Assembly (NCBI GenBank): GCA_963809485.1
Contig: CAWEJX010000006.1
Coordinates: 96,001-160,000 of the forward strand
Length of the DNA: 64,000 bases
Reading direction: 5' to 3'
Source of the DNA: an uncultured Acidobacteriota bacterium
GTDB taxonomy: Bacteria > Acidobacteriota > UBA6911
In this document: positions 1 through 64,000 of the stretch, piece by piece
Layout: every line of letters begins with the position of its first letter
How positions within the stretch are numbered: the stretch's first letter is position 1
Notes under the pieces: model-generated
What the model was told of the DNA's origin: nothing
What the model saw: only the letters and a program-made list of their open reading frames with translations
Databases searched by the model: none
Program-made: the position numbers and the translations under genes

Positions 1-707
1 AGACGCCCCAGCACAACCTCAATCTGGCGGATGCGCCCGTGGAGCACATAAGAAAGGTTTTATGGACCTATAGGGAGCGGCTGGTGGACCTTCTGCGGGA
101 TCAGCGCTTTAAATTTGTCCTGATTTTTAAAAATCACGGCGCAGCCGCAGGCGCCTCGATCTCTCATCCGCATACACAGATGATCGCGACGCCGGTCACT
201 CCGCTGACGCTGGTGGAAGAACTGGTTTCCGCCAAGGATCATTACGTGAAAAAGGAGCGCTGCCTCTTTTGCGACCTGATTCAGCAGGAGCTGGATTCCG
301 GAGACAGGATTGTTGCCGCCGGAGAACAATTCGTCGCACTGACTCCTTTTGCGTCCCGTTTCCCGTTTGAAATATTTATCGCGCCCCGCGCGCACCATTG
401 CAGTTTTGCCGAAGCGAGCGACGAGATGCTTCACCATCTCGCCATCGTTCTGAAGGAGATTCTGCTCCGGGTCAAGAAGTGCCTCAAGGACCCGCCGTAT
501 AATTTTCTTATTCACACGATTCCCAATGTCAGAGTGAAGCCCCGGCCCGCTTCCTATTGGGACACGATCGAACTGGACTTTCACTGGCATATCGAGTTCA
601 TGCCCCGCCTTACGCAGGTAGCCGGTTTTGAGTGGGGGACCGGTTTTTACATCAATCCGACTTCGCCGGAAGACGCTGCGAAGTATCTTCGCGAGACAGA
701 GCTGTAA
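1..707 (+). CDS. galT: galactose-1-phosphate uridylyltransferase family protein (5'-truncated by window edge)
   Basis: HPHTQ (HxHxQ) catalytic motif, FKNHG..AGASISH, CLFCD, AGFEWGTGFYINP; frame open to the window start. Confidence 0.9.
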   Translation, partial: TPQHNLNLADAPVEHIRKVLWTYRERLVDLLRDQRFKFVLIFKNHGAAAGASISHPHTQMIATPVTPLTLVEELVSAKDHYVKKERCLFCDLIQQELDSGDRIVAAGEQFVALTPFASRFPFEIFIAPRAHHCSFAEASDEMLHHLAIVLKEILLRVKKCLKDPPYNFLIHTIPNVRVKPRPASYWDTIELDFHWHIEFMPRLTQVAGFEWGTGFYINPTSPEDAAKYLRETEL

Positions 708-764
708 CCCTTAATCATAAACGGACTCCGAGACTGCAGACTCCTGATTGATGAACGAGGACCT

Positions 765-2258
765 ATGCCCCGAGACAATCCATTGAAAGTGGCTATGTTT
801 GCGGCGGAGGCCTCCCCTTATGCAAAAGTGGGAGGGCTGGGGGACATGGTGGGGACACTGCCCAAAGCCCTGGAAAAGCTGGGAGTCCATACCTCGATCG
901 TGATCCCGAATTATCGGGTGATCCAGTCGGGACAGCTCGAAATTCAGCGTTGCGACCTCGCCCCCGGATTCGACATCCCCATGGGGTCCTCGATTGAAAG
1001 GGCGGAAATCTACCAAAGCCGTATACGCGGCACCTCCGTGGACGTCTACCTGATCGGGTCCCGCAGGTATTTCAATCGCAACGGGATTTACGACGATCCG
1101 GCCACCGGGGAGGGTTACCCGGACAACATGGAACGGTTTGTTTTCTTCATGAAGGCGGGGATCGAATTGCTGCTCAGGCTCGAGCAGCCGGTCGATATCC
1201 TCCACTGCCATGATTCCCATGCCGCGCTTATCCCCGGCCTCATCCATGCGAATTACCGGGACGATCCGTTTTTTGCCAGGGTTGGGACTCTATTCACGAT
1301 TCACAACATCGCCTACCAGGGAGTCTATCCGAAAGATTCGCTCTACTATGCGGGGATCGACCTCAAGCATTTCTATTCCATGTCCCCGTTTGAATACTGG
1401 GGGCGCGTCAATTTCATGAAGGCCGGCATCGAGCTTGCGGACAAGGTGAACACGGTCAGCAAAACCTACGCCGCTGAGATCCAGACGAGCTCCGAATTCG
1501 GGCTGGGCCTGGAAGGCACTCTGAGAAACAGAGGGAAAGACCTCAGCGGCATTGTCAACGGCATAGACGTCGACCTGTGGAATCCCGAAACGGATCCGCA
1601 CCTGCCTGCCCGCTATTCAATACGCGATCTGTCGGGCAAAGCAAAGTGCAAGGAGCACGTACTGCGGCATTTCGGATTCCCCGATACGGGGAATCCCATA
1701 CCCTTGATCGGCATTGTCTCCAGGCTCGCGGATCAGAAAGGATTCGAGCTCATAGCGGACGCGATCGAGGAGATCCGGGCGTTGAATCTGCGTCTTGTCG
1801 TGCTCGGTACCGGCCAACAGAAGTACCATGAGCTGCTCCAGCGGCTCGCCGGTCAATACCCGGCTAACATCGGCGTTCAGTTGTCTTTCAACACTGAACT
1901 GGCGCATCAGATCGAGGCCGGCTGCGACATGTTCCTGATGCCTTCCAGATATGAACCTTGCGGCTTGAACCAGCTTTACAGCTTCCGGTACGGGACCATC
2001 CCGATTGCCCGGGCAACGGGAGGGCTTGTCGATACGGTTTCTCCCTACGACGGCGAAAAGGGAACCGGATTCTGCTTTGCCGGCTATTCCTCCGGCGAAA
2101 TGATGGAGGCCATAAAGCACGCTCTGGCGGTTTATTCCGATCCCGCCCGGTGGCGGTCCCTCATGGTCCGGGTAATGTCGCAGGACTGGTCCTGGAATAG
2201 ACCCGCCGCTGAATATATGAAGCTATACCGGGAAATTCATCAAATCAGGAATCCGTGA
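765..2258 (+). CDS. glgA: glycogen synthase (GT5)
   Basis: KVGGLGD ADP-glucose motif, TIHNIAYQG, SRLADQKG, PSRYEPCGLNQ; GAGG RBS. Confidence 0.95.
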   Translation: MPRDNPLKVAMFAAEASPYAKVGGLGDMVGTLPKALEKLGVHTSIVIPNYRVIQSGQLEIQRCDLAPGFDIPMGSSIERAEIYQSRIRGTSVDVYLIGSRRYFNRNGIYDDPATGEGYPDNMERFVFFMKAGIELLLRLEQPVDILHCHDSHAALIPGLIHANYRDDPFFARVGTLFTIHNIAYQGVYPKDSLYYAGIDLKHFYSMSPFEYWGRVNFMKAGIELADKVNTVSKTYAAEIQTSSEFGLGLEGTLRNRGKDLSGIVNGIDVDLWNPETDPHLPARYSIRDLSGKAKCKEHVLRHFGFPDTGNPIPLIGIVSRLADQKGFELIADAIEEIRALNLRLVVLGTGQQKYHELLQRLAGQYPANIGVQLSFNTELAHQIEAGCDMFLMPSRYEPCGLNQLYSFRYGTIPIARATGGLVDTVSPYDGEKGTGFCFAGYSSGEMMEAIKHALAVYSDPARWRSLMVRVMSQDWSWNRPAAEYMKLYREIHQIRNP

Positions 2259-2325
2259 AGCTGATTTGCGATTCGGAATCTTATATTCAGAATTGTTCAG
2301 GGGCGGCGATGCCGCGGGCATCCGT

Positions 2326-2554
2326 TAATTCTATTGGTAAACCCACGGCTCTGCCGGGGAACTCATAGCGTTTGACAGCTCTGTATTTTTAAACGCTGAG
2401 ATACGCTGACAAACGCCGATTTGTTCGGCGGGGCTCGGAAGCGCCTCATCGGCTTTTGCCCGCGTAAGTCAGCGTTCAAGACCAGCGTAACTCCTCCAAC
2501 CGCTTTGAGCGGTTCCAATCTTTCAAGCCTCCGGCTTTGCCGGAGGTGCCTGAC
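2326..2554 (+). mobile_element. non-autonomous palindromic element with IS200/IS605-like ends, copy 1
   Basis: Left end ATTCTATTGGTAAACCCACGGC-TCT-GCCGGGG and right end TTCAAGCCTCCGGC-TTT-GCCGGAGGTGCCTGAC; near-identical to four other copies in the window. Confidence 0.75.
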
Positions 2555-2576
2555 ATCGGCAACCACGGAGGATGCC

Positions 2577-3800
2577 ATGAATTTTGTCCTGGGCTGCCTG
2601 ATCGTTTTGACGCTTGTTTCGGCGGTGCCCGCCTTCCCGGCGGATGCGGCCAGAGGCCTGCCCAGAAGCGCTCCCGAGACTGTCGGATTCATCCCGTCGC
2701 AGCTGAACCATATTGACGATGCCGTCGAAGCAGCCCTGAAGGCCGGCGAAATACCCGGTGCGGTGGTCCTGGTGGCCAGGCACGGCCGGATTGCCTACTT
2801 CAAAGCCTTCGGCAATCGCTCCGTGCAGCCTGCCAAAGAAGCCATGACGGGCGATACGATTTTTGATATGTCGTCGCTGACTAAGGTTATGGCCACGCTG
2901 CCGCTGGTCCTGATGCTGTCCGAGGACGGGACCCTGCGTCTCGCCGACAAGGTGAAGCGTTATCTGCCCCGCTTTGCCGGCGGAGGGAAGGACAACATCA
3001 CGCTGAGCCATCTCCTGACTCACTACTCGGGTCTGCCGGCCGACTTCGACCTGTCCAAGCCATGGTTCGGCTACCCGGCGGCGCTTGAAGAACTCTGGAT
3101 GACCAAAACCAGATCGGAGCCGGGCAAGGAATTTGAATACAGCGATCTGAACTTCATCGCGCTGGGCCATGTCGTGCAGGTTGTCACCGGCAAAACTCTG
3201 GATGAGAACGCCCTGGAGCGCATTTTTGTACCGCTTGGAATGAACGATACGTGCTTCCGTCCGCCCGCAGATCTGGCCGGCCGCATCGCGCCTACGGAAT
3301 CCAGGAGAAACACGCTCCGCTATTTAAAAGGGCAGAATGCCGCTGAATCGTTGGACAAAATCCTGTGCGGGGAAGTCCACGATCCGACCGCCTGGCGGAT
3401 GGGCGGCGTGGCCGGCCACGCGGGCCTCTTTTCCAGTGCCGAAGACCTGGCGGTTTTCGCCCAAATGCTCCTGAGTCACGGCGCCTATCCCGGGGGACGC
3501 CTTCTGTCGCCGCTTACCGTCCAGGCGATGAGCCGCCCGAATTCTCCGCCCGGCGCGCCGGAAGTCCGGGGATATGGCTGGGATATTGATACCGCGTACT
3601 CATCGCCCCGCGGCGATATTTTTAAGGATGGCTATGGCCACACCGGGTTTACCGGCACGTCGCTTTGGGTGCATCCCTCCACGGACACCTTCATCATCCT
3701 ATTGAGCAATCGAGTCCACCCGGACGGCGGCAAAGACATTAACCATCTCCGTGCCGCGATTGCCAACATTGTCGCCGCCGCCATTTCCGATCCCAAATAA
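2577..3800 (+). CDS. exported serine hydrolase, beta-lactamase class C/AmiE-like family
   Basis: SLTK (SxxK), LLTHYSGL, YSDLNF, HTGFTG motifs; signal peptide from ATG 2577 after GGAGG; the longer ORF start lies inside the repeat. Confidence 0.9.
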   Translation: MNFVLGCLIVLTLVSAVPAFPADAARGLPRSAPETVGFIPSQLNHIDDAVEAALKAGEIPGAVVLVARHGRIAYFKAFGNRSVQPAKEAMTGDTIFDMSSLTKVMATLPLVLMLSEDGTLRLADKVKRYLPRFAGGGKDNITLSHLLTHYSGLPADFDLSKPWFGYPAALEELWMTKTRSEPGKEFEYSDLNFIALGHVVQVVTGKTLDENALERIFVPLGMNDTCFRPPADLAGRIAPTESRRNTLRYLKGQNAAESLDKILCGEVHDPTAWRMGGVAGHAGLFSSAEDLAVFAQMLLSHGAYPGGRLLSPLTVQAMSRPNSPPGAPEVRGYGWDIDTAYSSPRGDIFKDGYGHTGFTGTSLWVHPSTDTFIILLSNRVHPDGGKDINHLRAAIANIVAAAISDPK

Positions 3801-3805
3801 GGCCC

Positions 3806-3826
3806 GTTCCACGTTCCACGTTCCAC
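3806..3826. repeat. heptamer tandem repeat (GTTCCAC)x3
   Basis: Seen directly after the serine hydrolase stop; related ACGTT units recur at 50346-50385. Confidence 0.6.
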
Positions 3827-3919
3827 TGTCCTGGACCCGCAGTCCAAGGATTTTTTCAAGGAAATGCAGCGACAGAACTCAAAGGGTGTGTTTCGCAGGC
3901 ACCCGTGATATAAGTATGC

Positions 3920-4117
3920 CTACTTTTTCTCGAAGGAGAAACACGCGCGGCGGAACTTGATGAATGCATGGGAGTGGTGAAGGCATGTTCCCCAGTTGCT
4001 CGGAGAATTGGTAAACTGTTCTTCGGATATAAAAAACCTGCAATCACCGCATTCGAACTGTTTGTTATCGACCTTGTAACTGCAGGCTTCCCGGAAATCT
4101 GCGAACTGCTGATGCAT
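3920..4117 (-). CDS. small Cys-rich protein (65 aa), HiPIP/BssC-like Cys spacing
   Basis: GAGGTG RBS 5 nt before ATG; TTGACA-17-CAAGAT upstream; CGDCRFF...WGTC...ACFSF. Confidence 0.65.
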   Translation of the reverse strand: MHQQFADFREACSYKVDNKQFECGDCRFFISEEQFTNSPSNWGTCLHHSHAFIKFRRACFSFEKK

Positions 4118-4230
4118 GAGATCACCTCGATAGCTTCCCAAACATCTTGCAATGGGGACCGGATGCTGTCAACCCCAGATGCAGCCCGCGTTCATTTCGA
4201 CTTTTTTGCGCATTGTTGCGGAGGCAGCGT

Positions 4231-5604
4231 ATGAAGCCTCGAACGGCGTCCCGCAATCTGACCAATAAATCGCTGCGTCTTTTGCGCACCGACGCAGCCC
4301 GCATCTGGACTGCCGCCCTGCAGGCTGTCGAACCGGAAGCCGCCGTGCGCAAAATGGTCAGACGGGACGGGCCTATTCTTCAACTCGGCGGCCGCCGGTA
4401 CGATCTCGGCAAAATCCGGAAGGTGTGGGTCCTTGGTGCGGGAAAAGCGGCTGCGCCGATGGGCAGGGCGGTTGAGAGGATATTGGGGAGATATCTGGCC
4501 GGCGGATTTCTTGTGACCAAATACGGTCACAGACTGGACCTCGGGCGGCTCGAGATCATGGAAGCCGGCCACCCTATGCCGGACTCGAACAGCATGGCGT
4601 CCGCGGCGCGGGTTGCCGCTTTGGCAAAAGATCAAATCGACGAGCGGGACCTCGTGATATGCCTTTTCTCGGGAGGCGCTTCCTCGCTTCTGGTCTGCCC
4701 GGCTCCGGGCATAACGCTGGCGGACAAGCTTGCGTGCACCCGCATGCTGATCGATGCCGGAGCGGATATCCGTGAAATGAACGCTGTGCGCAAGCACTTG
4801 TCTGCCATTAAAGGGGGCGGATTGGCGAGGATGCTGGCCCCCGCTCGGGCGATTTCCCTGATTCTATCGGATGTGGTGGGCGATGACGTGGGCACGATCG
4901 CCTCGGGTCCCATGGCGCCCGACCCTACAACTTTTGCGGATTGCATGGAAGTTTTTGACAGGCTTGGTCTCTCGGACAAAATGCCCCCGGCTGTAAAGCA
5001 ACGACTGGAGTCCGGCGCGGCGGGAGAAATCCCCGAAACTCCGAAGCAGGGTGATCCCGTGTTTCAGGAGGGGAAAACAATGATCGTCGGGAGCAGCGCC
5101 AGAGCATGCACCGCTGCATTCCAGGCGGCCAGGAAACTAGGCTACAAAGCACTGGTCCTGACCAGCGGGCTCGAGGGGGACAACGGGGAGGCCGCCCGGT
5201 TTCACATGAGTATTGCGGGCGAAATAATCCACCACCGGCGTCCGCTGCGCCTCCCTGCCTGCATTATCAGCGGAGGCGAAACCACCGTCAGGATTACGGG
5301 AAAAGGCAAAGGCGGCCGCAACCAGGAATTTGCCCTGCGCTGCGCCCGGCCTCTTGCTCAGCTGCCCGCAGCCTGCCTGGTTGCCAGCATCGGCACGGAC
5401 GGCACGGATGGGCCGACAGACGCAGCGGGCGCCATCGCGGACAGCACCACGCTGGTACGTTCGATGAAGTACGGTGCGAGCTTCCTCAAAGACTCCCTGG
5501 ACAACAACGATTCCTACCGGTTTTTCAGGCGCCTCGGGGACCTCATAATCACCGGCCCTACTCGCACCAATGTCATGGATCTTCATATCCTCCTGGTTGG
5601 GTGA
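4231..5604 (+). CDS. glycerate 2-kinase (DUF4147/MOFRL, TtuD-type)
   Basis: GAGKAA, EAGHP, SGGASSL, RKHLSAIKGG, SGGETTV, GGRNQE, GTDGTDG, TGPTRTNVMD; GGAGG RBS. Confidence 0.93.
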   Translation: MKPRTASRNLTNKSLRLLRTDAARIWTAALQAVEPEAAVRKMVRRDGPILQLGGRRYDLGKIRKVWVLGAGKAAAPMGRAVERILGRYLAGGFLVTKYGHRLDLGRLEIMEAGHPMPDSNSMASAARVAALAKDQIDERDLVICLFSGGASSLLVCPAPGITLADKLACTRMLIDAGADIREMNAVRKHLSAIKGGGLARMLAPARAISLILSDVVGDDVGTIASGPMAPDPTTFADCMEVFDRLGLSDKMPPAVKQRLESGAAGEIPETPKQGDPVFQEGKTMIVGSSARACTAAFQAARKLGYKALVLTSGLEGDNGEAARFHMSIAGEIIHHRRPLRLPACIISGGETTVRITGKGKGGRNQEFALRCARPLAQLPAACLVASIGTDGTDGPTDAAGAIADSTTLVRSMKYGASFLKDSLDNNDSYRFFRRLGDLIITGPTRTNVMDLHILLVG

Positions 5605-5887
5605 AAAGCAGCGGGAGGGAAGAGATGGAAGCAACAAGCCACCCGTCTGCTTATTGCTCCCCGCTACTGTACGCACAGGTAATGCCCATATTTGCGGGGA
5701 ATATCCGGAGTTTGACAGTTCCAGGACCAACATCCGCCGAAATATGCTGAAAAAAGCGCTGACACACGCCGCCCCTTGAGCTTACAGCCGGCGTATGCCG
5801 GCGTATAGGACCAAGGAAACTGATCGAGCCGCCTTGAAGGATCTGAAACCGGGACTGCGAATTTGCCGGGGCCGTTTGCTTCAGCGG

Positions 5888-6553
5888 CTATGAGATTTTA
5901 TCCGTGGAATAACAGTCCCGCTCCAAAGGGCAGGTCAGGCAGAGCGGCCTGCGCGCTTTGCAGGTCGAACGCCCATGAAGGATCACCTGGTGGGAAAATG
6001 AGATCCATCGATCCCTGGGAATGATCTGCATGAGGTCGGCTTCGATTTTTTCGGGGGTATCCGAGTGCGCGAGGTCCAGCCGCCGGGATACCCGGAAAAC
6101 ATGGGTGTCCACAACGATGCCTTCCGCTTTGCCGAAAGCGACGCCCAAAACCACGTTCGCGGTCTTTCGGGCGACGCCGGGAAGCTCCAATAGTTCCTCC
6201 ATTGTGGATGGGACCGAACCGCCGAACTTCCCTGAGATCAGAGTGCAGGCACCTTGGATGCTTTTGGCTTTGTTTCGGTAAAAGCCCGTCGACCTTATAT
6301 CGGCCTCCAGTTTTTCGCGCGGGGCATTGGCATAGTCGCCGGCAGTTCGATACTTCCGGAAAAGGTCATGCGTCACCACATTCACCCTTTCATCGGTGCA
6401 TTGAGCCGATAGAATTGTGGCGATGAGGAGTTCCAGCGGATTGCCGTGACGGAGCGCACATTGAGCCTTCGGGTAGGCTGAATCCAGACTCGATAGAATC
6501 CGGCTGATTCTGGTCTGTCTTTCGTTTGTCGCAAGCCTCTTCTTCCTGATCAT
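5888..6553 (-). CDS. nth: endonuclease III
   Basis: ILSAQCTD, HhH LPGVARKTANV, VDTHV, C-x6-C-x2-C-x5-C [4Fe-4S] motif. Confidence 0.95.
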   Translation of the reverse strand: MIRKKRLATNERQTRISRILSSLDSAYPKAQCALRHGNPLELLIATILSAQCTDERVNVVTHDLFRKYRTAGDYANAPREKLEADIRSTGFYRNKAKSIQGACTLISGKFGGSVPSTMEELLELPGVARKTANVVLGVAFGKAEGIVVDTHVFRVSRRLDLAHSDTPEKIEADLMQIIPRDRWISFSHQVILHGRSTCKARRPLCLTCPLERDCYSTDKIS

Positions 6554-6673
6554 AATGGCCGCACATTATATCCTAAATGGCAACCCGACCAACATCCCCT
6601 GAATGAGGGATTTGGAGTTTGACATTTGATATCGGGCATGTTATCAATAGTTTACAAACAGAAGGAGAACGGA

Positions 6674-6970
6674 ATGAGTAATGAATCAAGCGCAGGCGAA
6701 AAGGCTTTGTATTTGATGCTCGGTGCAACCATCGGGGCGGTGGCGGCTCTTTTGCTTGCACCCCGGAGCGGCATGGAGACGCGCAGGCTGATCGCGTCCA
6801 AAGCCCGTGACGGCGCAGACTATGTTGCCAGCCGCACCAAAGCTGTCGCGGAAAAGACTTCCGAGATCGTGGACCGAGGCAAGGAAGTTTTCCAGCAGCA
6901 GCGCAACTCCGTATCAGCGGCTGTGGATGCCGGCAAGCTGGCCTATAGAGAAGAAAAAAACAGGGCATAA
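6674..6970 (+). CDS. YtxH-domain protein
   Basis: LGATIGAVAALLLAPRSG.ETR signature; GGAG RBS; TTGACA...TGtTATCAA promoter at 6619-6647. Confidence 0.85.
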   Translation: MSNESSAGEKALYLMLGATIGAVAALLLAPRSGMETRRLIASKARDGADYVASRTKAVAEKTSEIVDRGKEVFQQQRNSVSAAVDAGKLAYREEKNRA

Positions 6971-6976
6971 CTCCAG

Positions 6977-7489
6977 ATGCAAGACACCCTTTTGACGATC
7001 TTCATCGGGATCCTGACGTTCGCAGTGCTCGTTCAGAGCGTGCTGTTCTTCGGGATATACAAATCCATCCGCCTGTTGTCGGAACGGACAGACAGCCTGG
7101 GCAGGGATCTCCAGAATAGCGTCACGGCGATATCCTCAAAACTCGAGGCGAGCCTGACGGCCGTCAAAGATCTTGGGGATGGCTTGAAGAGCGTCAAAGA
7201 AAAGCTGGCCGATACAGCCGACATTGTGCACAGGAGGGTTGTGGATCTGGACGACTTTCTGGCCGAGGCCACCAAAACGGCACGCCTGGAGGTCTACCGG
7301 GTTCAGGATACCATTCAATCGGCAACCCGACGAGCGGAGGAGACGATGGACCTCGTCCAGAATACTATCCTCGCGCCCGTCCGAGAGATAAATGCCATAA
7401 CACGGGCGCTCCGCGTGGGGATCGATATCCTTTTGCGCGGGCGCCGCAAGCTCTCCAGGGCGGCCCATGATGAAGGGATGTTCATCTAG
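6977..7489 (+). CDS. membrane-anchored coiled-coil protein (DUF948/YoxC-like)
   Basis: N-terminal TM helix, helical body, usual neighbour of YtxH. Confidence 0.65.
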   Translation: MQDTLLTIFIGILTFAVLVQSVLFFGIYKSIRLLSERTDSLGRDLQNSVTAISSKLEASLTAVKDLGDGLKSVKEKLADTADIVHRRVVDLDDFLAEATKTARLEVYRVQDTIQSATRRAEETMDLVQNTILAPVREINAITRALRVGIDILLRGRRKLSRAAHDEGMFI

Positions 7490-7688
7490 AAACCGCGATA
7501 ACCATCCCCTTCAGGCAATTCTCCAGCTGCAAAAAATATTTTGAAATCATCCCACGACGCCGAAGCATACAAAATCCGTTGGGCATCGGTGCCGCCCAAT
7601 TTTTCGGGCAGGCCTTTATGCCCCGGAAGTGTCCGAGTATTCAGCCCTGAAAAATGTCCCCCCGGAATCAATAAATACCTGAAAAAGC

Positions 7689-7717
7689 TTGACAAGATGA
7701 GGCCAGTTTTTAAGAAT
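7689..7717 (+). promoter_or_regulatory. sigma70-type promoter of the FeS/FAD operon
   Basis: TTGACA-17 nt-AAGAAT; flanked by two TTCAG-CC-CTGAA palindromes (7641, 7739). Confidence 0.5.
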
Positions 7718-7884
7718 CGAGCGTGATTGCTCAAGATGTTCAGCCCTGAAAGAAATGAAGCCTTGTTTTCGCCGGAACAGAGCGGGGCGGATTCCTTAAG
7801 AGGGTTTTTCCACAGCTCAACCGGGCCTGAAAGGGCTACGAACCCTAACGGCCATCATGCCAGGGCTGAAGAAGAAGAGGGAAA

Positions 7885-8562
7885 ATGGCAGAAGAAAAAA
7901 GCAAATCTGGGGAACAGGAAAACAGCGAAGGATCCGGACAGATCTCCCGCCGGGCTTTTCTGAAGGATGCGGGACTGGTTGTCGGTACGCCCGCCATAGG
8001 ATCCATGGTGGCGCCGGCACAGGCAGAGGCCCAAACGCCCAAGGGGCGGGCGGCGCAGGCGAGTGCGGCCGGTTCGTCATTGGAGAAGCGCCCGGCACTC
8101 CCCCATACTATCGAGCTGACAGTCAACGGCGGCAAATACCGTTATACGGTCGAGCCGCACTGGAGTTTGCGGCAGCTCCTGCGCGACGAAATCGGGTTCA
8201 CCTCGCCCAAGGACTGGTGTGGAGGGGTAGGCGCCTGCGGCTCCTGTACGGTGATTATGAACGGCCGACCGATTCTATCCTGCCTGACCCTGGCCTGCGA
8301 GTGCGATGGCGCAATCATAGAGACCGCAGAGGGTATTGCAAAGGCCAAACACCCGATCATCCAGGCCTATATCAACAACAATGCCTTTCAATGCGGATAT
8401 TGCACGCCTGGATTTGTATGCACAGCCAAGGCTTTGCTGGATAAGAATAAGAATCCGACCGAGGCCGACGTAAGAGATGCTTTGGGCGGCAACCTGTGCC
8501 GGTGCGCGACCTACCAGCGCCATCCTCCGGCTGTCCTGGAAGCTGCCAGGAATCTCAAATAG
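7885..8562 (+). CDS. xanthine dehydrogenase-family (2Fe-2S) small subunit with Tat signal (PaoA-like)
   Basis: SRRAFLK twin-Arg motif, h-region and AQA cleavage site; C..GACGSC...SC, QCGYCTPG, NLCRC. Confidence 0.92.
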   Translation: MAEEKSKSGEQENSEGSGQISRRAFLKDAGLVVGTPAIGSMVAPAQAEAQTPKGRAAQASAAGSSLEKRPALPHTIELTVNGGKYRYTVEPHWSLRQLLRDEIGFTSPKDWCGGVGACGSCTVIMNGRPILSCLTLACECDGAIIETAEGIAKAKHPIIQAYINNNAFQCGYCTPGFVCTAKALLDKNKNPTEADVRDALGGNLCRCATYQRHPPAVLEAARNLK

Positions 8563-8703
8563 CAGGCTCCGGGCGGCTGGATCGCCAGCAGCGGCCAACC
8601 GGGCAAAAACCGATGCCGATGCGGGCATGAATCCCGCCCGCAGCCCCTGGGGAACCCGGATGTAGTTTTTGAGAGTTATCGGAAACGAGGCAGGAGCCAA
8701 AAC

Positions 8704-9666
8704 ATGAAGACATGGAAAAGATTCGAGCACGTGAATGCAAAAACGGTCGAAGAGGCTGCTTCCATTTTGCGCAAAGGGAAAGCGGCGCTCCTATCCGGGG
8801 GCACCGACCTTCTGGGTGCAATGAGGTTTGAAATTCTGCCGAACTATCCCGAAGTTGTGGTAAATCTCAAAACTATTCCGGGAATGGACTACATCAGAGA
8901 AGAAGCGGGCCTGCTGAAAATAGGCGCTTTGACCAGGCTGGAAGACATCGCCAAAAACAATCTTGTCAAAACCCGGTACACGGCATTGGCTGAAGCGGCC
9001 CACCGGACAGCCACGCCTCACATCCGCGAGATGGGAACCATTGGCGGCAATATCTGCCAGATGAACCGGTGCTGGTATTTCCGCAACCCCGACAACCGGT
9101 TCAACTGCATACGCAAAGGCGGGAAGATGTGCTATGCCATGGCCGGAGACAACCGGTACCACTCCATTTTCGGGGCGGTCAAAATGTGTTTGGCCGTCAA
9201 TCCGAGCGATACGGCGCCGGCCCTGGTTGCGCTGAATGCCAAAATCAAAACCAACAAGAGATTGATTGAAGCCGAGAAGTTCTGGGAAATGACAGTCCCC
9301 GGGTCCACGGTCCTGGCCCCCGATGAAATCGTCACCGAAATACAGATACCCTCGCCGGCTGCAGGCGTCAAAAGCGCATACATGAAGTTTGCTATCCGCA
9401 AATCCATAGACTTCCCGATCGTCAACTGCGCCGCCATGATAGGCGGAGGCAATGCGCGTATATGCCTCAATGCGGTGCATAACACTCCCTACCGGGCGGT
9501 GCCCGCGGAAGAAGCCATCAAAGGGAAGGCGATCACTGAAGACAGCGCGGATGCGGCCGGAGCGGCCGCTGTGGCCTCCGCTAAAGCGCTTCCCGGCGAC
9601 AGGAACAAATGGAAAATCCCAATTGCCAAGGCAATGGTGAAGAGAGCCATATTAGGTTGCGCTTAA
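8704..9666 (+). CDS. xanthine dehydrogenase-family FAD-binding subunit (PaoB/HcrB-like, with [4Fe-4S] insertion)
   Basis: SGGTDL, IREMGTIGGN, RCWYFR...C.RKGG..C, PSDTAPAL. Confidence 0.92.
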   Translation: MKTWKRFEHVNAKTVEEAASILRKGKAALLSGGTDLLGAMRFEILPNYPEVVVNLKTIPGMDYIREEAGLLKIGALTRLEDIAKNNLVKTRYTALAEAAHRTATPHIREMGTIGGNICQMNRCWYFRNPDNRFNCIRKGGKMCYAMAGDNRYHSIFGAVKMCLAVNPSDTAPALVALNAKIKTNKRLIEAEKFWEMTVPGSTVLAPDEIVTEIQIPSPAAGVKSAYMKFAIRKSIDFPIVNCAAMIGGGNARICLNAVHNTPYRAVPAEEAIKGKAITEDSADAAGAAAVASAKALPGDRNKWKIPIAKAMVKRAILGCA

Positions 9667-9687
9667 CCCTCATGGATCACCCGTGAT

Positions 9688-9720
9688 TCGTGCGCCGGGC
9701 GCAAATCCCCGGTGCACGAA
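9688..9720 (+). terminator. stem-loop after the FAD subunit (possible terminator or processing site)
   Basis: TTCGTGCGCCGGG...CCCGGTGCACGAA inverted repeat; no U-tract. Confidence 0.35.
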
Positions 9721-9796
9721 AGCATCCCGACAACGCCGCAAGCTAATCTGAATTCCTAAGCGCACGGACCTATCCCGACTGGAGCAGCAGACTTGT

Positions 9797-10861
9797 ATGG
9801 GCAATCTGGAGTTCTCGGTTCCCTACAACAATGATCCTGAAACTCTTTCCGAAATCTTTCCATTAAAAGAGAAAAACGGCAACCGCATCCGTGAGATTTA
9901 TCTTTCGGGCCCCCAGGAATTTTCCGGCGCAGGCAGGATCGTGCCGGAAATGGATACCGGGGAATTCGTGCGAGTCGTGGAGAGGATCCACAGGGAAGGG
10001 ATTCGAGTAAATCTGCTGCTCAACTCGATTTGCGAAGGGAGTGATTGGTATTCCCCGGGCGTCCTGAAGTCGACCATGGAATACCTCGGGAAGGTGCACG
10101 GGGAATACGGAGTTGAATCGATCACCATTGCGAATCCCCTGTATATCCGTGAGGTGAGAAAGCGCTTCCCGGATCTGGAAATCTGCGCCTCCGTGCTCGG
10201 GGACATCGATTGCGTGGAGAAAGCCGTCATTTTTAGAAAAGCCGGAGCAGATGTCATCACGCCCCACATCGATATCAACCGGGACCTCGCCCTGCTTCTA
10301 AAAATAAAAAATGCCACGGGGGCTCAAATAAAGCTGATGGTCAATGAAGGGTGCCTCTTCCGCTGCCCGTTCCGGAAGTTCCATTTCAACTATATTTCGC
10401 ATAAATCGAGAAATCCGGGGATGAAACAGGGAGTGAAGGCAGAAGACAATGTCTTCAGCCTCAACTGCATCCAGCTCTCCAAAAGCGATCTCTCCCAGAT
10501 CCTGAAGTCCTGCTGGATACGCCCGGAAGATGCGGCGAAATACAGCCGGATAACCAGCTACTTCAAACTGGTGGGCAGAACAAGCTCAAAGAGCATGCTC
10601 ATCCGGTCGGTGGATGCCTATCTGCAGGAAAGCTGGGATGGCGACCTTCTGGAGCTGATGGCGGGCAACCTTTACTCGCTCGCAATGTCCCATCTCATGC
10701 ATCTCGACAATAAGAGCCTTGACGAAATCGGCTTCTTTCAAAAAGTCACCTCCTGCAATAAGGAATGCAGCGAATGCGACTACTGCAGCGCTCTCATAGG
10801 AAAGCTTGTCAAACGCGGTGTTTTCACCCCTGCAAAAATCCAGGACCTTGGACTGAAATAA
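9797..10861 (+). CDS. peptidase U32-family (Fe-S hydroxylase-like) protein
   Basis: NLLLNSIC, DINRDL, VNEGCLFRCPFR, WIRPED, FKLVGR, C-terminal CNKECSECDYC. Confidence 0.8.
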   Translation: MGNLEFSVPYNNDPETLSEIFPLKEKNGNRIREIYLSGPQEFSGAGRIVPEMDTGEFVRVVERIHREGIRVNLLLNSICEGSDWYSPGVLKSTMEYLGKVHGEYGVESITIANPLYIREVRKRFPDLEICASVLGDIDCVEKAVIFRKAGADVITPHIDINRDLALLLKIKNATGAQIKLMVNEGCLFRCPFRKFHFNYISHKSRNPGMKQGVKAEDNVFSLNCIQLSKSDLSQILKSCWIRPEDAAKYSRITSYFKLVGRTSSKSMLIRSVDAYLQESWDGDLLELMAGNLYSLAMSHLMHLDNKSLDEIGFFQKVTSCNKECSECDYCSALIGKLVKRGVFTPAKIQDLGLK

Positions 10862-10893
10862 TTCTTTGCGGCCTCCAGGATGGGGATTGTGCG

Positions 10894-11685
10894 ATGAATC
10901 GCGATAACTGGGTAAAATCGATGGGCCTGGATGTGGATGGCAACCTGTTCGTCGAAATCGACAACGGGATAAAACTATACGACCTGTGCCTGAATCACCC
11001 CCTGCCTGCTCCTGTGGAGATCCATCCCAGGGACCTGATGAAGACTGAAAACCGGCCGTTATACAATCGCTATCTCACGACCCTCAATGAGATCGCCGGA
11101 GTCATGATCCATCCTTCCTATGATGCGCGCTACCGTTTCCGGGGCGGGGACATCGTCGTGGACGCCGGAGCCCGCATCGGAACCTTTGCGGCCAAAATTT
11201 CCGCAGCCGTCGGCGAGAAAGGCAAAATTATCGCTATCGAGCCTGAACCGCGCAACTTTGCCTGCCTCCTCAAGAACATCAAAGCAAACAATCTGACCAA
11301 TGTTCTTGCGGTCCCCAGGATGCTCTGGAGCCGGGAAGAGCAGCGGGACCTGTACCTTTCAGAGTACACGGCGGCGCACAGCGCCTATTTCGATGAATTC
11401 TATCAATCCACCGGAGAGCACATCTGTGTCGATGCGGACTCGCTGGACCACATCCTGGAAAGCCTGGGCACAGGGCCGGCGGATTTTATCAAGATGGACA
11501 TAGAAGGCGCGGAAATCGAGGCCCTCGCAGGGATGAAAGTCGCGCTTGAAACCGTGGGGCAGATGGCCATCGCCGCCTATCATCCGGTTGATGGAAAGCT
11601 CACTCACAGGGTGATCATGCCCCAGCTCGAGCAACTCGGCTTCAAAACCACCTATTCCGACGGGATAGTGCACGCGCAACGATAA
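10894..11685 (+). CDS. FkbM-family SAM-dependent methyltransferase
   Basis: VVDAGARIG, AIEPEP, FIKMDIEGAE. Confidence 0.88.
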   Translation: MNRDNWVKSMGLDVDGNLFVEIDNGIKLYDLCLNHPLPAPVEIHPRDLMKTENRPLYNRYLTTLNEIAGVMIHPSYDARYRFRGGDIVVDAGARIGTFAAKISAAVGEKGKIIAIEPEPRNFACLLKNIKANNLTNVLAVPRMLWSREEQRDLYLSEYTAAHSAYFDEFYQSTGEHICVDADSLDHILESLGTGPADFIKMDIEGAEIEALAGMKVALETVGQMAIAAYHPVDGKLTHRVIMPQLEQLGFKTTYSDGIVHAQR

Positions 11686-12085
11686 TTACATTGGTAAACC
11701 CCCGGCTCTGACGGGGGACTCAAAGAGTTTGACAGCTCCGTATTTTGAAACGCTGAGAAACGCTGATAAAAGCGCTGACAAACACCGATTTGTTCGGCGA
11801 GGGTCGGCGAGCAAAAGCCGATGAGGCGCTTCCGATGGAGTTTTCTGCGGCGGCACTGTGGCAAGCGTCCGGTTTCTCATACCCTTCATCTGCTTGCCGC
11901 ACGGCGCTTGCCACAGTGCCGCCGCAGAAAACTGTCCAGCGCGGAGCGCTGGCCCCTGCGGGGGATCGGAAGCGCCTCATCGGCTTTTGCCCGCGTAAGT
12001 CAGCGTTCAAGACCGGCGTAACTAGTCCAACCGCTTTAAGCGGTTCAAATCTTTCAAGCCTCAGGCTTTGCCGGAGGTGCCTGAC
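11683..12085 (+). mobile_element. non-autonomous palindromic element with IS200/IS605-like ends, copy 2 (longest, nested hairpins)
   Basis: Same ends as the other copies; perfect 26-bp IR 11811-11836/11965-11990 enclosing a perfect 29-bp IR 11839-11867/11905-11933. Confidence 0.78.
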
Positions 12086-12086
12086 T

Positions 12087-13070
12087 TCAGACGGACTCGA
12101 CGCAGGCCAGAATGGATCTCTTTACCAGAGTCTTGGCGATTTGAACCATATACGCATTCCGTTCCGTCGGGACTGCGGCCTCAACGGCCGCGCGACCTGC
12201 GGCCTCCGCGATCTCCTGGTCAACCTTTTGCCTCAGGATGGCTTTTTCCGCCTTCACGGCGCGATAGGGCTTGACCCAAACCGCATTGAGACAGATTCTG
12301 GCGGCCGTAACCTTTCCGGATGAACTCGAGATCATCGCGGCGCAGTTGACGATGGGGAAGTCGATGGACTTCCGGATGGCGAACTTGAGGAAAGCGCTTT
12401 TTGAGTTCCTGGACGGTTCCGGCACGTGTATCTCGGTGACGATTTCGTCAGGTTCCAGGACAGTGGTTTTTGCCACGTCGACCTGGAAAAGGTTTTCGAC
12501 GTCCAGCACTCTTTTTGAAGTCATTGCCTTCGCGTTAAGCGCGATCAGGGCCGGCGCCGTATCGCTGGGGTGCACGGCATAGCACCCGCCCTCGACGCTC
12601 CCGCCGAAGATGGAGTGGTAGCGGTTGTCCCCTTCGATGGCATAGCATCTCCCGCCTCCTTTTCTGAGGCAGGGGAACCGGTTGTTGGGGTTCCTGTAGT
12701 ACCAGCACCGGATGTCCTGGCAGAGGTTGCCGCCGAGCGTTCCCATTTCCCTCAGGTGCGGGGAAGCCGTGCGGCCGGCCGCCTGAGCCAGCGCCGCATA
12801 TTTTTCCCGGATCAGGGGCTCTCTTCCGATATCCTCCAGCCGCGTCAGGGCTCCGATCCTCAGCACGCCGGCTTCCTCTTTGAGGAAATCAAGGCCCGGA
12901 ATGGTCTTAATGTCTATGAGGGCTTCGGGATACCTGGGAAGTATTTCGTCCTTCATCTTTCCCAGTAGATCGGTGCCGCCCGCGATGAAGCAGGCCCGGT
13001 CCCCATATCTGCTGAGAGCCGCAACGGCCTCATCGACCGTCCGGGCATTGATATGCGTGAACTTTCTCAT
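12087..13070 (-). CDS. xanthine dehydrogenase-family FAD-binding subunit (second copy)
   Basis: AGGTDL, LREMGTLGGN, RCWYYR...CLRKGG..C; paralog of 8704..9666. Confidence 0.92.
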   Translation of the reverse strand: MRKFTHINARTVDEAVAALSRYGDRACFIAGGTDLLGKMKDEILPRYPEALIDIKTIPGLDFLKEEAGVLRIGALTRLEDIGREPLIREKYAALAQAAGRTASPHLREMGTLGGNLCQDIRCWYYRNPNNRFPCLRKGGGRCYAIEGDNRYHSIFGGSVEGGCYAVHPSDTAPALIALNAKAMTSKRVLDVENLFQVDVAKTTVLEPDEIVTEIHVPEPSRNSKSAFLKFAIRKSIDFPIVNCAAMISSSSGKVTAARICLNAVWVKPYRAVKAEKAILRQKVDQEIAEAAGRAAVEAAVPTERNAYMVQIAKTLVKRSILACVESV

Positions 13071-13131
13071 AATCGTTCTCCTGAAGGCATGGTCGGCTCG
13101 AGCCCTCATTCGAGCTCATGCGTTGCATGCT

Positions 13132-15564
13132 CTATGTTTTGCCAAGGGCTTGAGAACCCTCTCGGGCGTGACCGGAAAGGTATCAATCCACACACCGATG
13201 GCGTTGTGGACCGCGGGCATGATAAGTGCCGGGACGACTGTCGCCACGTCTTCGCCGATTCCAATGGCGCCGTAGGGGCCGTAGCCCATGCCGGTTTCAA
13301 CGAGAATCGTATCCACCGATCCGATATCGAGAGTCGTGGCTATTTTGTAATCGAGGAGGTTGCCGTTGAGCATGACGCCGGTCACGGGATCGTGGATCAC
13401 CTCTTCGCTTTTGCCCCTGCCCACTCCCATGTAGGTGCCGCCGTATTGCTGCCCTTCGCAGCCCTCCCAGCTGATCACCTTTCCCACATCGTTGACGTTC
13501 ACCACCCTGGTGACTTCGACTTCTCCGGTCTCCGTATCCACTTCCACTTCCATGAAATGGGCCTGCCTGCAGAGCCGGAGCCGTGTGCCCGAATAGGCGC
13601 CCTGCTGGACCTGCCAGGAGTAGGCAAACAGGGGATCGGTGAAATTGCTCCGCTGGGCGCCCTTTCCCATTTCGGGCTGGGCGATCATCGGGCCTTCCAA
13701 CCCGGCGGCGCCGACAAACTGCCCGATGGTCATCTTCATGGAAGGATCCTCTTCACGAAGACGACGCTGTCTTTGATGTCCAGGTCCTCGGGCTTGTAGC
13801 CCGGAAAAGCGGGCGGGAAGCTGCCCCTCGATGTCACGCCGCGAGGCCCGATCGCCGCCTCCAGTATCTTCTGCTTCAGCAGCCTGGCCGCATTCCGGAC
13901 GGCGTAGCCGTTCACCGACATGTTTGTGGACGAATCGGGAGTCATGGCATAGAAGCCGGCATCGATCTGATTCACAAAATGCACATCCTCGATGCGCATT
14001 CCCAATTCGTCCGCCGCGACCTGGCAGTAGGCGGTTTCGGCATTGAGGCCGCAGTCGGCGCGGGCACGAAAAAATGGTTGCGGTCCCGTCCGTTCTCTCG
14101 ATGCGTATACCTGCTTCGCTCGATCCCGCGGAATCTTCCCATTCATGCGTCCAGGTGAATCCCAAGCCGTGCATCCTGCCGTTGGGCAGTTTCGTCTGCC
14201 CGGCGCATGCCAGTTCCTGTTCCAGCCGATGGCGGCCTTGCCTTTTTCGATGCATTCCCTCAGACTGTCCCGCACCGGGAAACCCATCTCGGCCTTGTGC
14301 TCGTTCAGCCATTCCATGTCGTGGCCTTCGGCTCCGTCGTTTTTCAGGGCAACTTCCGTCGGGTCCAGGCCGAGGACGTCGGCAATGCGGTCGAACACAA
14401 GGGTCAGGTTCATCGCGTTGGTATTCTGCTCGCAGCGCGTGGGCACGTTGATGCCCTTGTTGATCTGGACGGCTGTCAGTTTCCCGTAGATGTTGGGAAT
14501 TTTGGTGTTTTCCAGGAAGTGAGTCACCGTGCCGAAAACAGGGAACCAATGGTTGGAAAGCACGACTCGAGACCTCCACCGCGGTAATGGTGCCGTCCTT
14601 TTTGGCGCCTACCCTGTACCGGTAGACACCTTCATCCATCTCGCCGCCGTAAAAGTCCTCTCTGCGGGTGAAGGTCCATTTGACGGGCCGTCCCGTTCTC
14701 TTGGCCACGACGCCGGCGCAGTAGTGCCCTCCCATGTTCCAGGGCACCTGGCTCCATCCTCCAAAGCTCGCACCCTGGTAGGGCAATGAACCTGTATCCG
14801 GTTCATGGGAATCCGCCGAACCAGGAAGAGAGGACCCGCTTGCTGATATAAGGACGCTGCTGCTTGACCCAGATTTCCGGGCTTTCTCCGTTCCATCTGA
14901 AGACGCCGCATGGGCGTTCCGGCCCGATCCAGGTGTGAAGCAGCCGCCTGCATTCGAACTCGACGATCCTGTCGGCTTCGGCAAATCCCTTTGACAACGT
15001 CTCCATGTTGCTCGACGTCCAGGAATCCTTCGTTGTAGTGATTGCCGCCGGGATACGTCTCGGGATTCACCAGCGGAGCTCCCGGCTTCAATCCCTCTTC
15101 GGCATCGAGAACGAAGGGACGCTCTTCCCATTCCACTTCGATCAGCCGCAGCGCTTCATCGGCGATTGCTTCCGTATCCGCGGCAACGAAGGCGCCGACT
15201 TCCTCGCCCTGAAAGTAGGCGATTCCGGGGAAGCACGGGTATCGCGTTGGGGACGTGGCCGCCGAGGTCGGCCAGCGGCGGCAGTTCCGGGATCGTCGTA
15301 GCGGAGCACTGCTCGGACGCCGGGCAGCGCTTCGGCCTTGCTCGTGTCCATGGATACAATCCGGGCATGGGGATAGGGCGAGGTCAGAAATTTTCCGTGG
15401 AGCATTCCCGGAAGGGCTGATATCCATGGTGTAGACAGCGCCTGGCCGCTCGCCTTTTCGTAGCCGTCGAGCCTGCGGACTCCGCGCCGCCCGATGTGAT
15501 TGTATTCCTTCAGCGGGTACCTGTCGAAGCTGCGATTGTCGAAGAGTTCGAACAATCTTGCTGT
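13132..15564 (-). pseudogene. xanthine dehydrogenase-family molybdopterin-binding subunit B, broken by about a dozen single-base indels (possible sequence error)
   Basis: Consecutive frames give DGYEKASGQA, LTSPYPHARI, GASFGGW, RQAHFMEVEVDTETGEV, GQQYGG, YGPYGAIGIGE; boundaries approximate. Confidence 0.8.
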
Positions 15565-15647
15565 TCCACATCCTCAAGCATCCCGGATCTCCATCCTGGA
15601 TTCGAGATTATTTAAAAGACGGCTGCGGGACAATCTCGAATCAGGAA

Positions 15648-18105
15648 TCAGGCTTTTCCCAATGCCTTCAACACCTTGTCCGGCGTGATCGGGCCGTCGT
15701 CGACCCACTTGCCGATGGCGTTGTAGACGGCGCCATGCAGCAGGTAGGTCGTGATCGTTCCCACGTCTTCGCCGACGCCGATCGACCCGTAGGGGCCGTA
15801 GCCCATGCCGGTCTCGACAATGATCGTGTCTACGGAGCCGATTTCCTGAATGGTGGCGAATTTGTAATCGAGCAGGTTTCCGTTCAGGATGACGCCGGTC
15901 GGCTCATCCCATACATATTCCTCACTGAGGTTTCTGCCGATGCCCATGTAGGTGCCGCCGTACTGCTGTCCTTCCACGGCCTCGGGTGAGATGGCCTTGC
16001 CGACGTCGTTGGCGTTGACAACCCTGGTGACCTCAATTTCACCGGTTTCGGTATCGACCTCGATTTCGCAGAAATGGGCCTGCCGGCAGAGGCGGTGCCG
16101 CCCGGCTCCAGTCCGAACCTGCCCTGGCGGTGCCATGCCCAGACATACACGGGCTCATGGGACGTGTTTTGAATGGCTGCATATTCCCGCGGCAGGATAA
16201 CGCTTCCCTTCAGATCCTTCACCACATCCTTCACGCTTTTTCGGTTCGACGGATCGGCCTTGACGTAGACAAAGCTTTCTTTGACGTCCAGATCGGCGGG
16301 CTTCAGGCCCGGGAAAGCCGGCAGGGATGTCGCGCTCGATCAAATGGCTTGAAGTGGTTGCCAGCTCGAGAAGCTTTTGCTTTGCCAGCTTGGCAATCTT
16401 CTTCATCACGTATCCGTTCGTCGTCAGGTTGCAGGAGCCGTCGGGAGTCATCAGCGGCAGGTAGACGTCATCCTGCTGCCTGAAAAAGACATCTTCAGCG
16501 CGCATGCCCAGCTCTTCCGCAACAATCTGGCAGTAGGCTGTTTCCGCATTCAGGCCGATGTCCGACCGCAGGGCGATGATATTCACCGTTCCGTCGGCCT
16601 GGATCATCAGGCCCGCCGATCCCGCGCCTCGCGTGTCGTCCCATTCCTGGCTCCAGATGAAACCCATGCCGTGCATCCGGCCGTTGGGAAGTTTGCTGGC
16701 GCCCGGCGCATGCCACTTCCCGTCCCAACCGATGGCGTTTTTCCCGGCATCGATGCACTCCCTGAGGCTGTCCCTGTCCGGGAAACCATGGGCGCGCTTG
16801 AATTCGGCGAGTTGCTCCATGTCCTTTCCTTCCACGCCGTCATTCATCAATGCGACTTCGGCGGGATCCATCTCCGAGTTCGGCGGCCACGTGGTTGAAC
16901 ACCTGGGACAGGCAGAAGCACGGCGGAGACTGCTCGCACCGGATGGCCATCGTTGGCCCTTTGTTCACCTGGGCGAGCAATGTTTCGGACTAAATGTTGG
17001 GGATCCTCGTATTTTCCAGGAGGTGGGACGCTCCCTCGAAGGAGCAATTGGCATAAATGCTTTTGATCCGGACGGCGGTGATCGTTCCGTCGCGCCTGGC
17101 TCCGACTCTGTAATCGGATGTCATGACATCCATTTGGCCGAAGGTGAAATCGTCCCTCCGGTTGAAGATCCATTTAACGGGTCTTCCCGTCCGCTTTGCC
17201 ATGAGCGCGCTGACATACTGCGGGACCATGCTGTAGTCCATCCAGTTCCATCCGCCGAACATGGCGCCGTTATAGGGGGAGTGGATCTTGATGTGATTCA
17301 TCGGGATGCCGAACCACTCGTGCATGGTCCATTTGTGTTCATAGGGGTGCTGATGATGGAGCCACAGTTCCACGCACTCCCCTTCCCAGCGGGTGATGCC
17401 GCACAGCATTTCCGCATCAGGGCATCCGTGATAGTGGCGCCGGGCAGTGAATTCGGCGACGACCTCGGCTTCCCGGAAGCCCTTCTCGATGTCGCCGAAA
17501 TGCAGAACCGGCCCGAAACCGAAGGACACCGGCATCTGGTTGCTCAATTCCGATGGAGGCGCCCAGTCCTCCATAATGGTCCCCTTGGGGGCCGAGGACC
17601 ATTGCGGCCGGGCCAGGGCGGCGCCGGGCTTGAGGGCTTCCACCTCATCAAGGACAAATGGGCGCTCCTCCCAATCCACCTCGATCAGGCCCAGGGCCTG
17701 CGCCGCGATGTCTTCGGTATCCGCAACCACCACGGCTCCCAGCGGCTGTCCCTGAAAATAGGCGTACTCGCTGAGGACTTCTTCCTCGGATCCCTGCGTG
17801 CTGGTTATTTTTTTCCCCCGTATTTCCGGATCGTCGTAACGCAAAACGGCCCGCACTCCATACAAAGCCTCAGCTTTGCCTGTGTTCATGCTCCTGATTT
17901 TTGCGTTCGGGTAAGGAGAGGTGAGGAAGCGCGCATAAAGCATTCCCGGAAGCTGGATGTCTCTTGTGTAAATGGCCTGCCCGCTGGCTTTCCGGTACCC
18001 GTCGACGCGGCGAACTCCCCTTTTGCCGATCTCCCGGAAAGTCTCCGGTATGTACCTGTCATGCTCCATCGGATTGCTGGGCATTTCCTCAAACAGCCGG
18101 TCCAT
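15648..18105 (-). pseudogene. xanthine dehydrogenase-family molybdopterin-binding subunit A, with an in-frame TAG (16990) and three frameshifts (~16872, ~16309, ~16101)
   Basis: MDRLFEE start 3 nt after the FeS gene stop; VDGYRKASGQA, GAMFGGW, EIEVDTETGEI, YGPYGSIGVGE, PITPDKVLKAL. Confidence 0.82.
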
Positions 18106-18107
18106 GG

Positions 18108-18734
18108 CTACTTTGCCTCCCGCAGCGTTTGGGCCGCTTCCAGGATGGCTTTGGGGTGCTGCGGATAGGTGCCGCAACGGCAAAGGTTGCCTCCCAGCGC
18201 CTCCCGGATTTCCTGTTCTGTCGGATTGAGATTCCGGTCGAGAAGAGCTTTTGCCGTCACCACGAATCCGGGCGTGCAGTAGCCGCACTGCATGCAGTGA
18301 TGCTTGACGTACGCCTCGACCAGCGGATGCCTGGATGCCGCGATGCCTTCTACCGTTTCAATCTGCTTCCCGTTACATTCGATGGCCAGCGTCATGCAGG
18401 AAAGGATGGGGCGGCCGTTCATGATGACGGTGCAGGAGCCGCAGGCTCCGCGATCGCACATCAGTTTGGTGCCGGTAAATCCCAACCTGTCGTGGATGAG
18501 GTAATGCAATGTCCAGTCGGGCTCAACCTGAAACCTGTATTTCTGGCCGTTGATTGTGAGGTGAATGGTCCCTTCCGGCTCGGGAAGCGGCTCCCCCTTG
18601 TGCTTATCGATGATGTGGGATTTTATGGCTTCAAACGAGTCGAGAGTATCCAGGCAATACGGGCAGGAATACCTGGCTAAAGCATGGGTTGGCTGGTTCA
18701 CCCGGACTGTCTTTTTCGTAACTTTCTCGGACAT
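18108..18734 (-). CDS. xanthine dehydrogenase-family (2Fe-2S) small subunit with N-terminal C2H2 zinc finger
   Basis: YSCPYC-x12-H-x4-H, then GTKLMCDRGACGSC, QCGYCTPG, NLCRC. Confidence 0.92.
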   Translation of the reverse strand: MSEKVTKKTVRVNQPTHALARYSCPYCLDTLDSFEAIKSHIIDKHKGEPLPEPEGTIHLTINGQKYRFQVEPDWTLHYLIHDRLGFTGTKLMCDRGACGSCTVIMNGRPILSCMTLAIECNGKQIETVEGIAASRHPLVEAYVKHHCMQCGYCTPGFVVTAKALLDRNLNPTEQEIREALGGNLCRCGTYPQHPKAILEAAQTLREAK

Positions 18735-18860
18735 GACTGGTTGCTCCTTCTACAAAGGGGCGATAGGATCGTTTTTCAATAATGCCGCGTGGCTGCTGAA
18801 GCCATCGGCCGGCTGCGCGGTTCGCGCAATTGGGACCTCAGGGATGTGCTTTACCCTTCG

Positions 18861-20093
18861 CTACCGACGGCCGCCGAGCGTTCTGAGGTACACGGACTGC
18901 TCAATACGGCTTTCGTATTCTTTCCGGAAAAAGTTCAGTGTATCCGTAAGCGGCGTTGAAGCTGTCTGCCCCAGGCCGCACAGCGCCGAAAGGGACATAA
19001 CGCTGGCCAGGTCTTCCAGAGCGCCGATATCCTCGCTGGCCCCTTCTCCCCTGGTCAGCCTTCCCAGGATTTCGAGCATCGCCTCCGTGCCGTCCCTGCA
19101 GGGAGTGCATTTGCCGCACGATTCCTCCGCCAGAAACTCCATATTGCGGTACATCAGGTCGATGATGTCCCGTGTCTGATTGAATACCGTGACGGCTCCG
19201 GACCCCAGGATGCTCTCGTAGGAGAGCGGAGTGTCGAGCATCTCCGCAGGGACAGCCCGGCCGCAGGCACCGCCAACCTGTATCATTTTTATATCCCGGG
19301 CGCCTGCCAGATCGACGACCAGTTCTTTAAGTTTGCTCCCCATTTCGAGCTCGTAAACGCCGGGCGATGCCACGTCTCCGCTTACCGAAAAAACCTTGGT
19401 CCCCTTGCTGCGATCTGTCCCCATCTCGCGGAACCACGCGCTGCCGTTGAGGATGATCTGGGGCACATTCATCAGGGTCTCGACATTGTTGATAATTGTG
19501 GGCATACCCCAAAGGCCTTTGGCCGGGGGGAAGGGGGGCTTGTAGCGCGCCTCTCCCCTGAGGCCCTCGATGGAATTCATCAGACCCGATTCTTCGCCGC
19601 ACATATAAGCGCCGGCTCCCTCACGAAGCTCTATGTCCAGATGGTTGAGGAATCCCCGTTCCCTGGCCTGGCGGATGGTGTTGAGGATCAAATCGAACAG
19701 AAAATGGTATTCCGCGCGGAGGTACAGGAATGCTTTCCGGGCTCCGACCGCCCAGCCGGCTATGGCGATCGCCTCAATGAGAGTAAAGGGATCGTTTTCC
19801 AGCAAAAACCTGTCTTTGAAGGTGCCGACCTCACCCTCGTCCGCATTGCAGATGATGTACTTTTCGTCGGCCGCACGCTCCCGGGCGAGCTTCCATTTCA
19901 ACCCGCAGGAGAATCCGGCGCCGCCGCGTCCCAGCAGGCCCGAAGCAATCACTTCCTCGATCACTTTCTCGGGCGTCATCTGCTTCTGCGCTTTCTCCAA
20001 AGCGGCGAAGCCATCATTCTTTAAAAAAGAATTGATGTTTTTGGGATCGATCCGCCCACAGTTTTTAATGATGACCCGTTTTTGCACAGCCAT
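18861..20093 (-). CDS. NuoF/FdsB-like FMN/NADH-binding subunit (short, non-bifurcating signature)
   Basis: GRGGAGF, NADEGEVGTFKDR, GAGAYMCGEES, ESCGKCTPCR..C; no terminal ferredoxin domains. Confidence 0.9.
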   Translation of the reverse strand: MAVQKRVIIKNCGRIDPKNINSFLKNDGFAALEKAQKQMTPEKVIEEVIASGLLGRGGAGFSCGLKWKLARERAADEKYIICNADEGEVGTFKDRFLLENDPFTLIEAIAIAGWAVGARKAFLYLRAEYHFLFDLILNTIRQARERGFLNHLDIELREGAGAYMCGEESGLMNSIEGLRGEARYKPPFPPAKGLWGMPTIINNVETLMNVPQIILNGSAWFREMGTDRSKGTKVFSVSGDVASPGVYELEMGSKLKELVVDLAGARDIKMIQVGGACGRAVPAEMLDTPLSYESILGSGAVTVFNQTRDIIDLMYRNMEFLAEESCGKCTPCRDGTEAMLEILGRLTRGEGASEDIGALEDLASVMSLSALCGLGQTASTPLTDTLNFFRKEYESRIEQSVYLRTLGGRR

Positions 20094-20111
20094 TTCCTCC
20101 AAGGGTGCCCG

Positions 20112-21218
20112 TCAATACTGTTTCAGAATCCTGGATATTTTTTTCGGGGTCAGGTTCCCGTGCACGTCCTGATTCACAAGCATCGCGGGAGCCATGTCGC
20201 AAGCCCCGATGCAGTTGGCCAGCTGCAGAGAAAATTTCCTGTCGCGTGTGGTTTCACCGGGCTTTATGCCAAGCGTATGTTCGATGCTTTGCAGGATCAA
20301 TTGCGAGCCCTGCAGATAGCAGGGGATGCTTTTGCAGACCCTGATGACGTTTTTCCCGACCGGTTGGGTGGAGAGATAGGAATAGAAGGTGGAAACCCCG
20401 TAAACATCGCTGACGGAGAGATTCAGGGCGTCGGCCGTTTTTGCCATGAATTTCGGTGAAACATGACGGGACGATTCCTGAGCCTTCTTGAGCATGGGGA
20501 GCAGTTCACTGCATTTCTTATCCTGGGGACTGGGCCGGGGCTCGATCGACGCCATTTTCCTGCCTCTCTTTTTGTCCTCCGGATGCCTGGCTTTGGTGAG
20601 CGCGCTGGTTGGACAATACTCCACGCAGAGGTAGCAGTCTTTGCAGACCTCCTTATTCAAAGGAATGTCATTGTCGACGATGACCTTCGAGTTGAAGGCC
20701 CTGTATCCGTTGCTGTAGATCCTCTTCCCTGCCAGTTCATTGCACGCGGCGATGCACCGGGAACACAGGATGCATTTGGACAAATCGCGGTGAATGTATG
20801 GACTTACATCCTCGACCGGGTAAAAACGCGGCCTTTTGACGCTGAACCTGGGAGGACCCATCTCCAAATCGGAAGAAACCTTGTGCAGGCTGCAGTTCAC
20901 GGCCCACTGATCCATCACACAGGGCCCCGTGTGGCCGGCCAGAAGAAGCTCCAGAGTGGCTTTGCGCGCCGATATCACTTTGGGAGACCGGGTGTGCAGC
21001 ACCATTCCCTCCGCGATCGGTGTGTGACAGGACGCGACCAGACGGTTGGATTTTTCGAGTTCCACGACGCAGATGCGGCAGGACCCTGTCGGAGTCAAAT
21101 CACGGTGATGGCAGAGCGTGGGAATGCTGATTCCGGCCTTTTCGGCGGCCTCAAGTATCGTCATTCCTTCGTGCCCTTCGACTTCTTTGTCGTCTATTCG
21201 GAGTTTTATGGATTCCAT
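20112..21218 (-). CDS. fusion of a NuoG/FdhA N-terminal Fe-S region with a NuoE domain
   Basis: IPTLC...GSCRIC...SC, H...C...C, CILCSRC...C, CKDCYLCVEYCP, followed by the NuoE motifs VSTFYS, CKSIPC, CIGAC..AP. Confidence 0.88.
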   Translation of the reverse strand: MESIKLRIDDKEVEGHEGMTILEAAEKAGISIPTLCHHRDLTPTGSCRICVVELEKSNRLVASCHTPIAEGMVLHTRSPKVISARKATLELLLAGHTGPCVMDQWAVNCSLHKVSSDLEMGPPRFSVKRPRFYPVEDVSPYIHRDLSKCILCSRCIAACNELAGKRIYSNGYRAFNSKVIVDNDIPLNKEVCKDCYLCVEYCPTSALTKARHPEDKKRGRKMASIEPRPSPQDKKCSELLPMLKKAQESSRHVSPKFMAKTADALNLSVSDVYGVSTFYSYLSTQPVGKNVIRVCKSIPCYLQGSQLILQSIEHTLGIKPGETTRDRKFSLQLANCIGACDMAPAMLVNQDVHGNLTPKKISRILKQY

Positions 21219-21613
21219 CTTCCTCACCACACTTTCTTCCTGCTGCCGGTTCTTCCATCCGCTGCGGATCACGAATCTGCGAGGTTCGTGGTCCAGCCGG
21301 ACGGCGGACCTGTGTAGCGGATGCCTCGCCGATCATAGTCCAAAGCCGGGCTTTTTCGAAAGCAAAATGTCGGCGCGAAAATCGTCGTAATGGCGGCAAA
21401 AAGGGTTTAAACGAGACCTGCATCCGAGGTTTTTCGGGTGAGGAAAAAACCTGAGAATATCCGTTTGGATTTCAGCCTGCAGGGGCAGGTTTGAGGCTGA
21501 AACCTGTACTTGCCTGCTGAGCGTATGATTCCCCGCCGGAGCCGCCTCGACAGGAAGGCGTGAGAAGAACGGAGTCCTCATCATCCGGCAGAGCCGGGGG
21601 ATCTCCCATTGGA

Positions 21614-22702
21614 CTAGTAATAGAAAAACTGGGTCTGGATGACGATCTGATTGCGGTCGGGCGAATTGTCCTTCAGTAGCCGTCCGAATCCCCCTTTGAT
21701 ATTGAGCTTGTGCTTGAGGATCCAGTAGGCCAATCCACCCTGGACTTTTATGTCGTCGGACAAGCCGGGCTTTGTGAAGTCCCGGGAAGCGAATTGGACA
21801 AAAGGCCCGAGTTTTGCCTTCTTGAAGTAATAGGAACCCTCCATCATCCAGGCATTCTGCTGGAGGAGGGATGTAAAAGAGGTCCCGCCGTCGTAGCGGA
21901 TAAAGTCGGCTTGAAACGTGACGGCGTCGCCGTTTGGGAGGGGGTGATCCAAAAACAGATCCACCCCGTTGGCGCTATAGTTGCCCTGACGGTCGATGGT
22001 AGCGCCTATGCTGAGTATTTTCTTCTGTCCGTGGGTTGTCCCCGTGTAGAAAAAGCCCGTGTCCGCTTCGAGCGGATACCATACCACTCGAACCATGTAA
22101 CGATAGGGGAAATCGCCTTCGTGGTTCCGGTTGCCCCGGTAGATGCCGACGCGATATTCAAAATGCTTCTTGATGTAGCCCCGGGCCTGCAGTCCGTAAT
22201 CGCGGCCAAACTTGGAAAATGTCGGGTCGGAGGCCAGAAAAGAGTAGGGCCCGTAATCTATAGCGAGGAGCGTGGCGGCGGATTGTCCGGAGTTGTGGGA
22301 TACCGGGACAATCAGCATCCCTCCGTCGAGCTGGAATTCGGGACGGAAAGCGTAATTGAGGTAAAGGTCCTGCAGGAATATTTCAGAGTTTCTCTTTCCG
22401 TCGAATCCCTCTTTGCCGAGGTTAGGGCTGTCGCTTTCCACGAAGAACGAAAGCTTTGGGGTTATTTTCCCGCCCGCAATAAGCCGGAACCTCCTGAGAA
22501 AGAGATTGTTCAAACTGTCTGTTGCCGACACGTTTTCGAGCGATTCAAATTGCGGTTGTGCCAGAAAGCCGAACGAAACGGAGGTCTTGCCTCCATTCAG
22601 CGTGAATTTCCATGGGGGTCCTGAGGCGTATGCCGGCTGCGGGCCGTGCAAAATAAAAGCCGCCAGACAGGCTGTGAGGCAGATATTGCAAACGAGTTTC
22701 AT
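21614..22702 (-). CDS. outer-membrane porin (OprO/OprP-like beta-barrel)
   Basis: Signal peptide, FLRRFRL, LQDLY, GRDYG, C-terminal aromatic QFFYY. Confidence 0.75.
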   Translation of the reverse strand: MKLVCNICLTACLAAFILHGPQPAYASGPPWKFTLNGGKTSVSFGFLAQPQFESLENVSATDSLNNLFLRRFRLIAGGKITPKLSFFVESDSPNLGKEGFDGKRNSEIFLQDLYLNYAFRPEFQLDGGMLIVPVSHNSGQSAATLLAIDYGPYSFLASDPTFSKFGRDYGLQARGYIKKHFEYRVGIYRGNRNHEGDFPYRYMVRVVWYPLEADTGFFYTGTTHGQKKILSIGATIDRQGNYSANGVDLFLDHPLPNGDAVTFQADFIRYDGGTSFTSLLQQNAWMMEGSYYFKKAKLGPFVQFASRDFTKPGLSDDIKVQGGLAYWILKHKLNIKGGFGRLLKDNSPDRNQIVIQTQFFYY

Positions 22703-22819
22703 GTTTCGTCCTTCCCGGCGGCCCTCATGCGCGGCAACGGAAGCCGGAGCTTAGGCTGGCGTGCAGCTTCTGCAAGACCGCACGATGGGTCCGGCGCGAT
22801 GCAGAGGACTGGCTTATCC

Positions 22820-22863
22820 AAAAAAACGGCCCACGGAATGAAATTCCCTGCATCCGTGGGCCG
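22820..22863 (-). terminator. intrinsic terminator after the corrinoid methyltransferase operon
   Basis: CGGCCCACGGA/TCCGTGGGCCG 11-bp stem followed by T7 on the minus strand. Confidence 0.75.
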
Positions 22864-22910
22864 ATGTAAAAAGAGCGGGTTTTCCGGGGAACCGCCCGGT
22901 TGCCGCTCTG

Positions 22911-24260
22911 CTATTTGTATACGCCGTACTCTTTGGTTGTGTCGATGAGGGCGTGCAGATTATCCGCCAGAGCCTCATCCAACACTGCGCCGTTGGACAT
23001 GAAGTATCCGCCGTCGCCGGCCACATCGTCCAGCAGGCGTTTGACACCATCCCTGACCTGCTCAGGCGTTCCCGTCTTTAGCAGCGAAGAAGGGAAGTTG
23101 CCGCCAAAGCAGCCCCAGCCGCCCAGGTATTTCTTCACATTCTTCATGTCGGTCTTGTCGAAGAACCAGATGGTCGTGCCGGCCGGGATGTCGGGATCGG
23201 TGATGATATCCAGCCTCTGGTTATAACCCCCCTCCACGAAGGAATACGGGATCAATCCCTCCTTGATTAGCCCCAGAATCACGGCTTTGTAGGACGGCCA
23301 GTAGAACTTCTTGAAATCGGCAGGGGACATGAAGCTGTCCGCTCCCTTGTGCAGCGGAACGAACACTGTCGGGGGGTCGCCCCATTGCGAATTGCGCACG
23401 CCCATGTCGATCATCAGGGGAATTATGCGTTCGCAAGCTTCAAGTATTTCTTTGGGCTTGCGGAATTTGTCGAGCAGGATTGCGCGCGTGCCGCGCATGG
23501 TGTCCCCGATAACATCCAGCGGCGCTTTCGAGAATGCTCCCTGGAATCCGGGCAATCCCAAAGTGCCCTTGATGGAGTTGCCGATTTCACCGACTTTTGT
23601 GATCCATTCCAGCGAGAGTTTGCCCGCCTCCATGATTTTTTTCAGGCTTTCCTGGACGTGAGGCAAACCGAAATGGAACATTCCCGGGCCGATAAACGGC
23701 AGTTCGAGAAGATCGGTGAACGGAGGAAGCGTGCTCCAGGCCTCGAAGGCTCCGAGAACCCTGGGTAGGTAATAGCGCAGGAAGTAGTCGGAGGGATCAC
23801 GCATGAACTCCGTGTATTCACTCGCCTTCATGAACTCGGCTTCCGCGCACTGGTAGGGGGTGTTTTCCGGTACGCCATGACCGGGCCAGTGGTAGAGCTT
23901 ATAGTCCAGCAGGTCAAACGCCTTGCCTGGGCCGTAGAGCCCCGCGGGCGCCGAGACATCCGGCAGGAAATCGGCGTGGAACTTCATCAGAGCCTTGCCG
24001 AGGATCTCGTAATCGTACATCGGGTCCCTGCAGGTGTAGCCGCCGTAAACGAACGGATAGAAACCGGTCGATATGGAAACCGGCACCCGTTCGGGCTTCT
24101 TCAGCTTGACTATATCAATAAGCATCTGGCAGCGTTTTTTATACGCCTCTTCCATCTGCTTGTTGGCAAACTGAACACCCTCGGGGTTCTGCCAGGCTTT
24201 AAGCCGGGTATCGAGCTTTTCGGATGGTGTAAGTTTGTCAAAATCGGCTGGTTTAGGCAT
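22911..24260 (-). CDS. uroporphyrinogen decarboxylase-like corrinoid methyltransferase (MT1-type)
   Basis: PERVPV, PLDVIGDTMRG, PLHKGAD.FMS...FKKFYWP, GTPEQV..GGYF; operon with a corrinoid protein. Confidence 0.8.
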   Translation of the reverse strand: MPKPADFDKLTPSEKLDTRLKAWQNPEGVQFANKQMEEAYKKRCQMLIDIVKLKKPERVPVSISTGFYPFVYGGYTCRDPMYDYEILGKALMKFHADFLPDVSAPAGLYGPGKAFDLLDYKLYHWPGHGVPENTPYQCAEAEFMKASEYTEFMRDPSDYFLRYYLPRVLGAFEAWSTLPPFTDLLELPFIGPGMFHFGLPHVQESLKKIMEAGKLSLEWITKVGEIGNSIKGTLGLPGFQGAFSKAPLDVIGDTMRGTRAILLDKFRKPKEILEACERIIPLMIDMGVRNSQWGDPPTVFVPLHKGADSFMSPADFKKFYWPSYKAVILGLIKEGLIPYSFVEGGYNQRLDIITDPDIPAGTTIWFFDKTDMKNVKKYLGGWGCFGGNFPSSLLKTGTPEQVRDGVKRLLDDVAGDGGYFMSNGAVLDEALADNLHALIDTTKEYGVYK

Positions 24261-24262
24261 GG

Positions 24263-24901
24263 TTATTTTGCTCCCACCCATCCCTTGGACAGGTTCACCG
24301 CCGCCATGGCATCTTTTCCGTAGGCGTCGGCCTTGGCATAGGCGCAGACCTGGTCATCCATCTGTCCGCCGCCGATCATGATTTTGACGCTGTCGCGCAG
24401 GCCGGCATCCTTGAGAGCCTGGACAGTGTTTTTCATGGGATCGTAGGCAAGCGTCAGGAAGCCGCTGAGCCCGACGACCTGGGGCTTGAAGCTCTTTACT
24501 GCCTCCACGAACTTGGCGGCCGGAACATCCACGCCGAGATCCATCACATCGAAACCGTTGATATCCAGCATGAATACCACGATGTCCTTGGCGATGTCAT
24601 GGATGTCGCCTTCCACTGTGCCGAAGACGATACGGCCCAGTTTCTTCTGAGGCGCGCTGCCCGAGCTCGCGATCTTCGGTTTAACCATCGCCCCGATCTG
24701 CCGCAGCATTTCGCCGGCCAGGATCAGTTCGGGCACGAAGCATTCGCCGGACGCAAACCGGTCTCCGATGATGCCGAGGGCTGTACGGCAATCATCCAGA
24801 AGGCCAACGGGATCCGCGCCTTCGTTCAGCAATTTTTCCGCAATCTTTACGGCATCTTCCTCACGCATATCAACGACGGCATCAATTAATTCTTTCGCCA
24901 T
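24263..24901 (-). CDS. corrinoid (B12-binding) protein
   Basis: B12 cap domain plus GTVEGDIHDIAK (DxHxxx), DLGVDV, GLSG, MIGGG. Confidence 0.93.
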   Translation of the reverse strand: MAKELIDAVVDMREEDAVKIAEKLLNEGADPVGLLDDCRTALGIIGDRFASGECFVPELILAGEMLRQIGAMVKPKIASSGSAPQKKLGRIVFGTVEGDIHDIAKDIVVFMLDINGFDVMDLGVDVPAAKFVEAVKSFKPQVVGLSGFLTLAYDPMKNTVQALKDAGLRDSVKIMIGGGQMDDQVCAYAKADAYGKDAMAAVNLSKGWVGAK

Positions 24902-24973
24902 GGTGCTCTCCTTTTTTGCTTCCTTTGGGTAAGTGTTACTCAATAATAACCAAAACCAACTTAGACGGGATCT

Positions 24974-25774
24974 CTACTGCTTGTTAAAAACTCCCGCGCG
25001 GAACGCGCGCGTATACTTGAGACAATGCTTGTCATGCCCCAGCAGAAGATCCGTGGCCAGCATCGCGGTCTTGATTTCATGGTCCATCGGATCGCAGATA
25101 GCGCTGTCGAGCCCTGCCTGCATGGAAAGAATCAGAAATACGCGATTGATATAGGAACGGGCGGGCATTCCGAAGGAAATGTTGCTCAACCCGCAGGTCA
25201 CGTGGACTTCCGGGAATTCGCTTCGGATGGAGCGGATGGTGTCGAAGAAAATCAATCCGTTTTCCTGGCCGGTCGAAATCGTCATCGCCAGGGGATCGAA
25301 ATAGAGCTGGTCGTCCGCGATCCCCAGCTTGCGGGTTTCGACGAGCAGCCGGCGAATGACGGACAAGCGGTCTTCTTTTGTTTTGGGGATGCCCTTTTCA
25401 TCCAGGGCCAGAGCAATGGCGGGAGTCTTGTGGGCGGCGACAATCGGCAATACCCCTTGCAGCCTGTGCGGCTCGGCGCTGATCGAGTTGATCATCGGGG
25501 TTTGTTTGACTGCCTTGATCGCCACTTCCAGCGCTTTCGGATTCGCACTGTCCAGGCAGATCGGCTTGTCGGTTACAGCCTGGATATTTTCAACCAGCCA
25601 GATCAGATCGTCCGCTTCGCGGCTTGGATGAGTGCCGGCATTGGCGTCGAGCCAGTCTGCGCCCGCATCTGCCTGCTTCTTTGCCAGGTCCTGGATGAAT
25701 GCTGCGTCGCGTTCCTGAATAGCCTGCGCTACCCGTTTCCGCGTCCCGTTGATTTTTTCTCCAATGATCTTCAA
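24974..25774 (-). CDS. methyltetrahydrofolate:corrinoid methyltransferase (AcsE/MT2-type pterin-binding protein)
   Basis: KIIGEKING, LDANAG, ICLDS, INSIS, FDPL, GLSNISFGMP; TTG start after AAGGAG. Confidence 0.9.
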   Translation of the reverse strand: MKIIGEKINGTRKRVAQAIQERDAAFIQDLAKKQADAGADWLDANAGTHPSREADDLIWLVENIQAVTDKPICLDSANPKALEVAIKAVKQTPMINSISAEPHRLQGVLPIVAAHKTPAIALALDEKGIPKTKEDRLSVIRRLLVETRKLGIADDQLYFDPLAMTISTGQENGLIFFDTIRSIRSEFPEVHVTCGLSNISFGMPARSYINRVFLILSMQAGLDSAICDPMDHEIKTAMLATDLLLGHDKHCLKYTRAFRAGVFNKQ

Positions 25775-26230
25775 ATGAACTTCTCCTTTCAAAAATCACC
25801 TGCCCGAAGCTGCGCACAGTTCTAAATCTACGAGCTTCACCTCCGGCGAACTCATGCAGGTCCAATATTACCCTATCAAATATCAATAAATAACAAGTAC
25901 TTGGATTATCGAGGGCTTTTGGGGCGGGCGCAGAAAACCAGAGAATCGATCCAAGCCTTATCGATTGTTCCCCAAACAATAAAGTGCCCTATAAAACTGC
26001 CACAGAATTTCGATTTATAGGACATTTTAAGGCGCTACACAAGCGATTTTATTGCCACCGGCATACCAGAAGCAGCGGATCCGGCGCCGCCCATTCCAAA
26101 CCGCACCCATCCTCAGCATTCCACCGGTCCGGCGGCACTCGAATTTCCGCCTGCCAAGCATTGGATTGACACCGGTGTGTCCCATAAAGTACCCTCATAG
26201 TAGTTGTATTCGATAAACTGGAGGTAGCAA

Positions 26231-26419
26231 ATGCCGCATCTCGGTACCACAGAGCTTATAGTCATCCTTGTGATCGTAATCCTGATTTTTGGCGTGAATA
26301 AGATACCGCAGCTGGGCAAGGGGCTCGGCGAAGGCATCCGGAATTTCAAATCCTCGCTGAAAGCAGGCCAGGAAGAGCCGCAGGCGAAAAACGACAAAAA
26401 CGAGCCCAAGGCAGGATAA
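26231..26419 (+). CDS. tatA: Sec-independent translocase TatA
   Basis: [31 protein letters not shown]; GGAGG RBS. Confidence 0.95.
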
Positions 26420-26509
26420 TTTCCCAAGAAAGGTCACCCAGACTTCCGCATCCAAGGAATCAGCTGCGCAATCCTCCAGGCAATTCCAGCAAAAGGCTCC
26501 AGGACCCTG

Positions 26510-26735
26510 TAATTCTATTGGTAAATCTGCGGCTCTGCCGGGGGACTCATAGAGTTTGACAGCTCCGTATTTTGAAACGCTGAGATACGCTGACAAAAGC
26601 GCTGACAAACACCGATTTGTTCGGCGAGGGTCGGCTTTTGCCTGCGTAAGTCAGCGTTCAAGACCAGCGTAACTCCTCCAACCGATTTGAGCGGTCCAAT
26701 CTTTCAAGCATCCGGCTTTGCCGGAGGTGCCTGAC
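26510..26735 (+). mobile_element. non-autonomous palindromic element with IS200/IS605-like ends, copy 3
   Basis: Same ends and core; the internal hairpin is almost wholly absent. Confidence 0.75.
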
Positions 26736-26818
26736 ACTTCGAAATGTTCCGATGCCAACCAATTACCTCCAAACAAAGCGGAGGCCTGGCGGCAGACTGC
26801 TCAAGGCGACGCCCCTAT

Positions 26819-28342
26819 TCAGCGCGAGTCATCCACCAGCTTGTCAACCTCGTGCACGATCTTCAGGCCCTTTTGGACCAGATCCACGCTCTCAACGCGC
26901 GATTTTCGGGCGAACTCCTTGTCTTTTATTCCGGGGATGTTGGTGAGCACGTTGTAGTGGGCGGCCTTAAGCGCGGCAAAGGCAAGCTGAGCGCCGACCG
27001 CCGCGTCGCTTCGGGCGTTGGGATTGCCGATCTCGACCAGCACGCGCACGTCCTCCAGCACGCGGAAGGCTGTGCGGGCCGTGCGGAGCGGGGTTTCGGT
27101 TGCGCCGATCGTCGCCTGCTCGATGGCGCCGGCGCGGATATCCTTCTCTTCTTTTGTTTCCTTTGGCAGTTTGAACGCGCCCAGAAGCGCCTTAAATGCA
27201 AGCGAGTCTTCCTGGACCAGCCCTCGAAGCTGACTGCGGGCCTTTATAAGCCGGGCATGTATTTCCCGTACCTGAGAATCCCGCAAGGCGAATTTCGCTC
27301 TGCCCTCCGTCAAACCGGCCATCATCTCGCCCAGAGCTGCAGCCAATACCCCCGCCAGGGCGGCGACGCTTCCTCCTCCGGGAATGGGCGTATTGGCGGC
27401 CACACTCCCTATGAATTCATCGATCCCATGCCCGCCGGACAGAGCTTCAGACAGGCGGTTTTCCAAAATCTGATTTCGGCTGAAATTCTCAAGACGCAGG
27501 TGGTATTCGGCAGAACCATCCAGGGCCTTCTGCGGGATGAGCCCGACGATCTCGCTCGAGGCGACAGAAACGCCGTAGCGGGCGGCCTCCCTGCAGACCA
27601 GGTCGAATACCCTGTAGATCGGGGTCGCTTCATAGTTTGTCAGGTTCATGGAGACCTGCGCCTGGTTCCGGCTTTTAATTTCAAATCCCAGCGCCTTGAC
27701 ATAGCGCAGGCCCCCGGTTGAAAAGCGGATGGAGCGCGCTATTTCCTGCGCGATCTTCAGTTCCGGGGTCCGGAGATAAATATTATAGGCAATCAAGGGG
27801 AAGCGGGCCCCTACGGCCGTCGCTCCCGCAGAGGGATGCACTTTGCAGGGCCCGAAATCGGGCTTGCGCTCGGGATTGCTTTGGATCTCTTCCCTGATTC
27901 CTTCAAACTGGCCTTTGCGCACGTAAGCCAGGTCCTGCCGCGCGGCAATCCGCGCAGACTGGTCATAGAGGTAGGTGGGAATGCCGTAAACCTCTGCTAT
28001 GTCCCGTGCCACCCGGGCCGACAGCTCCACGCATTCCTCCATATTGATGCCGGAAATAGGGATGAAGGGAATGACGTCGGCCGCCCCCATCCTCGGGTGC
28101 TCTCCCTCGTGCTGCCGGAGATCGATGAGTTCGACCGCTTTGCCGACCGCCCGAAGGACGCCGCGAGCGACGGCCTCGGGATCCCCGGCGACCGAGATCA
28201 CGCAGCGATTGTGTGCTGCGTCCATCTCGGTATCCAGCAGTGCGACATCCGGTTCTGCGGTCAGGGCGGAAGCCAGCGCTTCGACGGTCGCCTGGTTTCT
28301 GCCTTCACTGAAGTTGGGCACGCATTCCACGATTGTTTTCAA
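26819..28342 (-). CDS. ftcD: glutamate formiminotransferase / formimino-THF cyclodeaminase
   Basis: VECVPNFSEGR, HNR, GEHPRMGAADVIPF, GAR.PLIAYN, cyclodeaminase PGGGSVAA; TTGA overlap with the hutI stop. Confidence 0.93.
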   Translation of the reverse strand: MKTIVECVPNFSEGRNQATVEALASALTAEPDVALLDTEMDAAHNRCVISVAGDPEAVARGVLRAVGKAVELIDLRQHEGEHPRMGAADVIPFIPISGINMEECVELSARVARDIAEVYGIPTYLYDQSARIAARQDLAYVRKGQFEGIREEIQSNPERKPDFGPCKVHPSAGATAVGARFPLIAYNIYLRTPELKIAQEIARSIRFSTGGLRYVKALGFEIKSRNQAQVSMNLTNYEATPIYRVFDLVCREAARYGVSVASSEIVGLIPQKALDGSAEYHLRLENFSRNQILENRLSEALSGGHGIDEFIGSVAANTPIPGGGSVAALAGVLAAALGEMMAGLTEGRAKFALRDSQVREIHARLIKARSQLRGLVQEDSLAFKALLGAFKLPKETKEEKDIRAGAIEQATIGATETPLRTARTAFRVLEDVRVLVEIGNPNARSDAAVGAQLAFAALKAAHYNVLTNIPGIKDKEFARKSRVESVDLVQKGLKIVHEVDKLVDDSR

Positions 28343-29604
28343 GGCTGCTCCAATCGGTTGATGACGATGTTTCCCTTTTTTATAGTGACGACACAATGGT
28401 TGATGCCGAAAAAGTAAGGCAGTTCGCGATAGTCCGATACGTCCATTAGAACGATATCCGCCTGCTTCCCCTCCTCGATCGTTCCCAGCCGATCGGAAAT
28501 TCCGAGGGAATAGGCGCTGTTAACTGTCGCTGCCGCAATGGCTTCGGCCGGGGTCATTTGCATTTGAGTACAGGCAAAGGCGAGGATGAGCTGCATGTTC
28601 AGATTGAAGCACGTGCCGGGATTAAAATCGGTAGCCAGCGCCACCGGCACCCCCGCATCAATGAGCTTCCGGGCCGGTGCATAGCGCCTCGATCCAAGAT
28701 TGAAAGCGGTTCCGGGAAGAAGCGTCGCCACCGTGCCCGCCTGCTTCAATGCCCCGATATCGGCGTCGTCAATCCATAGAAGGTGATCCGCGCTGCGCGC
28801 CCCCAATTCGGCGGCCAGTCTGGCCCCTCCGCTGTGTCCCAGTTCGTCCGCATGAATTCTCATGCCCAGCCCCGCATCCCTGGCTGCCAGCAGAATGGAA
28901 CGGGCTTCTTCCACCGTGAAATAGCCGGCCTCGCAAAACACATCGCAAAATTGCGCAAGCCCCTCCTGAGCGACGCGCGGGATCATTTCCTCGATGATGT
29001 TGCGGATATACCGGTCTCGCGAGTGCGCATATTCTTCCGGAACGGCATGAGCTCCCAAAAAAGTCGGCACGACTTCCAGGCGATTGCTCTCACGCAGGGC
29101 GGCCAGGACCTGCAGGCTCTTTAACTCGTCCTCCAGGCTCAATCCGTATCCGCTTTTTGCTTCAATCGTTGTTGTTCCGTGCGAGAGAAAGTGGCGGAAG
29201 TATCGCTCGGTTCTTTGCAGAAGCTGATGCGGGGCGGCAGCGCGCAACTGCTCGACGCTGGCCGCAATTCCTCCGCCGGCGGCCGCAATCTCCTGGTAGC
29301 TCTTTCCCTGGCAGCGAAGATCATATTCCTGCGCGCGGGTACCGGCAAAAACAGGGTGCGTGTGCGAATCGACAAATCCGGGCATGGCCAACAGGTCCAG
29401 GCCGACTCCATCGAGGATCTGATACCTAGCGCCCAGCTCTCCCACCGGGATATCCCTGGTTGAGCCGACCCATACGATGCGTTCGCCGCGAATGAGCAAG
29501 GCGCCGTTCTCCATGATTCCGAGTTCGGACATGGAAGCCCCTGTCCGGGGCACTGGTTCCCCCCGGAGCGTAACAATTTGAGCAATATTCTTCAGAAGAA
29601 GCAT
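28339..29604 (-). CDS. hutI: imidazolonepropionase
   Basis: PGFVDSHTH, GTTTIEAKSGYGL, FLGAHA, HADEL, ALATDFNPG. Confidence 0.95.
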   Translation of the reverse strand: MLLLKNIAQIVTLRGEPVPRTGASMSELGIMENGALLIRGERIVWVGSTRDIPVGELGARYQILDGVGLDLLAMPGFVDSHTHPVFAGTRAQEYDLRCQGKSYQEIAAAGGGIAASVEQLRAAAPHQLLQRTERYFRHFLSHGTTTIEAKSGYGLSLEDELKSLQVLAALRESNRLEVVPTFLGAHAVPEEYAHSRDRYIRNIIEEMIPRVAQEGLAQFCDVFCEAGYFTVEEARSILLAARDAGLGMRIHADELGHSGGARLAAELGARSADHLLWIDDADIGALKQAGTVATLLPGTAFNLGSRRYAPARKLIDAGVPVALATDFNPGTCFNLNMQLILAFACTQMQMTPAEAIAAATVNSAYSLGISDRLGTIEEGKQADIVLMDVSDYRELPYFFGINHCVVTIKKGNIVINRLEQP

Positions 29605-29694
29605 AACGGATCCCTGACTTGCACCTGCACTGGCGTCGCAAATCGCAAACTGTATACCAAACCTTTTCTGAAAAAAGCACAAAAACGAAAAGGC

Positions 29695-30936
29695 TCAGTG
29701 GATCCTAATGGCGGCAAACGTCACGGCAGCGCCTGCCTCCGCATCGGACCACTGCCGGTACCGGATCAGTTTCCCCATGGGCTTATCGATGCACCGCAGT
29801 GTCATGTAGATGGGAGGGTAGCCGCAGATTCTGCGGCTGTCGTTATCGGCGGCAACAGACTGGAAAACGCCCTCTGCGTCACCTCGTTCCACAAGCTTCA
29901 GGAAATCCAGGTCCTTCTGTTCCACTTCACGGAGCGAGTGCGCGGTTGGCCCGGAGGGATCTCCAAATCTTCGTCCCACATGCGCCAGGTCGGCACCGGC
30001 TATCACGCAGAAGCGTCCTTTCGTCTCGCCCATGGTTTCCCAGAGGGCGTCCACAACTCTCCCAATTTCGGGATCCTCCGCGGCCGTTCTCCCCCGGGCA
30101 TAGATGTCATGAAACGAATTGACCAGGATCGGCACTATTTTGAAATCCTGCCGCGGTTCCAGCATATATTTCAAAAATATGGCCTGAAATTCGATCGAGT
30201 GCTCTCCCCTGTGAGGAAAATCATCCGCGTATTCGCCGTTCAGCCTGGCCGAAAGCCGAGCCGCAAAATCCTTGTCTGTCACCGCGGGCCCCATCGGGGT
30301 TTCATAGTCCTTGCCCGAGATGGAAAAACGCCGCGGCATGGGTGTGTGGCAGGTCCCGAAAATGATGAAGGTGTCCGCTATCGGGGCGCAGGAAAGTGCG
30401 TGATATGCGTGGGCATAGACAGGGCCGCCTCGGGTGAAGTCGATATGAGGGGCGATCAAGCCGCGCAACGGCTCCGCTGCGACGGGCTGCGCATCGTCCC
30501 CCGGGCCTTCGGGGGAATCGAAATAGCCCCGGATCTGGGATCGGAGCGCTTCGGCATCCTTCGGATAAGAGGCGCCGGCGTGGCAGGCCGGACGCGACGG
30601 AGATGCGCGAAATTTCTCGATAAGCGCCCGGTAGAAGCCCCCGAATGTCGGTCCATCCAGGTAGAGATGGTCATCCAGCTGGGTGACGAGGCTCTCGATG
30701 TTTTCCATCGGCAGGATTTCTCCTGTTGCCCGGAGGAAATCCGCTTGAATGTCGCGCAGGGAATGCTTGCCGTCCATACGGGAGATCAGGAACAGAAGGA
30801 ACCGGTTGAGGTATATCGGTTGCTCCGCCAGGTTTTGCGGATCCTGAAGGCAAACCAAATCCTGGCCGTCCATGCGGATCGGGAAAGCTTCGACCGGCCG
30901 GAGACGGGGGTGCAGAAGGTGTTCGGCTTCTAGCAT
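29695..30936 (-). CDS. amrB: AmmeMemoRadiSam system protein B (MEMO1 family)
   Basis: HAGASYP, IAPHID, GEHSIEFQ, ADLAHVG, ICGYPP. Confidence 0.9.
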   Translation of the reverse strand: MLEAEHLLHPRLRPVEAFPIRMDGQDLVCLQDPQNLAEQPIYLNRFLLFLISRMDGKHSLRDIQADFLRATGEILPMENIESLVTQLDDHLYLDGPTFGGFYRALIEKFRASPSRPACHAGASYPKDAEALRSQIRGYFDSPEGPGDDAQPVAAEPLRGLIAPHIDFTRGGPVYAHAYHALSCAPIADTFIIFGTCHTPMPRRFSISGKDYETPMGPAVTDKDFAARLSARLNGEYADDFPHRGEHSIEFQAIFLKYMLEPRQDFKIVPILVNSFHDIYARGRTAAEDPEIGRVVDALWETMGETKGRFCVIAGADLAHVGRRFGDPSGPTAHSLREVEQKDLDFLKLVERGDAEGVFQSVAADNDSRRICGYPPIYMTLRCIDKPMGKLIRYRQWSDAEAGAAVTFAAIRIH

Positions 30937-31904
30937 AGATCCTGGGACGCGCCTCGCAGTTCCCCTGCAATTTCCATGGCAATTCGGCGTGCTTTCTCGA
31001 GTTCCTCCGGGGTGAAGGAGATCGCGCCCACGACCGGGTGCCCGCCGCCGCCATGGCGTTCGCACAATTTGGCAAGGTTGTGTGTGCGCGGATGAGGGCT
31101 CCAGGGATTCGATCCCACGGAAATCTTGGCACGATAGCTCGATAGGCTCACTCCCACGCAGTAGGTGGCTTGAGGGAACAGGTAATAGGGAATGAATTTG
31201 TTATAGCCTTCCAGGTCATAGCCGCTGACGTCGAAAAATATGGTCCCATCCGTGCAGTGTGCATGCCGGCGGATGATGTCGACAGACCGCAGGTGGCGTT
31301 CATAAAGCTTCTGGAAAGCCTCCCGCACCCAGGGTATCTCCATGATTTCGTATAGAGACCTCTGCTGGAACTCCGTTATGAGGTCGCAGATCCGTTCGCG
31401 ATCGTGCACGCCTTCTATGACCATCATGAGCTTCATGGCGGGTTCCGGAAGCTCCACGGCGGTCTGCGCGTTCTCAAACAGGGCGCCGTCGATGATGTCC
31501 GCCCACCGGATCAGTTCCTCAAGCCGGCCGGATTCGAAGCCAAAATGCTTCTGGAGCATCTCCACAATGAATTTGGTGCAGGAACGGTAATTCGGATCGT
31601 GGAATTTCCGACCGCTGCGGTCGGCCTTGAAATGAGCTTCGTCCTCCGGGCTGAGGAACGCGCTCTGGTGATGATCGAACCACCAGGTCAGGCGCGGGTT
31701 GCTGGAATATTTGAAATCCACGATGGCGTTTTCATCCCCGTCGAATTTCACGTCGAGGAAAAGCTGTCCAGCCCTGTGGGCCAGGCCCTCGTATTCAAAT
31801 TTGCAGTCCCTGCGGATCGCCTGCAGATAAAAATTGCCGAAAACCGCTGCGGAAGCAAGACCGTCGAAGCAGTTGTTGTGAAAATATATCTTCATTATCT
31901 CCAT
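30930..31904 (-). CDS. DHH/DHHA1 phosphoesterase
   Basis: H..CFDG, IVDF, FDHH, GGGGH motifs. Confidence 0.88.
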   Translation of the reverse strand: MEIMKIYFHNNCFDGLASAAVFGNFYLQAIRRDCKFEYEGLAHRAGQLFLDVKFDGDENAIVDFKYSSNPRLTWWFDHHQSAFLSPEDEAHFKADRSGRKFHDPNYRSCTKFIVEMLQKHFGFESGRLEELIRWADIIDGALFENAQTAVELPEPAMKLMMVIEGVHDRERICDLITEFQQRSLYEIMEIPWVREAFQKLYERHLRSVDIIRRHAHCTDGTIFFDVSGYDLEGYNKFIPYYLFPQATYCVGVSLSSYRAKISVGSNPWSPHPRTHNLAKLCERHGGGGHPVVGAISFTPEELEKARRIAMEIAGELRGASQDLC

Positions 31905-32026
31905 AAAGTCTTAACGATCTCATCCGGGATGGTCTTTACGCAACCGGGGAGCCCAAAGAATGCTACACACTACCATACTGATTTCCATATTTCAAATTCC
32001 GATCCTTTTGTCAGCGATTTGGACAG

Positions 32027-32190
32027 TGGGGAGGGCAAGTTCGTTGCCGCCTTGCACGAGTGTCCAGTTCTCTATGAACTGCTGGGGGACTTTGTGAAGA
32101 CGATGGGGTAGGGGATTATGAAGGTCCTGATCTTGGACCGAGGGTTTATCGATGGCCCCTCGATTGGGAAATGCAGGAAGGATTACGGCG
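32027..32190 (+). pseudogene. DDE transposase fragment with an internal stop
   Basis: HECPVLYELLGDFVKTMG*GIMKVLILDRGFIDG; the DRGF motif is typical of IS4-like DDE enzymes. Confidence 0.55.
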
Positions 32191-32354
32191 CAGCGCCGTC
32201 CTGTATTCCATTCTGGCAAGCTGCCGTCGTCGCGGGATTGATCCGGAAGACTATCTCACTGATTTCCCTTTGACCAGGAAGCAGACCTTCCTCAAAATTG
32301 CGTAAATCAAAAGGCCTCTTTTTTGAGAGATCAAGGGACAGACGAACAATCTCC

Positions 32355-32389
32355 TTGTCAATGTCTCGGATCGGGGACATAATGACATC
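32355..32389 (+). promoter_or_regulatory. promoter and palindromic operator of the toxin-antitoxin pair
   Basis: TTGTCA-17-CATAAT, 6 nt before the GTG start; TGTCA/ATGTC...GACAT/TGACA inverted repeat overlaps it. Confidence 0.65.
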
Positions 32390-32728
32390 GTGAAACCGAT
32401 CGATTTTCATGCAAGAGCATTGGAGTTCATTAGAGCACAGGCGAGGTCGATCCGAAGTCATATCGGGGAAGCGCTTAGAGACCTTCAGAAAGGAATTAAT
32501 CTTGGGATGCCTCTCAGCCGCCCGATGCCGGCTGTAGCGCCTGGAGTTCACGAATTGCGCATAAGGGGAGAAGGGACGACCGTGAGGATTTTCTATTATG
32601 TGCGCAAGGCGGATGCGATCATTGTTTTTCACGCATTCCAAAAGAAGTCGCAGAAGACGCCATCTCGAGAGATCGACCTTGCTCGTCAGAGATTGCAGGA
32701 GGTTCTAAATGAAGCAGACAAATTCTGA
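32390..32728 (+). CDS. RelE/ParE-superfamily toxin (HigB/Gp49-like)
   Basis: GVHELRI, RIFY, IVFHAFQKKSQKTP..EIDLA..R; lies upstream of an HTH antitoxin. Confidence 0.9.
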   Translation: MKPIDFHARALEFIRAQARSIRSHIGEALRDLQKGINLGMPLSRPMPAVAPGVHELRIRGEGTTVRIFYYVRKADAIIVFHAFQKKSQKTPSREIDLARQRLQEVLNEADKF

Positions 32729-33020
32729 AAAAACTGTCCGAACAAAAACCGCTGAGGACCTGGGAAGAGCGCTGGGTTTATCCGCGGCTGAGGCGGGAGA
32801 AATGGAGTTTCGGTCAGATCTCACATGCGCTCTGGCAAAAATCATACAGAATGGAAAGTCGACTCACGCGGAGATTGCTAAAAGGGCAGGGACCTCCCGG
32901 ACACGGGTAACGGCTATCGCTAATGGGAACACGCAAGGGATGTCGACGGACCTTTTGATTCGGGTTCTTTCTGCCACAGGATACAAGGCAGAATTGCGAG
33001 TTCGGAAAACTGCGGCATAA
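32709..33020 (+). CDS. XRE/HigA-type antitoxin (HTH_37-like)
   Basis: THAEIAKRAGTSRTRVTAIANG..STDLL; overlaps the toxin stop. Confidence 0.88.
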   Translation: MKQTNSEKTVRTKTAEDLGRALGLSAAEAGEMEFRSDLTCALAKIIQNGKSTHAEIAKRAGTSRTRVTAIANGNTQGMSTDLLIRVLSATGYKAELRVRKTAA

Positions 33021-33049
33021 GGATATGAGATACGGAATCAAGCTGCTGG

Positions 33050-33325
33050 ATGTTGGGCGCCACGGCAAAGGTTGAGTGTAAATGCAATCTCCGGCTCTGG
33101 GCTTCAGTCTGATTGGTCCCGATCACCCCCAATCCTTCACACTGCGCCAAAGTCGAATAGTCCAGATCGCTGCCGTCCTGAATGCACAAGACCACGCGCT
33201 GGCCTTTCATGCGTGGTATTGTCCGTTCCTGGTGAGGCTGCAGAATATGCGACATGCCGATCGCTTCTTCATCCGGATGATCAATAAGCCGATAGTATGC
33301 CTTGACTGCCGGCCAATTTCCCAGT
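33050..33325 (-). pseudogene. IS4-family (IS50/Tn5-like) transposase fragment
   Basis: WPAVKAYYRLIDHP...HQERTIPRMKGQRVVLCIQDGSDLDY...GLG...LHLHSTFAV. Confidence 0.75.
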
Positions 33326-33623
33326 GTGGGAAAAATAAACCTATTTGTTCAGTTTTTTATTGTGGGTAAAGGGCAGGGCTAGCGGGCCTGGGTCGTTTTT
33401 GCTGAGCGCCGAAGCGAATTGACGGCATCTCTTCCGGAATCGCGCTGCATCTAGCTCCAAGCTCTTCGGAAGTGCTCAAAAACAAGCGAACATTAGAAAC
33501 CCACATTTATGTCGCACGCCCGGCGCAAGAAATTGGCTGGCGGGAATTTGTCTGGCATGGTAAACTAAAGGTTTTGTGTAGGACGGCTCTCATAAAAATG
33601 CTGCCTGGTAATCGAGGCTGAAA

Positions 33624-33848
33624 ATGAAAGATAAGATTCATCCCAAGTACCATAAAGTGCTGGTGACCTGCGCCTGCGGAAACAAGTTTGAAACCCGGTC
33701 CACCAAGCCGGAAATCCGGCTGGAGATGTGTTCGGCCTGCCACCCTTTCTTTACCGGGAAGCAGAAGCTGATTGACACCGCGGGGCGCATCGAACGATTC
33801 CAGAAGCGCTACGGTCTGGATAAGATCGAAAACACCTCCAAAGTCTGA
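33624..33848 (+). CDS. rpmE: 50S ribosomal protein L31 (Zn-binding type)
   Basis: [31 protein letters not shown]. Confidence 0.97.
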
Positions 33849-33856
33849 GACACCAG

Positions 33857-34822
33857 ATGGCGGACACAAAGCCCACCTCGTCACCCGAAGATATCCTCGT
33901 AGGCGGCCAGGCGGTTATTGAAGGCGTCATGATGCGCACGCCGCATGCCTATGCGGTGGCGGTGCGACGTGCGGACGGCTCTGTCGAGGTTATGAAAGAG
34001 CCTGTTCAACGTCTGTCCGAGCGCTGGAAGCCTCTCTCCTGGTTTGTTATCCGCGGCTTTGCCGTTTTGGTCCAGTCCCTCTTTCTGGGGTTGCGCACCT
34101 TGAATTATTCCATCAATGTCTCGCTCAAGGATCTGGATCCGAGCGCAAAGGAGAGAGCAAAAAGCGACAAAAAGGAGAATGCCGTCCTGCCGATCGCTGC
34201 ATCGATGTTTTTCGGCGTGGCGGTGGCGGTCTTCCTGTTTATTCTTTTGCCGCTTTGGATCACAACCTGGATGAAGGGATACATCTCCTTAGTCCACAAC
34301 TGGGTGGTTTTCAACCTTGTCGACGGCTTGATCCGCGTTGTTTTTTTCCTGTGCTACATCATGCTGATAAGCCTGATTAAAGACATCCGCAGAGTGTTCC
34401 AGTACCACGGCGCCGAGCACAAGGTGGTCCACGTGTGGGAAGCGGCGGAGGAACTCACCGTAGAAAATGCGCGGAACAAGTCGACACTGCACCCCCGCTG
34501 CGGCACCAGCTTCATGCTGTTCGTGATGGTGGTCAGCATCATTGTGTTCTCCGTCTTCAAGTTCGACGCGTTCTGGACGATTTTTCTCTCGCGACTGGTT
34601 CTGATCCCCGTTGTGTCGGGGCTTTCCTACGAACTGATCCGGCTTTCGGCGCCCCGCTGCCGGAAAGGTTTCTACCGCTGGATGGTGCTTCCGGGGCTGT
34701 CCCTTCAGCGCATCACGACTAAAGAGCCTTCCGACGACCAATTGGAAATCGCGATCCGGGCTTTGAGAGAATCCCTCGAGCTCGATGGAATCAAAGCTCG
34801 CGAAGCGCAAACTGCCGCTTAG
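33857..34822 (+). CDS. DUF1385 (YqhQ-like) membrane protein
   Basis: GGQAVIEGVMM, FQYHGAEHK, HPRCGTSF, TTKEP. Confidence 0.92.
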   Translation: MADTKPTSSPEDILVGGQAVIEGVMMRTPHAYAVAVRRADGSVEVMKEPVQRLSERWKPLSWFVIRGFAVLVQSLFLGLRTLNYSINVSLKDLDPSAKERAKSDKKENAVLPIAASMFFGVAVAVFLFILLPLWITTWMKGYISLVHNWVVFNLVDGLIRVVFFLCYIMLISLIKDIRRVFQYHGAEHKVVHVWEAAEELTVENARNKSTLHPRCGTSFMLFVMVVSIIVFSVFKFDAFWTIFLSRLVLIPVVSGLSYELIRLSAPRCRKGFYRWMVLPGLSLQRITTKEPSDDQLEIAIRALRESLELDGIKAREAQTAA

Positions 34823-34889
34823 CGGGTCCGCCCCTCGCCCGGTCCCTACCGGCCAATTTCAAAACATTCTATAATCTAGAGAGATACCC

Positions 34890-35957
34890 ATGATTGACAA
34901 GCTCGTTGCCCTGGAAAAAAAATTCGAGGAACTGAACGCGCTCCTGGCGGATCCGGCCATCCTTGCGGATCAGCCCGCCTACCAGAAGCATGCCAAATCT
35001 CACAGGGATTTGAGCGCGGTGGTGGAGAAATTCCGGGAATATAAGGGCATCCTGAACGGCATCGAGGAAGCCAAAACCCTTGCAGCGTCCGAAACCGATC
35101 CGGAGATGAGAAAGCTCGCCGATGATGAAATGATCGCCCTGGAGGAGAGGGAGAAGACATGTCATCAAGAGCTCCAGTTGCTTCTGATGCCCAAGGACCC
35201 CAACGACGATAAAAACGTGCTCCTGGAGATCCGGGCGGGGACCGGCGGAAATGAAGCAACGCTGTTTGCCGCCGAACTCTTCCGGATGTATTCGCGGTAT
35301 GCCGAACGCATCGGCTGGCGCGTGGAGATCATGGAAGAGCATGTGTCGGAAGTGGGGGGATTCAAAGAAATCATCGCCATGGTGGAAGGGGGCCGCGTTT
35401 ACAGCAAACTCAAATACGAAAGCGGCGTTCACCGGGTGCAGCGTGTGCCGGCGACCGAAGCCAACGGCCGCATTCATACATCCGCAGTGACCGTAGCGGT
35501 GCTGCCCGAAGCCGACGAGGTGGAGGTGGTGGTGGATCCCAAAGATATCCGCATCGACACTTTCTGTTCTTCCGGGCCCGGCGGCCAGTCGGTGAACACG
35601 ACCTATTCCGCGGTCCGTATCACCCACATCCCGACCGGGCTGGTTGTTTCCTGTCAGGATGAAAAATCCCAGATCAAAAACCGGGCAAAAGCCATGCGCG
35701 TTCTGAGGTCGAGACTCTACGACATCGCCCTCCAGGAGCAGCAGAAATCCATTTCGGAAAACCGCCGCAGCCAGGTTGGTTCGGGCGACCGCAGCGAGAA
35801 GATCCGGACGTATAATTTCCCTCAGAACCGTGTCACGGACCATCGGATCGGGCTGACGGTGTACAATCTCTCCGACTTTATGGACGGGAATATCGGAACT
35901 TTGCTCGAAGCCCTGTTCACCCATTTTCAGGCGGAGCGGTTGAAAGAAGCAGTATAG
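34890..35957 (+). CDS. prfA: peptide chain release factor 1
   Basis: [18 protein letters not shown] (PxT), [15 protein letters not shown]. Confidence 0.97.
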
Positions 35958-36143
35958 GCGCTGCGTCTGAGGGCTCAATAAATTGCCAATCCCGAGCTTG
36001 GCGGGGAGACTCACAGGGTTTGGCAGTTCCAGGATCGTGAAACGCTGACAGACGCTGAAATAGCTCTGATAAACACTGATACTTCAGTCAAAGGTCGGCG
36101 CATAAGCGCCGATGAGACGATTCCGAAAATCGGACGATGACCG

Positions 36144-37019
36144 ATGCATACCATCGCCAGCGCCCGCAAATGGGCCATTGAGGAGTTCAAGGGGGCCGGA
36201 GTGGAATCTCCCATGCTCTCGGCCGATCTCCTGCTCGGCTTCGTGCTCGGCTGGCAGAGAGTTCGGGTCTTGAGTCATCCCGAACACCTTCTGGCGCCCA
36301 AAGACTATGCTTATTTCCAGAGTTTGATCGGCCGCCGCGTAAAGGGCGAACCCCTGCAGTATTTGCTGGGTGAACAGGAATTCTACGGACTTCTTTTTCG
36401 CGTGACTCCGGAGGTCCTGATCCCGCGTCCGGAGACGGAGCTTCTCGTCGAAGAGGCGCTGCGTTTGATGAAAGAATCCCCGCCCGCTGTCCTTCGTTTC
36501 CTGGACGTCGGTACCGGTTCCGGTTGTATCGCTGTTTCCATCGCCCGCGATATCCCGGTTTCAGCCGGGTGGGCGATCGACATATCGGCGGACGCGCTGC
36601 GCATAGCGCGCGAAAATGCCGTCCGTCACGGCGTGGCCCAAAGAATTCAGTTTATCCAGTCCGACCTGCTTGAATGCTTTTCCTCGGGTCCGATATTCGA
36701 CTTCGTCCTGAGCAATCCGCCTTACGTCCCCTTCGACGATTTTGATAGTCTGCCCCGAGAGGTGAGAGACCACGAACCACACGCCGCATTGTTCGGCGGA
36801 GCTTCGGGCCTGGGCGTCTACCGGCGGGCGATTCCGGGGATTTCGTCGCGGATCGCGCCGGGGGGATTCCTTCTGCTCGAATTGGGCGCAGGACAGGCGG
36901 AGAAGGTTTCGAAACTTGTTGAAATGGGGGGGCTCTGCGTACAGAGAATCCTCGACGATCTGCAGGGGATCCCGCGCTGCCTCGTGGCGCGGAAACTCCC
37001 CCGGAGGGAGCATGGATAA
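36144..37019 (+). CDS. prmC: release factor glutamine methyltransferase
   Basis: GEPLQY, LIPRPETE, DVGTGSG, SNPPY. Confidence 0.95.
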   Translation: MHTIASARKWAIEEFKGAGVESPMLSADLLLGFVLGWQRVRVLSHPEHLLAPKDYAYFQSLIGRRVKGEPLQYLLGEQEFYGLLFRVTPEVLIPRPETELLVEEALRLMKESPPAVLRFLDVGTGSGCIAVSIARDIPVSAGWAIDISADALRIARENAVRHGVAQRIQFIQSDLLECFSSGPIFDFVLSNPPYVPFDDFDSLPREVRDHEPHAALFGGASGLGVYRRAIPGISSRIAPGGFLLLELGAGQAEKVSKLVEMGGLCVQRILDDLQGIPRCLVARKLPRREHG

Positions 37020-38265
37020 AATTCGCGTGATGGGCGGAATCCCTTTGTATGGGCGCGTAGGGATCAGCGGGGCAAAAAACGCCGCACTGCCTGCGTTGGC
37101 CGCATCCCTTTTGACCGCCGATACGCTTCAGCTGGAAAACATTCCTTATGTCCGCGATATCCTGACGGCAAGAAACCTGCTCGAGGTAATGGGCGTTGAG
37201 GCGGAAGTGCGCGAAGATGGGACCGCAACGCTTAATGCCGGCCGGGTCCGTTCCTGCGAGGCCCCCTATGAACTGGTCAAAACCATGCGGGCGGCGATCC
37301 TGGTCCTGGGCCCGCTCGTCGCCAGATTCAAAAAGGCGCGGGTCTCGCTTCCCGGAGGGTGCGCCATAGGCGCCCGTCCGGTGAACCTGCACATAATGGG
37401 CCTTGAGCTCATGGGAGCCAAATGCGATGTGGTGCATGGTTACGTGGAAGCTTCCGCCCCCGGCCTGCATGGATCGCATGTCATGATGGATACGGTCACG
37501 GTTACAGGAACCGAAAATCTTATGATGGCCGCCACGCTGGCTGAAGGCGAAACCGTGCTGGACAATGCGGCCTGCGAACCCGAAATCAGCGATCTGGCCG
37601 ATCTGCTCCGGAGCATGGGCGCCCGTATTCAAGGCGACGGCACGCGCACGATCCGGATTCAGGGCGTGAAGGAACTGCACGGAAGCCGGCACTGCATCAT
37701 ACCGGATCGAATCGAGGCGGGGACCTTTGCCATAGCCTCCGCGATCACCCGCGGGGACGTCGAGATCGTGGGGTGCAATCCGGGCCACCTGACGGCCGTG
37801 CTTACACAGTTAAGCCAAACGGGGGCCGAAGTCACAATCGGTTCCGATGGCTTTCGCGTGAGGGGAAGGGACCCGATTGTCTCGAAAAATGTCGTGACTC
37901 ATCCCTATCCGGCGTTTCCGACGGATATGCAGGCTCAATACATGGCTCTGATGACTCAGGGAGACAGGAGTGCGGTCATTACCGAAACCATTTTCGAGAA
38001 CCGGTTCATGCATGCCCTGGAAATGATCCGCATGGGAGCCGACATAACCATTGACGGCAGGCAGGCCATGGTGAGGGGCGGCAAGCCTCTGTCCGGAGCG
38101 AGGGTTCTGGCTTCCGATCTCAGGGCGAGCGCCTGCCTGATACTTGCGGGTCTGGTCGCCCGGGGGGAAACGGTTATCGACAGGGTCTATCATCTGGATC
38201 GAGGCTACTATCATATCGAGCGGAAACTGGCCGGGCTTGGCGCAAATATCGAGCGCATACGCTAG
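37012..38265 (+). CDS. murA: UDP-N-acetylglucosamine 1-carboxyvinyltransferase
   Basis: ISGAKNAALP, LPGGCAIGARP, DRIEAGT, FPTDMQ, FENRF, HLDRGY. Confidence 0.97.
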   Translation: MDKIRVMGGIPLYGRVGISGAKNAALPALAASLLTADTLQLENIPYVRDILTARNLLEVMGVEAEVREDGTATLNAGRVRSCEAPYELVKTMRAAILVLGPLVARFKKARVSLPGGCAIGARPVNLHIMGLELMGAKCDVVHGYVEASAPGLHGSHVMMDTVTVTGTENLMMAATLAEGETVLDNAACEPEISDLADLLRSMGARIQGDGTRTIRIQGVKELHGSRHCIIPDRIEAGTFAIASAITRGDVEIVGCNPGHLTAVLTQLSQTGAEVTIGSDGFRVRGRDPIVSKNVVTHPYPAFPTDMQAQYMALMTQGDRSAVITETIFENRFMHALEMIRMGADITIDGRQAMVRGGKPLSGARVLASDLRASACLILAGLVARGETVIDRVYHLDRGYYHIERKLAGLGANIERIR

Positions 38266-38296
38266 GCGGATCTTCTACGCCTGTCGGAGAGGAAAG

Positions 38297-38647
38297 ATGA
38301 AAATCTTGGGGTGCATTTTTTGCCAAATCGCCGCCCGAGAGAAACCTGCGGATATCCTTTATGAGGATGAGCTGTGCCTTGTGCTCCGGGACATAAAGCC
38401 CAGAGCTCCGGTTCATCTCCTGGTCCTGCCGAAAAAGCACATTGTTTCCCTTAATGACAGCCAGGAGGAAGACCGGCTGCTTCTGGGTCACATGCTGAAC
38501 GTAGTCGGGCGGATGGCAAAAGAGCAGCACATTGACGGCACAGGGTATCGTACCGTTATAAATACGAACGCGGAGGCCGGCCAGACGATATTTCACCTGC
38601 ACATTCATATTCTGGGCGGACGGATACTTGCCTGGCCTCCCGGCTAA
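38297..38647 (+). CDS. histidine triad (HIT) nucleotide-binding protein
   Basis: CIFCQI, GQTIFHLHIHILGGR..WPPG. Confidence 0.93.
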   Translation: MKILGCIFCQIAAREKPADILYEDELCLVLRDIKPRAPVHLLVLPKKHIVSLNDSQEEDRLLLGHMLNVVGRMAKEQHIDGTGYRTVINTNAEAGQTIFHLHIHILGGRILAWPPG

Positions 38648-38696
38648 AAACTTTTTTGCAGGGGTGGACCGAAGTCTCCCCCCCAAGAGGACGTAC

Positions 38697-39005
38697 ATGG
38701 CGAATGAAGAAAGACCCGTACAAATCATTGCAGATCACTCCCTGAGCTCTCCGAGAATCTATTCCAACTATGTCCAGGTCAGCGTTTCACCCCTGGACTG
38801 TACCCTGACATTTTGCGACGTCATCGGCCCGCAGAGTGAGGAAGAGGCGCTGAGAATGCAAAAAACCGGAACCCTGCCGGCGCCGGTGAAGGCGGTGATT
38901 GCCATACCCACTCAGATCGTGGACGGCCTCATCCAGGCTCTGCAGGCTCAGCGGGACAAGCAGACCGGAGGAGGCAAACCCTCGACCGGAACGACGGTTC
39001 AGTGA
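38697..39005 (+). CDS. DUF3467-like protein
   Basis: IYSNYVQV..SP.D.TL.F pattern; GAGG RBS. Confidence 0.7.
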   Translation: MANEERPVQIIADHSLSSPRIYSNYVQVSVSPLDCTLTFCDVIGPQSEEEALRMQKTGTLPAPVKAVIAIPTQIVDGLIQALQAQRDKQTGGGKPSTGTTVQ

Positions 39006-39158
39006 TTGACTCGAGAATCGGATTCCGGAATTCGAGATTGAGGATCACTTCGATGCCGGGCGTGAGCGGGAAAAATCTGTGGCAACCTTTTTAAATGGGG
39101 TGCATCCTGTATTGGATAAGGCACGGGACCTGCGTGAGAAGGTAAAAGTGGAGGGATC

Positions 39159-39485
39159 ATGAGATCACTGCTAGTGTTTGCGTTCGTCCTCCTGGCGGCG
39201 TCCGTGGCTGCGGCAGGAGAAATCTATGGGACAGTTGCCGATGCGGGCAAGCCGGTCGCGGCCGGCATCAAAATCGAAATTGCCGCCGCCGGAAAAACCT
39301 ATTCCGGCGAGACAGACAAATTCGGCAGCTACCACATCTTCGTCAACGATAAGGGCAAATGCAGTCTGACGATTCACTACAAGGATCAGAAACCTGACGC
39401 GGATATCTTCAGCTATGAAAAGGCCATGCGTTACGACTGGATGATTGAGACCGTCGACGGCAAGCTGACGCTCAAGAGGAAATAA
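39159..39485 (+). CDS. small exported beta-rich protein (carboxypeptidase-regulatory/transthyretin-like)
   Basis: Signal peptide, IYGTV..AGKP, TDKFGSY; GGAGG RBS. Confidence 0.7.
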   Translation: MRSLLVFAFVLLAASVAAAGEIYGTVADAGKPVAAGIKIEIAAAGKTYSGETDKFGSYHIFVNDKGKCSLTIHYKDQKPDADIFSYEKAMRYDWMIETVDGKLTLKRK

Positions 39486-39488
39486 GCC

Positions 39489-40406
39489 ATGGAAGACCGA
39501 CCGAAAAGACGCGATGTCTGGGAGAAGGTGAGTCTTGTCCTGCAGTCCAGCGGCGGACTGCTGACCGCGATCACGGTGGCGATCATAGGCATCATCGGTT
39601 CGAGCTACCTGAAAGATCGTGAATTGACGCAGAACACTACCAGGGAACGGATGCAGGCCTACGAAACCAATGTGCGCATCTACACGGAGCTCATGAGCAA
39701 ACGGGAAGAGGCGGAAAGCGCCCTGCGCAAAGACATGTTCGTCTCGATCATCCAATCTTTTCTTCGCCCCGGATCTTCCAGCCTCGACGAACGCGTTTTG
39801 AACCTGGAACTGCTCTCCTATAACTTCCATGAATCGCTCAACCTGAAGCCCCTCTTTATCTATCTGGAAAAACAGATCGGCGCGTCGAGCGAGGCGCACA
39901 GAAAGGAATATCTGCAGCGCCTCTACAAAGTTGCTACGGAGATCAGCCGGAAGCAGATGCTGGTGCTGGAGGGCGCAGGACGAAAGACCGACCGCATCAT
40001 CGATTTCGCGAATCTCGAACAGAATCCCGGAGGATTTCCCCTGGAAGATGCCACGCTCACTCTGGACGGAATCACCCGGCAGTTCTCCCTGTTCGTCCTG
40101 TCGGTGGACAAGGCCGCGCAGCAGGTCAGTCTTCGGCTTGAGATCAAGACGGCGGACAAAGATCGCGGCAACGTGGAGTCCAGCACGGCGGAATTCTGGG
40201 TGGGATTCTTTGATTTCCCGATGATCGACAATACGCGTCTGCCCCATGACCAGCGGGCTGCTGTTGTTCTGAACGCCTTTGAGGACGAGAGCGCCGACGT
40301 CACTCTGGCCTATTTCCCGGGTTCCTATGCAAGCCTGAAGGAAAAACCCTACTACCAGGAAGTCGTGCAGAACCTGATGAAGACAAGCCAGGGACTGACC
40401 GAGTAA
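39489..40406 (+). CDS. hypothetical membrane-anchored protein
   Basis: 305-aa ORF with host-like codon usage and a single N-terminal TM helix; starts 3 nt after the previous gene. Confidence 0.75.
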   Translation: MEDRPKRRDVWEKVSLVLQSSGGLLTAITVAIIGIIGSSYLKDRELTQNTTRERMQAYETNVRIYTELMSKREEAESALRKDMFVSIIQSFLRPGSSSLDERVLNLELLSYNFHESLNLKPLFIYLEKQIGASSEAHRKEYLQRLYKVATEISRKQMLVLEGAGRKTDRIIDFANLEQNPGGFPLEDATLTLDGITRQFSLFVLSVDKAAQQVSLRLEIKTADKDRGNVESSTAEFWVGFFDFPMIDNTRLPHDQRAAVVLNAFEDESADVTLAYFPGSYASLKEKPYYQEVVQNLMKTSQGLTE

Positions 40407-40554
40407 CGACACCCTTGCCGGCTTTGTGTCCCGCAACGTAGAGGGCGTGCCTCGGAAAAAGCCGCGCAGTATTTTCGGCTTGATCTCAAACGTCGTCCCT
40501 GAAGGCACATCAGGGAGCAGCCTCGACGGAACAAGCGCCACAACTTCGTCTCAT

Positions 40555-41610
40555 ATGCTCATAGGCATCAATTATCCTTGGATCGACTATGGCTGGGATT
40601 TCGGGGGGCCTCCGGCGTTGTGGGTGTCCGGGGAAAACCTGCCCGCATGGCGTGAGAGCAAACGAAGTCGCATCGAGGAGGATTTTGCCCAATTCCAATC
40701 CCGGAGAATATTCGCCGTACGCTGGTTCCTTCTGGCGGACGGATTGAATTACGGGACAGGTGAGTCTGCCCCCAGGAGGATCGGCAATGAATGGCTTTTT
40801 GAGCCACTGCCGGCAGGCCATCCATTCTACCGGCAGCTCGGAGAGGATTTTGAGCATGTCCTGGGCACCTGCGCAAAGACCGGTCTGAAACTGCTTCCGT
40901 CGCTGATCGATTTTTCATGGTGCCGACGCGGGACGGAGATTCCCGGCAGCCCCGGAATCATCAAAGGCGGAAGATATGGGATTGTCTGCGATGCGGCGAA
41001 GCAGAAGCTGTTTTTTGACAGGATTCTCGATCCCCTGCTGGATATTTCCCGGAAATACCAGGATGCGGTTTTTGCCTGGGAGCTGATCAACGAGCCCGAG
41101 TGGGTGACCGGAAGATTTCCGCTCTTCGGCGAAAAAAGGGGAAACCGGACGGTTACCCTGAAAGAGATGAAATCCTTCATCACCGAGGGGGTACGCCGCA
41201 TCCATGCCCACCTGCTTCCTGACGGGGGCCGAGCCTTCCATTCGTCGGTCGGCTTTGCTCACTGGCGCACGCTGGAAAAATGGGATGCATCGGCGCTCGG
41301 AATAACGCTTCATCAATTCCACTATTATGCCCAGGGGGGATGTGTTCTGCCGCCGCATCCGCCCGGGCGGGAGATCCCTTGCGTGGTGGGTGAATTCGCG
41401 TCTGCAGCCGGCCGCTCCTGGCCGGATCTGCTGAAGCCGGACATGGGTCAGACGGTTACCCACAGGCTGCGCTGCCTCGAGGGAAAAGGATATCCGGCCT
41501 GCTTCCTGTGGTCGGCAAGGGCTGTGGATGCCGCCACCCGTTGGACAGCGGATGAGCATCAGCAGCTTGCAGCCTACACGCGCTCAAACGGGCCAGGCAT
41601 TACAGCGTAA
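40555..41610 (+). CDS. glycoside hydrolase clan GH-A (GH5-like) protein
   Basis: INYPW..YGWDFG, AWELINEPE (acid/base), HQFHYY, VGEF (nucleophile), FLWS. Confidence 0.72.
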   Translation: MLIGINYPWIDYGWDFGGPPALWVSGENLPAWRESKRSRIEEDFAQFQSRRIFAVRWFLLADGLNYGTGESAPRRIGNEWLFEPLPAGHPFYRQLGEDFEHVLGTCAKTGLKLLPSLIDFSWCRRGTEIPGSPGIIKGGRYGIVCDAAKQKLFFDRILDPLLDISRKYQDAVFAWELINEPEWVTGRFPLFGEKRGNRTVTLKEMKSFITEGVRRIHAHLLPDGGRAFHSSVGFAHWRTLEKWDASALGITLHQFHYYAQGGCVLPPHPPGREIPCVVGEFASAAGRSWPDLLKPDMGQTVTHRLRCLEGKGYPACFLWSARAVDAATRWTADEHQQLAAYTRSNGPGITA

Positions 41611-41839
41611 CCCGTCAACCTGCGACGACCTGGAGCCATCAATATCCATAGCCCTCTGCGCCGCCTCAATACTTAATCTTGCCCAAATGACCCGGGTATA
41701 CATCCCGGCAAATTCGCCGCTGTGCTCCCTGCCTTCATGCTATCCTTACTAATTGGGGGCAGTGCAGCGCAGAATCGCATCGTGCGCATGCAGTTCTGCA
41801 TGCCCCCGGATTGAATCTTTCACGGAAACGGGATTCGCT

Positions 41840-43681
41840 ATGGCAATTCCCAGTTGTTACGCAGGCAAGGTACTGTTCGTCAATCTGGCCGAAGGACAGA
41901 TCCGCGAGGAAGTCCTTCCGGAATCTGTCTACCGGGAATTCATCGGCGGCAACGGCTTGGGTATCCGCGTCCTGTACGAGAGAATGAGGGCGGGGGTTGA
42001 CGCGCTGGGACCGGAGAACATTCTGGGATTTGTTGTCGGCAGCCTGACCGGCACCCCGTCGCCGGGAAGCGGGCGGCACATGCTTGTAACCAAATCTCCT
42101 CTGACCGGCACCTGGGCGGAATCCAACTCGGGAGGGACCTTCGGCCCCGAGCTGAAAACGGCGGGCTATGACGCCATATTTTTCTCCGGAATCTCTCCCA
42201 GCCCTGTCTGCCTGTGGATCAGGGATGGTAAGGCCGAACTGAAGGATGCCTCCGGGTTATGGGGGAAGGACGCCTATGAAACCCAGGATTTGCTGCAGTC
42301 CTGGGGAGACCGCGCCATGAAGATTGCCTGCATCGGACCGGCGGGCGAATCCCTGTCGCTGCTGTCGGGTGTCGTCAGCGAAAGGGGCCGGATCGCCGCC
42401 CGCAACGGCGTAGGCGCGGTGATGGGATCCAAGAGGTTGAAAGCGGTTGCCGTAAAGGGCGGCGTTCGATCGATCGTGCCCGCCGACAGGGAAAAATTTA
42501 ATGGCGCGATACGGCAGTTCCTGGAGATGATCCACAACAACGAATACGCCAAAGGGCTGGCCGCAGCCGGTACCGGAAAGGATATAAGCTTTCTGGTCGC
42601 AATCGGGGACGCCCCGCTCAAGAACTGGCAACTGACCGGGCTGGAAGCTCTCCCGACGCTTACCAACCTCGATGGCGCCAATATGGACAAATACAAGGTC
42701 AGCAGCTTCGGCTGCTACGGCTGCCCGATCACCTGCGGCGCCATCATCAGGCAAAATGAGGGCCCGTTTGCCATAAAGGATGAAATGCACCGTCCCGAGT
42801 ATCAGTCGCTGGCGGCCCTGGGCGGGATGCTGATGAACGACAACCTTGAAGCGGTCATCAAGGCCAATGATATCTGCAACCGCTACGGCATCGACACGAT
42901 GGGCGTCGGGGGCACGATTGCCATGGCGATGGAGTGCTATGAGAACGGGTTGATCAGCAGGGAAGACACAGACGGCATCGATCTGACCTGGGGGAACGCC
43001 GAGGCGATCGTGGCACTGGTGGAAAAAATCGCCAGGAGAGAAGGATTCGGCGCGGTTTTGGCGGATGGGACGCAGAAAGCCGCGGAGCGTATCGGCAAGG
43101 GCGCGGAAAAATATGCCGTCGCCATTCGCGGGAAAAGTCTTGCGTATCATGATCCGCGCATGTCCCCGTCGCTCGGCACGGCAAATATAGCCGATGCCAA
43201 TCCCGCGCATCACATGGACAGCCAGATTACGGGCATGCTGAGCGAAGGCGCGCCCATTGGTTCGGATCCGGCGTTGCAGCCTCCCAAGCAGAATCAATTT
43301 GCAGGCTATGCCATCGGCAGCGCCTACCACCAACTGCTGAACGCGGCCGGGTTTTGCTCGTTGTATACGGTGGCTACCACCCCTCCTCCCCTGGCCGACC
43401 TGATGGCCGGCGCAAGCGGCTGGGAATTCGGCTGGGACGAAGCGCTGAAGGCGGGGCGCCGCATACTGACGCTCAGGCAAGCATTCAATGCCCGAGAAGG
43501 CTTGACCCCGGACCAGTTCGAGTTGCCCAAGCGAATCGCGTCGACCGCCAAAATCGATTATGGGGCGCTGAGAGACGGATACTTCAGGGAAATGAAGTGG
43601 GACGTCCAATCAGGCAAGCCTTTGCGGGAAGCGCTGTCTGATTTGGACCTGATTGAATTGACACGTGATTTGAGTGTTTAA
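41840..43681 (+). CDS. aor: aldehyde:ferredoxin oxidoreductase (tungsten AOR family)
   Basis: TKSPLTG, IGPAGE, GAVMGSKRLKA, CYGCPITC, PEYQ, CNRYGIDT. Confidence 0.92.
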   Translation: MAIPSCYAGKVLFVNLAEGQIREEVLPESVYREFIGGNGLGIRVLYERMRAGVDALGPENILGFVVGSLTGTPSPGSGRHMLVTKSPLTGTWAESNSGGTFGPELKTAGYDAIFFSGISPSPVCLWIRDGKAELKDASGLWGKDAYETQDLLQSWGDRAMKIACIGPAGESLSLLSGVVSERGRIAARNGVGAVMGSKRLKAVAVKGGVRSIVPADREKFNGAIRQFLEMIHNNEYAKGLAAAGTGKDISFLVAIGDAPLKNWQLTGLEALPTLTNLDGANMDKYKVSSFGCYGCPITCGAIIRQNEGPFAIKDEMHRPEYQSLAALGGMLMNDNLEAVIKANDICNRYGIDTMGVGGTIAMAMECYENGLISREDTDGIDLTWGNAEAIVALVEKIARREGFGAVLADGTQKAAERIGKGAEKYAVAIRGKSLAYHDPRMSPSLGTANIADANPAHHMDSQITGMLSEGAPIGSDPALQPPKQNQFAGYAIGSAYHQLLNAAGFCSLYTVATTPPPLADLMAGASGWEFGWDEALKAGRRILTLRQAFNAREGLTPDQFELPKRIASTAKIDYGALRDGYFREMKWDVQSGKPLREALSDLDLIELTRDLSV

Positions 43682-43785
43682 TTCTATTGGTAAACCCACG
43701 GCTCTGCCGGGGGACTCATAGAGTTTGACAGCTCCGTATTTTGAAACGCTGAGATACGCTGACAAGAGCGCTGACATACGCTGAC
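43679..43785 (+). mobile_element. left-end-only copy 4 of the palindromic element
   Basis: TAATTCTATTGGTAAACCCACGGCTCTGCCGGGGG...CGCTGA repeats, then homology stops. Confidence 0.72.
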
Positions 43786-43830
43786 CCTAAAGCTTCGACA
43801 CACTATATCCCGCATTTTGTGGATGATCCG

Positions 43831-45114
43831 CTAATTCGTTGCTGCTTTGCGGAGTGCGAGAGCGAGGATATCGAGGGCCTGGTCGATCTGCTGTTTTGAA
43901 ATCACCAGCGGCGGCTGAAACCGTAAGACGTTTCCGTCGATGCCCCCGCAACCGACCAGCAACCCATCTCGCAGGCATGAATCCCGGACAGCTTCGGCTT
44001 CGGCAGCGGCAGGCGTCAGCGCGGTGTCCTTCACAAGCTCGATCCCAATCATGAGGCCCAGGCCGCGCACATCGCCGATGAGGGAAACCCGTTGCCGGAG
44101 TTCGCAAAGCCGGGATTTGACGTAGTCACCCATTTCGGCCGCATGCCGGCAGAGATTCTCTTCCTGCATAAACTCAATGTTTGCGAGAGCCGCCGCGCAT
44201 GAAACGGGATTGCCGCCGAAGGTGGACAGATGATCGCCGGGCTTGTAGGCGGCGGCTATTTCCGGGCGTGTCGTAAAGGCGCTCAGCGGAAATCCGTCGG
44301 CGATGCCCTTGGCTGTCACGAGGATGTCGGGCACAACGCCAAAATGCTCAATGGCGAACATCTTGCCGGTACGGGCAAAGCCGCACTGGACTTCATCCGC
44401 GATGAAGAGGATTCCGTGCCGGTCCAGTATCTTCTTTACCTCCTCGAAGTAGTTGAACGGCGGAACTATGATCCCGCCCTCACCCATCACGGGTTCGGCG
44501 ACAAAGGCGGCCACGTCGCCGGATGTGGAAAAGCGGATGACGTCCTCGATCGCTTTTGCAAAGTGCCGGCCGCATTCGTCCGGGGCGTCGCAAGGGCGCG
44601 AGCGGTAGGTATAGGGTGCGGGGGCGAAGGCGACTCCGGGCGCATAGGGGCCGCCGCCTTTCTTCCGGTTTTTGTTGCCCGTGATGCTGAGCGCCCCCCA
44701 GCTGCGGCCGTGGAATCCGGCCTGCAAAGCAATGAATTCGTGCCTGCCCGTGTAAAGGCGGGCGAGCTTCAGCGCTCCCTCGATCGCCTCGGCTCCTCCG
44801 CTGCCGAAGAAGGATTTCGTCAGGCCCGAAGGCGCGATATGCGCAATCTTTTCCGCCAGGTCCGCCGTCGGTTGGACGTGATAAAGATAGGAGGAGCAGT
44901 GGATGAGCTTCTCCATCTGAGCTTTGGCTGCGGCCACCACCTTCGGACTGCAGTGGCCGGCATTGACCACCGAAATGCCGGCGAAGCAGTCTATGTAGTC
45001 CCGGCCCTCGATATCCCGAATCACCGCACCGCTGGCTTTGTCGACTACGATCGGGGCGACGGACTTCAGGAAACCGGTAATGACGTAATTCCGATATTTC
45101 TCAAATGTATCCGT
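43831..45114 (-). CDS. class-III PLP aminotransferase (GABA/ornithine aminotransferase-like)
   Basis: YIDCFAGI, SGGAEA, FHGRS, EPVMGEGG, ADEVQCGF.RTG, AKG; homology extends 30 codons upstream of the GTG at 45024 to an ACG. Confidence 0.9.
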   Translation of the reverse strand, partial: TDTFEKYRNYVITGFLKSVAPIVVDKASGAVIRDIEGRDYIDCFAGISVVNAGHCSPKVVAAAKAQMEKLIHCSSYLYHVQPTADLAEKIAHIAPSGLTKSFFGSGGAEAIEGALKLARLYTGRHEFIALQAGFHGRSWGALSITGNKNRKKGGGPYAPGVAFAPAPYTYRSRPCDAPDECGRHFAKAIEDVIRFSTSGDVAAFVAEPVMGEGGIIVPPFNYFEEVKKILDRHGILFIADEVQCGFARTGKMFAIEHFGVVPDILVTAKGIADGFPLSAFTTRPEIAAAYKPGDHLSTFGGNPVSCAAALANIEFMQEENLCRHAAEMGDYVKSRLCELRQRVSLIGDVRGLGLMIGIELVKDTALTPAAAEAEAVRDSCLRDGLLVGCGGIDGNVLRFQPPLVISKQQIDQALDILALALRKAATN

Positions 45115-45158
45115 AACTAGTACCTCTTAAACTCGTCTGACGGCCGCCTGCCGGAATC

Positions 45159-46889
45159 CTACCTCCATTTGTCCACGGAAGCGCTCGATACATAGCCGAA
45201 GTCCCCGGCCTGCCAAAATAAATTCGTCCCGCCGCCCACCGAAAGAATGTTAATCACGGAGGGTCTGGCGAACTGGGGGATCTTGGCGTCTTTGGGCAGC
45301 TTGATCCTTGAGGCGAAGGGTTCCACGCCGCGACGGGCGTTAGGCAGAATAAAATTCTGCACGCTGTAAAAGTCATCCAGAAAATCCTGCACCGTGACCG
45401 ATGTGTTCTTGTAGATCCAGTCGATCAGCTGCTCTTTGGAATCGAAACCTTCCCTTTCTTTCAGCTGCTTGATGATGGTCGGATCCAGGAGCAGCGTTAC
45501 CGGCGAAAAGGGGCTCACGAATTTCAACCAGAACGGGATCTGTGTGTGGAAAGGTTTCCCGAAGCTCTGGTCCGGATGGGTGAATCCCCAGCCGTTGAAT
45601 GTGCTGACCACGCTTTCCTGGGGTTTGTGGCCTTTCTGCACATGGAACGGATTCCAACCGGGCGGCAATTCCTCCTCGTTTTCAGGCATGCAGAGATTGT
45701 TGTAGCTGTAATTATTTCCCTGGCTGCCCATGTACGTTTCCCCGATCTTACCCGCAGCGGCGAGGTTCATGGACATTATGGTCCAGGCCCTCCCGATGAC
45801 CGAATTGGCCTGGTTGAACGGACCGAGAGCGCCGATTCCGGCATTCATTTTTAATTCATTGCGGATCGGTCCGTTGACAACCACCATCCTCGCGAAAGAT
45901 GTCGTCGAGGTGAACAGAGCCGGCACTCCCGTGGACGCCAGGGACAGGATGACGGGGAAATGCTCCGGCCTGGCTCCGGCCATCACCGCGTTGACGGCCA
46001 CCTGTTCCACATTGTAACTCCAGGCTTCGTGGGGAGAGGACGGCTGCATCCTTCCGGCTTCCTCACCCGCTTTGCGGCTGGTGCCTTTGAGCATCTCGGC
46101 CACCCTGGCTTCCGTGGGCAGCACAATGGGCAGCCCATCGGTCCAGCCGTTTTCCAGGAAAAGGCGATGCAGGTTTTCCTCAGTATCGGGTTTGACCAGG
46201 CGGGCAGTCGGTCTCGCAATGAAGCCTGTTTTTCTATCCTCGTCAGACAGCGGAGTGGTCAGCGCCGCGATGGCCTCCTGCAGGACGGGCTTGCCGGTCA
46301 CCGGATCCTTGCCTTCCAGGTGTGCGCGGCACGCAGCGGCGGGGATGCCGGTGATGGGATGAGGCACAAATGTGAAGCGCATGTTGGGCATGCCCTTTTT
46401 AAAGGCATAGGATGTCACGAGGTCCTTGAACTTCCAGGTGGATATCGGGGCTGTGGGAACTCCGAGCTTTTCGACAGTCCAGCTGTGGCCGGCGACCGAC
46501 GGCGCGCAGGTGCTTCAATGCCCGACCCCCATGATCATGCCGTGACCCTTTTCCTTGATCTCCGCCCACAACTTGGGATCGTCGTCAAAATATGTCCCGG
46601 CTTTTGTCCGGACGACCCAGGTTGTATTGGGATATTTGGCGGACAGAAGTTTCTGCATTTCCGTAAAGAACTGGTGGGTGTCGGTAAAACCAATATCGAT
46701 AATGTAGATGGTTTTCCCTTCCAGGCCGTTGAGGCGCGGCGCCATGGGAACGCGCGTAATAGCCGGCGGCTGGCCCAGCGGGCTGAGGACGGTGAGCTTG
46801 GGCTCCTGAGCTCTGGATGTGCCCCAAAAGAGCGGGATTGCCAAAAGAGACATCACAAGGATTAAAGATCCGCCTGTTTTCCTTTTCAC
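45159..46889 (-). CDS. exported UGSC-family selenoprotein (576 aa with Sec at UGA 46515-46517)
   Basis: Two track ORFs are in frame and joined through one TGA, giving GVGH-U-STCAPSVAGH; signal peptide; C-terminal GWTDGLPIVLPT domain. Confidence 0.85.
46483..46514 (-). promoter_or_regulatory. candidate bacterial SECIS element
   Basis: After UGA: CUG..GCCG-U-C[GGUC]G-C-CGGC..CAG stem, with an apical loop starting with G ~17 nt downstream. Confidence 0.55.
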
Positions 46890-47135
46890 CGCTTATGCTC
46901 CTCCCGGGGTGATGAATGCTCCCGGCCCATCTTCTACTCTAGCAAAATTAAGCGTCCGGAAAAACAACTGTTGTGTAGCAATAGGCTGCTTCAGGCAAGC
47001 GGCAAATTGCGGATGTCCAGTCACAGCAGAAACCTTGTGACAAATGATGGTTAGTGTACAATGGGCGGTGAAATATACCTTTTAGCCGGCTAGCGGCTAT
47101 ACAAGCACAAATATATAAATTGAGGAGGCGCCGGA

Positions 47136-48413
47136 ATGGAATGCGAATATGCCTTTGAGATGGGCACTTCCAGCATACGCTTCGGCCCGGGCGTTACGCG
47201 GGAAATCGGAATGGATTTATCCCAGCTGAAGGCAAGGCGGGTGATGGTGGTCACCGATCCGAACCTTGCCGGGCTGGCGCCTGTGGCCGCGGTACTGGAA
47301 TCGCTGCAAAAGGAAAAGGTCGCCTATTCCCTGTTCGACAGGGTTTCGGTGGAGCCGACCGATATGTCCATGCGCGAAGCAATCTCCTTCGCGCAGCAAG
47401 GGGATTTCGATGCGTTTGTAGCCGTCGGGGGCGGGTCCTCAATGGATACGGCCAAGGCAGCCAATCTCTACTCCACGTACCCTGCCGATTTCCTTGATTA
47501 CGTGAATGCACCCATCGGCCAGGCCAGGCCGGTGCCCGGCCAGCTTAAGCCGCTTTATGCTGTTCCCACGACAGCCGGAACCGGCAGCGAAACCACCGGA
47601 GTGGTGATTTTTGACCTGTTGGAAATGCACGCCAAAACGGGGATTGCCCACCGAAACCTCAAGCCGACGCTCGGACTGATCGATCCTGAAAACACCCGGA
47701 CCATGCCGCCGCTGGTGGCTGCATCCACGGGTTTCGACGTGCTGGTCCATGCGCTGGAGTCTTACACCAATCTGCCCTACAACCGCCGCGAGCGGCCCGC
47801 GCATCCCATTCTGCGCCCGGCCTACCAGGGCCGCAATCCGCTCAGCGATCTCTGGGCCGCCGAGGTGATCCGCGTGGCGGCGCAATACCTGCCACGGGCT
47901 GTGGAAAATCCGGACGACGACGAAGCGCGTTCAAAAATGATACTGGCAGCTGCCTGCGCCGGTGTAGGCTTCGGCAACGCCGGACTGCACCTGCCTCACG
48001 GGATGTCTTATCCCGTTTCCGGGATGGTTCGTGATTATCATCCGCCGGGATATCCCGTTAAGGAACCTTTGATACCTCATGGCATAGCCGTGGTGCTGAA
48101 CGGCCCGGCGGCTTTCCGATTCACGGGGCCAGGCTGCCCGGAACGGCATCTTCAGGCGGCGGAATTCCTGGGCGCGGATATTTCCAGGGCCAAGGCGGCA
48201 GACGCCGGCGATATTCTCGCGGATCAGCTGATCCAATATATGCAGCGCCTGAAGATGCCCAACGGGCTCAAGGCGGTTGGCTACACGCCCGATGATATTC
48301 CGGCGCTGGTGGAAGGAACGCTGCCGCAGCACCGCGTGATCAAGCTTTCCCCCGTGCCGGTAGGCAGGGAAGAGCTGACACGGCTGTTCGAGAAATCCAT
48401 GGTTATCTGGTGA
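47136..48413 (+). CDS. hydroxyacid-oxoacid transhydrogenase (iron-containing ADH, ADHFE1-like)
   Basis: YAFEM..SSIRFG.GVT.EIG, GGGSSMDTAK, PTTAGTGSE, RPAYQG.NP.SD, HLPHGMSY, PHG. Confidence 0.92.
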   Translation: MECEYAFEMGTSSIRFGPGVTREIGMDLSQLKARRVMVVTDPNLAGLAPVAAVLESLQKEKVAYSLFDRVSVEPTDMSMREAISFAQQGDFDAFVAVGGGSSMDTAKAANLYSTYPADFLDYVNAPIGQARPVPGQLKPLYAVPTTAGTGSETTGVVIFDLLEMHAKTGIAHRNLKPTLGLIDPENTRTMPPLVAASTGFDVLVHALESYTNLPYNRRERPAHPILRPAYQGRNPLSDLWAAEVIRVAAQYLPRAVENPDDDEARSKMILAAACAGVGFGNAGLHLPHGMSYPVSGMVRDYHPPGYPVKEPLIPHGIAVVLNGPAAFRFTGPGCPERHLQAAEFLGADISRAKAADAGDILADQLIQYMQRLKMPNGLKAVGYTPDDIPALVEGTLPQHRVIKLSPVPVGREELTRLFEKSMVIW

Positions 48414-48524
48414 GGCTTTTAAGGCAGCCACCTATTTTGCGAATTCGTGAAATTTGTGGCTGCTTTTTGTTTTATTAATGGACATAGGGCGGCCATCGAT
48501 GGTTTTTGTCTGGAAGGATATCCG

Positions 48525-49457
48525 ATGCGAAAAAAGATTGCACTAGTGGGTGGAGGTCAGATCGGCCAGACGCTGGCGATGCTGGCGGCGATGAAGGAGC
48601 TGGGAGATGTGGTCATTCTGGATGTAGCCGCCTGCGAAAATTCCGTCAAAGGCAAAGCGCTTGACCTGATGGCCATGGCGCCGCACGGCAATTACGACGC
48701 GGAGGTTACGGGCACTTCGGATCCGCGCGGAATCGAAGGAGCTGATGTCGTGATCGTCACTGCCGGCAGGCCGCGTGATGCCGGGATGACGCCGAGGGAC
48801 CTGCTGGATATCAATTCCGGGGTCATTGCTGAAGTAGCCGGCAATGTGAAGCGGTATGCTCCGGACGCTTTCTGCATCGTCATCAGCAATCCTCTGGTTG
48901 AGATGGTGCACCTGTTCCACAAGCTCTCCGGTCTGTCCGGCAGGAAGGTTGCCGGAATGGCCGGAACTCTCGATGTAGCCCGCTGGCGGGCGTTTATTGC
49001 CATGGAACTGGGCGTTTCGGTCGAGGATGTCGCGGGAACAATCCTCGGCGGCCACGGCCCGGACATGCTGCCGCTTCCTCGTCTGACCACGGTAGGCGGT
49101 GTGCCCCTGATCGAAATCGCCACGAAAGAGCAGATCGATAGAATTGTCGAGCGGACCCGCGGGGCAGGCTCGGAAATCATGAAACTGTACGGCAAAGGGT
49201 CTGCCTTTTTCAGCCCTGCCTGGAGCGCCATTGCGATGGCCGAGTCCTTCATCAGGGACAAGCGGCGTGTGCTTGCCTGCATGGCTTTATGCGACGGTGA
49301 ATACGGGATTCACGGGCTTTACATGGGTGTCCCCGCCCTGATCGGTTCAAAGGGCGTTGAAAAGATATACGAAATCAGCCTGACCGGTGAGGAACGGGCC
49401 GAGCTCTCCAGAATTGCCGATGCCGTTGCGAAGCATGTGACGGAGTGCGGAATTTAG
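48525..49457 (+). CDS. LDH-like malate dehydrogenase-family protein with an altered active-site loop
   Basis: GGGQIG, VKGKALDL, TAGRPR..GM, MAGTLD.AR, GGHG, GSAFFSP. Confidence 0.85.
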   Translation: MRKKIALVGGGQIGQTLAMLAAMKELGDVVILDVAACENSVKGKALDLMAMAPHGNYDAEVTGTSDPRGIEGADVVIVTAGRPRDAGMTPRDLLDINSGVIAEVAGNVKRYAPDAFCIVISNPLVEMVHLFHKLSGLSGRKVAGMAGTLDVARWRAFIAMELGVSVEDVAGTILGGHGPDMLPLPRLTTVGGVPLIEIATKEQIDRIVERTRGAGSEIMKLYGKGSAFFSPAWSAIAMAESFIRDKRRVLACMALCDGEYGIHGLYMGVPALIGSKGVEKIYEISLTGEERAELSRIADAVAKHVTECGI

Positions 49458-49491
49458 CGGCCGGCGAAAGGTGGAGGTCGAAAGCCTGCCG

Positions 49492-50298
49492 TCAGCGTGC
49501 CCGGACGCTTCGGGAGCCTTCTTTCCGCAAGGTCCCGTACTTTATGAGAAGGGAGTGCCGCACGCGCCGGGGAAGCCGTTGGAACAGGTTCACAAACAGC
49601 CGGTAGCGCCAGCCGGGAATGACGAACAGCCGGTTCTTTTCAAGAGCGTGCAGCGATGCGTCCACGACATCCTCTGCCTGCATCCATAGGCTTTTCGGAA
49701 TCACGCTCCGGTCCATGCCCATCGTTTCATGAAATTCCGTATAAGTAAAGCCGGGGCAAAGCGCCTGCACGCGAACCGGCGAGCCCAAGTGTTTGAGCTC
49801 GAGGAACAGCCCTTCGGTGAAGCTGTTGATCCAGGTTTTGGTGGCACAGTAGCTGATGCTGTAGGGACTCTGAATAAAGCCGGAGACGGATGAGACGTTG
49901 ATAATATTCCCCGCGCGACGCGCTGCCATGATCTTGAGCGCCGCGTGCGTCAACCGCTCGATTGCGATGATGTGGAGGCGGTGCATCCTGTCCTGGACCT
50001 CCACATCGCCTGAAAAAAACTCGCGGCTCATGAAACCATAACCGGCGTTGTTCACGAGAAATTCCAAAGCCGGTTCCGCGGCTATCCTGAGTTCCACGGA
50101 ATGAAGGCCGGCATCCGTTGCCAGGTCGGCCGGCAGAACCTCTGCCTTCTGAAGTTCTGCCGCCAGCTTTTCCAGCCGTTCTTTCCTGCGCGCAACAAGA
50201 ATCAGGCGGTATCCTCTCCGCGACAGTCTGCGAGCAAATACTTCGCCCAGGCCGCTCGATGCGCCGGTAACCAGGGCTGCAGGACTGGATTCACTCAT
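49492..50298 (-). CDS. short-chain dehydrogenase/reductase
   Basis: TGASSGLG, VNNAG, NVSS, YCATK, CPGFT. Confidence 0.92.
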   Translation of the reverse strand: MSESSPAALVTGASSGLGEVFARRLSRRGYRLILVARRKERLEKLAAELQKAEVLPADLATDAGLHSVELRIAAEPALEFLVNNAGYGFMSREFFSGDVEVQDRMHRLHIIAIERLTHAALKIMAARRAGNIINVSSVSGFIQSPYSISYCATKTWINSFTEGLFLELKHLGSPVRVQALCPGFTYTEFHETMGMDRSVIPKSLWMQAEDVVDASLHALEKNRLFVIPGWRYRLFVNLFQRLPRRVRHSLLIKYGTLRKEGSRSVRAR

Positions 50299-50372
50299 GG
50301 ATTCCTGAACTGAATCTTGCTGCGACGGGATATAAAAATGCCCTTCACGTTGCACGTTCCACGTTAAACGTT

Positions 50373-51227
50373 TTAACGTTTAACGAGCTGCTGCAGCGAT
50401 GCGGACCACTTCTGTTCGCGGCCGTTCAACCTGACGGTGCCGTCGATTGCGTGTCCGTTCGCGCGGCCGGCATATTCGATATCGCCTCCGGCGAAGCTGA
50501 TCCGGTCACCCTCGAGTTTCAGCGCATTGAGCGGGCGCTCTTTGCCGTCGACCTTCAGCGTCCCTTTGAGGTTCTGGAATTCCTGCGTGAGGCTGAGTTC
50601 CGCTTTCCCGGATTCGTCCTGCCATTTCCAAACGCCCTCAACCTTGGCAGGAACAATCCAGAGATAAGCCGTGCGATACTCCTTTTCCACCGTCTGGTCC
50701 GCGCCCCATTCACCCATGGTGAAGGCATGGGATACGATGCGTGTGCCGGGCTTCAGGTCCAGAATGATGGGCCGCAGTTTGAGGTTCAGATGGGGCAGGA
50801 GATACATTGTGATCACGGTTGCCCGGCTGAAGTCGCTTTCGAAAATATCTGCGTTTACGAAGCTGGCTTTGTCGGAGACGCCGGCTTTTTCCGCATTTTT
50901 TTTCGAAAGAGCCACCATGTCCGGATTGAATTCGAATCCGATGGCGCGAATGCCCCGTTTTGCAGCAGCAATCACGATGCGCCCGTCACCCGAGCCCAGA
51001 TCCATCAGGAAATCATCGGTGGTAACCTTGGCCATGTCGAGCATGGCTTCGACCAGATAATCCGGCGTCGGCACCCAGATGACATCCTTGCCTTCCTGCC
51101 CGACGCTCGGCTCATATTCCTTCGCCGGTTCCTGGGCCCCGCCGATGCCCGGAGCCGCAACGCACAACAGCAGTACAGCTAATGCAAAGAAGACAACCCG
51201 ATTGGCAATTTCCATATTCAGCTCCAT
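50373..51227 (-). CDS. class I SAM-dependent methyltransferase with a signal peptide
   Basis: Hydrophobic N-terminus, DVIWVPTP, DLGSGDGRIV, TMYLL, RIVSHAF; C-terminal beta domain. Confidence 0.85.
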   Translation of the reverse strand: MELNMEIANRVVFFALAVLLLCVAAPGIGGAQEPAKEYEPSVGQEGKDVIWVPTPDYLVEAMLDMAKVTTDDFLMDLGSGDGRIVIAAAKRGIRAIGFEFNPDMVALSKKNAEKAGVSDKASFVNADIFESDFSRATVITMYLLPHLNLKLRPIILDLKPGTRIVSHAFTMGEWGADQTVEKEYRTAYLWIVPAKVEGVWKWQDESGKAELSLTQEFQNLKGTLKVDGKERPLNALKLEGDRISFAGGDIEYAGRANGHAIDGTVRLNGREQKWSASLQQLVKR

Positions 51228-51235
51228 AAGGCAGC

Positions 51236-51357
51236 GATTAGAGATTAGGGATTAGGGATTAGAATCTCAAGTCTTTGGCAATTTTACGTATAAACGTTTA
51301 TCAGCCAAAGGGGCATCCTAATCCGTATGCCTACTAATCCCTAATCCCTAATCCCTG
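51236..51357. repeat. inverted arrays of the GGGATTA/TAATCCC heptamer
   Basis: GATTAGAGATTAGGGATTAGGGATTAG ... CTAATCCCTAATCCCTAATCCC. Confidence 0.75.
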
Positions 51358-51360
51358 CAT

Positions 51361-51900
51361 TTAACAGCGCGATGCGATCCAGCCGCTGCCGCAGAGGGAG
51401 AAGCATTCGCCGCAGGCTCTGCAGGACAGCTCCGAGCCTTCGACAAGCTCCGGGTGGCGGTCGATGCCGCGGCCCTTGAAGTAGATCCTGTTTGCTTTCT
51501 TGACCTCGGAACAGTATCGCAGGCAAAGCCCGCAGAGACTGCAGTCCGTCATGCCGGTTTTGAAGCGGGAGGACGTGACGCCATATTCTTCGGCGTAAGG
51601 CTGCCAGGAGGGCCAGAGGAGTTCAATAAGCATGCGCCGGATGCGTTTGACTTTCTCGGTGCTGGTTTGGACGCGCAGGCCTTCCTCTACGGGGTAGACA
51701 CAGGAGGCGACCAGCCGTTTGCGGCCGCGCTGCGTCTCGATTTCGACCATGCACATCCGGCATCCGCCGTAAGCTTCCAGCCTTTTGTCGTCGCACAGCG
51801 TCGGTATTCTTATGCCCATGGACCTGGCCGCCTCAAGGACGGTTGTTCCCTGCCCGACTGTAACTTTCCGGCCATCAACTTCCAGATTTACGTTTTCCAT
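51361..51900 (-). CDS. BamI/HoxU-like Fe-S subunit (2Fe-2S plus 2[4Fe-4S])
   Basis: IPTLC..GGCRMC..SC, CSLCGLCLRYC.EVKK, CRACGECFSLC. Confidence 0.88.
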   Translation of the reverse strand: MENVNLEVDGRKVTVGQGTTVLEAARSMGIRIPTLCDDKRLEAYGGCRMCMVEIETQRGRKRLVASCVYPVEEGLRVQTSTEKVKRIRRMLIELLWPSWQPYAEEYGVTSSRFKTGMTDCSLCGLCLRYCSEVKKANRIYFKGRGIDRHPELVEGSELSCRACGECFSLCGSGWIASRC

Positions 51901-51912
51901 AAAGACCTCGCA

Positions 51913-53832
51913 CTACGCTTTGGATTCAAGCAGGGTCGCTGTCCCCGCGGGTTGTTTCTGAAGGGTGTATGCAGGCACTTTGATCACTGCACTGAACTTT
52001 TCCGGGCAGGCCGAGAAGCATGCGCCGCACTTAATGCATTTTTCCTGGATAATCGTGAAAACCTTGTCCTCGGATTTGTCCACGGCGTTCACCGGGCAGT
52101 TCCGCAGGCAGGCGCCGCAGGCTTCGCATTTTTCCTGGTCGATCAGGTAGGCGATGAGCGCGGAGCAGACTCCGGCGGAGCAGCGTTTCTCTTTGATGTG
52201 CTCCTCGTATTCCTGGCGGAAATATTTCAGGGTGCTTTGAACCGGGAAGGGAGCGGACTGCCCCAAAGCGCAAAGAGAGGCGGCTTCCATAAACTCGGAG
52301 AGTTCCTCAAGCAGTTCGAGATCTCCGTCCTTCCCCTGGCCGGAGGTGATGTTGTTGAGGATGGTGAGCATCTGCCGAAGCCCCTCGCGGCAGGGGATGC
52401 ACTTCCCGCACGATTCATGAGCGAGGAAATTGGTGTAATAGCGCGCCGTGTCCACCATGCAGGTGTTTTCATCCATAACGATCATTCCGCCGGACCCCAT
52501 CATCGAGCCGACTTTGGTGAGTTCGTCGAAATCGACCGGCAGATCGAGCAGGGATTCAGGAATAACTCCGCCCGAGGGCCCGCCGGTCTGCACCGCCTTG
52601 AATTTCTTTCCCTTGGGCACTCCGCCGCCAATCTTAAAGATGATGTCGCGCAGGGTGATGCCCATGGGCACTTCCACGAGGCCGGTATTTTTAACTTTGC
52701 CGACCAGTGAAAATATCTTGGTTCCCTTGCTTCCCTCGGTCCCCATGCTGCCGAACCACGCGGCGCCCCGGTTTATGATGTGGGGAACGTTGGCCCAGGT
52801 CTCGACATTGTTCAGGCACGAAGGCTTGCCCCAGATGCCTTTTTCGGACGTATGGATGTATTTAGGGCGGGGTTCGCCGACATGCCCCTCGATGGCGCTC
52901 ATCAGAGCGCTGGATTCTCCGGACACGAAGGCGCCCGCGCCGCGGTGTATCTTTACGTCGAAGGAAAAGCCGGACCCGAGGATGTTCTTGCCCAGCAGGC
53001 CGTATTCCCGCGCCTGGTCCAGGGCCTTCACGGCATGCTTGCGCGCAAGCGGGTATTCCTGGCGCACGTAGATGAAGCCTTCCGAAGCGCCGATTGCATA
53101 GGCGCCCAGGATCAGGCCTTCCAGGACGCTGTGCGGATTGCCTTCGAGGATGCTGCGGTCCATGTAGGCGCCGGGATCCCCTTCGTCGGCATTGACGATG
53201 ACGTATTTGGGCTCGCCGTGCGCGTTGCGGGTTGTTTCCCATTTTCTGCCGGCCGGGAATCCACCGCCGCCGCGGCCGCGCAGGTTGGCGGCTTTGACCT
53301 CGTTGAGCACGGCTTCGGGCGTCATGCCGGTAAGAGCTTTGGCCAGGGCGGAATACCCTCCGACGGCGATGTAGTCCAGAATGCTGGAAGGATCGATCCG
53401 CACGTTGTTTTCGAGCAGAATCCTTTTCTGATACTTGTAGAACGGGATCTCGTCGAGATGCGCAAGGCGCTTGCCGCTTTCGTCGTCGAGGTACAGAAGG
53501 CGATCGACGGCCCCACTGCCGGCAACCAGATTGTCGATGATTGCGGGCACGTTCTTGGGCTGGGCTCCGAGGTAGCAGGCGTCCGAAGGCTGAATCACTA
53601 CCAGGGGGCCGCGTTCGCAGAATCCGTGACACCCGGTCCGGCGGACGCCAACCTGATTGCCGATTCCGCGCTTCTCGATCTCCTCTTCGAGAGAATCGGC
53701 AAGGATATCGGCTCCATAGGCGCGGCAGCCGGTTCCCGAGCAGACTGCCAGCCAGGTTTGCCTGCCGGTGCGCTGTGCTTTGATTTCTTCCCTGAGCCTT
53801 TCCAGATCCGCTGCGGTTTCTATGCGAGACAT
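51913..53832 (-). CDS. BamH/HydB-like flavin subunit (full-length NuoF with N-terminal 2Fe-2S and C-terminal 2[4Fe-4S])
   Basis: CSGTGC..GCHGFC, NADEGDPGAYMDR, GAGAFVSGESS, SCGKCIPCR, CEACGAC..CP, CIKCGAC..CP. Confidence 0.92.
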   Translation of the reverse strand: MSRIETAADLERLREEIKAQRTGRQTWLAVCSGTGCRAYGADILADSLEEEIEKRGIGNQVGVRRTGCHGFCERGPLVVIQPSDACYLGAQPKNVPAIIDNLVAGSGAVDRLLYLDDESGKRLAHLDEIPFYKYQKRILLENNVRIDPSSILDYIAVGGYSALAKALTGMTPEAVLNEVKAANLRGRGGGGFPAGRKWETTRNAHGEPKYVIVNADEGDPGAYMDRSILEGNPHSVLEGLILGAYAIGASEGFIYVRQEYPLARKHAVKALDQAREYGLLGKNILGSGFSFDVKIHRGAGAFVSGESSALMSAIEGHVGEPRPKYIHTSEKGIWGKPSCLNNVETWANVPHIINRGAAWFGSMGTEGSKGTKIFSLVGKVKNTGLVEVPMGITLRDIIFKIGGGVPKGKKFKAVQTGGPSGGVIPESLLDLPVDFDELTKVGSMMGSGGMIVMDENTCMVDTARYYTNFLAHESCGKCIPCREGLRQMLTILNNITSGQGKDGDLELLEELSEFMEAASLCALGQSAPFPVQSTLKYFRQEYEEHIKEKRCSAGVCSALIAYLIDQEKCEACGACLRNCPVNAVDKSEDKVFTIIQEKCIKCGACFSACPEKFSAVIKVPAYTLQKQPAGTATLLESKA

Positions 53833-54938
53833 TCTTGCGCCTCCTCTTTCTCCAGTGACTTGACGATTTTCTCGAGTTTGCTGCGCGACGGATCATGGTG
53901 GTACTGGGCGTCGATCTGAACCACCGGCGCCAGGGCGCAACACCCCAGGCAGTGGACGGTCTCGAGAGTGAATTCCTGCCGGCTGTCGGTCTGGCCCGGT
54001 TGAATGCCAAGCAAGGCTGAAACACGGATCAGCGTCTCCGATGCCCCGCGCACGTGACAGGCCGTCCCTGTGCAGACCTGGATGGTATGACGGCCGCGCG
54101 GTTCGAGGCTGAAGGCTTCGTAGAAGTTGGCGATTATGTAGATTTCCCGGAGGGGGATGTTGAGCCTGCCCGAGATCCAGCTGAGGATGTGGCGCGGCAG
54201 CCACCGGAAACGTTCCTGAACATCCAGAAGCACCTGGATGAGAGCGTTCTTCTGGAAATCATATTTGCGCATGATTGTGTCCGCGGCCAGCAGCTCATCG
54301 CGTATATCCAGTATTGCCCGCTCTTTCTTTTTGATCTGGCCCAGGCTTGCGGCATGATACTTGGCTTCGCTCTCGAGGTAAGCGAGTTCATCGAGCAGCT
54401 GCCGTTTTTCCATGCCCATTGAATAGGCTCCCCCAAGAACATCCAAGCCCTGCAGCAGCAGGTCGTACTTGTCGGATGCATGAGGCTCCGTCCCGGCGCC
54501 CGATTTCGATGCACTGGCCTCCTTGCGCAGGATGCTGAGGCTCAAGGCCCGGCGCACAGTCTCCAGAAGCTTTTCAGGATCGATGGGTTTGGTCAGAAAA
54601 TCGAAGGCTCCGAGTTTCATGGACTCGACAGCGGAATCCACCGTGGCGTGACCGGTGACGACGATCGGCACGGCTGTCGGCTCCGCTTTCACGATCAGGC
54701 CAAGCAGTTCGAGGCCGGGCAGGCCCGAAATTTTGAGATCGAGTAGCACCACCCCGGGGTGTGCCGAGCCCGCCATTTGAATACCCAGAGGCCCGTTGTT
54801 GGCCACGGCGGTCCGGTATCCGCCTCTCTCGAGAGTCTGACTGCAGGCCTCAGTGAAAATCTCTTCATCATCTATTATGAGTATGTCGAGCGGAGGTTTC
54901 ACAGGCCGCTCTTGATCAATTTTTTTATTTGCATCCAT
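53820..54938 (-). CDS. response-regulator receiver domain fused to a NuoE/BamG (2Fe-2S) subunit
   Basis: IIDDE, LLDLK, VTGH, TKP receiver motifs, then WLP, NFYEAFSL, CTGTAC, CLGCCALAP. Confidence 0.9.
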   Translation of the reverse strand: MDANKKIDQERPVKPPLDILIIDDEEIFTEACSQTLERGGYRTAVANNGPLGIQMAGSAHPGVVLLDLKISGLPGLELLGLIVKAEPTAVPIVVTGHATVDSAVESMKLGAFDFLTKPIDPEKLLETVRRALSLSILRKEASASKSGAGTEPHASDKYDLLLQGLDVLGGAYSMGMEKRQLLDELAYLESEAKYHAASLGQIKKKERAILDIRDELLAADTIMRKYDFQKNALIQVLLDVQERFRWLPRHILSWISGRLNIPLREIYIIANFYEAFSLEPRGRHTIQVCTGTACHVRGASETLIRVSALLGIQPGQTDSRQEFTLETVHCLGCCALAPVVQIDAQYHHDPSRSKLEKIVKSLEKEEAQECLA

Positions 54939-55037
54939 AGGCAACCTCAAGGTTAGACAAGACGCTATTTCTTTGATTGCGCGAGGCGAAGTTTATTCAA
55001 CCATATCGCCAGGCGGCAAATTCGCCCCTGCTATATT

Positions 55038-55054
55038 AGCAAAAATTGGCCCAA
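55038..55054 (-). promoter_or_regulatory. possible sigma54 (-24/-12) promoter of the REC-NuoE operon
   Basis: TTGG-gccaattttt-GCT (GG-N10-GC) about 100 nt upstream of the start, beside an AT-rich tract. Confidence 0.35.
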
Positions 55055-55486
55055 TATCCGAAATCTTGTTTTTAGAGCTTGTGTTAATCTTTGTAATATA
55101 TTGAGAATAAAATACATATCTTCTTAAGAAATCCTCCACGAAAGGCCTAATTTTTCTGTTCCAATTTCACAACTGGCACTTTTTGTACCATTGCCCGGTT
55201 TTTGCGATTCGGATTGTTTTGAACTGCCTGGTTATCAGGCAAGCCGCAGCTTTCGGCCTGCGGCCAGGGAAAAATTGTCGAAGGATCTGCAGAGTCGTTT
55301 CTGCCGGAGAGGCTTTACATTTTGTTAAAAAAAACTTGACAAATATGTTAAGTCGCACAAAAATGCCATCAACTAATCCATTGATAGATGTGCAGTTCAT
55401 TGTTCCTATGGATTTCGGGGTATTCGCCCGGCCTGGAGCACATAAATCAATTTATGATTTAATCATTTTTCTTTTGCCAAGGGCCT

Positions 55487-55813
55487 ATGACATACAACCA
55501 GCGTGTGCTTTTGAAGGAACTGGATGCATTGATCGCCAACACCCCTAGCATTCATCTGTCGGAAATTGCGCGCACGCTTGGGGTTGACCGACACACAATC
55601 GAAAATGCCATGCGTAACACGCGGCACACTTCTTTTCGCGAATACCGGCGCACGGAACTGCTGCATATGGCCCGAGTGATGCTGGATCGGCCGAACATAT
55701 CGGTGAAGGAAGTGGGAATCAGGTTGGGATACTCATCGCCGGCATCCTTCTCGCGTTTTGTGCAGCAATCCACCGGTAAAAGTCCAAGCCAACTCAGGAA
55801 ATACGAGCTATAA
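55487..55813 (+). CDS. stand-alone AraC-family HTH regulator
   Basis: LSEIARTLGV, SFREYRR, SVKEVGIRLGYSSPASFSRF...GKSPSQLR. Confidence 0.85.
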   Translation: MTYNQRVLLKELDALIANTPSIHLSEIARTLGVDRHTIENAMRNTRHTSFREYRRTELLHMARVMLDRPNISVKEVGIRLGYSSPASFSRFVQQSTGKSPSQLRKYEL

Positions 55814-55998
55814 CCGTGCCTCCGAAGGCCTGAGCCCGCATCTCCTGAAGGGTGGCTCTTGTCTCAATGTCCGCCAATTCCGGAATTACCTGCAAGCCAA
55901 TTCTTATTATGCAGAAAGCAACCCCCTAATTCTCTGCGCTCTCAAAAAACGAAATGATGAGAAAACCCGGCATAGTGCGGGTTCTCGATTGTGGATGC

Positions 55999-56041
55999 GA
56001 TAAAAAGCAGCCACATATGATAAAAAGCAGCCACATATGAT
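55999..56041. repeat. perfect 20-bp tandem duplication
   Basis: TAAAAAGCAGCCACATATGA x2. Confidence 0.8.
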
Positions 56042-56079
56042 GTGTGTCCACTAGAATCAAAAGCCCATCATTTAATTCC

Positions 56080-56324
56080 TGATTCTATTGGTAAACTCCC
56101 GGCTCTGCCGGGGGACTCATAGAGTTTGACAGCTCCGTATTTTGAAACGCTGAGATACGCTGAAAAAAGCGCTGGCAAACGCCGATTTGTTCGGCGAGGG
56201 TTGGCGAGCAAAGGCCTCATCGGCTTTTGCCCGCGTAGGTCAGCGTTCAAGACCATCGTAACACCTACAACCGCTTTGAGCGGTTCCAATCCTTCAAGCC
56301 TCCGGCTTTGCCGGAGGTGCCTGA
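56080..56324 (+). mobile_element. non-autonomous palindromic element with IS200/IS605-like ends, copy 5
   Basis: Same ends; the internal hairpin is collapsed to GCAAAGGCCTCATCGGCTTTTGC. Confidence 0.75.
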
Positions 56325-56539
56325 TTGGCCAATTCTGCAAAATAATTTCACATTTAGCTAAATGATAGGCTATAATGCGCCTCTTATGCTTAGTATTTAG
56401 CCTGAAAGATAATTAAATGCTCTTGAATCTATTTTGCCGTCTGGCAATATTTTTGGTCGGTAAGGATTAAAAATGTTTAAGACTTGCCGCCGAAGGCTTG
56501 GGTTGGAAGGACGAGTGGAGGGGCTCTCCTTCATAGGGC

Positions 56540-56768
56540 TCGGATTCGGAGGCGCGTCAGGAAATTTCAATTCAGGAGACAGGGAATTCCATGAAGCGGG
56601 AAGGCTCGTCCAATCTCCCGCACATTTATCCATTCCTGGCACACGCCAGTTATGTCATTTGGTTGAAGTTGAAGAAGCAGAAGAATTCGGAATCGCGGGC
56701 ATCATTGAACCTGGCGAATGCAAGCCTGTGGTTTCTTCCTAAGTCAGATCAAGGGAGGAAGTTCTGTT
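56540..56768 (+). ncRNA. candidate structured cis-regulatory leader of TonB receptor 1
   Basis: Hairpin blocks shared with the leader of receptor 2, with covariation; TATAAT at 56371. Confidence 0.5.
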
Positions 56769-59700
56769 ATGAATAAGTATCTAGTCGGGGCGGTTCTTTT
56801 GTGCCTTATGCTTACCGCGCCGGCGTTCAGTCAAAGCAACTCCAGCCTGAGCGGAACGGTTGCGGATGCCACCGGCGGTGTGCTGCCCGGTGTAGCCGTC
56901 ACGGCGACAAACAACGCGACGGGAGTCGCGACGCCTACCGTAACCAACGCAGCGGGCGTGTACAATTTCGCCAGCCTCCCGCCGGGAACCTACAAGGTCA
57001 CCGCGGAGCTGGCCGGTTTCCAGACGCAGACCTTCACGGACGTCCAGCTCAGGGCGGCCACCCAGGTCCGCCTGAATTTCACCCTGCAGGTGCGAAAATT
57101 GGAGCAGCAGGTTGAAGTGTCCATCTCAACGGAAAGACTTTTGCTGGAATCGAGTTCGTCGGTAGGACTGGCTCTTCCGGAAAAGACCGTGAACGAGCTG
57201 CCCCTGGTCAACAACAACGTGCTCGACCTCATCAAAGTCATGGGCGGAACAGTGCTGACGGACCAGAATCCCGTATTTGCCGCAGATACGACGGTTATGG
57301 CGGGCGTATCGGCCGGGAACATCAACCTGCAGCGCGATGGCGTGACGGTGAACGACGTCCGGTATTCGACCGGACTGAATTCGCCCCTGCGCCTCAACAA
57401 CGAAATGGTCGGCGAATTCAAGGTACTCCTTTCGCCTGTGGACGCCGAAGTTGGCCGAGGTGCCGGTCAGGTGCAGATCCTGTCGAAATCGGGCGGCAAC
57501 GCCTATCACGGCGGGGTGGTCTGGAGCGTCCAGAACTCGGCCCTGGACTCCAACGAGTATCACTACAACCGGACCGGGACGCAGCCCAACTGGCGCAACA
57601 TGAACGAATACACGGCCAGTGTCGGCGGCCCGATCATCAAGAACAAGACTTTTTTCTTCGTGATGTGGAACCAGCAGATCTCGCGGCAGCGCCAGAATGT
57701 CAACCCGATCGTTCTGACGCCGTGTGCCCGGAAAGGCATTTTCCGTTGGTATGACAACTGGATGAGCACCAACATCCTGGGTTCGGAAAGCACCACCGGC
57801 ATCACACCGACGCGCAGAGCCGTCGATGCCGAGGGCAATCCGATCGCGCCTGCGACAAATCCCGACGGGACAGCTTTCACGGGCAGGCTACACCATGGGT
57901 ATGTATTCGGCCAGCTGCTCAAGGAGCCCACGACCAACGACTGCTCCGATTTCAATGCGGCCACGGATGTAATACCGGGAACTCCGTACGATTTTTACCG
58001 GACTGGGCTCGACACCACCGGGTTCGTCTCGCGGTTCACCGAAATCATGCCGGTGACTAACAACTACGAGGTTGGCGACGGCCTGAATACCGGCGGCCAC
58101 AAGTGGCTGCTGCGGCTCAAAGGCGGGGACAACATTTTGGGTCTGGGCGAGGACAACCTGCGCAAGCAGATCAACGTCAAGGTCGACCACAATTTCAACG
58201 ACCGGCACCGCATCAGCGGGAGCTTTTCGTATGAGAAGTCGACGGCCGACGACAGCTTCCCGTCCTGGCCGAACGGCTACGGCGGATTTATTCAGCGGAA
58301 ACCGAAGTATGTTTCCGTACAGTTGACTTCCACGCTGAAGCCAACGCTGCTCAACGAATTCCGGTTCGGGATGTCGCGCACCGACAGTATGACCTACGAC
58401 GCCATTTTCAATCCGACGACGGGGTCCGACATGGTGGCTCTGATGCAGAGTCTCTATGACACCGACACATACCTGGCCGGCTCCGCCTACAAGGGGCTGC
58501 CCCTGCACGTCAACCCGGGCTCCGGGAACATGGGTTTCCACACCGATGTATTCAGCACCTTTGCATTTTTCAGCGGCACCCCTCAGAGCAACCCGGTAGG
58601 CAGCCGCGGCAACCTGCCTGTGCCGTTCGGCGGCTATGATCCGCGGTGGACTTACTCGGACACGCTCACGTGGACGAACGGAAGGCATTCGTTCAAATGG
58701 GGCGGCGAGCTGCGCATGTCCAAGTCCTACCAGGACCGGCAGGGCACGGGGCGGTTCTTCAATGACGCCAACGTATACACTTCGGTTGTCGGCGGCTCCA
58801 CTTCAAACTCCCAGATTTATGGAATCAGCGGCTTTGCCCCGGGATTGACCGGGCTGATAGGGTTCGCTCCCTATTTTGGCAGCTCGAACAGCATGGCGAA
58901 CCTCCTGAACTACTTCTCGGGATCGGTTGCCAATCTTCGCAACTACGTATATGTCAACTCCCCGACGGCGTTGAACTGGAGCGACTTCACCAAGGGCGAG
59001 CAAAACCAGATCTTCGACATCCGAATGAAGGAATGGGACATTTTCTTCAAGGACGACTGGAAGGTTACGGATGATCTCACTTTGAACCTTGGGGTACGCT
59101 ACGAATACTATGGCGTGCCTTATGTAGAGTCAGGTATGGCAGTCGGCCTCGAGGGCGGGCCCTCCTCGATATTCGGAATATCGGGAGGCGGTTTCGACAA
59201 CTGGCTGAGCGGAAATATCGACTCCACGGGTTCGCTGACGAAACAGACCTTCGTCGGGCCGAATTCGCCGAATCCGAGCCAGCAGGTCTACAAGGACGAC
59301 TGGAACAACATCGGACCGGCGGTGGGTTTTGCCTGGCAGCTTCCCTGGGGTGGAAAGGGCAAGACCACCCTGCGCGGCGGCTACCAGATCAGCTACATGC
59401 CGATCTCGCGCGCGGACGGCTTCGCGAACGTTATCGCGAATACCATCGGCACGAGCTACACCAACGTCTACAGCGGGGACAGCAGCACGCCTTACATGAA
59501 CTTTGCGATGCTGCCGAACCTGGTGCCGACCCAGATTCCCTCCGATGCGGTACCTCTTCAGATGATTCCGATCACGCAGAGAACCCAGGCTTACACCGTG
59601 TATGACGACAATCTGCGGAATCCGTATGTACAGAACCTGACGCTGGCCTTGGTGCGCAACATCGGATCCAACCTGACGGTGGACATGCGCTATATCGGTA

Positions 59701-61007
59701 CGCTGACGCGGAAATCGACCGGTACAGTGGCGCTGAACTCCGCCAATTTCGTGAACAACGGGCTTCTGGACGCGTTCAACGCAGCGCGCAGAGGCGGCGA
59801 TTCCCCGTTGCTGGACCAGATTTTCAACGGGATCAACTATGCCGGAACAGGTTATGGCCCGGTGGGAACCATTTACAACGGCGTTCTTCAGACTGGCGCC
59901 ATGCACCTTCGTGCATCCGGCAATACCAACTCCAACCTCGCCAACGGTAACTTTGCCGCACTGGCCGGAACTATGGCTACGGCGAACTACGTCACAACCA
60001 ACCCCGGTAACGAAGGTCTGCCCTTCGTTCCGAGCGGTGTCAATGGCTCCATTCTCCGATACAACGGTTTTCCGGAGAACTTTATATATACCAACCCGCA
60101 GTTCGCGACCGCGGACATGATAGGGAACCTGGCTTACAACAACTATCACGGCATGCAGGCCCAGGTGACCTTGCGCCCGACCCATGGCTTCAGCCTGGTG
60201 GGTACTTACACCTGGAGCCGGAACCTGGGGCTCCTCGCCAGCGGCTATACCAATCCGCTCGACAGGGCGGCGGACTACTCGCTGGTGAACGGTCACCGTT
60301 CGCACCAGCTGGTCACCTACGGCACGTTTGACCTGCCGTTTGGCCAGGGCCGGTCGCTGTTCAAGGACGTCAATCGGGCTGTGGATGCCTTCATCGGCGG
60401 CTGGCAGATGACGTGGATTTTCAACTATGCCAGTGGAAGCCCGAACAGCATCACGGCATCCACTACGTCGCTTTACAGCAATGCAATCCCGGACTTTGTC
60501 GGGCCGGAAGGCTCGTTCGACAACAAGATGGGACATGTAACGTGGGAGCCCGGTGCGGACAAGGGGAATTACTTCGACAACCGGTATGTGAAAATCAAGG
60601 ATCCGCAATGTGCGAATGTGACAACCGCACAAGGCCTGCAGAATGTCTGTACGATGCAGGCGCTGGCGCTTGCATCCGATGAGAGCGTAATCGTGTTCCA
60701 GAATGCAGCTCCTGGAACGCGGGGCAACTTTGGCCGGATGAATGTGACCAACCTGGGACGGTGGACGCTGGATGCAGCCATGGGCAAATCGTTCAGGGTT
60801 GCGGAAGGCAAGAGCTTCACGGTCCGGGTGGACGCCACGAACATATTCAACCATCCTATGCCATCGCTGGGCTACACGACGGTCAGCAGCCGGTCGGCCA
60901 TTGCAGCCAACCCGGATATGACTCTCAGTGGGACCAACGATTTCGGTTTACTGGATAACAAGGTCGGGACGCGTACCTTCCAGGCCAAGCTCCGCTTCGA
61001 CTTCTAG
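56769..61007 (+). CDS. TonB-dependent receptor with carboxypeptidase regulatory-like domain (Oar-like, acidobacterial type)
   Basis: Signal peptide, LSGTVAD..GGVLPG, TNAAGVYNF, GGPIIKNKTFFF, KDDWKV..LTLNLGVRYEY, C-terminal LRFDF. Confidence 0.93.
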   Translation: MNKYLVGAVLLCLMLTAPAFSQSNSSLSGTVADATGGVLPGVAVTATNNATGVATPTVTNAAGVYNFASLPPGTYKVTAELAGFQTQTFTDVQLRAATQVRLNFTLQVRKLEQQVEVSISTERLLLESSSSVGLALPEKTVNELPLVNNNVLDLIKVMGGTVLTDQNPVFAADTTVMAGVSAGNINLQRDGVTVNDVRYSTGLNSPLRLNNEMVGEFKVLLSPVDAEVGRGAGQVQILSKSGGNAYHGGVVWSVQNSALDSNEYHYNRTGTQPNWRNMNEYTASVGGPIIKNKTFFFVMWNQQISRQRQNVNPIVLTPCARKGIFRWYDNWMSTNILGSESTTGITPTRRAVDAEGNPIAPATNPDGTAFTGRLHHGYVFGQLLKEPTTNDCSDFNAATDVIPGTPYDFYRTGLDTTGFVSRFTEIMPVTNNYEVGDGLNTGGHKWLLRLKGGDNILGLGEDNLRKQINVKVDHNFNDRHRISGSFSYEKSTADDSFPSWPNGYGGFIQRKPKYVSVQLTSTLKPTLLNEFRFGMSRTDSMTYDAIFNPTTGSDMVALMQSLYDTDTYLAGSAYKGLPLHVNPGSGNMGFHTDVFSTFAFFSGTPQSNPVGSRGNLPVPFGGYDPRWTYSDTLTWTNGRHSFKWGGELRMSKSYQDRQGTGRFFNDANVYTSVVGGSTSNSQIYGISGFAPGLTGLIGFAPYFGSSNSMANLLNYFSGSVANLRNYVYVNSPTALNWSDFTKGEQNQIFDIRMKEWDIFFKDDWKVTDDLTLNLGVRYEYYGVPYVESGMAVGLEGGPSSIFGISGGGFDNWLSGNIDSTGSLTKQTFVGPNSPNPSQQVYKDDWNNIGPAVGFAWQLPWGGKGKTTLRGGYQISYMPISRADGFANVIANTIGTSYTNVYSGDSSTPYMNFAMLPNLVPTQIPSDAVPLQMIPITQRTQAYTVYDDNLRNPYVQNLTLALVRNIGSNLTVDMRYIGTLTRKSTGTVALNSANFVNNGLLDAFNAARRGGDSPLLDQIFNGINYAGTGYGPVGTIYNGVLQTGAMHLRASGNTNSNLANGNFAALAGTMATANYVTTNPGNEGLPFVPSGVNGSILRYNGFPENFIYTNPQFATADMIGNLAYNNYHGMQAQVTLRPTHGFSLVGTYTWSRNLGLLASGYTNPLDRAADYSLVNGHRSHQLVTYGTFDLPFGQGRSLFKDVNRAVDAFIGGWQMTWIFNYASGSPNSITASTTSLYSNAIPDFVGPEGSFDNKMGHVTWEPGADKGNYFDNRYVKIKDPQCANVTTAQGLQNVCTMQALALASDESVIVFQNAAPGTRGNFGRMNVTNLGRWTLDAAMGKSFRVAEGKSFTVRVDATNIFNHPMPSLGYTTVSSRSAIAANPDMTLSGTNDFGLLDNKVGTRTFQAKLRFDF

Positions 61008-61032
61008 TTCGGACGGAATAGCCTGCTAACCG

Positions 61033-61073
61033 GAAAAACTCCCCCATGCGGTTCGGGGGAGTTTTTCTTTTTT
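61033..61073 (+). terminator. intrinsic terminator
   Basis: GAAAAACTCCCCC/GGGGGAGTTTTTC stem followed by a T-tract. Confidence 0.88.
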
Positions 61074-61131
61074 GGGCGAACAAATATTCCAGGAATTGCC
61101 TGCACGGAAAAACTGAAAGGCGAAATGACCT

Positions 61132-61157
61132 CACGCGGAGGCGCGGAGAGCGCGGAG
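61132..61157 (+). repeat. CGCGGAG short repeat cluster
   Basis: CACGCGGAGGCGCGGAGAGCGCGGAG, a REP-like intergenic motif. Confidence 0.45.
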
Positions 61158-61464
61158 TCCCGAAATGATATCTTCACGAACTTCCCGTCTCGGCGTGAAA
61201 CAGGCGGATCCCGGCTGTCTATAAATTCTTATCTCCGAAATTTGCGCAACCGGTGACCGAAAATCACAGGATCTTCCATAACTGCAATACATTTCTCCAT
61301 TTGGCAAATCGATTAACCTTACTTCGATGCAAATGCCCGCGCATTAATGATATAATGCATCTCTGGGCTTAGCCCATATCTCTCAGAATTTACCCATTGC
61401 TATTACTGTTGACGCTGCTGCTGATAATGGTAGTTTGCTGGCAGTGACCCACACTCACCTCGCT

Positions 61465-61690
61465 CCCATGGAAGCGCGCTGATTCGGCTTGAAATAACGG
61501 GGAATCCCACAAAGCGGGAACAACTTGCGATCTATCCCGCATCCGGTCTGATTTCCTCCCGGCCGCAGAGCAGGCAAGCCGGCCCGCGTCCGGGAAAGCC
61601 ATGAAGGGACGACCAGTCCGCGGGCCCTGTTTACCTGGCGAACAAAAGCCTGCGGCATCTTTCTTCACTGCAACAGGAGGGAATGCCGTT
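61465..61690 (+). ncRNA. candidate structured cis-regulatory leader of TonB receptor 2
   Basis: Same motif order as 56540-56768; TGaTATAAT at 61348-61356. Confidence 0.5.
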
Positions 61691-64000
61691 ATGAAGAAGT
61701 TTCTGATCCTGGCGGTAATGCTCGCTCCCCTTGTTCTCGCAACCCAGGCATTGGGCCAAGCCAATGCTACCCTCAGCGGGACCATTCAGGATGCTACGCA
61801 GGCGGTGTTGCCTGGCGTGACTGTTACGGCAACGAACAACGAAACGGGCGTCAGCAGGACGGCGGTGAGCAATGCTGCTGGAGTATATAACTTTCCCGGC
61901 CTTCAGGTCGGAACCTACAAGGTAAGCGCGGAAATGTCCGGTTTCCAGACACATACGTTTACGGACGTCATCGTCGGGAATGCCGCGCAGGTCCGGCTGA
62001 ATTTCACTCTCCAGGTCCGCAAACTTGAGCAGCAGATTGAGGTTTCCGTCGCGTCCGACAGGCTGCTGCTGGAATCGAGCTCATCGGTCGGCACTGTGCT
62101 TCCCGAAAAGCAGGTGATCGACCTTCCCCTGGTCAACAACAACGTGCTCGACCTTATGAAAGTGATGGGCGGCACCGTAATGACCACTGACGAGATATGG
62201 AACGCAGACGCCACAACCTTTGCAGGCATTAACGCCAGCAACGTAAACCTGCAGCGGGACGGCGTCACGGTCAACGACCTGCGCTGGAACAACGGACTGG
62301 CTTCCAACGTGCGCCTCAATCCCGACCTCATCGGCGAATTCAAGATGGTCCTTGCACCTGTCGACGCGGAAATGGGGCGAGGTGCCGGACAACTGCAACT
62401 GATAACAAAGTCGGGAGCTAATGCCTACCACGGCGCCCTGGTGTGGAACCTCCAGAATACCAAATTGGATTCCAACCAGTGGTGGAACAACCGTCAAGGC
62501 ATTATTCCTGACTGGAGAAACCTCAACGAATGGACGGCGAGCGTCGGCGGCCCGATCGTCAAGAACAAAACGTTCTTTTTCGGGCTCTATGACGGCCAGT
62601 CGGCAAAGCTGAGAAGGTCCGCTAACCGGGTCGTGCTGACCCCCTGTGCGCGGAAAGGCATTTTCCGCTATTTTGATTATTGGGGCAACGGCAACAGGCT
62701 GCAGGAAACAGTTGTGCCCGGCGGATTTGGGACCCCTTACACAACCGTGATTGACGCCAACGGCAACCCGATGATGCCGACCACCAAGCCCGACGGCACT
62801 GCTTTCGACGGCCAGCTTCGCATCGCGCATGCATTCGGCCAGATTGTCCCGGGCTCCGTGGCCGCCAACGATTGTTCCGATTACGATCCTGCCACGGACC
62901 TGATACCGTTCACCGCGTGGGATGCGCTTCGGAGCACGTGGGATACGACCGGCAATGTCAGTCAGTTCCTGACATACGTACCCCAGCCGAACAACTGGGA
63001 TGCCGGCGACGGATTGAACACCGCCGGCTATCGGTATACCGAGCATCTCAACAGCGCGGACAGTGTGTATGGCATCGGCGAGGATCCCCAACGCCAGCAA
63101 TTCACTGTGCGGATCGATCACAACTTCAATCCCAACCACAGGATCAGCGGGATCTGGACCTACGAGTCGGACTGGGCGGACGACAACTTCAAGACCTTGC
63201 CGGAATACTGGGGAGGCCGGTTGGAACGGAAGCCTCAGACCTATTCGGTCAACCTCACATCCACGCTGAAACCAACCCTTCTCAATGAAGCCCGATTCGG
63301 ACTCTCGATTGTGAACACCAACACCTATAATGCCTATGGCAACCCTGAGAACGATGCGAACGAGCTCCTGTCCAAGTTTCCCGTAATCAATGGCACGCCC
63401 GTTATATGGGGTCCGGGACAGGGAGGCGTGACCGGCCGTGTAGATCTCGGCGCTAACCACACCAACCCGTTCGGCAGCAGGGGCAACCTGCCCTATAACT
63501 TCGGCGGCATCGATCACCGGTGGGTGGTCGGCGACACGGTTACATGGACGAAAAACAGGCATTCGTTCAAATGGGGTGGAGAAGTCCGCCTCGGGAGTTC
63601 CGATCAAACGACTGATGGCGGCATGCTGGGATTCTTCAGCGGCGCAGCTTTCAGCTACCCCTACGCAATGGGCGGCTCCACTCAACTGGCCCCGAATTCG
63701 GGAGTGTGGTTCAGCCCGTTCCTTCCCAACATAGCCGGCTACTCTACCTCGCTTTTTGGAGGGGCCGGAAATGTGGCGACCATGGAGAATCTCATAAACT
63801 ATCTCTCCGGTTCGCTGAGCGGGATATCCCAATTCCTGTTTGTCAATTCTCCCAACCAGACGTCCTACAACAATCCCGCCACAGACGACAAATACATGAG
63901 GCGCAAATTCATCATCAATGAGTTTGACCTCTTTGTTAAGGATGACTGGAAAGCCACCGACAACCTCACTCTCAACCTCGGACTGCGCTTCGAATATTAT
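61691..64000 (+). CDS. second TonB-dependent receptor, paralog of 56769..61007 (3'-truncated by window edge; absent from the ORF track)
   Basis: GGAGG RBS; MKKFLILAVMLAPLVLATQALGQANATLSGTIQD..., LLLESSSSVG, LPLVNNNVLDL, LTPCARKGIFR; co-linear with receptor 1. Confidence 0.92.
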   Translation, partial: MKKFLILAVMLAPLVLATQALGQANATLSGTIQDATQAVLPGVTVTATNNETGVSRTAVSNAAGVYNFPGLQVGTYKVSAEMSGFQTHTFTDVIVGNAAQVRLNFTLQVRKLEQQIEVSVASDRLLLESSSSVGTVLPEKQVIDLPLVNNNVLDLMKVMGGTVMTTDEIWNADATTFAGINASNVNLQRDGVTVNDLRWNNGLASNVRLNPDLIGEFKMVLAPVDAEMGRGAGQLQLITKSGANAYHGALVWNLQNTKLDSNQWWNNRQGIIPDWRNLNEWTASVGGPIVKNKTFFFGLYDGQSAKLRRSANRVVLTPCARKGIFRYFDYWGNGNRLQETVVPGGFGTPYTTVIDANGNPMMPTTKPDGTAFDGQLRIAHAFGQIVPGSVAANDCSDYDPATDLIPFTAWDALRSTWDTTGNVSQFLTYVPQPNNWDAGDGLNTAGYRYTEHLNSADSVYGIGEDPQRQQFTVRIDHNFNPNHRISGIWTYESDWADDNFKTLPEYWGGRLERKPQTYSVNLTSTLKPTLLNEARFGLSIVNTNTYNAYGNPENDANELLSKFPVINGTPVIWGPGQGGVTGRVDLGANHTNPFGSRGNLPYNFGGIDHRWVVGDTVTWTKNRHSFKWGGEVRLGSSDQTTDGGMLGFFSGAAFSYPYAMGGSTQLAPNSGVWFSPFLPNIAGYSTSLFGGAGNVATMENLINYLSGSLSGISQFLFVNSPNQTSYNNPATDDKYMRRKFIINEFDLFVKDDWKATDNLTLNLGLRFEYY

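Follow-up and report, generated by a model that had tools for sequence, protein, structure and literature searches.

Does the TGA at positions 46515..46517 end a short gene, or is it an internal codon of a longer one that is translated as selenocysteine (Sec), and what would the resulting protein do? The locus lies on the minus strand of the window, i. e. the whole stretch of 64,000 nucleotides that was analysed. The initial annotation had proposed that the open reading frame 46515..46889 (-), which ends with GVGH-TGA, continues free of stops via STCAPSVAGHSWTVEKLGVPTAPISTWKFKDLV into the frame 45159..46418 (-), and both sequence and translation bear this out: If the TGA is read as U, the product has, as claimed, 576 residues with the motif U125-S-T-C128, and the 576 codons contain no frameshift and no additional stop. 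An ORF count gives 577 amino acids and one TGA for the open frame that contains the gene. The raw frame alone is not decisive, since an open in-frame stretch of 32 codons is possible by chance. Based on sequence comparisons, we put the probability that the protein is a selenoprotein, with UGA codon 125 recoded to Sec, at about 0.93, and 45159-46889 (-) is very likely a single Sec-containing gene of three-part architecture. Its features are as follows:

45159..46889, minus strand: whole gene, 576 codons plus the TAG stop (45159-45161), with the GTG start at 46887-46889 and one in-frame TGA
46899..46904, minus strand: putative Shine-Dalgarno-like GGAGGA, read from the sequence, 9 nt upstream of the GTG
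46809..46889, minus strand: predicted Sec-type signal peptide, residues 1-27 (MKRKTGGSLILVMSLLAIPLFWGTSRA / QEP), from a heuristic and ortholog N-termini
46323..46790, minus strand: UGSC domain (PF24696), residues 34-189, modelled as a flavodoxin-like alpha/beta domain
46515..46517, minus strand: TGA codon 125, probably read as Sec (G-H-U-S-T-C), from the paralog, ortholog and homolog columns
46506..46508, minus strand: Cys128, the partner of Sec in U-x-x-C, invariant in alignment A1
46488..46503, minus strand: SECIS-like hairpin, nt 15-30 counted from the U of the UGA, GCCGUC-GGUC-GCCGGC
45162..46238, minus strand: C-terminal domain, residues 218-576 (359 residues), containing ENGWTDGLPIVLPTE, delimited by conservation and the model

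In our reading of these comparisons, the decisive evidence for one gene is the homology that extends across the TGA. The Pfam family UGSC (PF24696) matches residues 34-189, a segment that spans codon 125, with 87.9 bits against a cut-off of 25 (90.4 bits if the domain is searched alone), and the membership in the UGSC family that had been claimed thus holds at the level of the domain, above the gathering score. The motif had been called a variant, and it is one: U-S-T-C replaces U-G-S-C with the U-x-x-C spacing kept. Orthologs with 70-96% identity and exactly one in-frame TGA each are present in 21 of the 24 same-genus genomes, and the identical TGA was also found in a closed single-contig genome (G012). 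A TGA occupies the same motif column in 79 distinct homolog sequences from several phyla; the TGA-bearing loci are labelled Acidobacteriota, Dehalococcoidales, Gaiellales/Thermoleophilia, Methylomirabilota/Rokubacteria and Desulfobacterota, and TGA-aligned relatives thus occur in many phyla. Cysteine takes the UGA column in 14 of 37 aligned homologs, the near-full-length ones among the 150 best profile matches, and forms C-x-x-C in 12 of the 37. These Cys homologs, e. g. one with VGH-C-STC-AP, are uninterrupted single proteins. The gene therefore has what characterizes a SelB-dependent selenoprotein, an in-frame UGA that is conserved in homologs with conservation on both sides.

The Sec machinery that the initial annotation had expected elsewhere in the genome is present: selA, selB and selD were found with profile scores of 565, 391 and 346 bits, respectively, as was a tRNA-Sec with 70.6 bits and, according to ARAGORN, the anticodon tca. 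The corresponding genes are located on contigs C1, C8 and C20, which also bear paralogs of our gene, and on C19. Of 1627 long ORFs, 660 end with TGA, more than with any other stop, so there is no genome-wide reassignment of the code. The selD gene of this genome carries a TGA of its own. Those checks suggested with the initial annotation that were carried out all turned out in its favour. Two genome-wide scans complete this part of the analysis: A codon-usage scan for Sec sites was of no use, as it recovered only 4 of the 43 known sites of the family described below, and in a scan for TGA/Cys self-homology, a high-copy repeat and paralog matches in the wrong frame drowned the signal.

The hairpin with a G-starting apical loop that had been noted behind the UGA was confirmed in position and loop but turned out to be weaker in this copy than the claim suggests. 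A SECIS-like hairpin with the apical loop G21 G22 U23 C24 (46494-46497) does follow the UGA; its stem contains a U19.C26 mismatch, and the minimum free energy fold of this copy is a different hairpin. The 71 nt after the UGA have no stability excess over shuffled sequences (z +1.5), and if the hairpin of each paralog is compared with other windows of the same gene, only 15 of 43 reach the 5th percentile or less, with this copy at 0.19. Energy alone is a poor test for a SECIS element in this GC-rich gene. An Rfam E-value scan of 44000-48000 returned no SECIS family and only two chance matches to snoRNAs. Support comes from conservation: Among 32 distinct orthologs, the synonymous-codon entropy over the six codons of the hairpin is the lowest of 150 windows (0.26 versus a gene mean of 1.31 bits). 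The paralog subfamilies have differing stems in the same place, with GGUC, GUG, GUU or CGUGA as loops. In the GGUDGC subgroup, the equivalent hairpin pairs in 95.6% of the cells, as compared to 23-68% for slid controls, compensatory changes affect two of the seven pairs, and the covariation score was reached by none of 500 shuffles. In the clade of the window itself, no covariation was seen in the hairpin, and 26 of the 34 distinct sequences lack pair 19-26. It is conservation, and not stability of its own, that supports the SECIS element of this copy. A point of reference is the SECIS of E. coli fdhF, a hairpin about 11-15 nt after the UGA and within the coding sequence, in which the G and the U of the GGUC loop contact SelB. 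The loop of our hairpin presumably lies one nucleotide nearer to the UGA than that of fdhF, the stem sequence differs, and where fdhF has a bulged U, the clade of the window has a mismatch, U.C or U.U, two positions ahead of the loop. Taken as a whole, the sequence data strongly support the idea that a hairpin with a GGUC loop inside the coding sequence would direct the recoding.

If the TGA were a true stop, the locus would encode an exported fragment of 124 residues and a separate protein of 419 residues that starts from the GTG at 46418. This is how automatic annotation splits the gene everywhere, and the best 120 database matches are all 407-446 amino acids long, C-terminal fragments that cover 71-77% of the query and that are, where named, called 'hypothetical protein'; moreover, the hairpin of this copy is not unusually stable. 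Nevertheless, we regard a true stop as very improbable: The UGSC domain and a confidently modelled fold cross the TGA, orthologs and paralogs alike conserve, in frame, the 32 codons that separate the two ORFs, the Cys homologs are not split, the shortened product would lack the helix that follows the active-site turn, and the synonymous sites are frozen just 3' of the TGA. A pseudogene, or a TGA introduced by faulty sequencing or assembly, is hardly credible even for a metagenome-derived assembly of 21 contigs with an estimated contamination of 7.3%, as the same TGA is present in the 21 same-genus genomes, in the closed genome and in 43 paralogs, contigs from four further public runs extend across the site, where the listed differences include no other base, and the frame of 576 codons is intact. 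None of the runs listed as containing the stretch is on record as RNA. One run with a contig across the TGA is labelled RNA-Seq; this label is a guess, and the run was not counted as evidence for expression.

The modelled structure is in good agreement with a domain that continues through the Sec codon. The AF2 model of the whole protein has a pLDDT of 87.4 and a pTM of 0.86, with values mostly above 90 in the UGSC domain. The initial annotation had placed the (U/C)xxC motif in a thioredoxin-like domain, and the UGSC family is called 'likely Trx-like' in the parts of the papers available to us (PMC2398784, PMC1976440, PMC13188914). The model does not support this: Residues 55-219 match flavodoxin-, CheY-, B12-binding- and Rossmann-like structures best, with Z 8.3-10.6, and thioredoxins are absent from the 50 top-ranked matches of this segment, although a family missing from this list may, by the rule of the search tool, still be related. 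The UGSC domain models as a flavodoxin-like alpha/beta domain that is not recognisably thioredoxin-like. Within it, the position of U125-S-T-C128 at the turn that leads from a beta-strand into a helix is strongly supported. A Foldseek search with the whole model gave no match at E<=0.001.

The C-terminal part of the protein is more enigmatic. Its roughly 360 residues are strongly conserved and without a recognisable relative or a match to a solved fold, and this statement is strongly supported. All 50 two-domain paralogs of the genome share D251, P258, M303-A304-G305, P312, G340, N362 and E403 without exception, and the pLDDT of the domain is 81.6. No Pfam family matches even at E<=10, and a profile search of PDB sequences gave no match either. 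Foldseek returned nothing at E<=0.001 for this domain (best E 0.045), and the best solved structure in VIA-align reached Z 5.0 over 77 residues. The name 'GWTDGLP domain' that had been used for the region is a label of the earlier reader; no Pfam or NCBIfam model matches there.

As judged from its N-terminus, the protein is likely exported. A basic n-region, a hydrophobic core of 15 residues and S-R-A before the proposed cut can be read from the sequence and are similar in the orthologs, which is compatible with the Sec-type signal peptide that had been proposed (..TSRA/QE). The part that is weaker is the prediction itself: Our signal-peptide heuristic is positive for this protein and for 38 of the 50 paralogs, but it is permissive and has a high background, as 122 control ORFs out of 400 also pass. 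In the AF2 model, the pLDDT of residues 1-24 is below 50. Predicted signal peptides or lipobox-like N-termini occur among the paralogs, and two of these contain twin-arginine motifs. That most of the 43 TGA-bearing paralogs carry predicted signal peptides is strongly supported by their sequences.

A feature of this genome that the earlier reader had not seen is the number of these genes. There are 43 TGA-bearing paralogs, of which 39 are full two-domain proteins, and our gene is one of them; together with 11 non-Sec members, the two-domain paralogs add up to 50. They are 27-58% identical to the query, and all 43 have the TGA at the aligned motif G-x-U-x-x-C/A, with U-[SDGPWH]-x-C in most forms and U-G-A-A in three. 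Sec and Cys128 are kept or lost together: 36 of the 39 paralogs with Sec have Cys128, and all 11 paralogs without Sec lack it and have no Cys at the Sec column either (0 of 11). The conserved core must therefore have some function that does not depend on a selenol, since these 11 of 50 paralogs lack Sec and Cys altogether. Related genomes contain 19-31 copies each. In other genomes sampled from the phylum, the UGSC domain was found in 15 of 200, with one or two copies each and most matches in open frames of 185-270 amino acids. The expansion of a single selenoprotein family to about 40 copies in one genome is unusually large. The neighbourhoods of the paralogs are varied, and no constant partner gene was found near them. 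Most neighbours are genes for 2-oxo or 2-hydroxy acids, aldehydes and CoA esters, including a class III aminotransferase, AFOR, SDR, an ILVD/EDD dehydratase and a CoA-transferase III; genes for TonB-dependent-type outer-membrane barrels, MFS and ABC proteins occur near some paralogs.

What could such a family do? Its members are probably selenol/thiol-dependent enzymes, and a redox or nucleophilic enzyme is the function that we somewhat favour for this protein. Three observations speak for an enzyme rather than a binding protein: (i) the invariance of R52, E140, D251, N362 and E403, charged or polar residues, in all 50 paralogs despite their divergence, (ii) the relatives in other phyla, which have no signal peptide, and (iii) the joint retention or loss of Sec and Cys128. 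A specific reductase cycle can be sketched, and it is doubtful. The C-terminal domain would bind a small organic substrate via the family-invariant residues D251, N362, R367 and E403, the selenolate of U125 would attack or reduce this substrate, and C128 would resolve the adduct to give a selenenylsulfide. An external thiol system would achieve the re-reduction; in the cytoplasmic relatives this would be thioredoxin, and in the exported members a periplasmic system of the DsbD/DsbA type. The paralogs would differ in their substrates. This working model is borrowed from GrdB and PrdB, the selenoprotein B of the glycine, sarcosine, betaine and D-proline reductases. In these enzymes, Sec attacks the substrate, a nearby Cys forms an Se-S bond, and thioredoxin restores the active form. 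Our protein has the U-x-x-C motif in common with them, and PrdB is listed as UxxC in a table of PMC2398784. The GrdB/PrdB family PF07355 has no match at E<=10, as residues 30-215 match only UGSC and the C-terminal domain matches nothing. In addition, no pyruvoyl partner subunit was seen nearby, and our protein is predicted to be exported whereas GrdB and PrdB are cytoplasmic.

Two other functions have to be weighed. The protein might be an exported selenoprotein that is not an enzyme. It could be a receptor for solutes in the periplasm, or a protein that binds metals or metalloids, in which U-x-x-C would serve as a soft ligand or for covalent capture; the family would then have expanded as solute-binding families do. 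The massive paralogy with signal peptides or lipobox-like N-termini, the barrel and transporter genes near some paralogs and the 11 of 50 paralogs that have lost the redox pair and kept the conserved core are all compatible with this idea. It is unlikely, however: It is typical of catalytic sites that charged residues stay invariant although the paralogs have diverged strongly, the relatives in other phyla are cytoplasmic, none of the transporter genes is a constant neighbour, and the structural search with the C-terminal domain brought up no known fold of a binding protein, although a missing match is weak evidence. Similarly unlikely is a selenoenzyme whose reaction is redox-neutral overall (an isomerase, racemase or lyase, for instance), in which Sec would act as nucleophile or base and C128 as a second catalytic residue. 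The acid, aldehyde and CoA-ester genes in the neighbourhoods and the three SW-U-GAAT paralogs, which keep Sec without a Cys at +3, would fit this function. Against it, U-x-x-C at a strand-to-helix turn is the classic arrangement of a redox pair, and apart from these three paralogs, Sec and Cys128 are not separated from each other.

UGSC corresponds to the 'UGSC-containing protein' of Zhang and Gladyshev, the function of which is given as unknown in the passages available to us (PMC2398784, PMC1976440, PMC13188914). Our protein matches the family (PF24696; NF041046) across the Sec codon, with the U-x-x-C pair in the same place, and reaches 66.3 bits with NF041046, below the curated cut-off of 125 for this equivalog; it is related at the domain level without being an equivalog of the small protein. 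The known form stands alone and is small, and we take it to have about 150 amino acids as the NCBIfam profile has a length of 147, whereas our protein is a fusion of 576 residues with a C-terminal domain of 359 residues, carries U-S-T-C instead of U-G-S-C and has a predicted signal peptide. A closer precedent is the 'UGSC/Unknown_1 fusion' from the Global Ocean Sampling, described as UGSC with a conserved domain of unknown function in aquatic organisms (PMC2398784). By comparison of the text descriptions, this fusion probably has the same architecture as our protein; the passages on it in PMC2398784 mention neither a signal peptide nor an expansion of paralogs. UGSC is among the commonest selenoprotein families in the ocean and freshwater metagenomes of this survey, according to the same passages (PMC2398784). 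Searching the literature for GWTDGLP, 'UGSC family' and 'UGSC-like' gave no result in the papers searched, a search for the expansion or paralogs of the family gave nothing relevant, and no paper was found that links selenoproteins with UBA6911; both the fused family and its expansion may already be in print.

The largest selenoproteomes described in the excerpts of PMC12013277 and PMC13188914 comprise 39 members in Syntrophobacter fumaroxidans, 43-46 in Desulfosediminicola, 57 in the Olavius Delta-1 symbiont and 63 in a Methylomirabilota MAG, and the Olavius data set contains multi-gene selenoprotein families of 2-12 genes (PMC13188914). The number of Sec genes in our genome is of the same order; those selenoproteomes are distributed over many families, whereas here 43 genes belong to one. 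We tentatively suggest that in an uncultured genus, the records of which are labelled Acidobacteriota and comprise the UBA6911 lineage, one two-domain family with a C-terminal fold that has not yet been solved has given rise to 19-43 selenoenzymes per genome, most of them periplasmic. If so, this would be the largest single-family selenoprotein expansion known, and together with SelD and other Sec genes, it would give these genomes one of the largest selenoproteomes in bacteria, or the largest. The proteins would, moreover, form a new class of catabolic enzymes that depend on Sec, are specialised by substrate and are consistently split in two by gene callers. The insertion of Sec is costly, which is believed to restrict how many selenoproteins there are. 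With forty Sec codons, this one family calls that view into question and would imply a heavy demand for selenium in anaerobes of wetlands, soils and digesters.

The truncation of these genes has consequences for the databases. With E<=1e-10, matches extend to at least 7114 proteins in the database, and a protein atlas search with the C-terminal ORF obtained with translation table 11 retrieved only truncated clusters of the family itself. Thousands of database genes of this kind are truncated 'hypothetical proteins', and their repair would change the selenoproteome counts in many lineages. The expanded genus offers natural variation in substrate specificity, in Sec versus Cys and in forms without the redox pair, along with neighbourhoods to mine, and a structure of the C-terminal domain would probably be informative since no solved relative is recognisable. 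Relatives of this family are also present in records labelled Methylomirabilota (L102, L121).

The initial annotation had claimed an exported U-x-x-C selenoprotein, made by UGA read-through of two ORFs:

45159..46889 (minus strand): the whole gene; 576 residues with the TGA translated as U, then a TAG stop; motif U125-S-T-C128
46515..46889 (minus strand): upstream ORF, ending in G-V-G-H-TGA
45159..46418 (minus strand): downstream ORF, into which the upstream ORF runs in frame and without a stop

Our analysis confirms that this is one gene rather than two and supports its interpretation as a selenoprotein gene. Since the open bridge of 32 codons may be due to chance, the case rests on homology and other evidence. 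The gene has a GTG start with GGAGGA 9 nt upstream. The Pfam UGSC domain (PF24696) matches residues 34-189, spanning codon 125 (87.9 bits, cut-off 25); the NCBIfam equivalog of the small UGSC protein stays below its cut-off (66.3 of the required 125 bits). The AlphaFold2 model, computed from a 38-sequence alignment (pLDDT 87.4, pTM 0.86), is continuous through the site, with a beta-strand (117-123), a turn and a helix (128-141). In a search of 41 genomes of relatives, the one holding the window (G000) among them, matches turned up in each of the 24 further genomes of its genus, and 21 of these 24 contain an ortholog (70-96% identical) with exactly one in-frame TGA.

The machinery for selenocysteine incorporation is present in G000 (6.04 Mb, 21 contigs, 95.7% complete, 7.3% contamination): we found selB (391 bits), selA (565 bits), selD (346 bits, with a TGA of its own) and tRNA-Sec (70.6 bits; called by ARAGORN as SeC, anticodon tca). 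The tRNA-Sec model also matches at G000:C20:1138408-1138497, with a score (50.9 bits) that barely exceeds the gathering threshold of 47. The genetic code is ordinary, as TGA is the commonest stop of long ORFs (660 of 1627), ahead of TAG and TAA. As to a sequence error at the codon, the place (46515-46517) is bridged by contigs of four other public runs, and the differences listed for them include none there. Searching 1.84 billion representatives with a profile yielded 6699 relatives. Among the 37 near-full-length sequences of the best 150 that were aligned, 12 have C-x-x-C at the U-x-x-C columns (e.g. VGH-C-STC-AP), so that the classic Sec/Cys pattern is present; in two others, Cys is found at the Sec column only, and the remainder have S, M, A, T, G or H. 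TGA occupies the same column in homologs from records labelled Acidobacteriota, Dehalococcoidales, Gaiellales/Thermoleophilia, Methylomirabilota/Rokubacteria and Desulfobacterota; these 79 distinct sequences carry either G-H-U-S-[TS]-C (37) or G-U-x-x-C, mostly G-G-U-D-G-C (42). Candidates for further Sec genes in G000, selD among them, lie at C1:~340226, C3:~6567, C9:~115374, C20:~925295 and C8:80982-81905; apart from selD, they come from a noisy scan, with [NiFe]-hydrogenase-like R-I-C-G-V-U, MvhD-like C-C-E-F-U, NADH-oxidase-like S-T-A-A-U and rhodanese-like T-U-N-T-G-R-R motifs.

The hairpin that had been noticed behind the UGA is in place, and its synonymous codons are frozen: over the six codons that form it (130-135), synonymous-codon entropy is 0.26 bits as compared to a gene mean of 1.31, the lowest of 150 windows in 32 distinct orthologs. 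That the minimum lies over the hairpin indicates a constraint at the RNA level at the expected spot. In the closest paralogs, the element is GCCGGC-GGUC-GCCGGC, 16 nt starting at position 15 after the U of the UGA; we take this loop and its distance from the UGA to resemble the SECIS of E. coli fdhF. The stems that other paralog subfamilies have at this place are very different, and their loops are GUG, GUU, GUC or CGUGA. In the G-G-U-D-G-C group (42 sequences, 39 distinct), 95.6% of cells are paired and both sides have changed in two of the seven pairs (UA to GC in nine, GC to CG in two); no shuffle out of 500 reached the covariation score, and pairing in slid controls is 23-68%. In this respect, the hairpin of the window's clade is weaker: pairing is 81.4%, 26 of 34 distinct sequences, the window copy among them, do not form pair 19-26, and there is no covariation within the clade. 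Moreover, the window copy folds no more stably than shuffles, and an Rfam search at the locus gave no SECIS match.

With respect to export, the window protein starts with MKRKTGGSLILVMSLLAIPLFWGTSRA/QEP, and a basic-hydrophobic-SRAQE N-terminus is common to the orthologs. A signal-peptide-like start was assigned by a crude heuristic to 38 of 50 paralogs as compared to 122 of 400 control ORFs; two of the 12 negative paralogs have twin-arginine motifs, and several paralogs a lipobox-like Cys placement. Distant homologs from other phyla start directly at K-I-T-V-L-x-P-x-G-Q and thus look cytoplasmic.

The thioredoxin-like fold proposed for the UGSC domain was not recovered: the structural matches listed for residues 55-219 are flavodoxin-, CheY-, B12-binding- and Rossmann-like chains, with no thioredoxin among them (best: 8s7v_H, Z 10.6, rmsd 4.1, 137 residues; 7te2_A, Z 9.8, rmsd 2.5, 113 residues). 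The C-terminal 359 residues, modelled alone (pLDDT 81.6), found at best a structural match of Z 5.0 over 77 residues and a Foldseek E of 0.045, and no Pfam match at E<=10. R52, E140, D251, P258, M303-A304-G305, P312, G340, N362 and E403 are invariant in all 50 two-domain paralogs, with or without Sec. We infer that the family consists of substrate-specialised enzymes with a selenol/thiol pair; by analogy to GrdB/PrdB-type chemistry, this pair might run a reductase cycle.

The family is strongly expanded in G000. The window protein matches 74 places, and re-reading the genome with TGA open gives 66 ORF matches, 43 of them with TGA at the aligned motif. Sec is encoded in 39 of the 50 two-domain paralogs; in the remaining 11, the site is occupied by S, A, G, L or T, never by Cys, and Cys128 is missing from every one of them. 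With the Pfam UGSC model alone, G000 yields 58 matching places, of which 40 contain one TGA; 14 control genomes yield none. Two genomes of the genus have 35 matches (G012, closed in one contig; 31 with one TGA) and 23 matches (G015; 19 with one TGA); in the wider phylum, the domain occurs in 15 of 200 other genomes, in one or two copies each, mostly as small open frames. According to passages in two published accounts, maxima for whole bacterial selenoproteomes are 39, 43-46, 57 and 63 (PMC12013277, PMC13188914); the number of TGA genes in G000 is of the same order, and this figure covers one family only. Three tandem paralogs (G000:C4:340996-348037) with S-W-U-G-A-A-T keep Sec without Cys at +3, have K for R367, and differ in their hairpin, which has a GUC loop. 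A clade of full-length homologs with Leu for Sec (G-I-G-Q-L-D-T-C; L078, L079, L082, L084-L087, labelled Acidobacteriota or Dehalococcoidales) has an insertion of ~30 residues in the C-terminal domain; its copy in G000 (C12:100155-102215) has D-T-N instead of D-T-C. Three loci labelled Dehalococcoidales or Dehalococcoidaceae (L125, L126, L127) hold two to four TGA-bearing members within 8-14 kb, thus Sec paralog clusters also exist outside the genus.

Publications from 2007-2008 on (passages of PMC1976440 and PMC2398784) already describe UGSC selenoproteins and a fusion called 'UGSC/Unknown_1', so that at the domain level the gene belongs to a known kind. Our literature search, of incomplete coverage, found no paper on an exported subfamily, on an expansion that gives single genomes dozens of Sec genes, or on the C-terminal domain's want of a solved relative. 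Public databases hold at least 7114 relatives (E<=1e-10); the best 120 are all fragments of 407-446 aa, 'hypothetical protein' wherever named.

The neighbours of family members vary between loci. Within the genus, NuoE/F-like and ferredoxin genes come first, then a methyltransferase, an SDR and the selenoprotein gene; after it come a class III aminotransferase (at 8 of 28 loci) and, on the other strand, AFOR (at 7 of 28). Other paralogs are surrounded by xanthine-dehydrogenase-type molybdoenzymes, FAD enzymes, TonB-type barrels, CoA-transferases, esterases and amidohydrolases; at distant loci, the commonest neighbour is an SDR (13 of 49), then an ILVD/EDD dehydratase (7 of 49). In the window, Fe-alcohol dehydrogenase and Ldh/Mdh-like genes (47136-49457, plus strand) lie between the SDR and selenoprotein genes, outside the conserved order of the relatives' loci. 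Four loci with orthologs of 71-73% identity (L056, L071, L073, L095) are labelled Desulfobacteraceae, Desulfatiglans, Desulfatiglandales or delta proteobacterium, due to either mislabelling or gene transfer. Their context differs, with a DsbA-like and an MFS gene just upstream, a repeated unknown family of ~376 residues upstream (in three of the four also downstream) and TonB_C downstream in three. A small ORF of ~170-200 residues (L138, G000:C12:194464-195078; similar at C12:197145, C12:204284, C12:205205, C21:97058 and C4:161056) comes in six copies, five of them downstream of G-H-U-S-T-C subgroup paralogs; the gene in the window has none beside it. L138 starts with a signal-peptide-like stretch and matches no Pfam family. 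Finally, a repeat of ~400 nt that looks MITE- or REP-like has a full copy at 11683-12086 and partial copies at 2428-2554, 26510-26635, 43679-43776 and 56087-56216, one partial copy lying between the AFOR and aminotransferase genes just downstream of the selenoprotein gene. It occurs roughly 150-225 times in G000 (431 blastn HSPs), its ends more commonly than its middle; a longer form (~800 nt) is present in ~32-40 copies.

What the first reader, a model, noticed from the sequence alone, without database searches (positions are those of the whole stretch)
56540..61690. Shared, covarying RNA leader with an SD-sequestering hairpin upstream of both TonB-dependent receptors
Seen: both 330-390 nt leaders, otherwise diverged, keep the same ordered blocks. 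These are TATAATGC..CTCT..GCTTAG; GGA(G/A)GCGCG; GGGAAT(T/C)CCA..AAGCGGGAA-variable loop-TCCCGCA (56582-56622; 61500-61541); then CGCGGGC...GCCTG(T/C)G enclosing an inner stem that covaries (CATT/AATG versus TGTT/AACA) around an invariant ACCTGGCG loop (56694-56731; 61618-61655); and a pyrimidine tract able to pair with the SD (TTCTTCCT:GGGAGGAA; TCTTTCTT:AGGAGGGA) just before GTTATG. Inference: a conserved translational cis-regulatory RNA (riboswitch, protein- or sRNA-binding leader) for an acidobacterial receptor family. The GGGAA/CCCGCA/ACCTG pieces faintly recall cobalamin riboswitches, but the B12 box is not recognisable.
Basis: partly seen in the sequence, partly recalled or inferred. 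Interest (0 to 1): 0.78.

Follow-up and report, generated by a model that had tools for sequence, protein, structure and literature searches.

The report
Conserved leader RNA before acidobacterial receptors
Two neighbouring outer-membrane receptor genes share a long upstream leader whose core, a small RNA hairpin with a nearly fixed seven-base loop, recurs in related species of one uncultured acidobacterial genus, so it is probably an undescribed regulatory RNA whose signal is still unknown.

Summary
No Rfam 15 family matches either leader, or two related leaders, even at E<=10.

The leader is not just a leftover of duplication. A covariance model finds the same hairpin-plus-SD region 14 times in 12 of 30 genomes of the genus, always before one receptor subfamily. 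It finds none in 21 genomes of other genera of the family.

The core is a 4-6 bp hairpin with loop ACCUGGC, starting 49-60 nt before the ATG (16 leaders). Its 3' arm changes A to G, keeping U-G pairs, so it folds in the sense RNA.

In 11 relatives a junction-like fold is 92.8% paired, against 39-55% for slid controls.

Not supported:
- SD sequestration as a family trait.
- A cobalamin relationship.
- An RNA role for the TATAATGC block, which more likely belongs to the promoter/operator of a conserved small AraC-type gene upstream.

The outer CGCGGGC stem and a 5'-block-to-start-codon pairing occur only in G000 and G006.

Verdict: a real, undescribed, genus-restricted cis-acting leader RNA. Its partner or ligand is unknown.

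The parts
55487..55813 (+). Small single-domain AraC/XylS-type HTH gene (108 aa). It sits upstream of the receptor on the same strand and is conserved there in 6 loci.
   Evidence: Pfam HTH_18 1e-16 and HTH_AraC. Orthologues lie upstream of A', L066, L076, L093 and L082.
56090..56328 (.). Copy of a MITE-like repeat carrying CCGGC..GCCGG hairpins, inserted between the AraC gene and the promoter of receptor A. It is not part of the motif. Boundaries are judged by eye.
   Evidence: 558 hairpin matches on both strands in G000. Many metagenome contigs match only 56269-56324, with unrelated flanks.
56371..56419 (+). Probably DNA-level: either a -10 box or tandem operator repeats upstream of the -35.
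   Evidence: TTCACA-18-TATAAT scores 11 of 12. The repeats align with CCAAAATGTAAAC-type repeats upstream of the promoter in relatives. Reading them as repeats is inference.
56423..56451 (+). Second candidate promoter, TTGAAT-17-AATATT. It aligns with TTGNNN-17/18-CATAGT in relatives.
   Evidence: 10 of 11 related leaders with upstream sequence have the CATAGT form (L066 does not); A has this variant. No transcription start data exist.
56576..56602 (+). 5' block GAGACAGGGAAUUCC plus hairpin P2 (UUCC 56587-56590 with GGAA 56599-56602).
   Evidence: P2 is 93.5% paired in 11 relatives.
56596..56621 (+). Alternative hairpin GCGGGA/UCCCGC. It overlaps the P2 3' arm and is specific to G000 and G006.
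   Evidence: A' has GCUGG/CCAGU (read by eye). It is absent from the other leaders.
56694..56730 (+). P4 of leader A: outer stem CGCGGGC/GCCUGUG (G000/G006 only), inner stem CAUU/AAUG, and loop holding ACCUGGC (56709-56715).
56733..56771 (+). Pyrimidine tract UUCUUCCU (56733-40), SD GGGAGGAA (56753-60), CUGUUAU (56764-70) and the ATG at 56769.
   Evidence: Minimum-energy fold. SD pairing is not above shuffles. Long-range pairing to the 5' block is -12.5 kcal/mol, against -7.3 +/- 2.0 for shuffles.
56769..61007 (+). Receptor A, 1412 aa: CarboxypepD_reg domain plus OMP_b-brl_4/TonB-type barrel.
61351..61372 (+).
   Evidence: It is not kept in B' (GATACAAAATGGATCCGGGCTTATC).
61409..61436 (+). Candidate promoter TTGACG-16-TAGTTT of leader B, read by eye. 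B' has TTGATG-16-TAGTCT.
   Evidence: Sequence. The consensus scan found no site in this region.
61494..61519 (+). 5' block AUAACGGGGAAUCCC plus hairpin P2 (UCCC 61505-08 with GGGA 61516-19). AUAACGG is complementary to CCGUUAU at the start codon.
61514..61540 (+). Alternative hairpin GCGGGA/UCCCGC of leader B.
61619..61654 (+). P4 of leader B: outer stem CGCGGGC/GCCUGCG, inner stem UGUUU/GAACA, loop ACCUGGC (61633-61639).
61659..61693 (+). Pyrimidine tract CUUUCUU, SD AGGAGGGA (61675-82), CCGUUAU (61686-92) and the ATG at 61691.
61691..64000 (+). Receptor B. It runs off the window; the full length in the contig is 1433 aa, counted from the ATG.

Best explanation
Both receptor genes carry a lineage-specific, structured 5' leader that acts in cis on the mRNA.

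Shown:
- The shared, selected core is a short hairpin (P4) presenting the loop ACCUGGC 49-60 nt upstream of the start codon.
- A second hairpin (P2, UUCC:GGAA inside the GGGRAUUYCC block) lies further 5'.
- In the sister lineages these sit in a larger fold: P1 GCCAA:UUGGC, P2, and a long-range P3 AUCUGCG:CGCAGAU.
- All these elements recur only before one receptor subfamily.

Inferred:
- Transcription is set separately at the DNA level, by a promoter and tandem repeats that are probably bound by the conserved small AraC-type protein encoded upstream.
- The leader adds post-transcriptional control of translation start or mRNA life.
- My preferred mode is that the P4 loop is the docking site for a trans-acting partner (a small RNA or an RNA-binding protein), which changes ribosome access to the nearby SD.
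- In the two window leaders, and in their G006 orthologues only, the 5' block (AUAACGG..UYCC) can also pair with the SD and start codon (GGRA..CYGUUAUG). This gives them a lineage-specific closed state.
For: Blocks and family:
- The blocks are real and exceed chance.
- No Rfam family matches.
- Model R2 finds 14 true instances in 12 of 30 genomes of the genus, each directly before a receptor of one subfamily or, in one case, cut by a contig end. It finds 0 in 21 genomes of other genera of the family.
- The receptors carrying it are deeply diverged (56-65% identity over 260 aa) and fall in three supported subclades. The rest of the leader is scrambled by indels. The kept blocks are therefore under selection.

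P4 hairpin:
- 16 leaders have the loop: ACCUGGC in 12, UCCUGGC in 2, AUCUGGC in 1, GCCUGGA in 1.
- The 3' arm is GAACGG, GGACGG, GGGCGG or GAGCGG opposite CCGUUU. These U-A to U-G changes pair only in the sense RNA.
- A and B each have one compensatory pair: A-U and U-A in place of G-C and C-G.

Wider fold in 11 relatives:
- 92.8% of 290 cells are paired, against 39-55% for slid partners.
- The covariation score is 0.230, against 0.162 +/- 0.013; 0 of 500 shuffles reach it.

Other points:
- The 5' block pairs with the translation start region at -12.5 to -15.9 kcal/mol in A, A', B and B'. Shuffles give -6.9 to -8.0 and reach the observed value in <=1% of cases. Pair types at one position are G-C, A-U and G-U.
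- No conserved upstream ORF exists.
Against: - No transcription start or expression data exist, and no partner RNA or protein was found.
- One sRNA candidate complementary to P4 is not conserved (0 of 29 genomes).
- A second ACCUGGCGAA before a distant receptor paralogue is not kept in its orthologue.
- SD pairing probability is no higher than with shuffled upstream sequence in 17 of 17 leader sequences scored; none had fewer than 10% of shuffles reaching it.
- Covariation is shallow: 11-16 related sequences, most P4 pairs never vary, and the fold was derived from the same sequences it was tested on.
- P1, P3 and the SD context differ between the window's leaders and the sister lineages.
- The loop itself changed in A' and B'.
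- Many other 24-nt windows of the same leaders pair with the start region at least as well as the 5' block does (6-59 of 246).
Confidence: 0.5

Rival explanations
1. A small-molecule riboswitch. The junction-like domain (P1-P2-P3) together with the P4 loop would form an aptamer for the receptor's substrate or a related metabolite, and would gate translation.
For: - The fold is multi-helix, with conserved unpaired stretches (AAAAAGGGG, GGCUK, AUCNGCG) and a variable insert inside P3.
- It is associated exclusively with a transporter gene.
- There is possible alternative pairing of UUUCC with either GGAAAU or the SD.
- No known family matches.
Against: - The distribution is genus-restricted and turnover is fast. 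P1 and P3 are not recognisable in A and B, the P4 loop is altered in A' and B', and P2 is replaced in L145.
- An expression platform is not supported statistically.
- There are no ligand clues from gene context. A and B are monocistronic, and the gene after related receptors has no known family.
Confidence: 0.17
2. A constitutive structural leader, like the ompA 5' UTR. The hairpins would protect an abundant outer-membrane protein mRNA from RNases or tune ribosome loading, and nothing would be sensed.
For: - The leader is long and sits before an outer-membrane protein gene.
- Its hairpins are conserved mainly as structures plus a few sequence blocks.
- No partner was found.
Against: A near-invariant 7-nt loop sequence is not needed for mere protection. 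The transcription start is unknown, so a protective 5'-terminal hairpin cannot be assessed.
Confidence: 0.2
3. No RNA function. The shared blocks would be residues of the A/B duplication, gene conversion, or purely DNA-level sites for transcription factors.
For: - A shares some blocks more exactly with B and B' than with its own orthologue A', which hints at conversion or concerted change.
- The TATAATGC block is probably DNA-level.
- GGGAATTCC is palindromic.
Against: - The same P4 and P2 recur before receptors 56-65% identical to A in 10 other species.
- P4 arm changes keep U-G pairs but break the DNA palindrome.
- In P2, paired extensions such as GG/CC in L192 fit a helix.
Confidence: 0.08

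Closest known systems
sRNA-controlled leaders of TonB-dependent receptor mRNAs (ChvR-chvT in Caulobacter; OmrA/B targets in enterobacteria)
   Same: A long 5' UTR of a TonB-dependent receptor mRNA with a recognition site about 60 nt upstream of the start plus the SD region. ChvR pairs at -70..-59 and -20..-10 (PMC6237742, passages read). OmrA/B was seen only as a search listing and abstract.
   Different: No sRNA was found here. The conserved site is a hairpin loop. The phylum, the sequence and the receptor type (CarboxypepD_reg N-terminus) all differ.
Cobalamin riboswitch (RF00174) before btuB-type receptors
   Same: A structured leader before a TonB-dependent receptor, with GGGAA- and CCCGC-like pieces.
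   Different: No match to RF00174 or AdoCbl-variant even at E<=10. The B12 box is absent and the fold is different.
Orphan cis-regulatory motifs from comparative genomics (Weinberg 2010 and 2017 surveys); Acido-1 and Acido-Lenti-1
   Same: Narrowly distributed candidate structured RNA found by conservation in intergenic regions of little-studied phyla.
   Different: Acido-1 and Acido-Lenti-1 are listed as non-cis-regulatory ncRNAs (PMC2864571, Table 1, passage read), and neither matches here. The main text of the 2017 survey holds no 'TonB', 'Acidobacteria' or 'outer membrane'.
ompA 5' UTR stabiliser (recalled)
   Same: Hairpin-rich leader of an outer-membrane protein mRNA close to the ribosome-binding site.
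   Different: Unrelated sequence. Here the loop is sequence-conserved and the transcription start is unknown.
MarA/SoxS-type single-domain AraC activators with upstream 'marbox' sites (recalled)
   Same: A 108-aa protein that is only the double-HTH domain, encoded next to its likely target, with tandem repeats just upstream of the -35.
   Different: Binding is untested, and the repeat consensus is my own reading of the sequence.

Membership tests
Cobalamin riboswitch (RF00174 / AdoCbl-variant) | Match to the family covariance model | tested here: not met
   0 matches at gathering score in the window. No cobalamin-family match at E<=10 in either leader.
Cobalamin riboswitch (RF00174 / AdoCbl-variant) | B12 box and the conserved GGGAA/GGUG..CCCGC core | tested here: not met
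   Tested only through the covariance model. By eye no B12 box is present. The box consensus is recalled.
Acido-1 / Acido-Lenti-1 RNAs | Match to RF01686 / RF01687 | tested here: not met
Riboswitch (generic) | Conserved multi-helix aptamer supported by covariation | tested here: inconclusive
   92.8% paired, covariation 0.230 against 0.162 +/- 0.013 in 11 relatives. The set is shallow, and P1 and P3 are not seen in A and B.
Riboswitch (generic) | Expression platform (SD or terminator alternative pairing) | tested here: inconclusive
   SD pairing is not above shuffled controls in 17 of 17 leader sequences scored. The 5' block pairs with the start region significantly only in the 4 G000/G006 leaders.
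Riboswitch (generic) | Ligand binding | not testable with these tools
   Needs in-line probing or ITC.
sRNA-targeted receptor leader (ChvR/chvT-like) | A conserved trans-encoded RNA complementary to the leader site | tested here: inconclusive
   A genome scan for the complement of UUUACCUGGCGAAC gave 4 sites lying in no open frame longer than 108 codons. Only the one with a single mismatch was followed, and it is not conserved in 0 of 29 genomes. The search was not exhaustive.
Single-domain AraC/XylS (MarA/SoxS-like) regulator with a neighbouring target | Double HTH domain only, about 110-130 aa | tested here: met
   HTH_18 and HTH_AraC in 108 aa. 6 aligned orthologues.
Single-domain AraC/XylS (MarA/SoxS-like) regulator with a neighbouring target | Binds the repeats upstream of the receptor promoter | not testable with these tools
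   Needs EMSA or footprinting.

The most novel reading that the evidence does not exclude
The leader is a new, genus-specific riboswitch class. Its pseudoknotted junction (P1-P2-P3, with the crossing helix GGCUK:MAGYY) and the ACCUGGC loop would together sense the still unknown substrate of this large CarboxypepD_reg receptor subfamily. That would give a direct handle on what these very abundant acidobacterial receptors import.
Probability: 0.15. Interest if true: 0.75.

Novelty: new member of a known kind. Interest (0 to 1): 0.42.

Why it matters
Acidobacteriota carry dozens of large CarboxypepD_reg-type TonB-dependent receptors whose substrates and regulation are essentially unknown, and this genus has no cultured member named in the records I saw.

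A conserved leader RNA paired with a dedicated small AraC-type regulator marks one receptor subfamily as tightly controlled at two levels. It also gives concrete, short sequences (the P4 loop, P2, and the operator repeats) for reporter, pull-down and probing experiments.

If the leader senses a ligand or binds a dedicated sRNA or protein, it would be a first post-transcriptional regulatory element described for these receptors. If it does not, it is still a clean example of a narrowly distributed structured leader of the kind broad surveys miss.

Tried and rejected
1. Rfam at permissive thresholds on both leaders, two relatives and the upstream repeat gave only snoRNA, miRNA and lncRNA noise.

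2. Model R1 (4 sequences, including the outer stem) found only its own 4 training sequences. All 20 weak hits (16 in the genus, 4 in G000) lie in unrelated contexts.

3. A protein-led scan of genome contigs gave 18 loci, of which only 1 (L001, the orthologue of A) has the leader.

Only 4 are true leaders (L156, L192, L214, L216); the other 76 are chance matches.

5. The upstream-ORF (leader peptide) idea fails: no ORF is shared across leaders.

6. SD sequestration as a family trait is not above shuffles.

7. sRNA partner: the complement of the P4 region scanned in G000 gave 4 sites lying in no open frame longer than 108 codons. I followed only the single-mismatch one (C6:359753), and it is not conserved in 0 of 29 genomes of the genus.

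8. Regulon idea: ACCUGGCGAA 10 nt before the SD of a distant receptor paralogue (C8:336279) reads ACCAGGCGAA in the G006 orthologue and is absent in two others.

9. Expression: no RNA holder is listed. Laying 4 runs gave no start sites. One 151-nt contig of a run labelled RNA-Seq (a guess) covers 56684-56834 with 1 difference, which shows presence only.

10. Gene context for a ligand: A and B stand alone, with convergent genes after B. Related receptors are followed by a 317-335 aa secreted protein with no Pfam family.

Supplementary files of the 2010 and 2017 motif surveys could not be seen and may list motifs that are not in Rfam.

13. Of the 82 receptor homologues listed, I read upstream DNA for 70. 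One had no start found and two were cut short. The other 12 were covered only by the whole-genome R2 search.
Full report
**What is in the window.**
- Receptor A (ATG 56769, 1412 aa) and receptor B (ATG 61691, 1433 aa in the contig) both have a CarboxypepD_reg domain followed by an OMP_b-brl_4/TonB-type barrel.
- Each is preceded by several hundred non-coding bases.
- ACCTGGCGAA occurs only at 56709 and 61633 in the 64 kb; 0.18 matches are expected and 1 of 100 shuffles reached 2.
- GGGAATYCCA-N2-3-AAGCGGGAA occurs only at 56582 and 61500; 0 are expected.
- Single-sequence folds give the GCGGGA/UCCCGC hairpin, the CGCGGGC..GCCUGYG hairpin and an SD hairpin in both leaders. The overall folding energy is no better than for shuffles (z = -0.13 and -0.33).

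**Known families.** Rfam 15 gives nothing at gathering score in the window. At E<=10 on either leader it gives only eukaryotic snoRNA and lncRNA noise. The same holds for two related leaders and for the upstream repeat. The leader is therefore not cobalamin, Acido-1 or Acido-Lenti-1.

**Is it more than a duplication residue?**
- The closest genome, G006, has orthologues of both genes. B' keeps the whole leader at 87% identity. A' matches by BLAST only over the last ~46 nt of the leader plus the coding sequence.
- A' nevertheless keeps the blocks in altered form: GGGAAGUCCCC, a GCUGG/CCAGU hairpin, CGCGGGC..GCCAGCG, and loop GCCUGGA.
- A first model built from these four leaders found nothing else.
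- It did give one local hit in G005, which exposed a wider family.
- A protein search listed 82 homologues in 25 of 30 genomes of the genus. I read upstream DNA for 70 of them.
- A subset has CCGUUU-ACCUGGC-GRRCGG at the same distance from the ATG, plus a GGGGAUUUCC block further 5'.
- Model R2, built from 12 leaders, finds 14 true instances in 12 of 30 genomes of the genus. Two further hits lie inside coding sequence.
- In a sample of 137 genomes of the class, the family outside this genus gave 0 of 21. The only other hits were one false positive and one unexamined weak hit in an unpublished genome.
- A metagenome pattern scan added three new leaders and one duplicate.
- In a tree of 30 receptor N-termini, the 11 motif-bearing rows form three supported subclades inside one unresolved node. 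Two changes of state are needed, and one is not excluded.
- These receptors are only 56-65% identical to A, so unconstrained DNA between them would be unalignable. The retained blocks are therefore under selection.

**The RNA elements.**
- P4 is the core. In 16 leaders the loop is ACCUGGC (12), UCCUGGC (2), AUCUGGC (B') or GCCUGGA (A'), and it starts 49-60 nt before the ATG.
- Opposite CCGUUU the 3' arm reads GAACGG, GGACGG, GGGCGG or GAGCGG. These U-A to U-G changes keep the RNA helix on the sense strand but destroy a DNA palindrome.
- A (CAUU/AAUG) and B (UGUUU/GAACA) each add one compensatory pair.
- On 12 sequences the helix is 79.2% paired, against 36-48% for slid controls.
- P2 is a hairpin made from the UUCC of the GGGRAUUYCC block and a downstream GGAA. 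It varies in length: 8 bp in L192, 4 bp in A.
- In 11 sister-lineage leaders I could add P1 (GCCAA:UUGGC), a long-range P3 (UCUGCG:CGCAGA, with U-A, U-G and C-G at one position) and CUCU:GGAG at the SD.
- Together, 92.8% of 290 cells are paired, against 39-55% for slid partners. The covariation score is 0.230 against 0.162 +/- 0.013, and 0 of 500 shuffles reach it.
- A further helix, GGCUK:MAGYY, would cross P3 (85.9% paired).
- This fold was derived from the same shallow set it was tested on, so it is a working model.

**What is special to the window's leaders.**
- The outer stem CGCGGGC/GCCUGYG and the GCGGGA/UCCCGC hairpin exist only in G000 and G006.
- The same is true of a long-range pairing between the 5' block and the translation start region: AUAACGG with CCGUUAU in B, GAGACAG with CUGUUAU in A, and AUAACGG with UUGUUAU in A'.
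- One position of that helix shows G-C, A-U and G-U. The energies are -12.5 to -15.9 kcal/mol, against -6.9 to -8.0 for shuffles, which reach the observed value in <=1% of cases.
- This pairing is absent from the other lineages.
- However, 6-59 of 246 other windows in the same leaders bind the start region at least as well.

**What fails.**
- SD sequestration is not a statistically supported family feature.
- There is no shared upstream ORF.
- No conserved complementary sRNA was found.
- A second ACCUGGCGAA before another receptor is not conserved.
- No expression or start-site data could be obtained.

**The first block is probably DNA-level.**
- A 108-aa AraC-type gene made only of the HTH domain lies upstream on the same strand in A, A', L066, L076, L093 and L082.
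- 10 of 11 sister leaders with upstream sequence have TTGNNN-17/18-CATAGT 222-304 nt before the ATG; L066 does not. By my reading, this is preceded by CCAAAATGTAAAC-like repeats.
- A has TTGAAT-17-AATATT (56423-56451) at the aligned place. It also has a stronger consensus match, TTCACA-18-TATAAT (56347-56376).
- Either way, TATAATGC..GCTTAG sits at or upstream of the promoter.

**Mechanism.** I commit to a cis-acting leader with two layers of control. Transcription runs through the AraC-type protein and its repeats (inferred). Post-transcriptional control runs through the leader, with the P4 loop as the docking site for an sRNA or protein that alters ribosome access (inferred; precedent ChvR-chvT). 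The rivals are a true riboswitch, a constitutive stabilising leader, and no RNA function.

**Novelty.** Two full-text searches for acidobacterial TonB-receptor leaders or riboswitches, and term look-ups in the 2010 and 2017 motif surveys, found no description of this motif. The surveys' supplementary files could not be seen.

Noticed in passing
window 56090-56328: A copy of a MITE-like repeat with CCCCCGGCTCTGCCGGGGG and CCTCCGGCTTTGCCGGAGG hairpins. The hairpin pattern matches 558 times on both strands in G000. Short pieces of it are matched by many soil and sediment metagenome contigs that have unrelated flanks.
   Followed up: partly
window 55487-55813 (+): A 108-aa AraC/XylS-type protein consisting only of the double-HTH domain. 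It is conserved directly upstream of leader-bearing receptors in 6 loci and is the likely dedicated transcription regulator.
   Followed up: partly
window 53820-54950 (-) and 51913-53832 (-): A response-regulator receiver domain fused to a thioredoxin-like [2Fe-2S] ferredoxin (NuoE-like) domain, next to a NuoF-like FMN/4Fe-4S protein. This is an unusual fusion.
   Followed up: no
L002, L003, L004 (upstream of position 2501 in each): Receptors 55-56% identical to A in other Acidobacteriota MAGs share a different conserved long leader of their own (ACATCTG.., GCAAA.GG, ACGCAGGTGCGTCCGGATGCC, AAGAACGAGGATAA before the ATG).
   Followed up: no
L272:4381-5334(-), L273:6559-7518(-), L274:276-1280(+), L275:371-1321(+); G000 C17:92554-93393: A conserved 317-335 aa secreted protein with no Pfam family follows the leader-bearing receptors in 4 of 4 relatives checked. 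The four copies are 38-50% identical to each other. In G000 the homologue lies elsewhere.
   Followed up: partly
window 56434-56456: A terminator-like hairpin, TTGCC-GTCT-GGCAA, followed by TATTTTTGG. It lies inside leader A if the TATAAT promoter is used, and overlaps the spacer of the alternative promoter.
   Followed up: no
L067 and L095 (G012), G000 C7:36943(-): Close receptor paralogues keep parts of the upstream blocks (GGGAAATTCCA, GGGGATTCCA, CCAAAATGTWAA) but lack the P4 hairpin. These may be decayed or variant leaders.
   Followed up: partly
window 55183-55548 (+): A 121-aa ORF with no Pfam family that overlaps the start of the AraC-type gene in another frame. It may not be a gene.
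   Followed up: no
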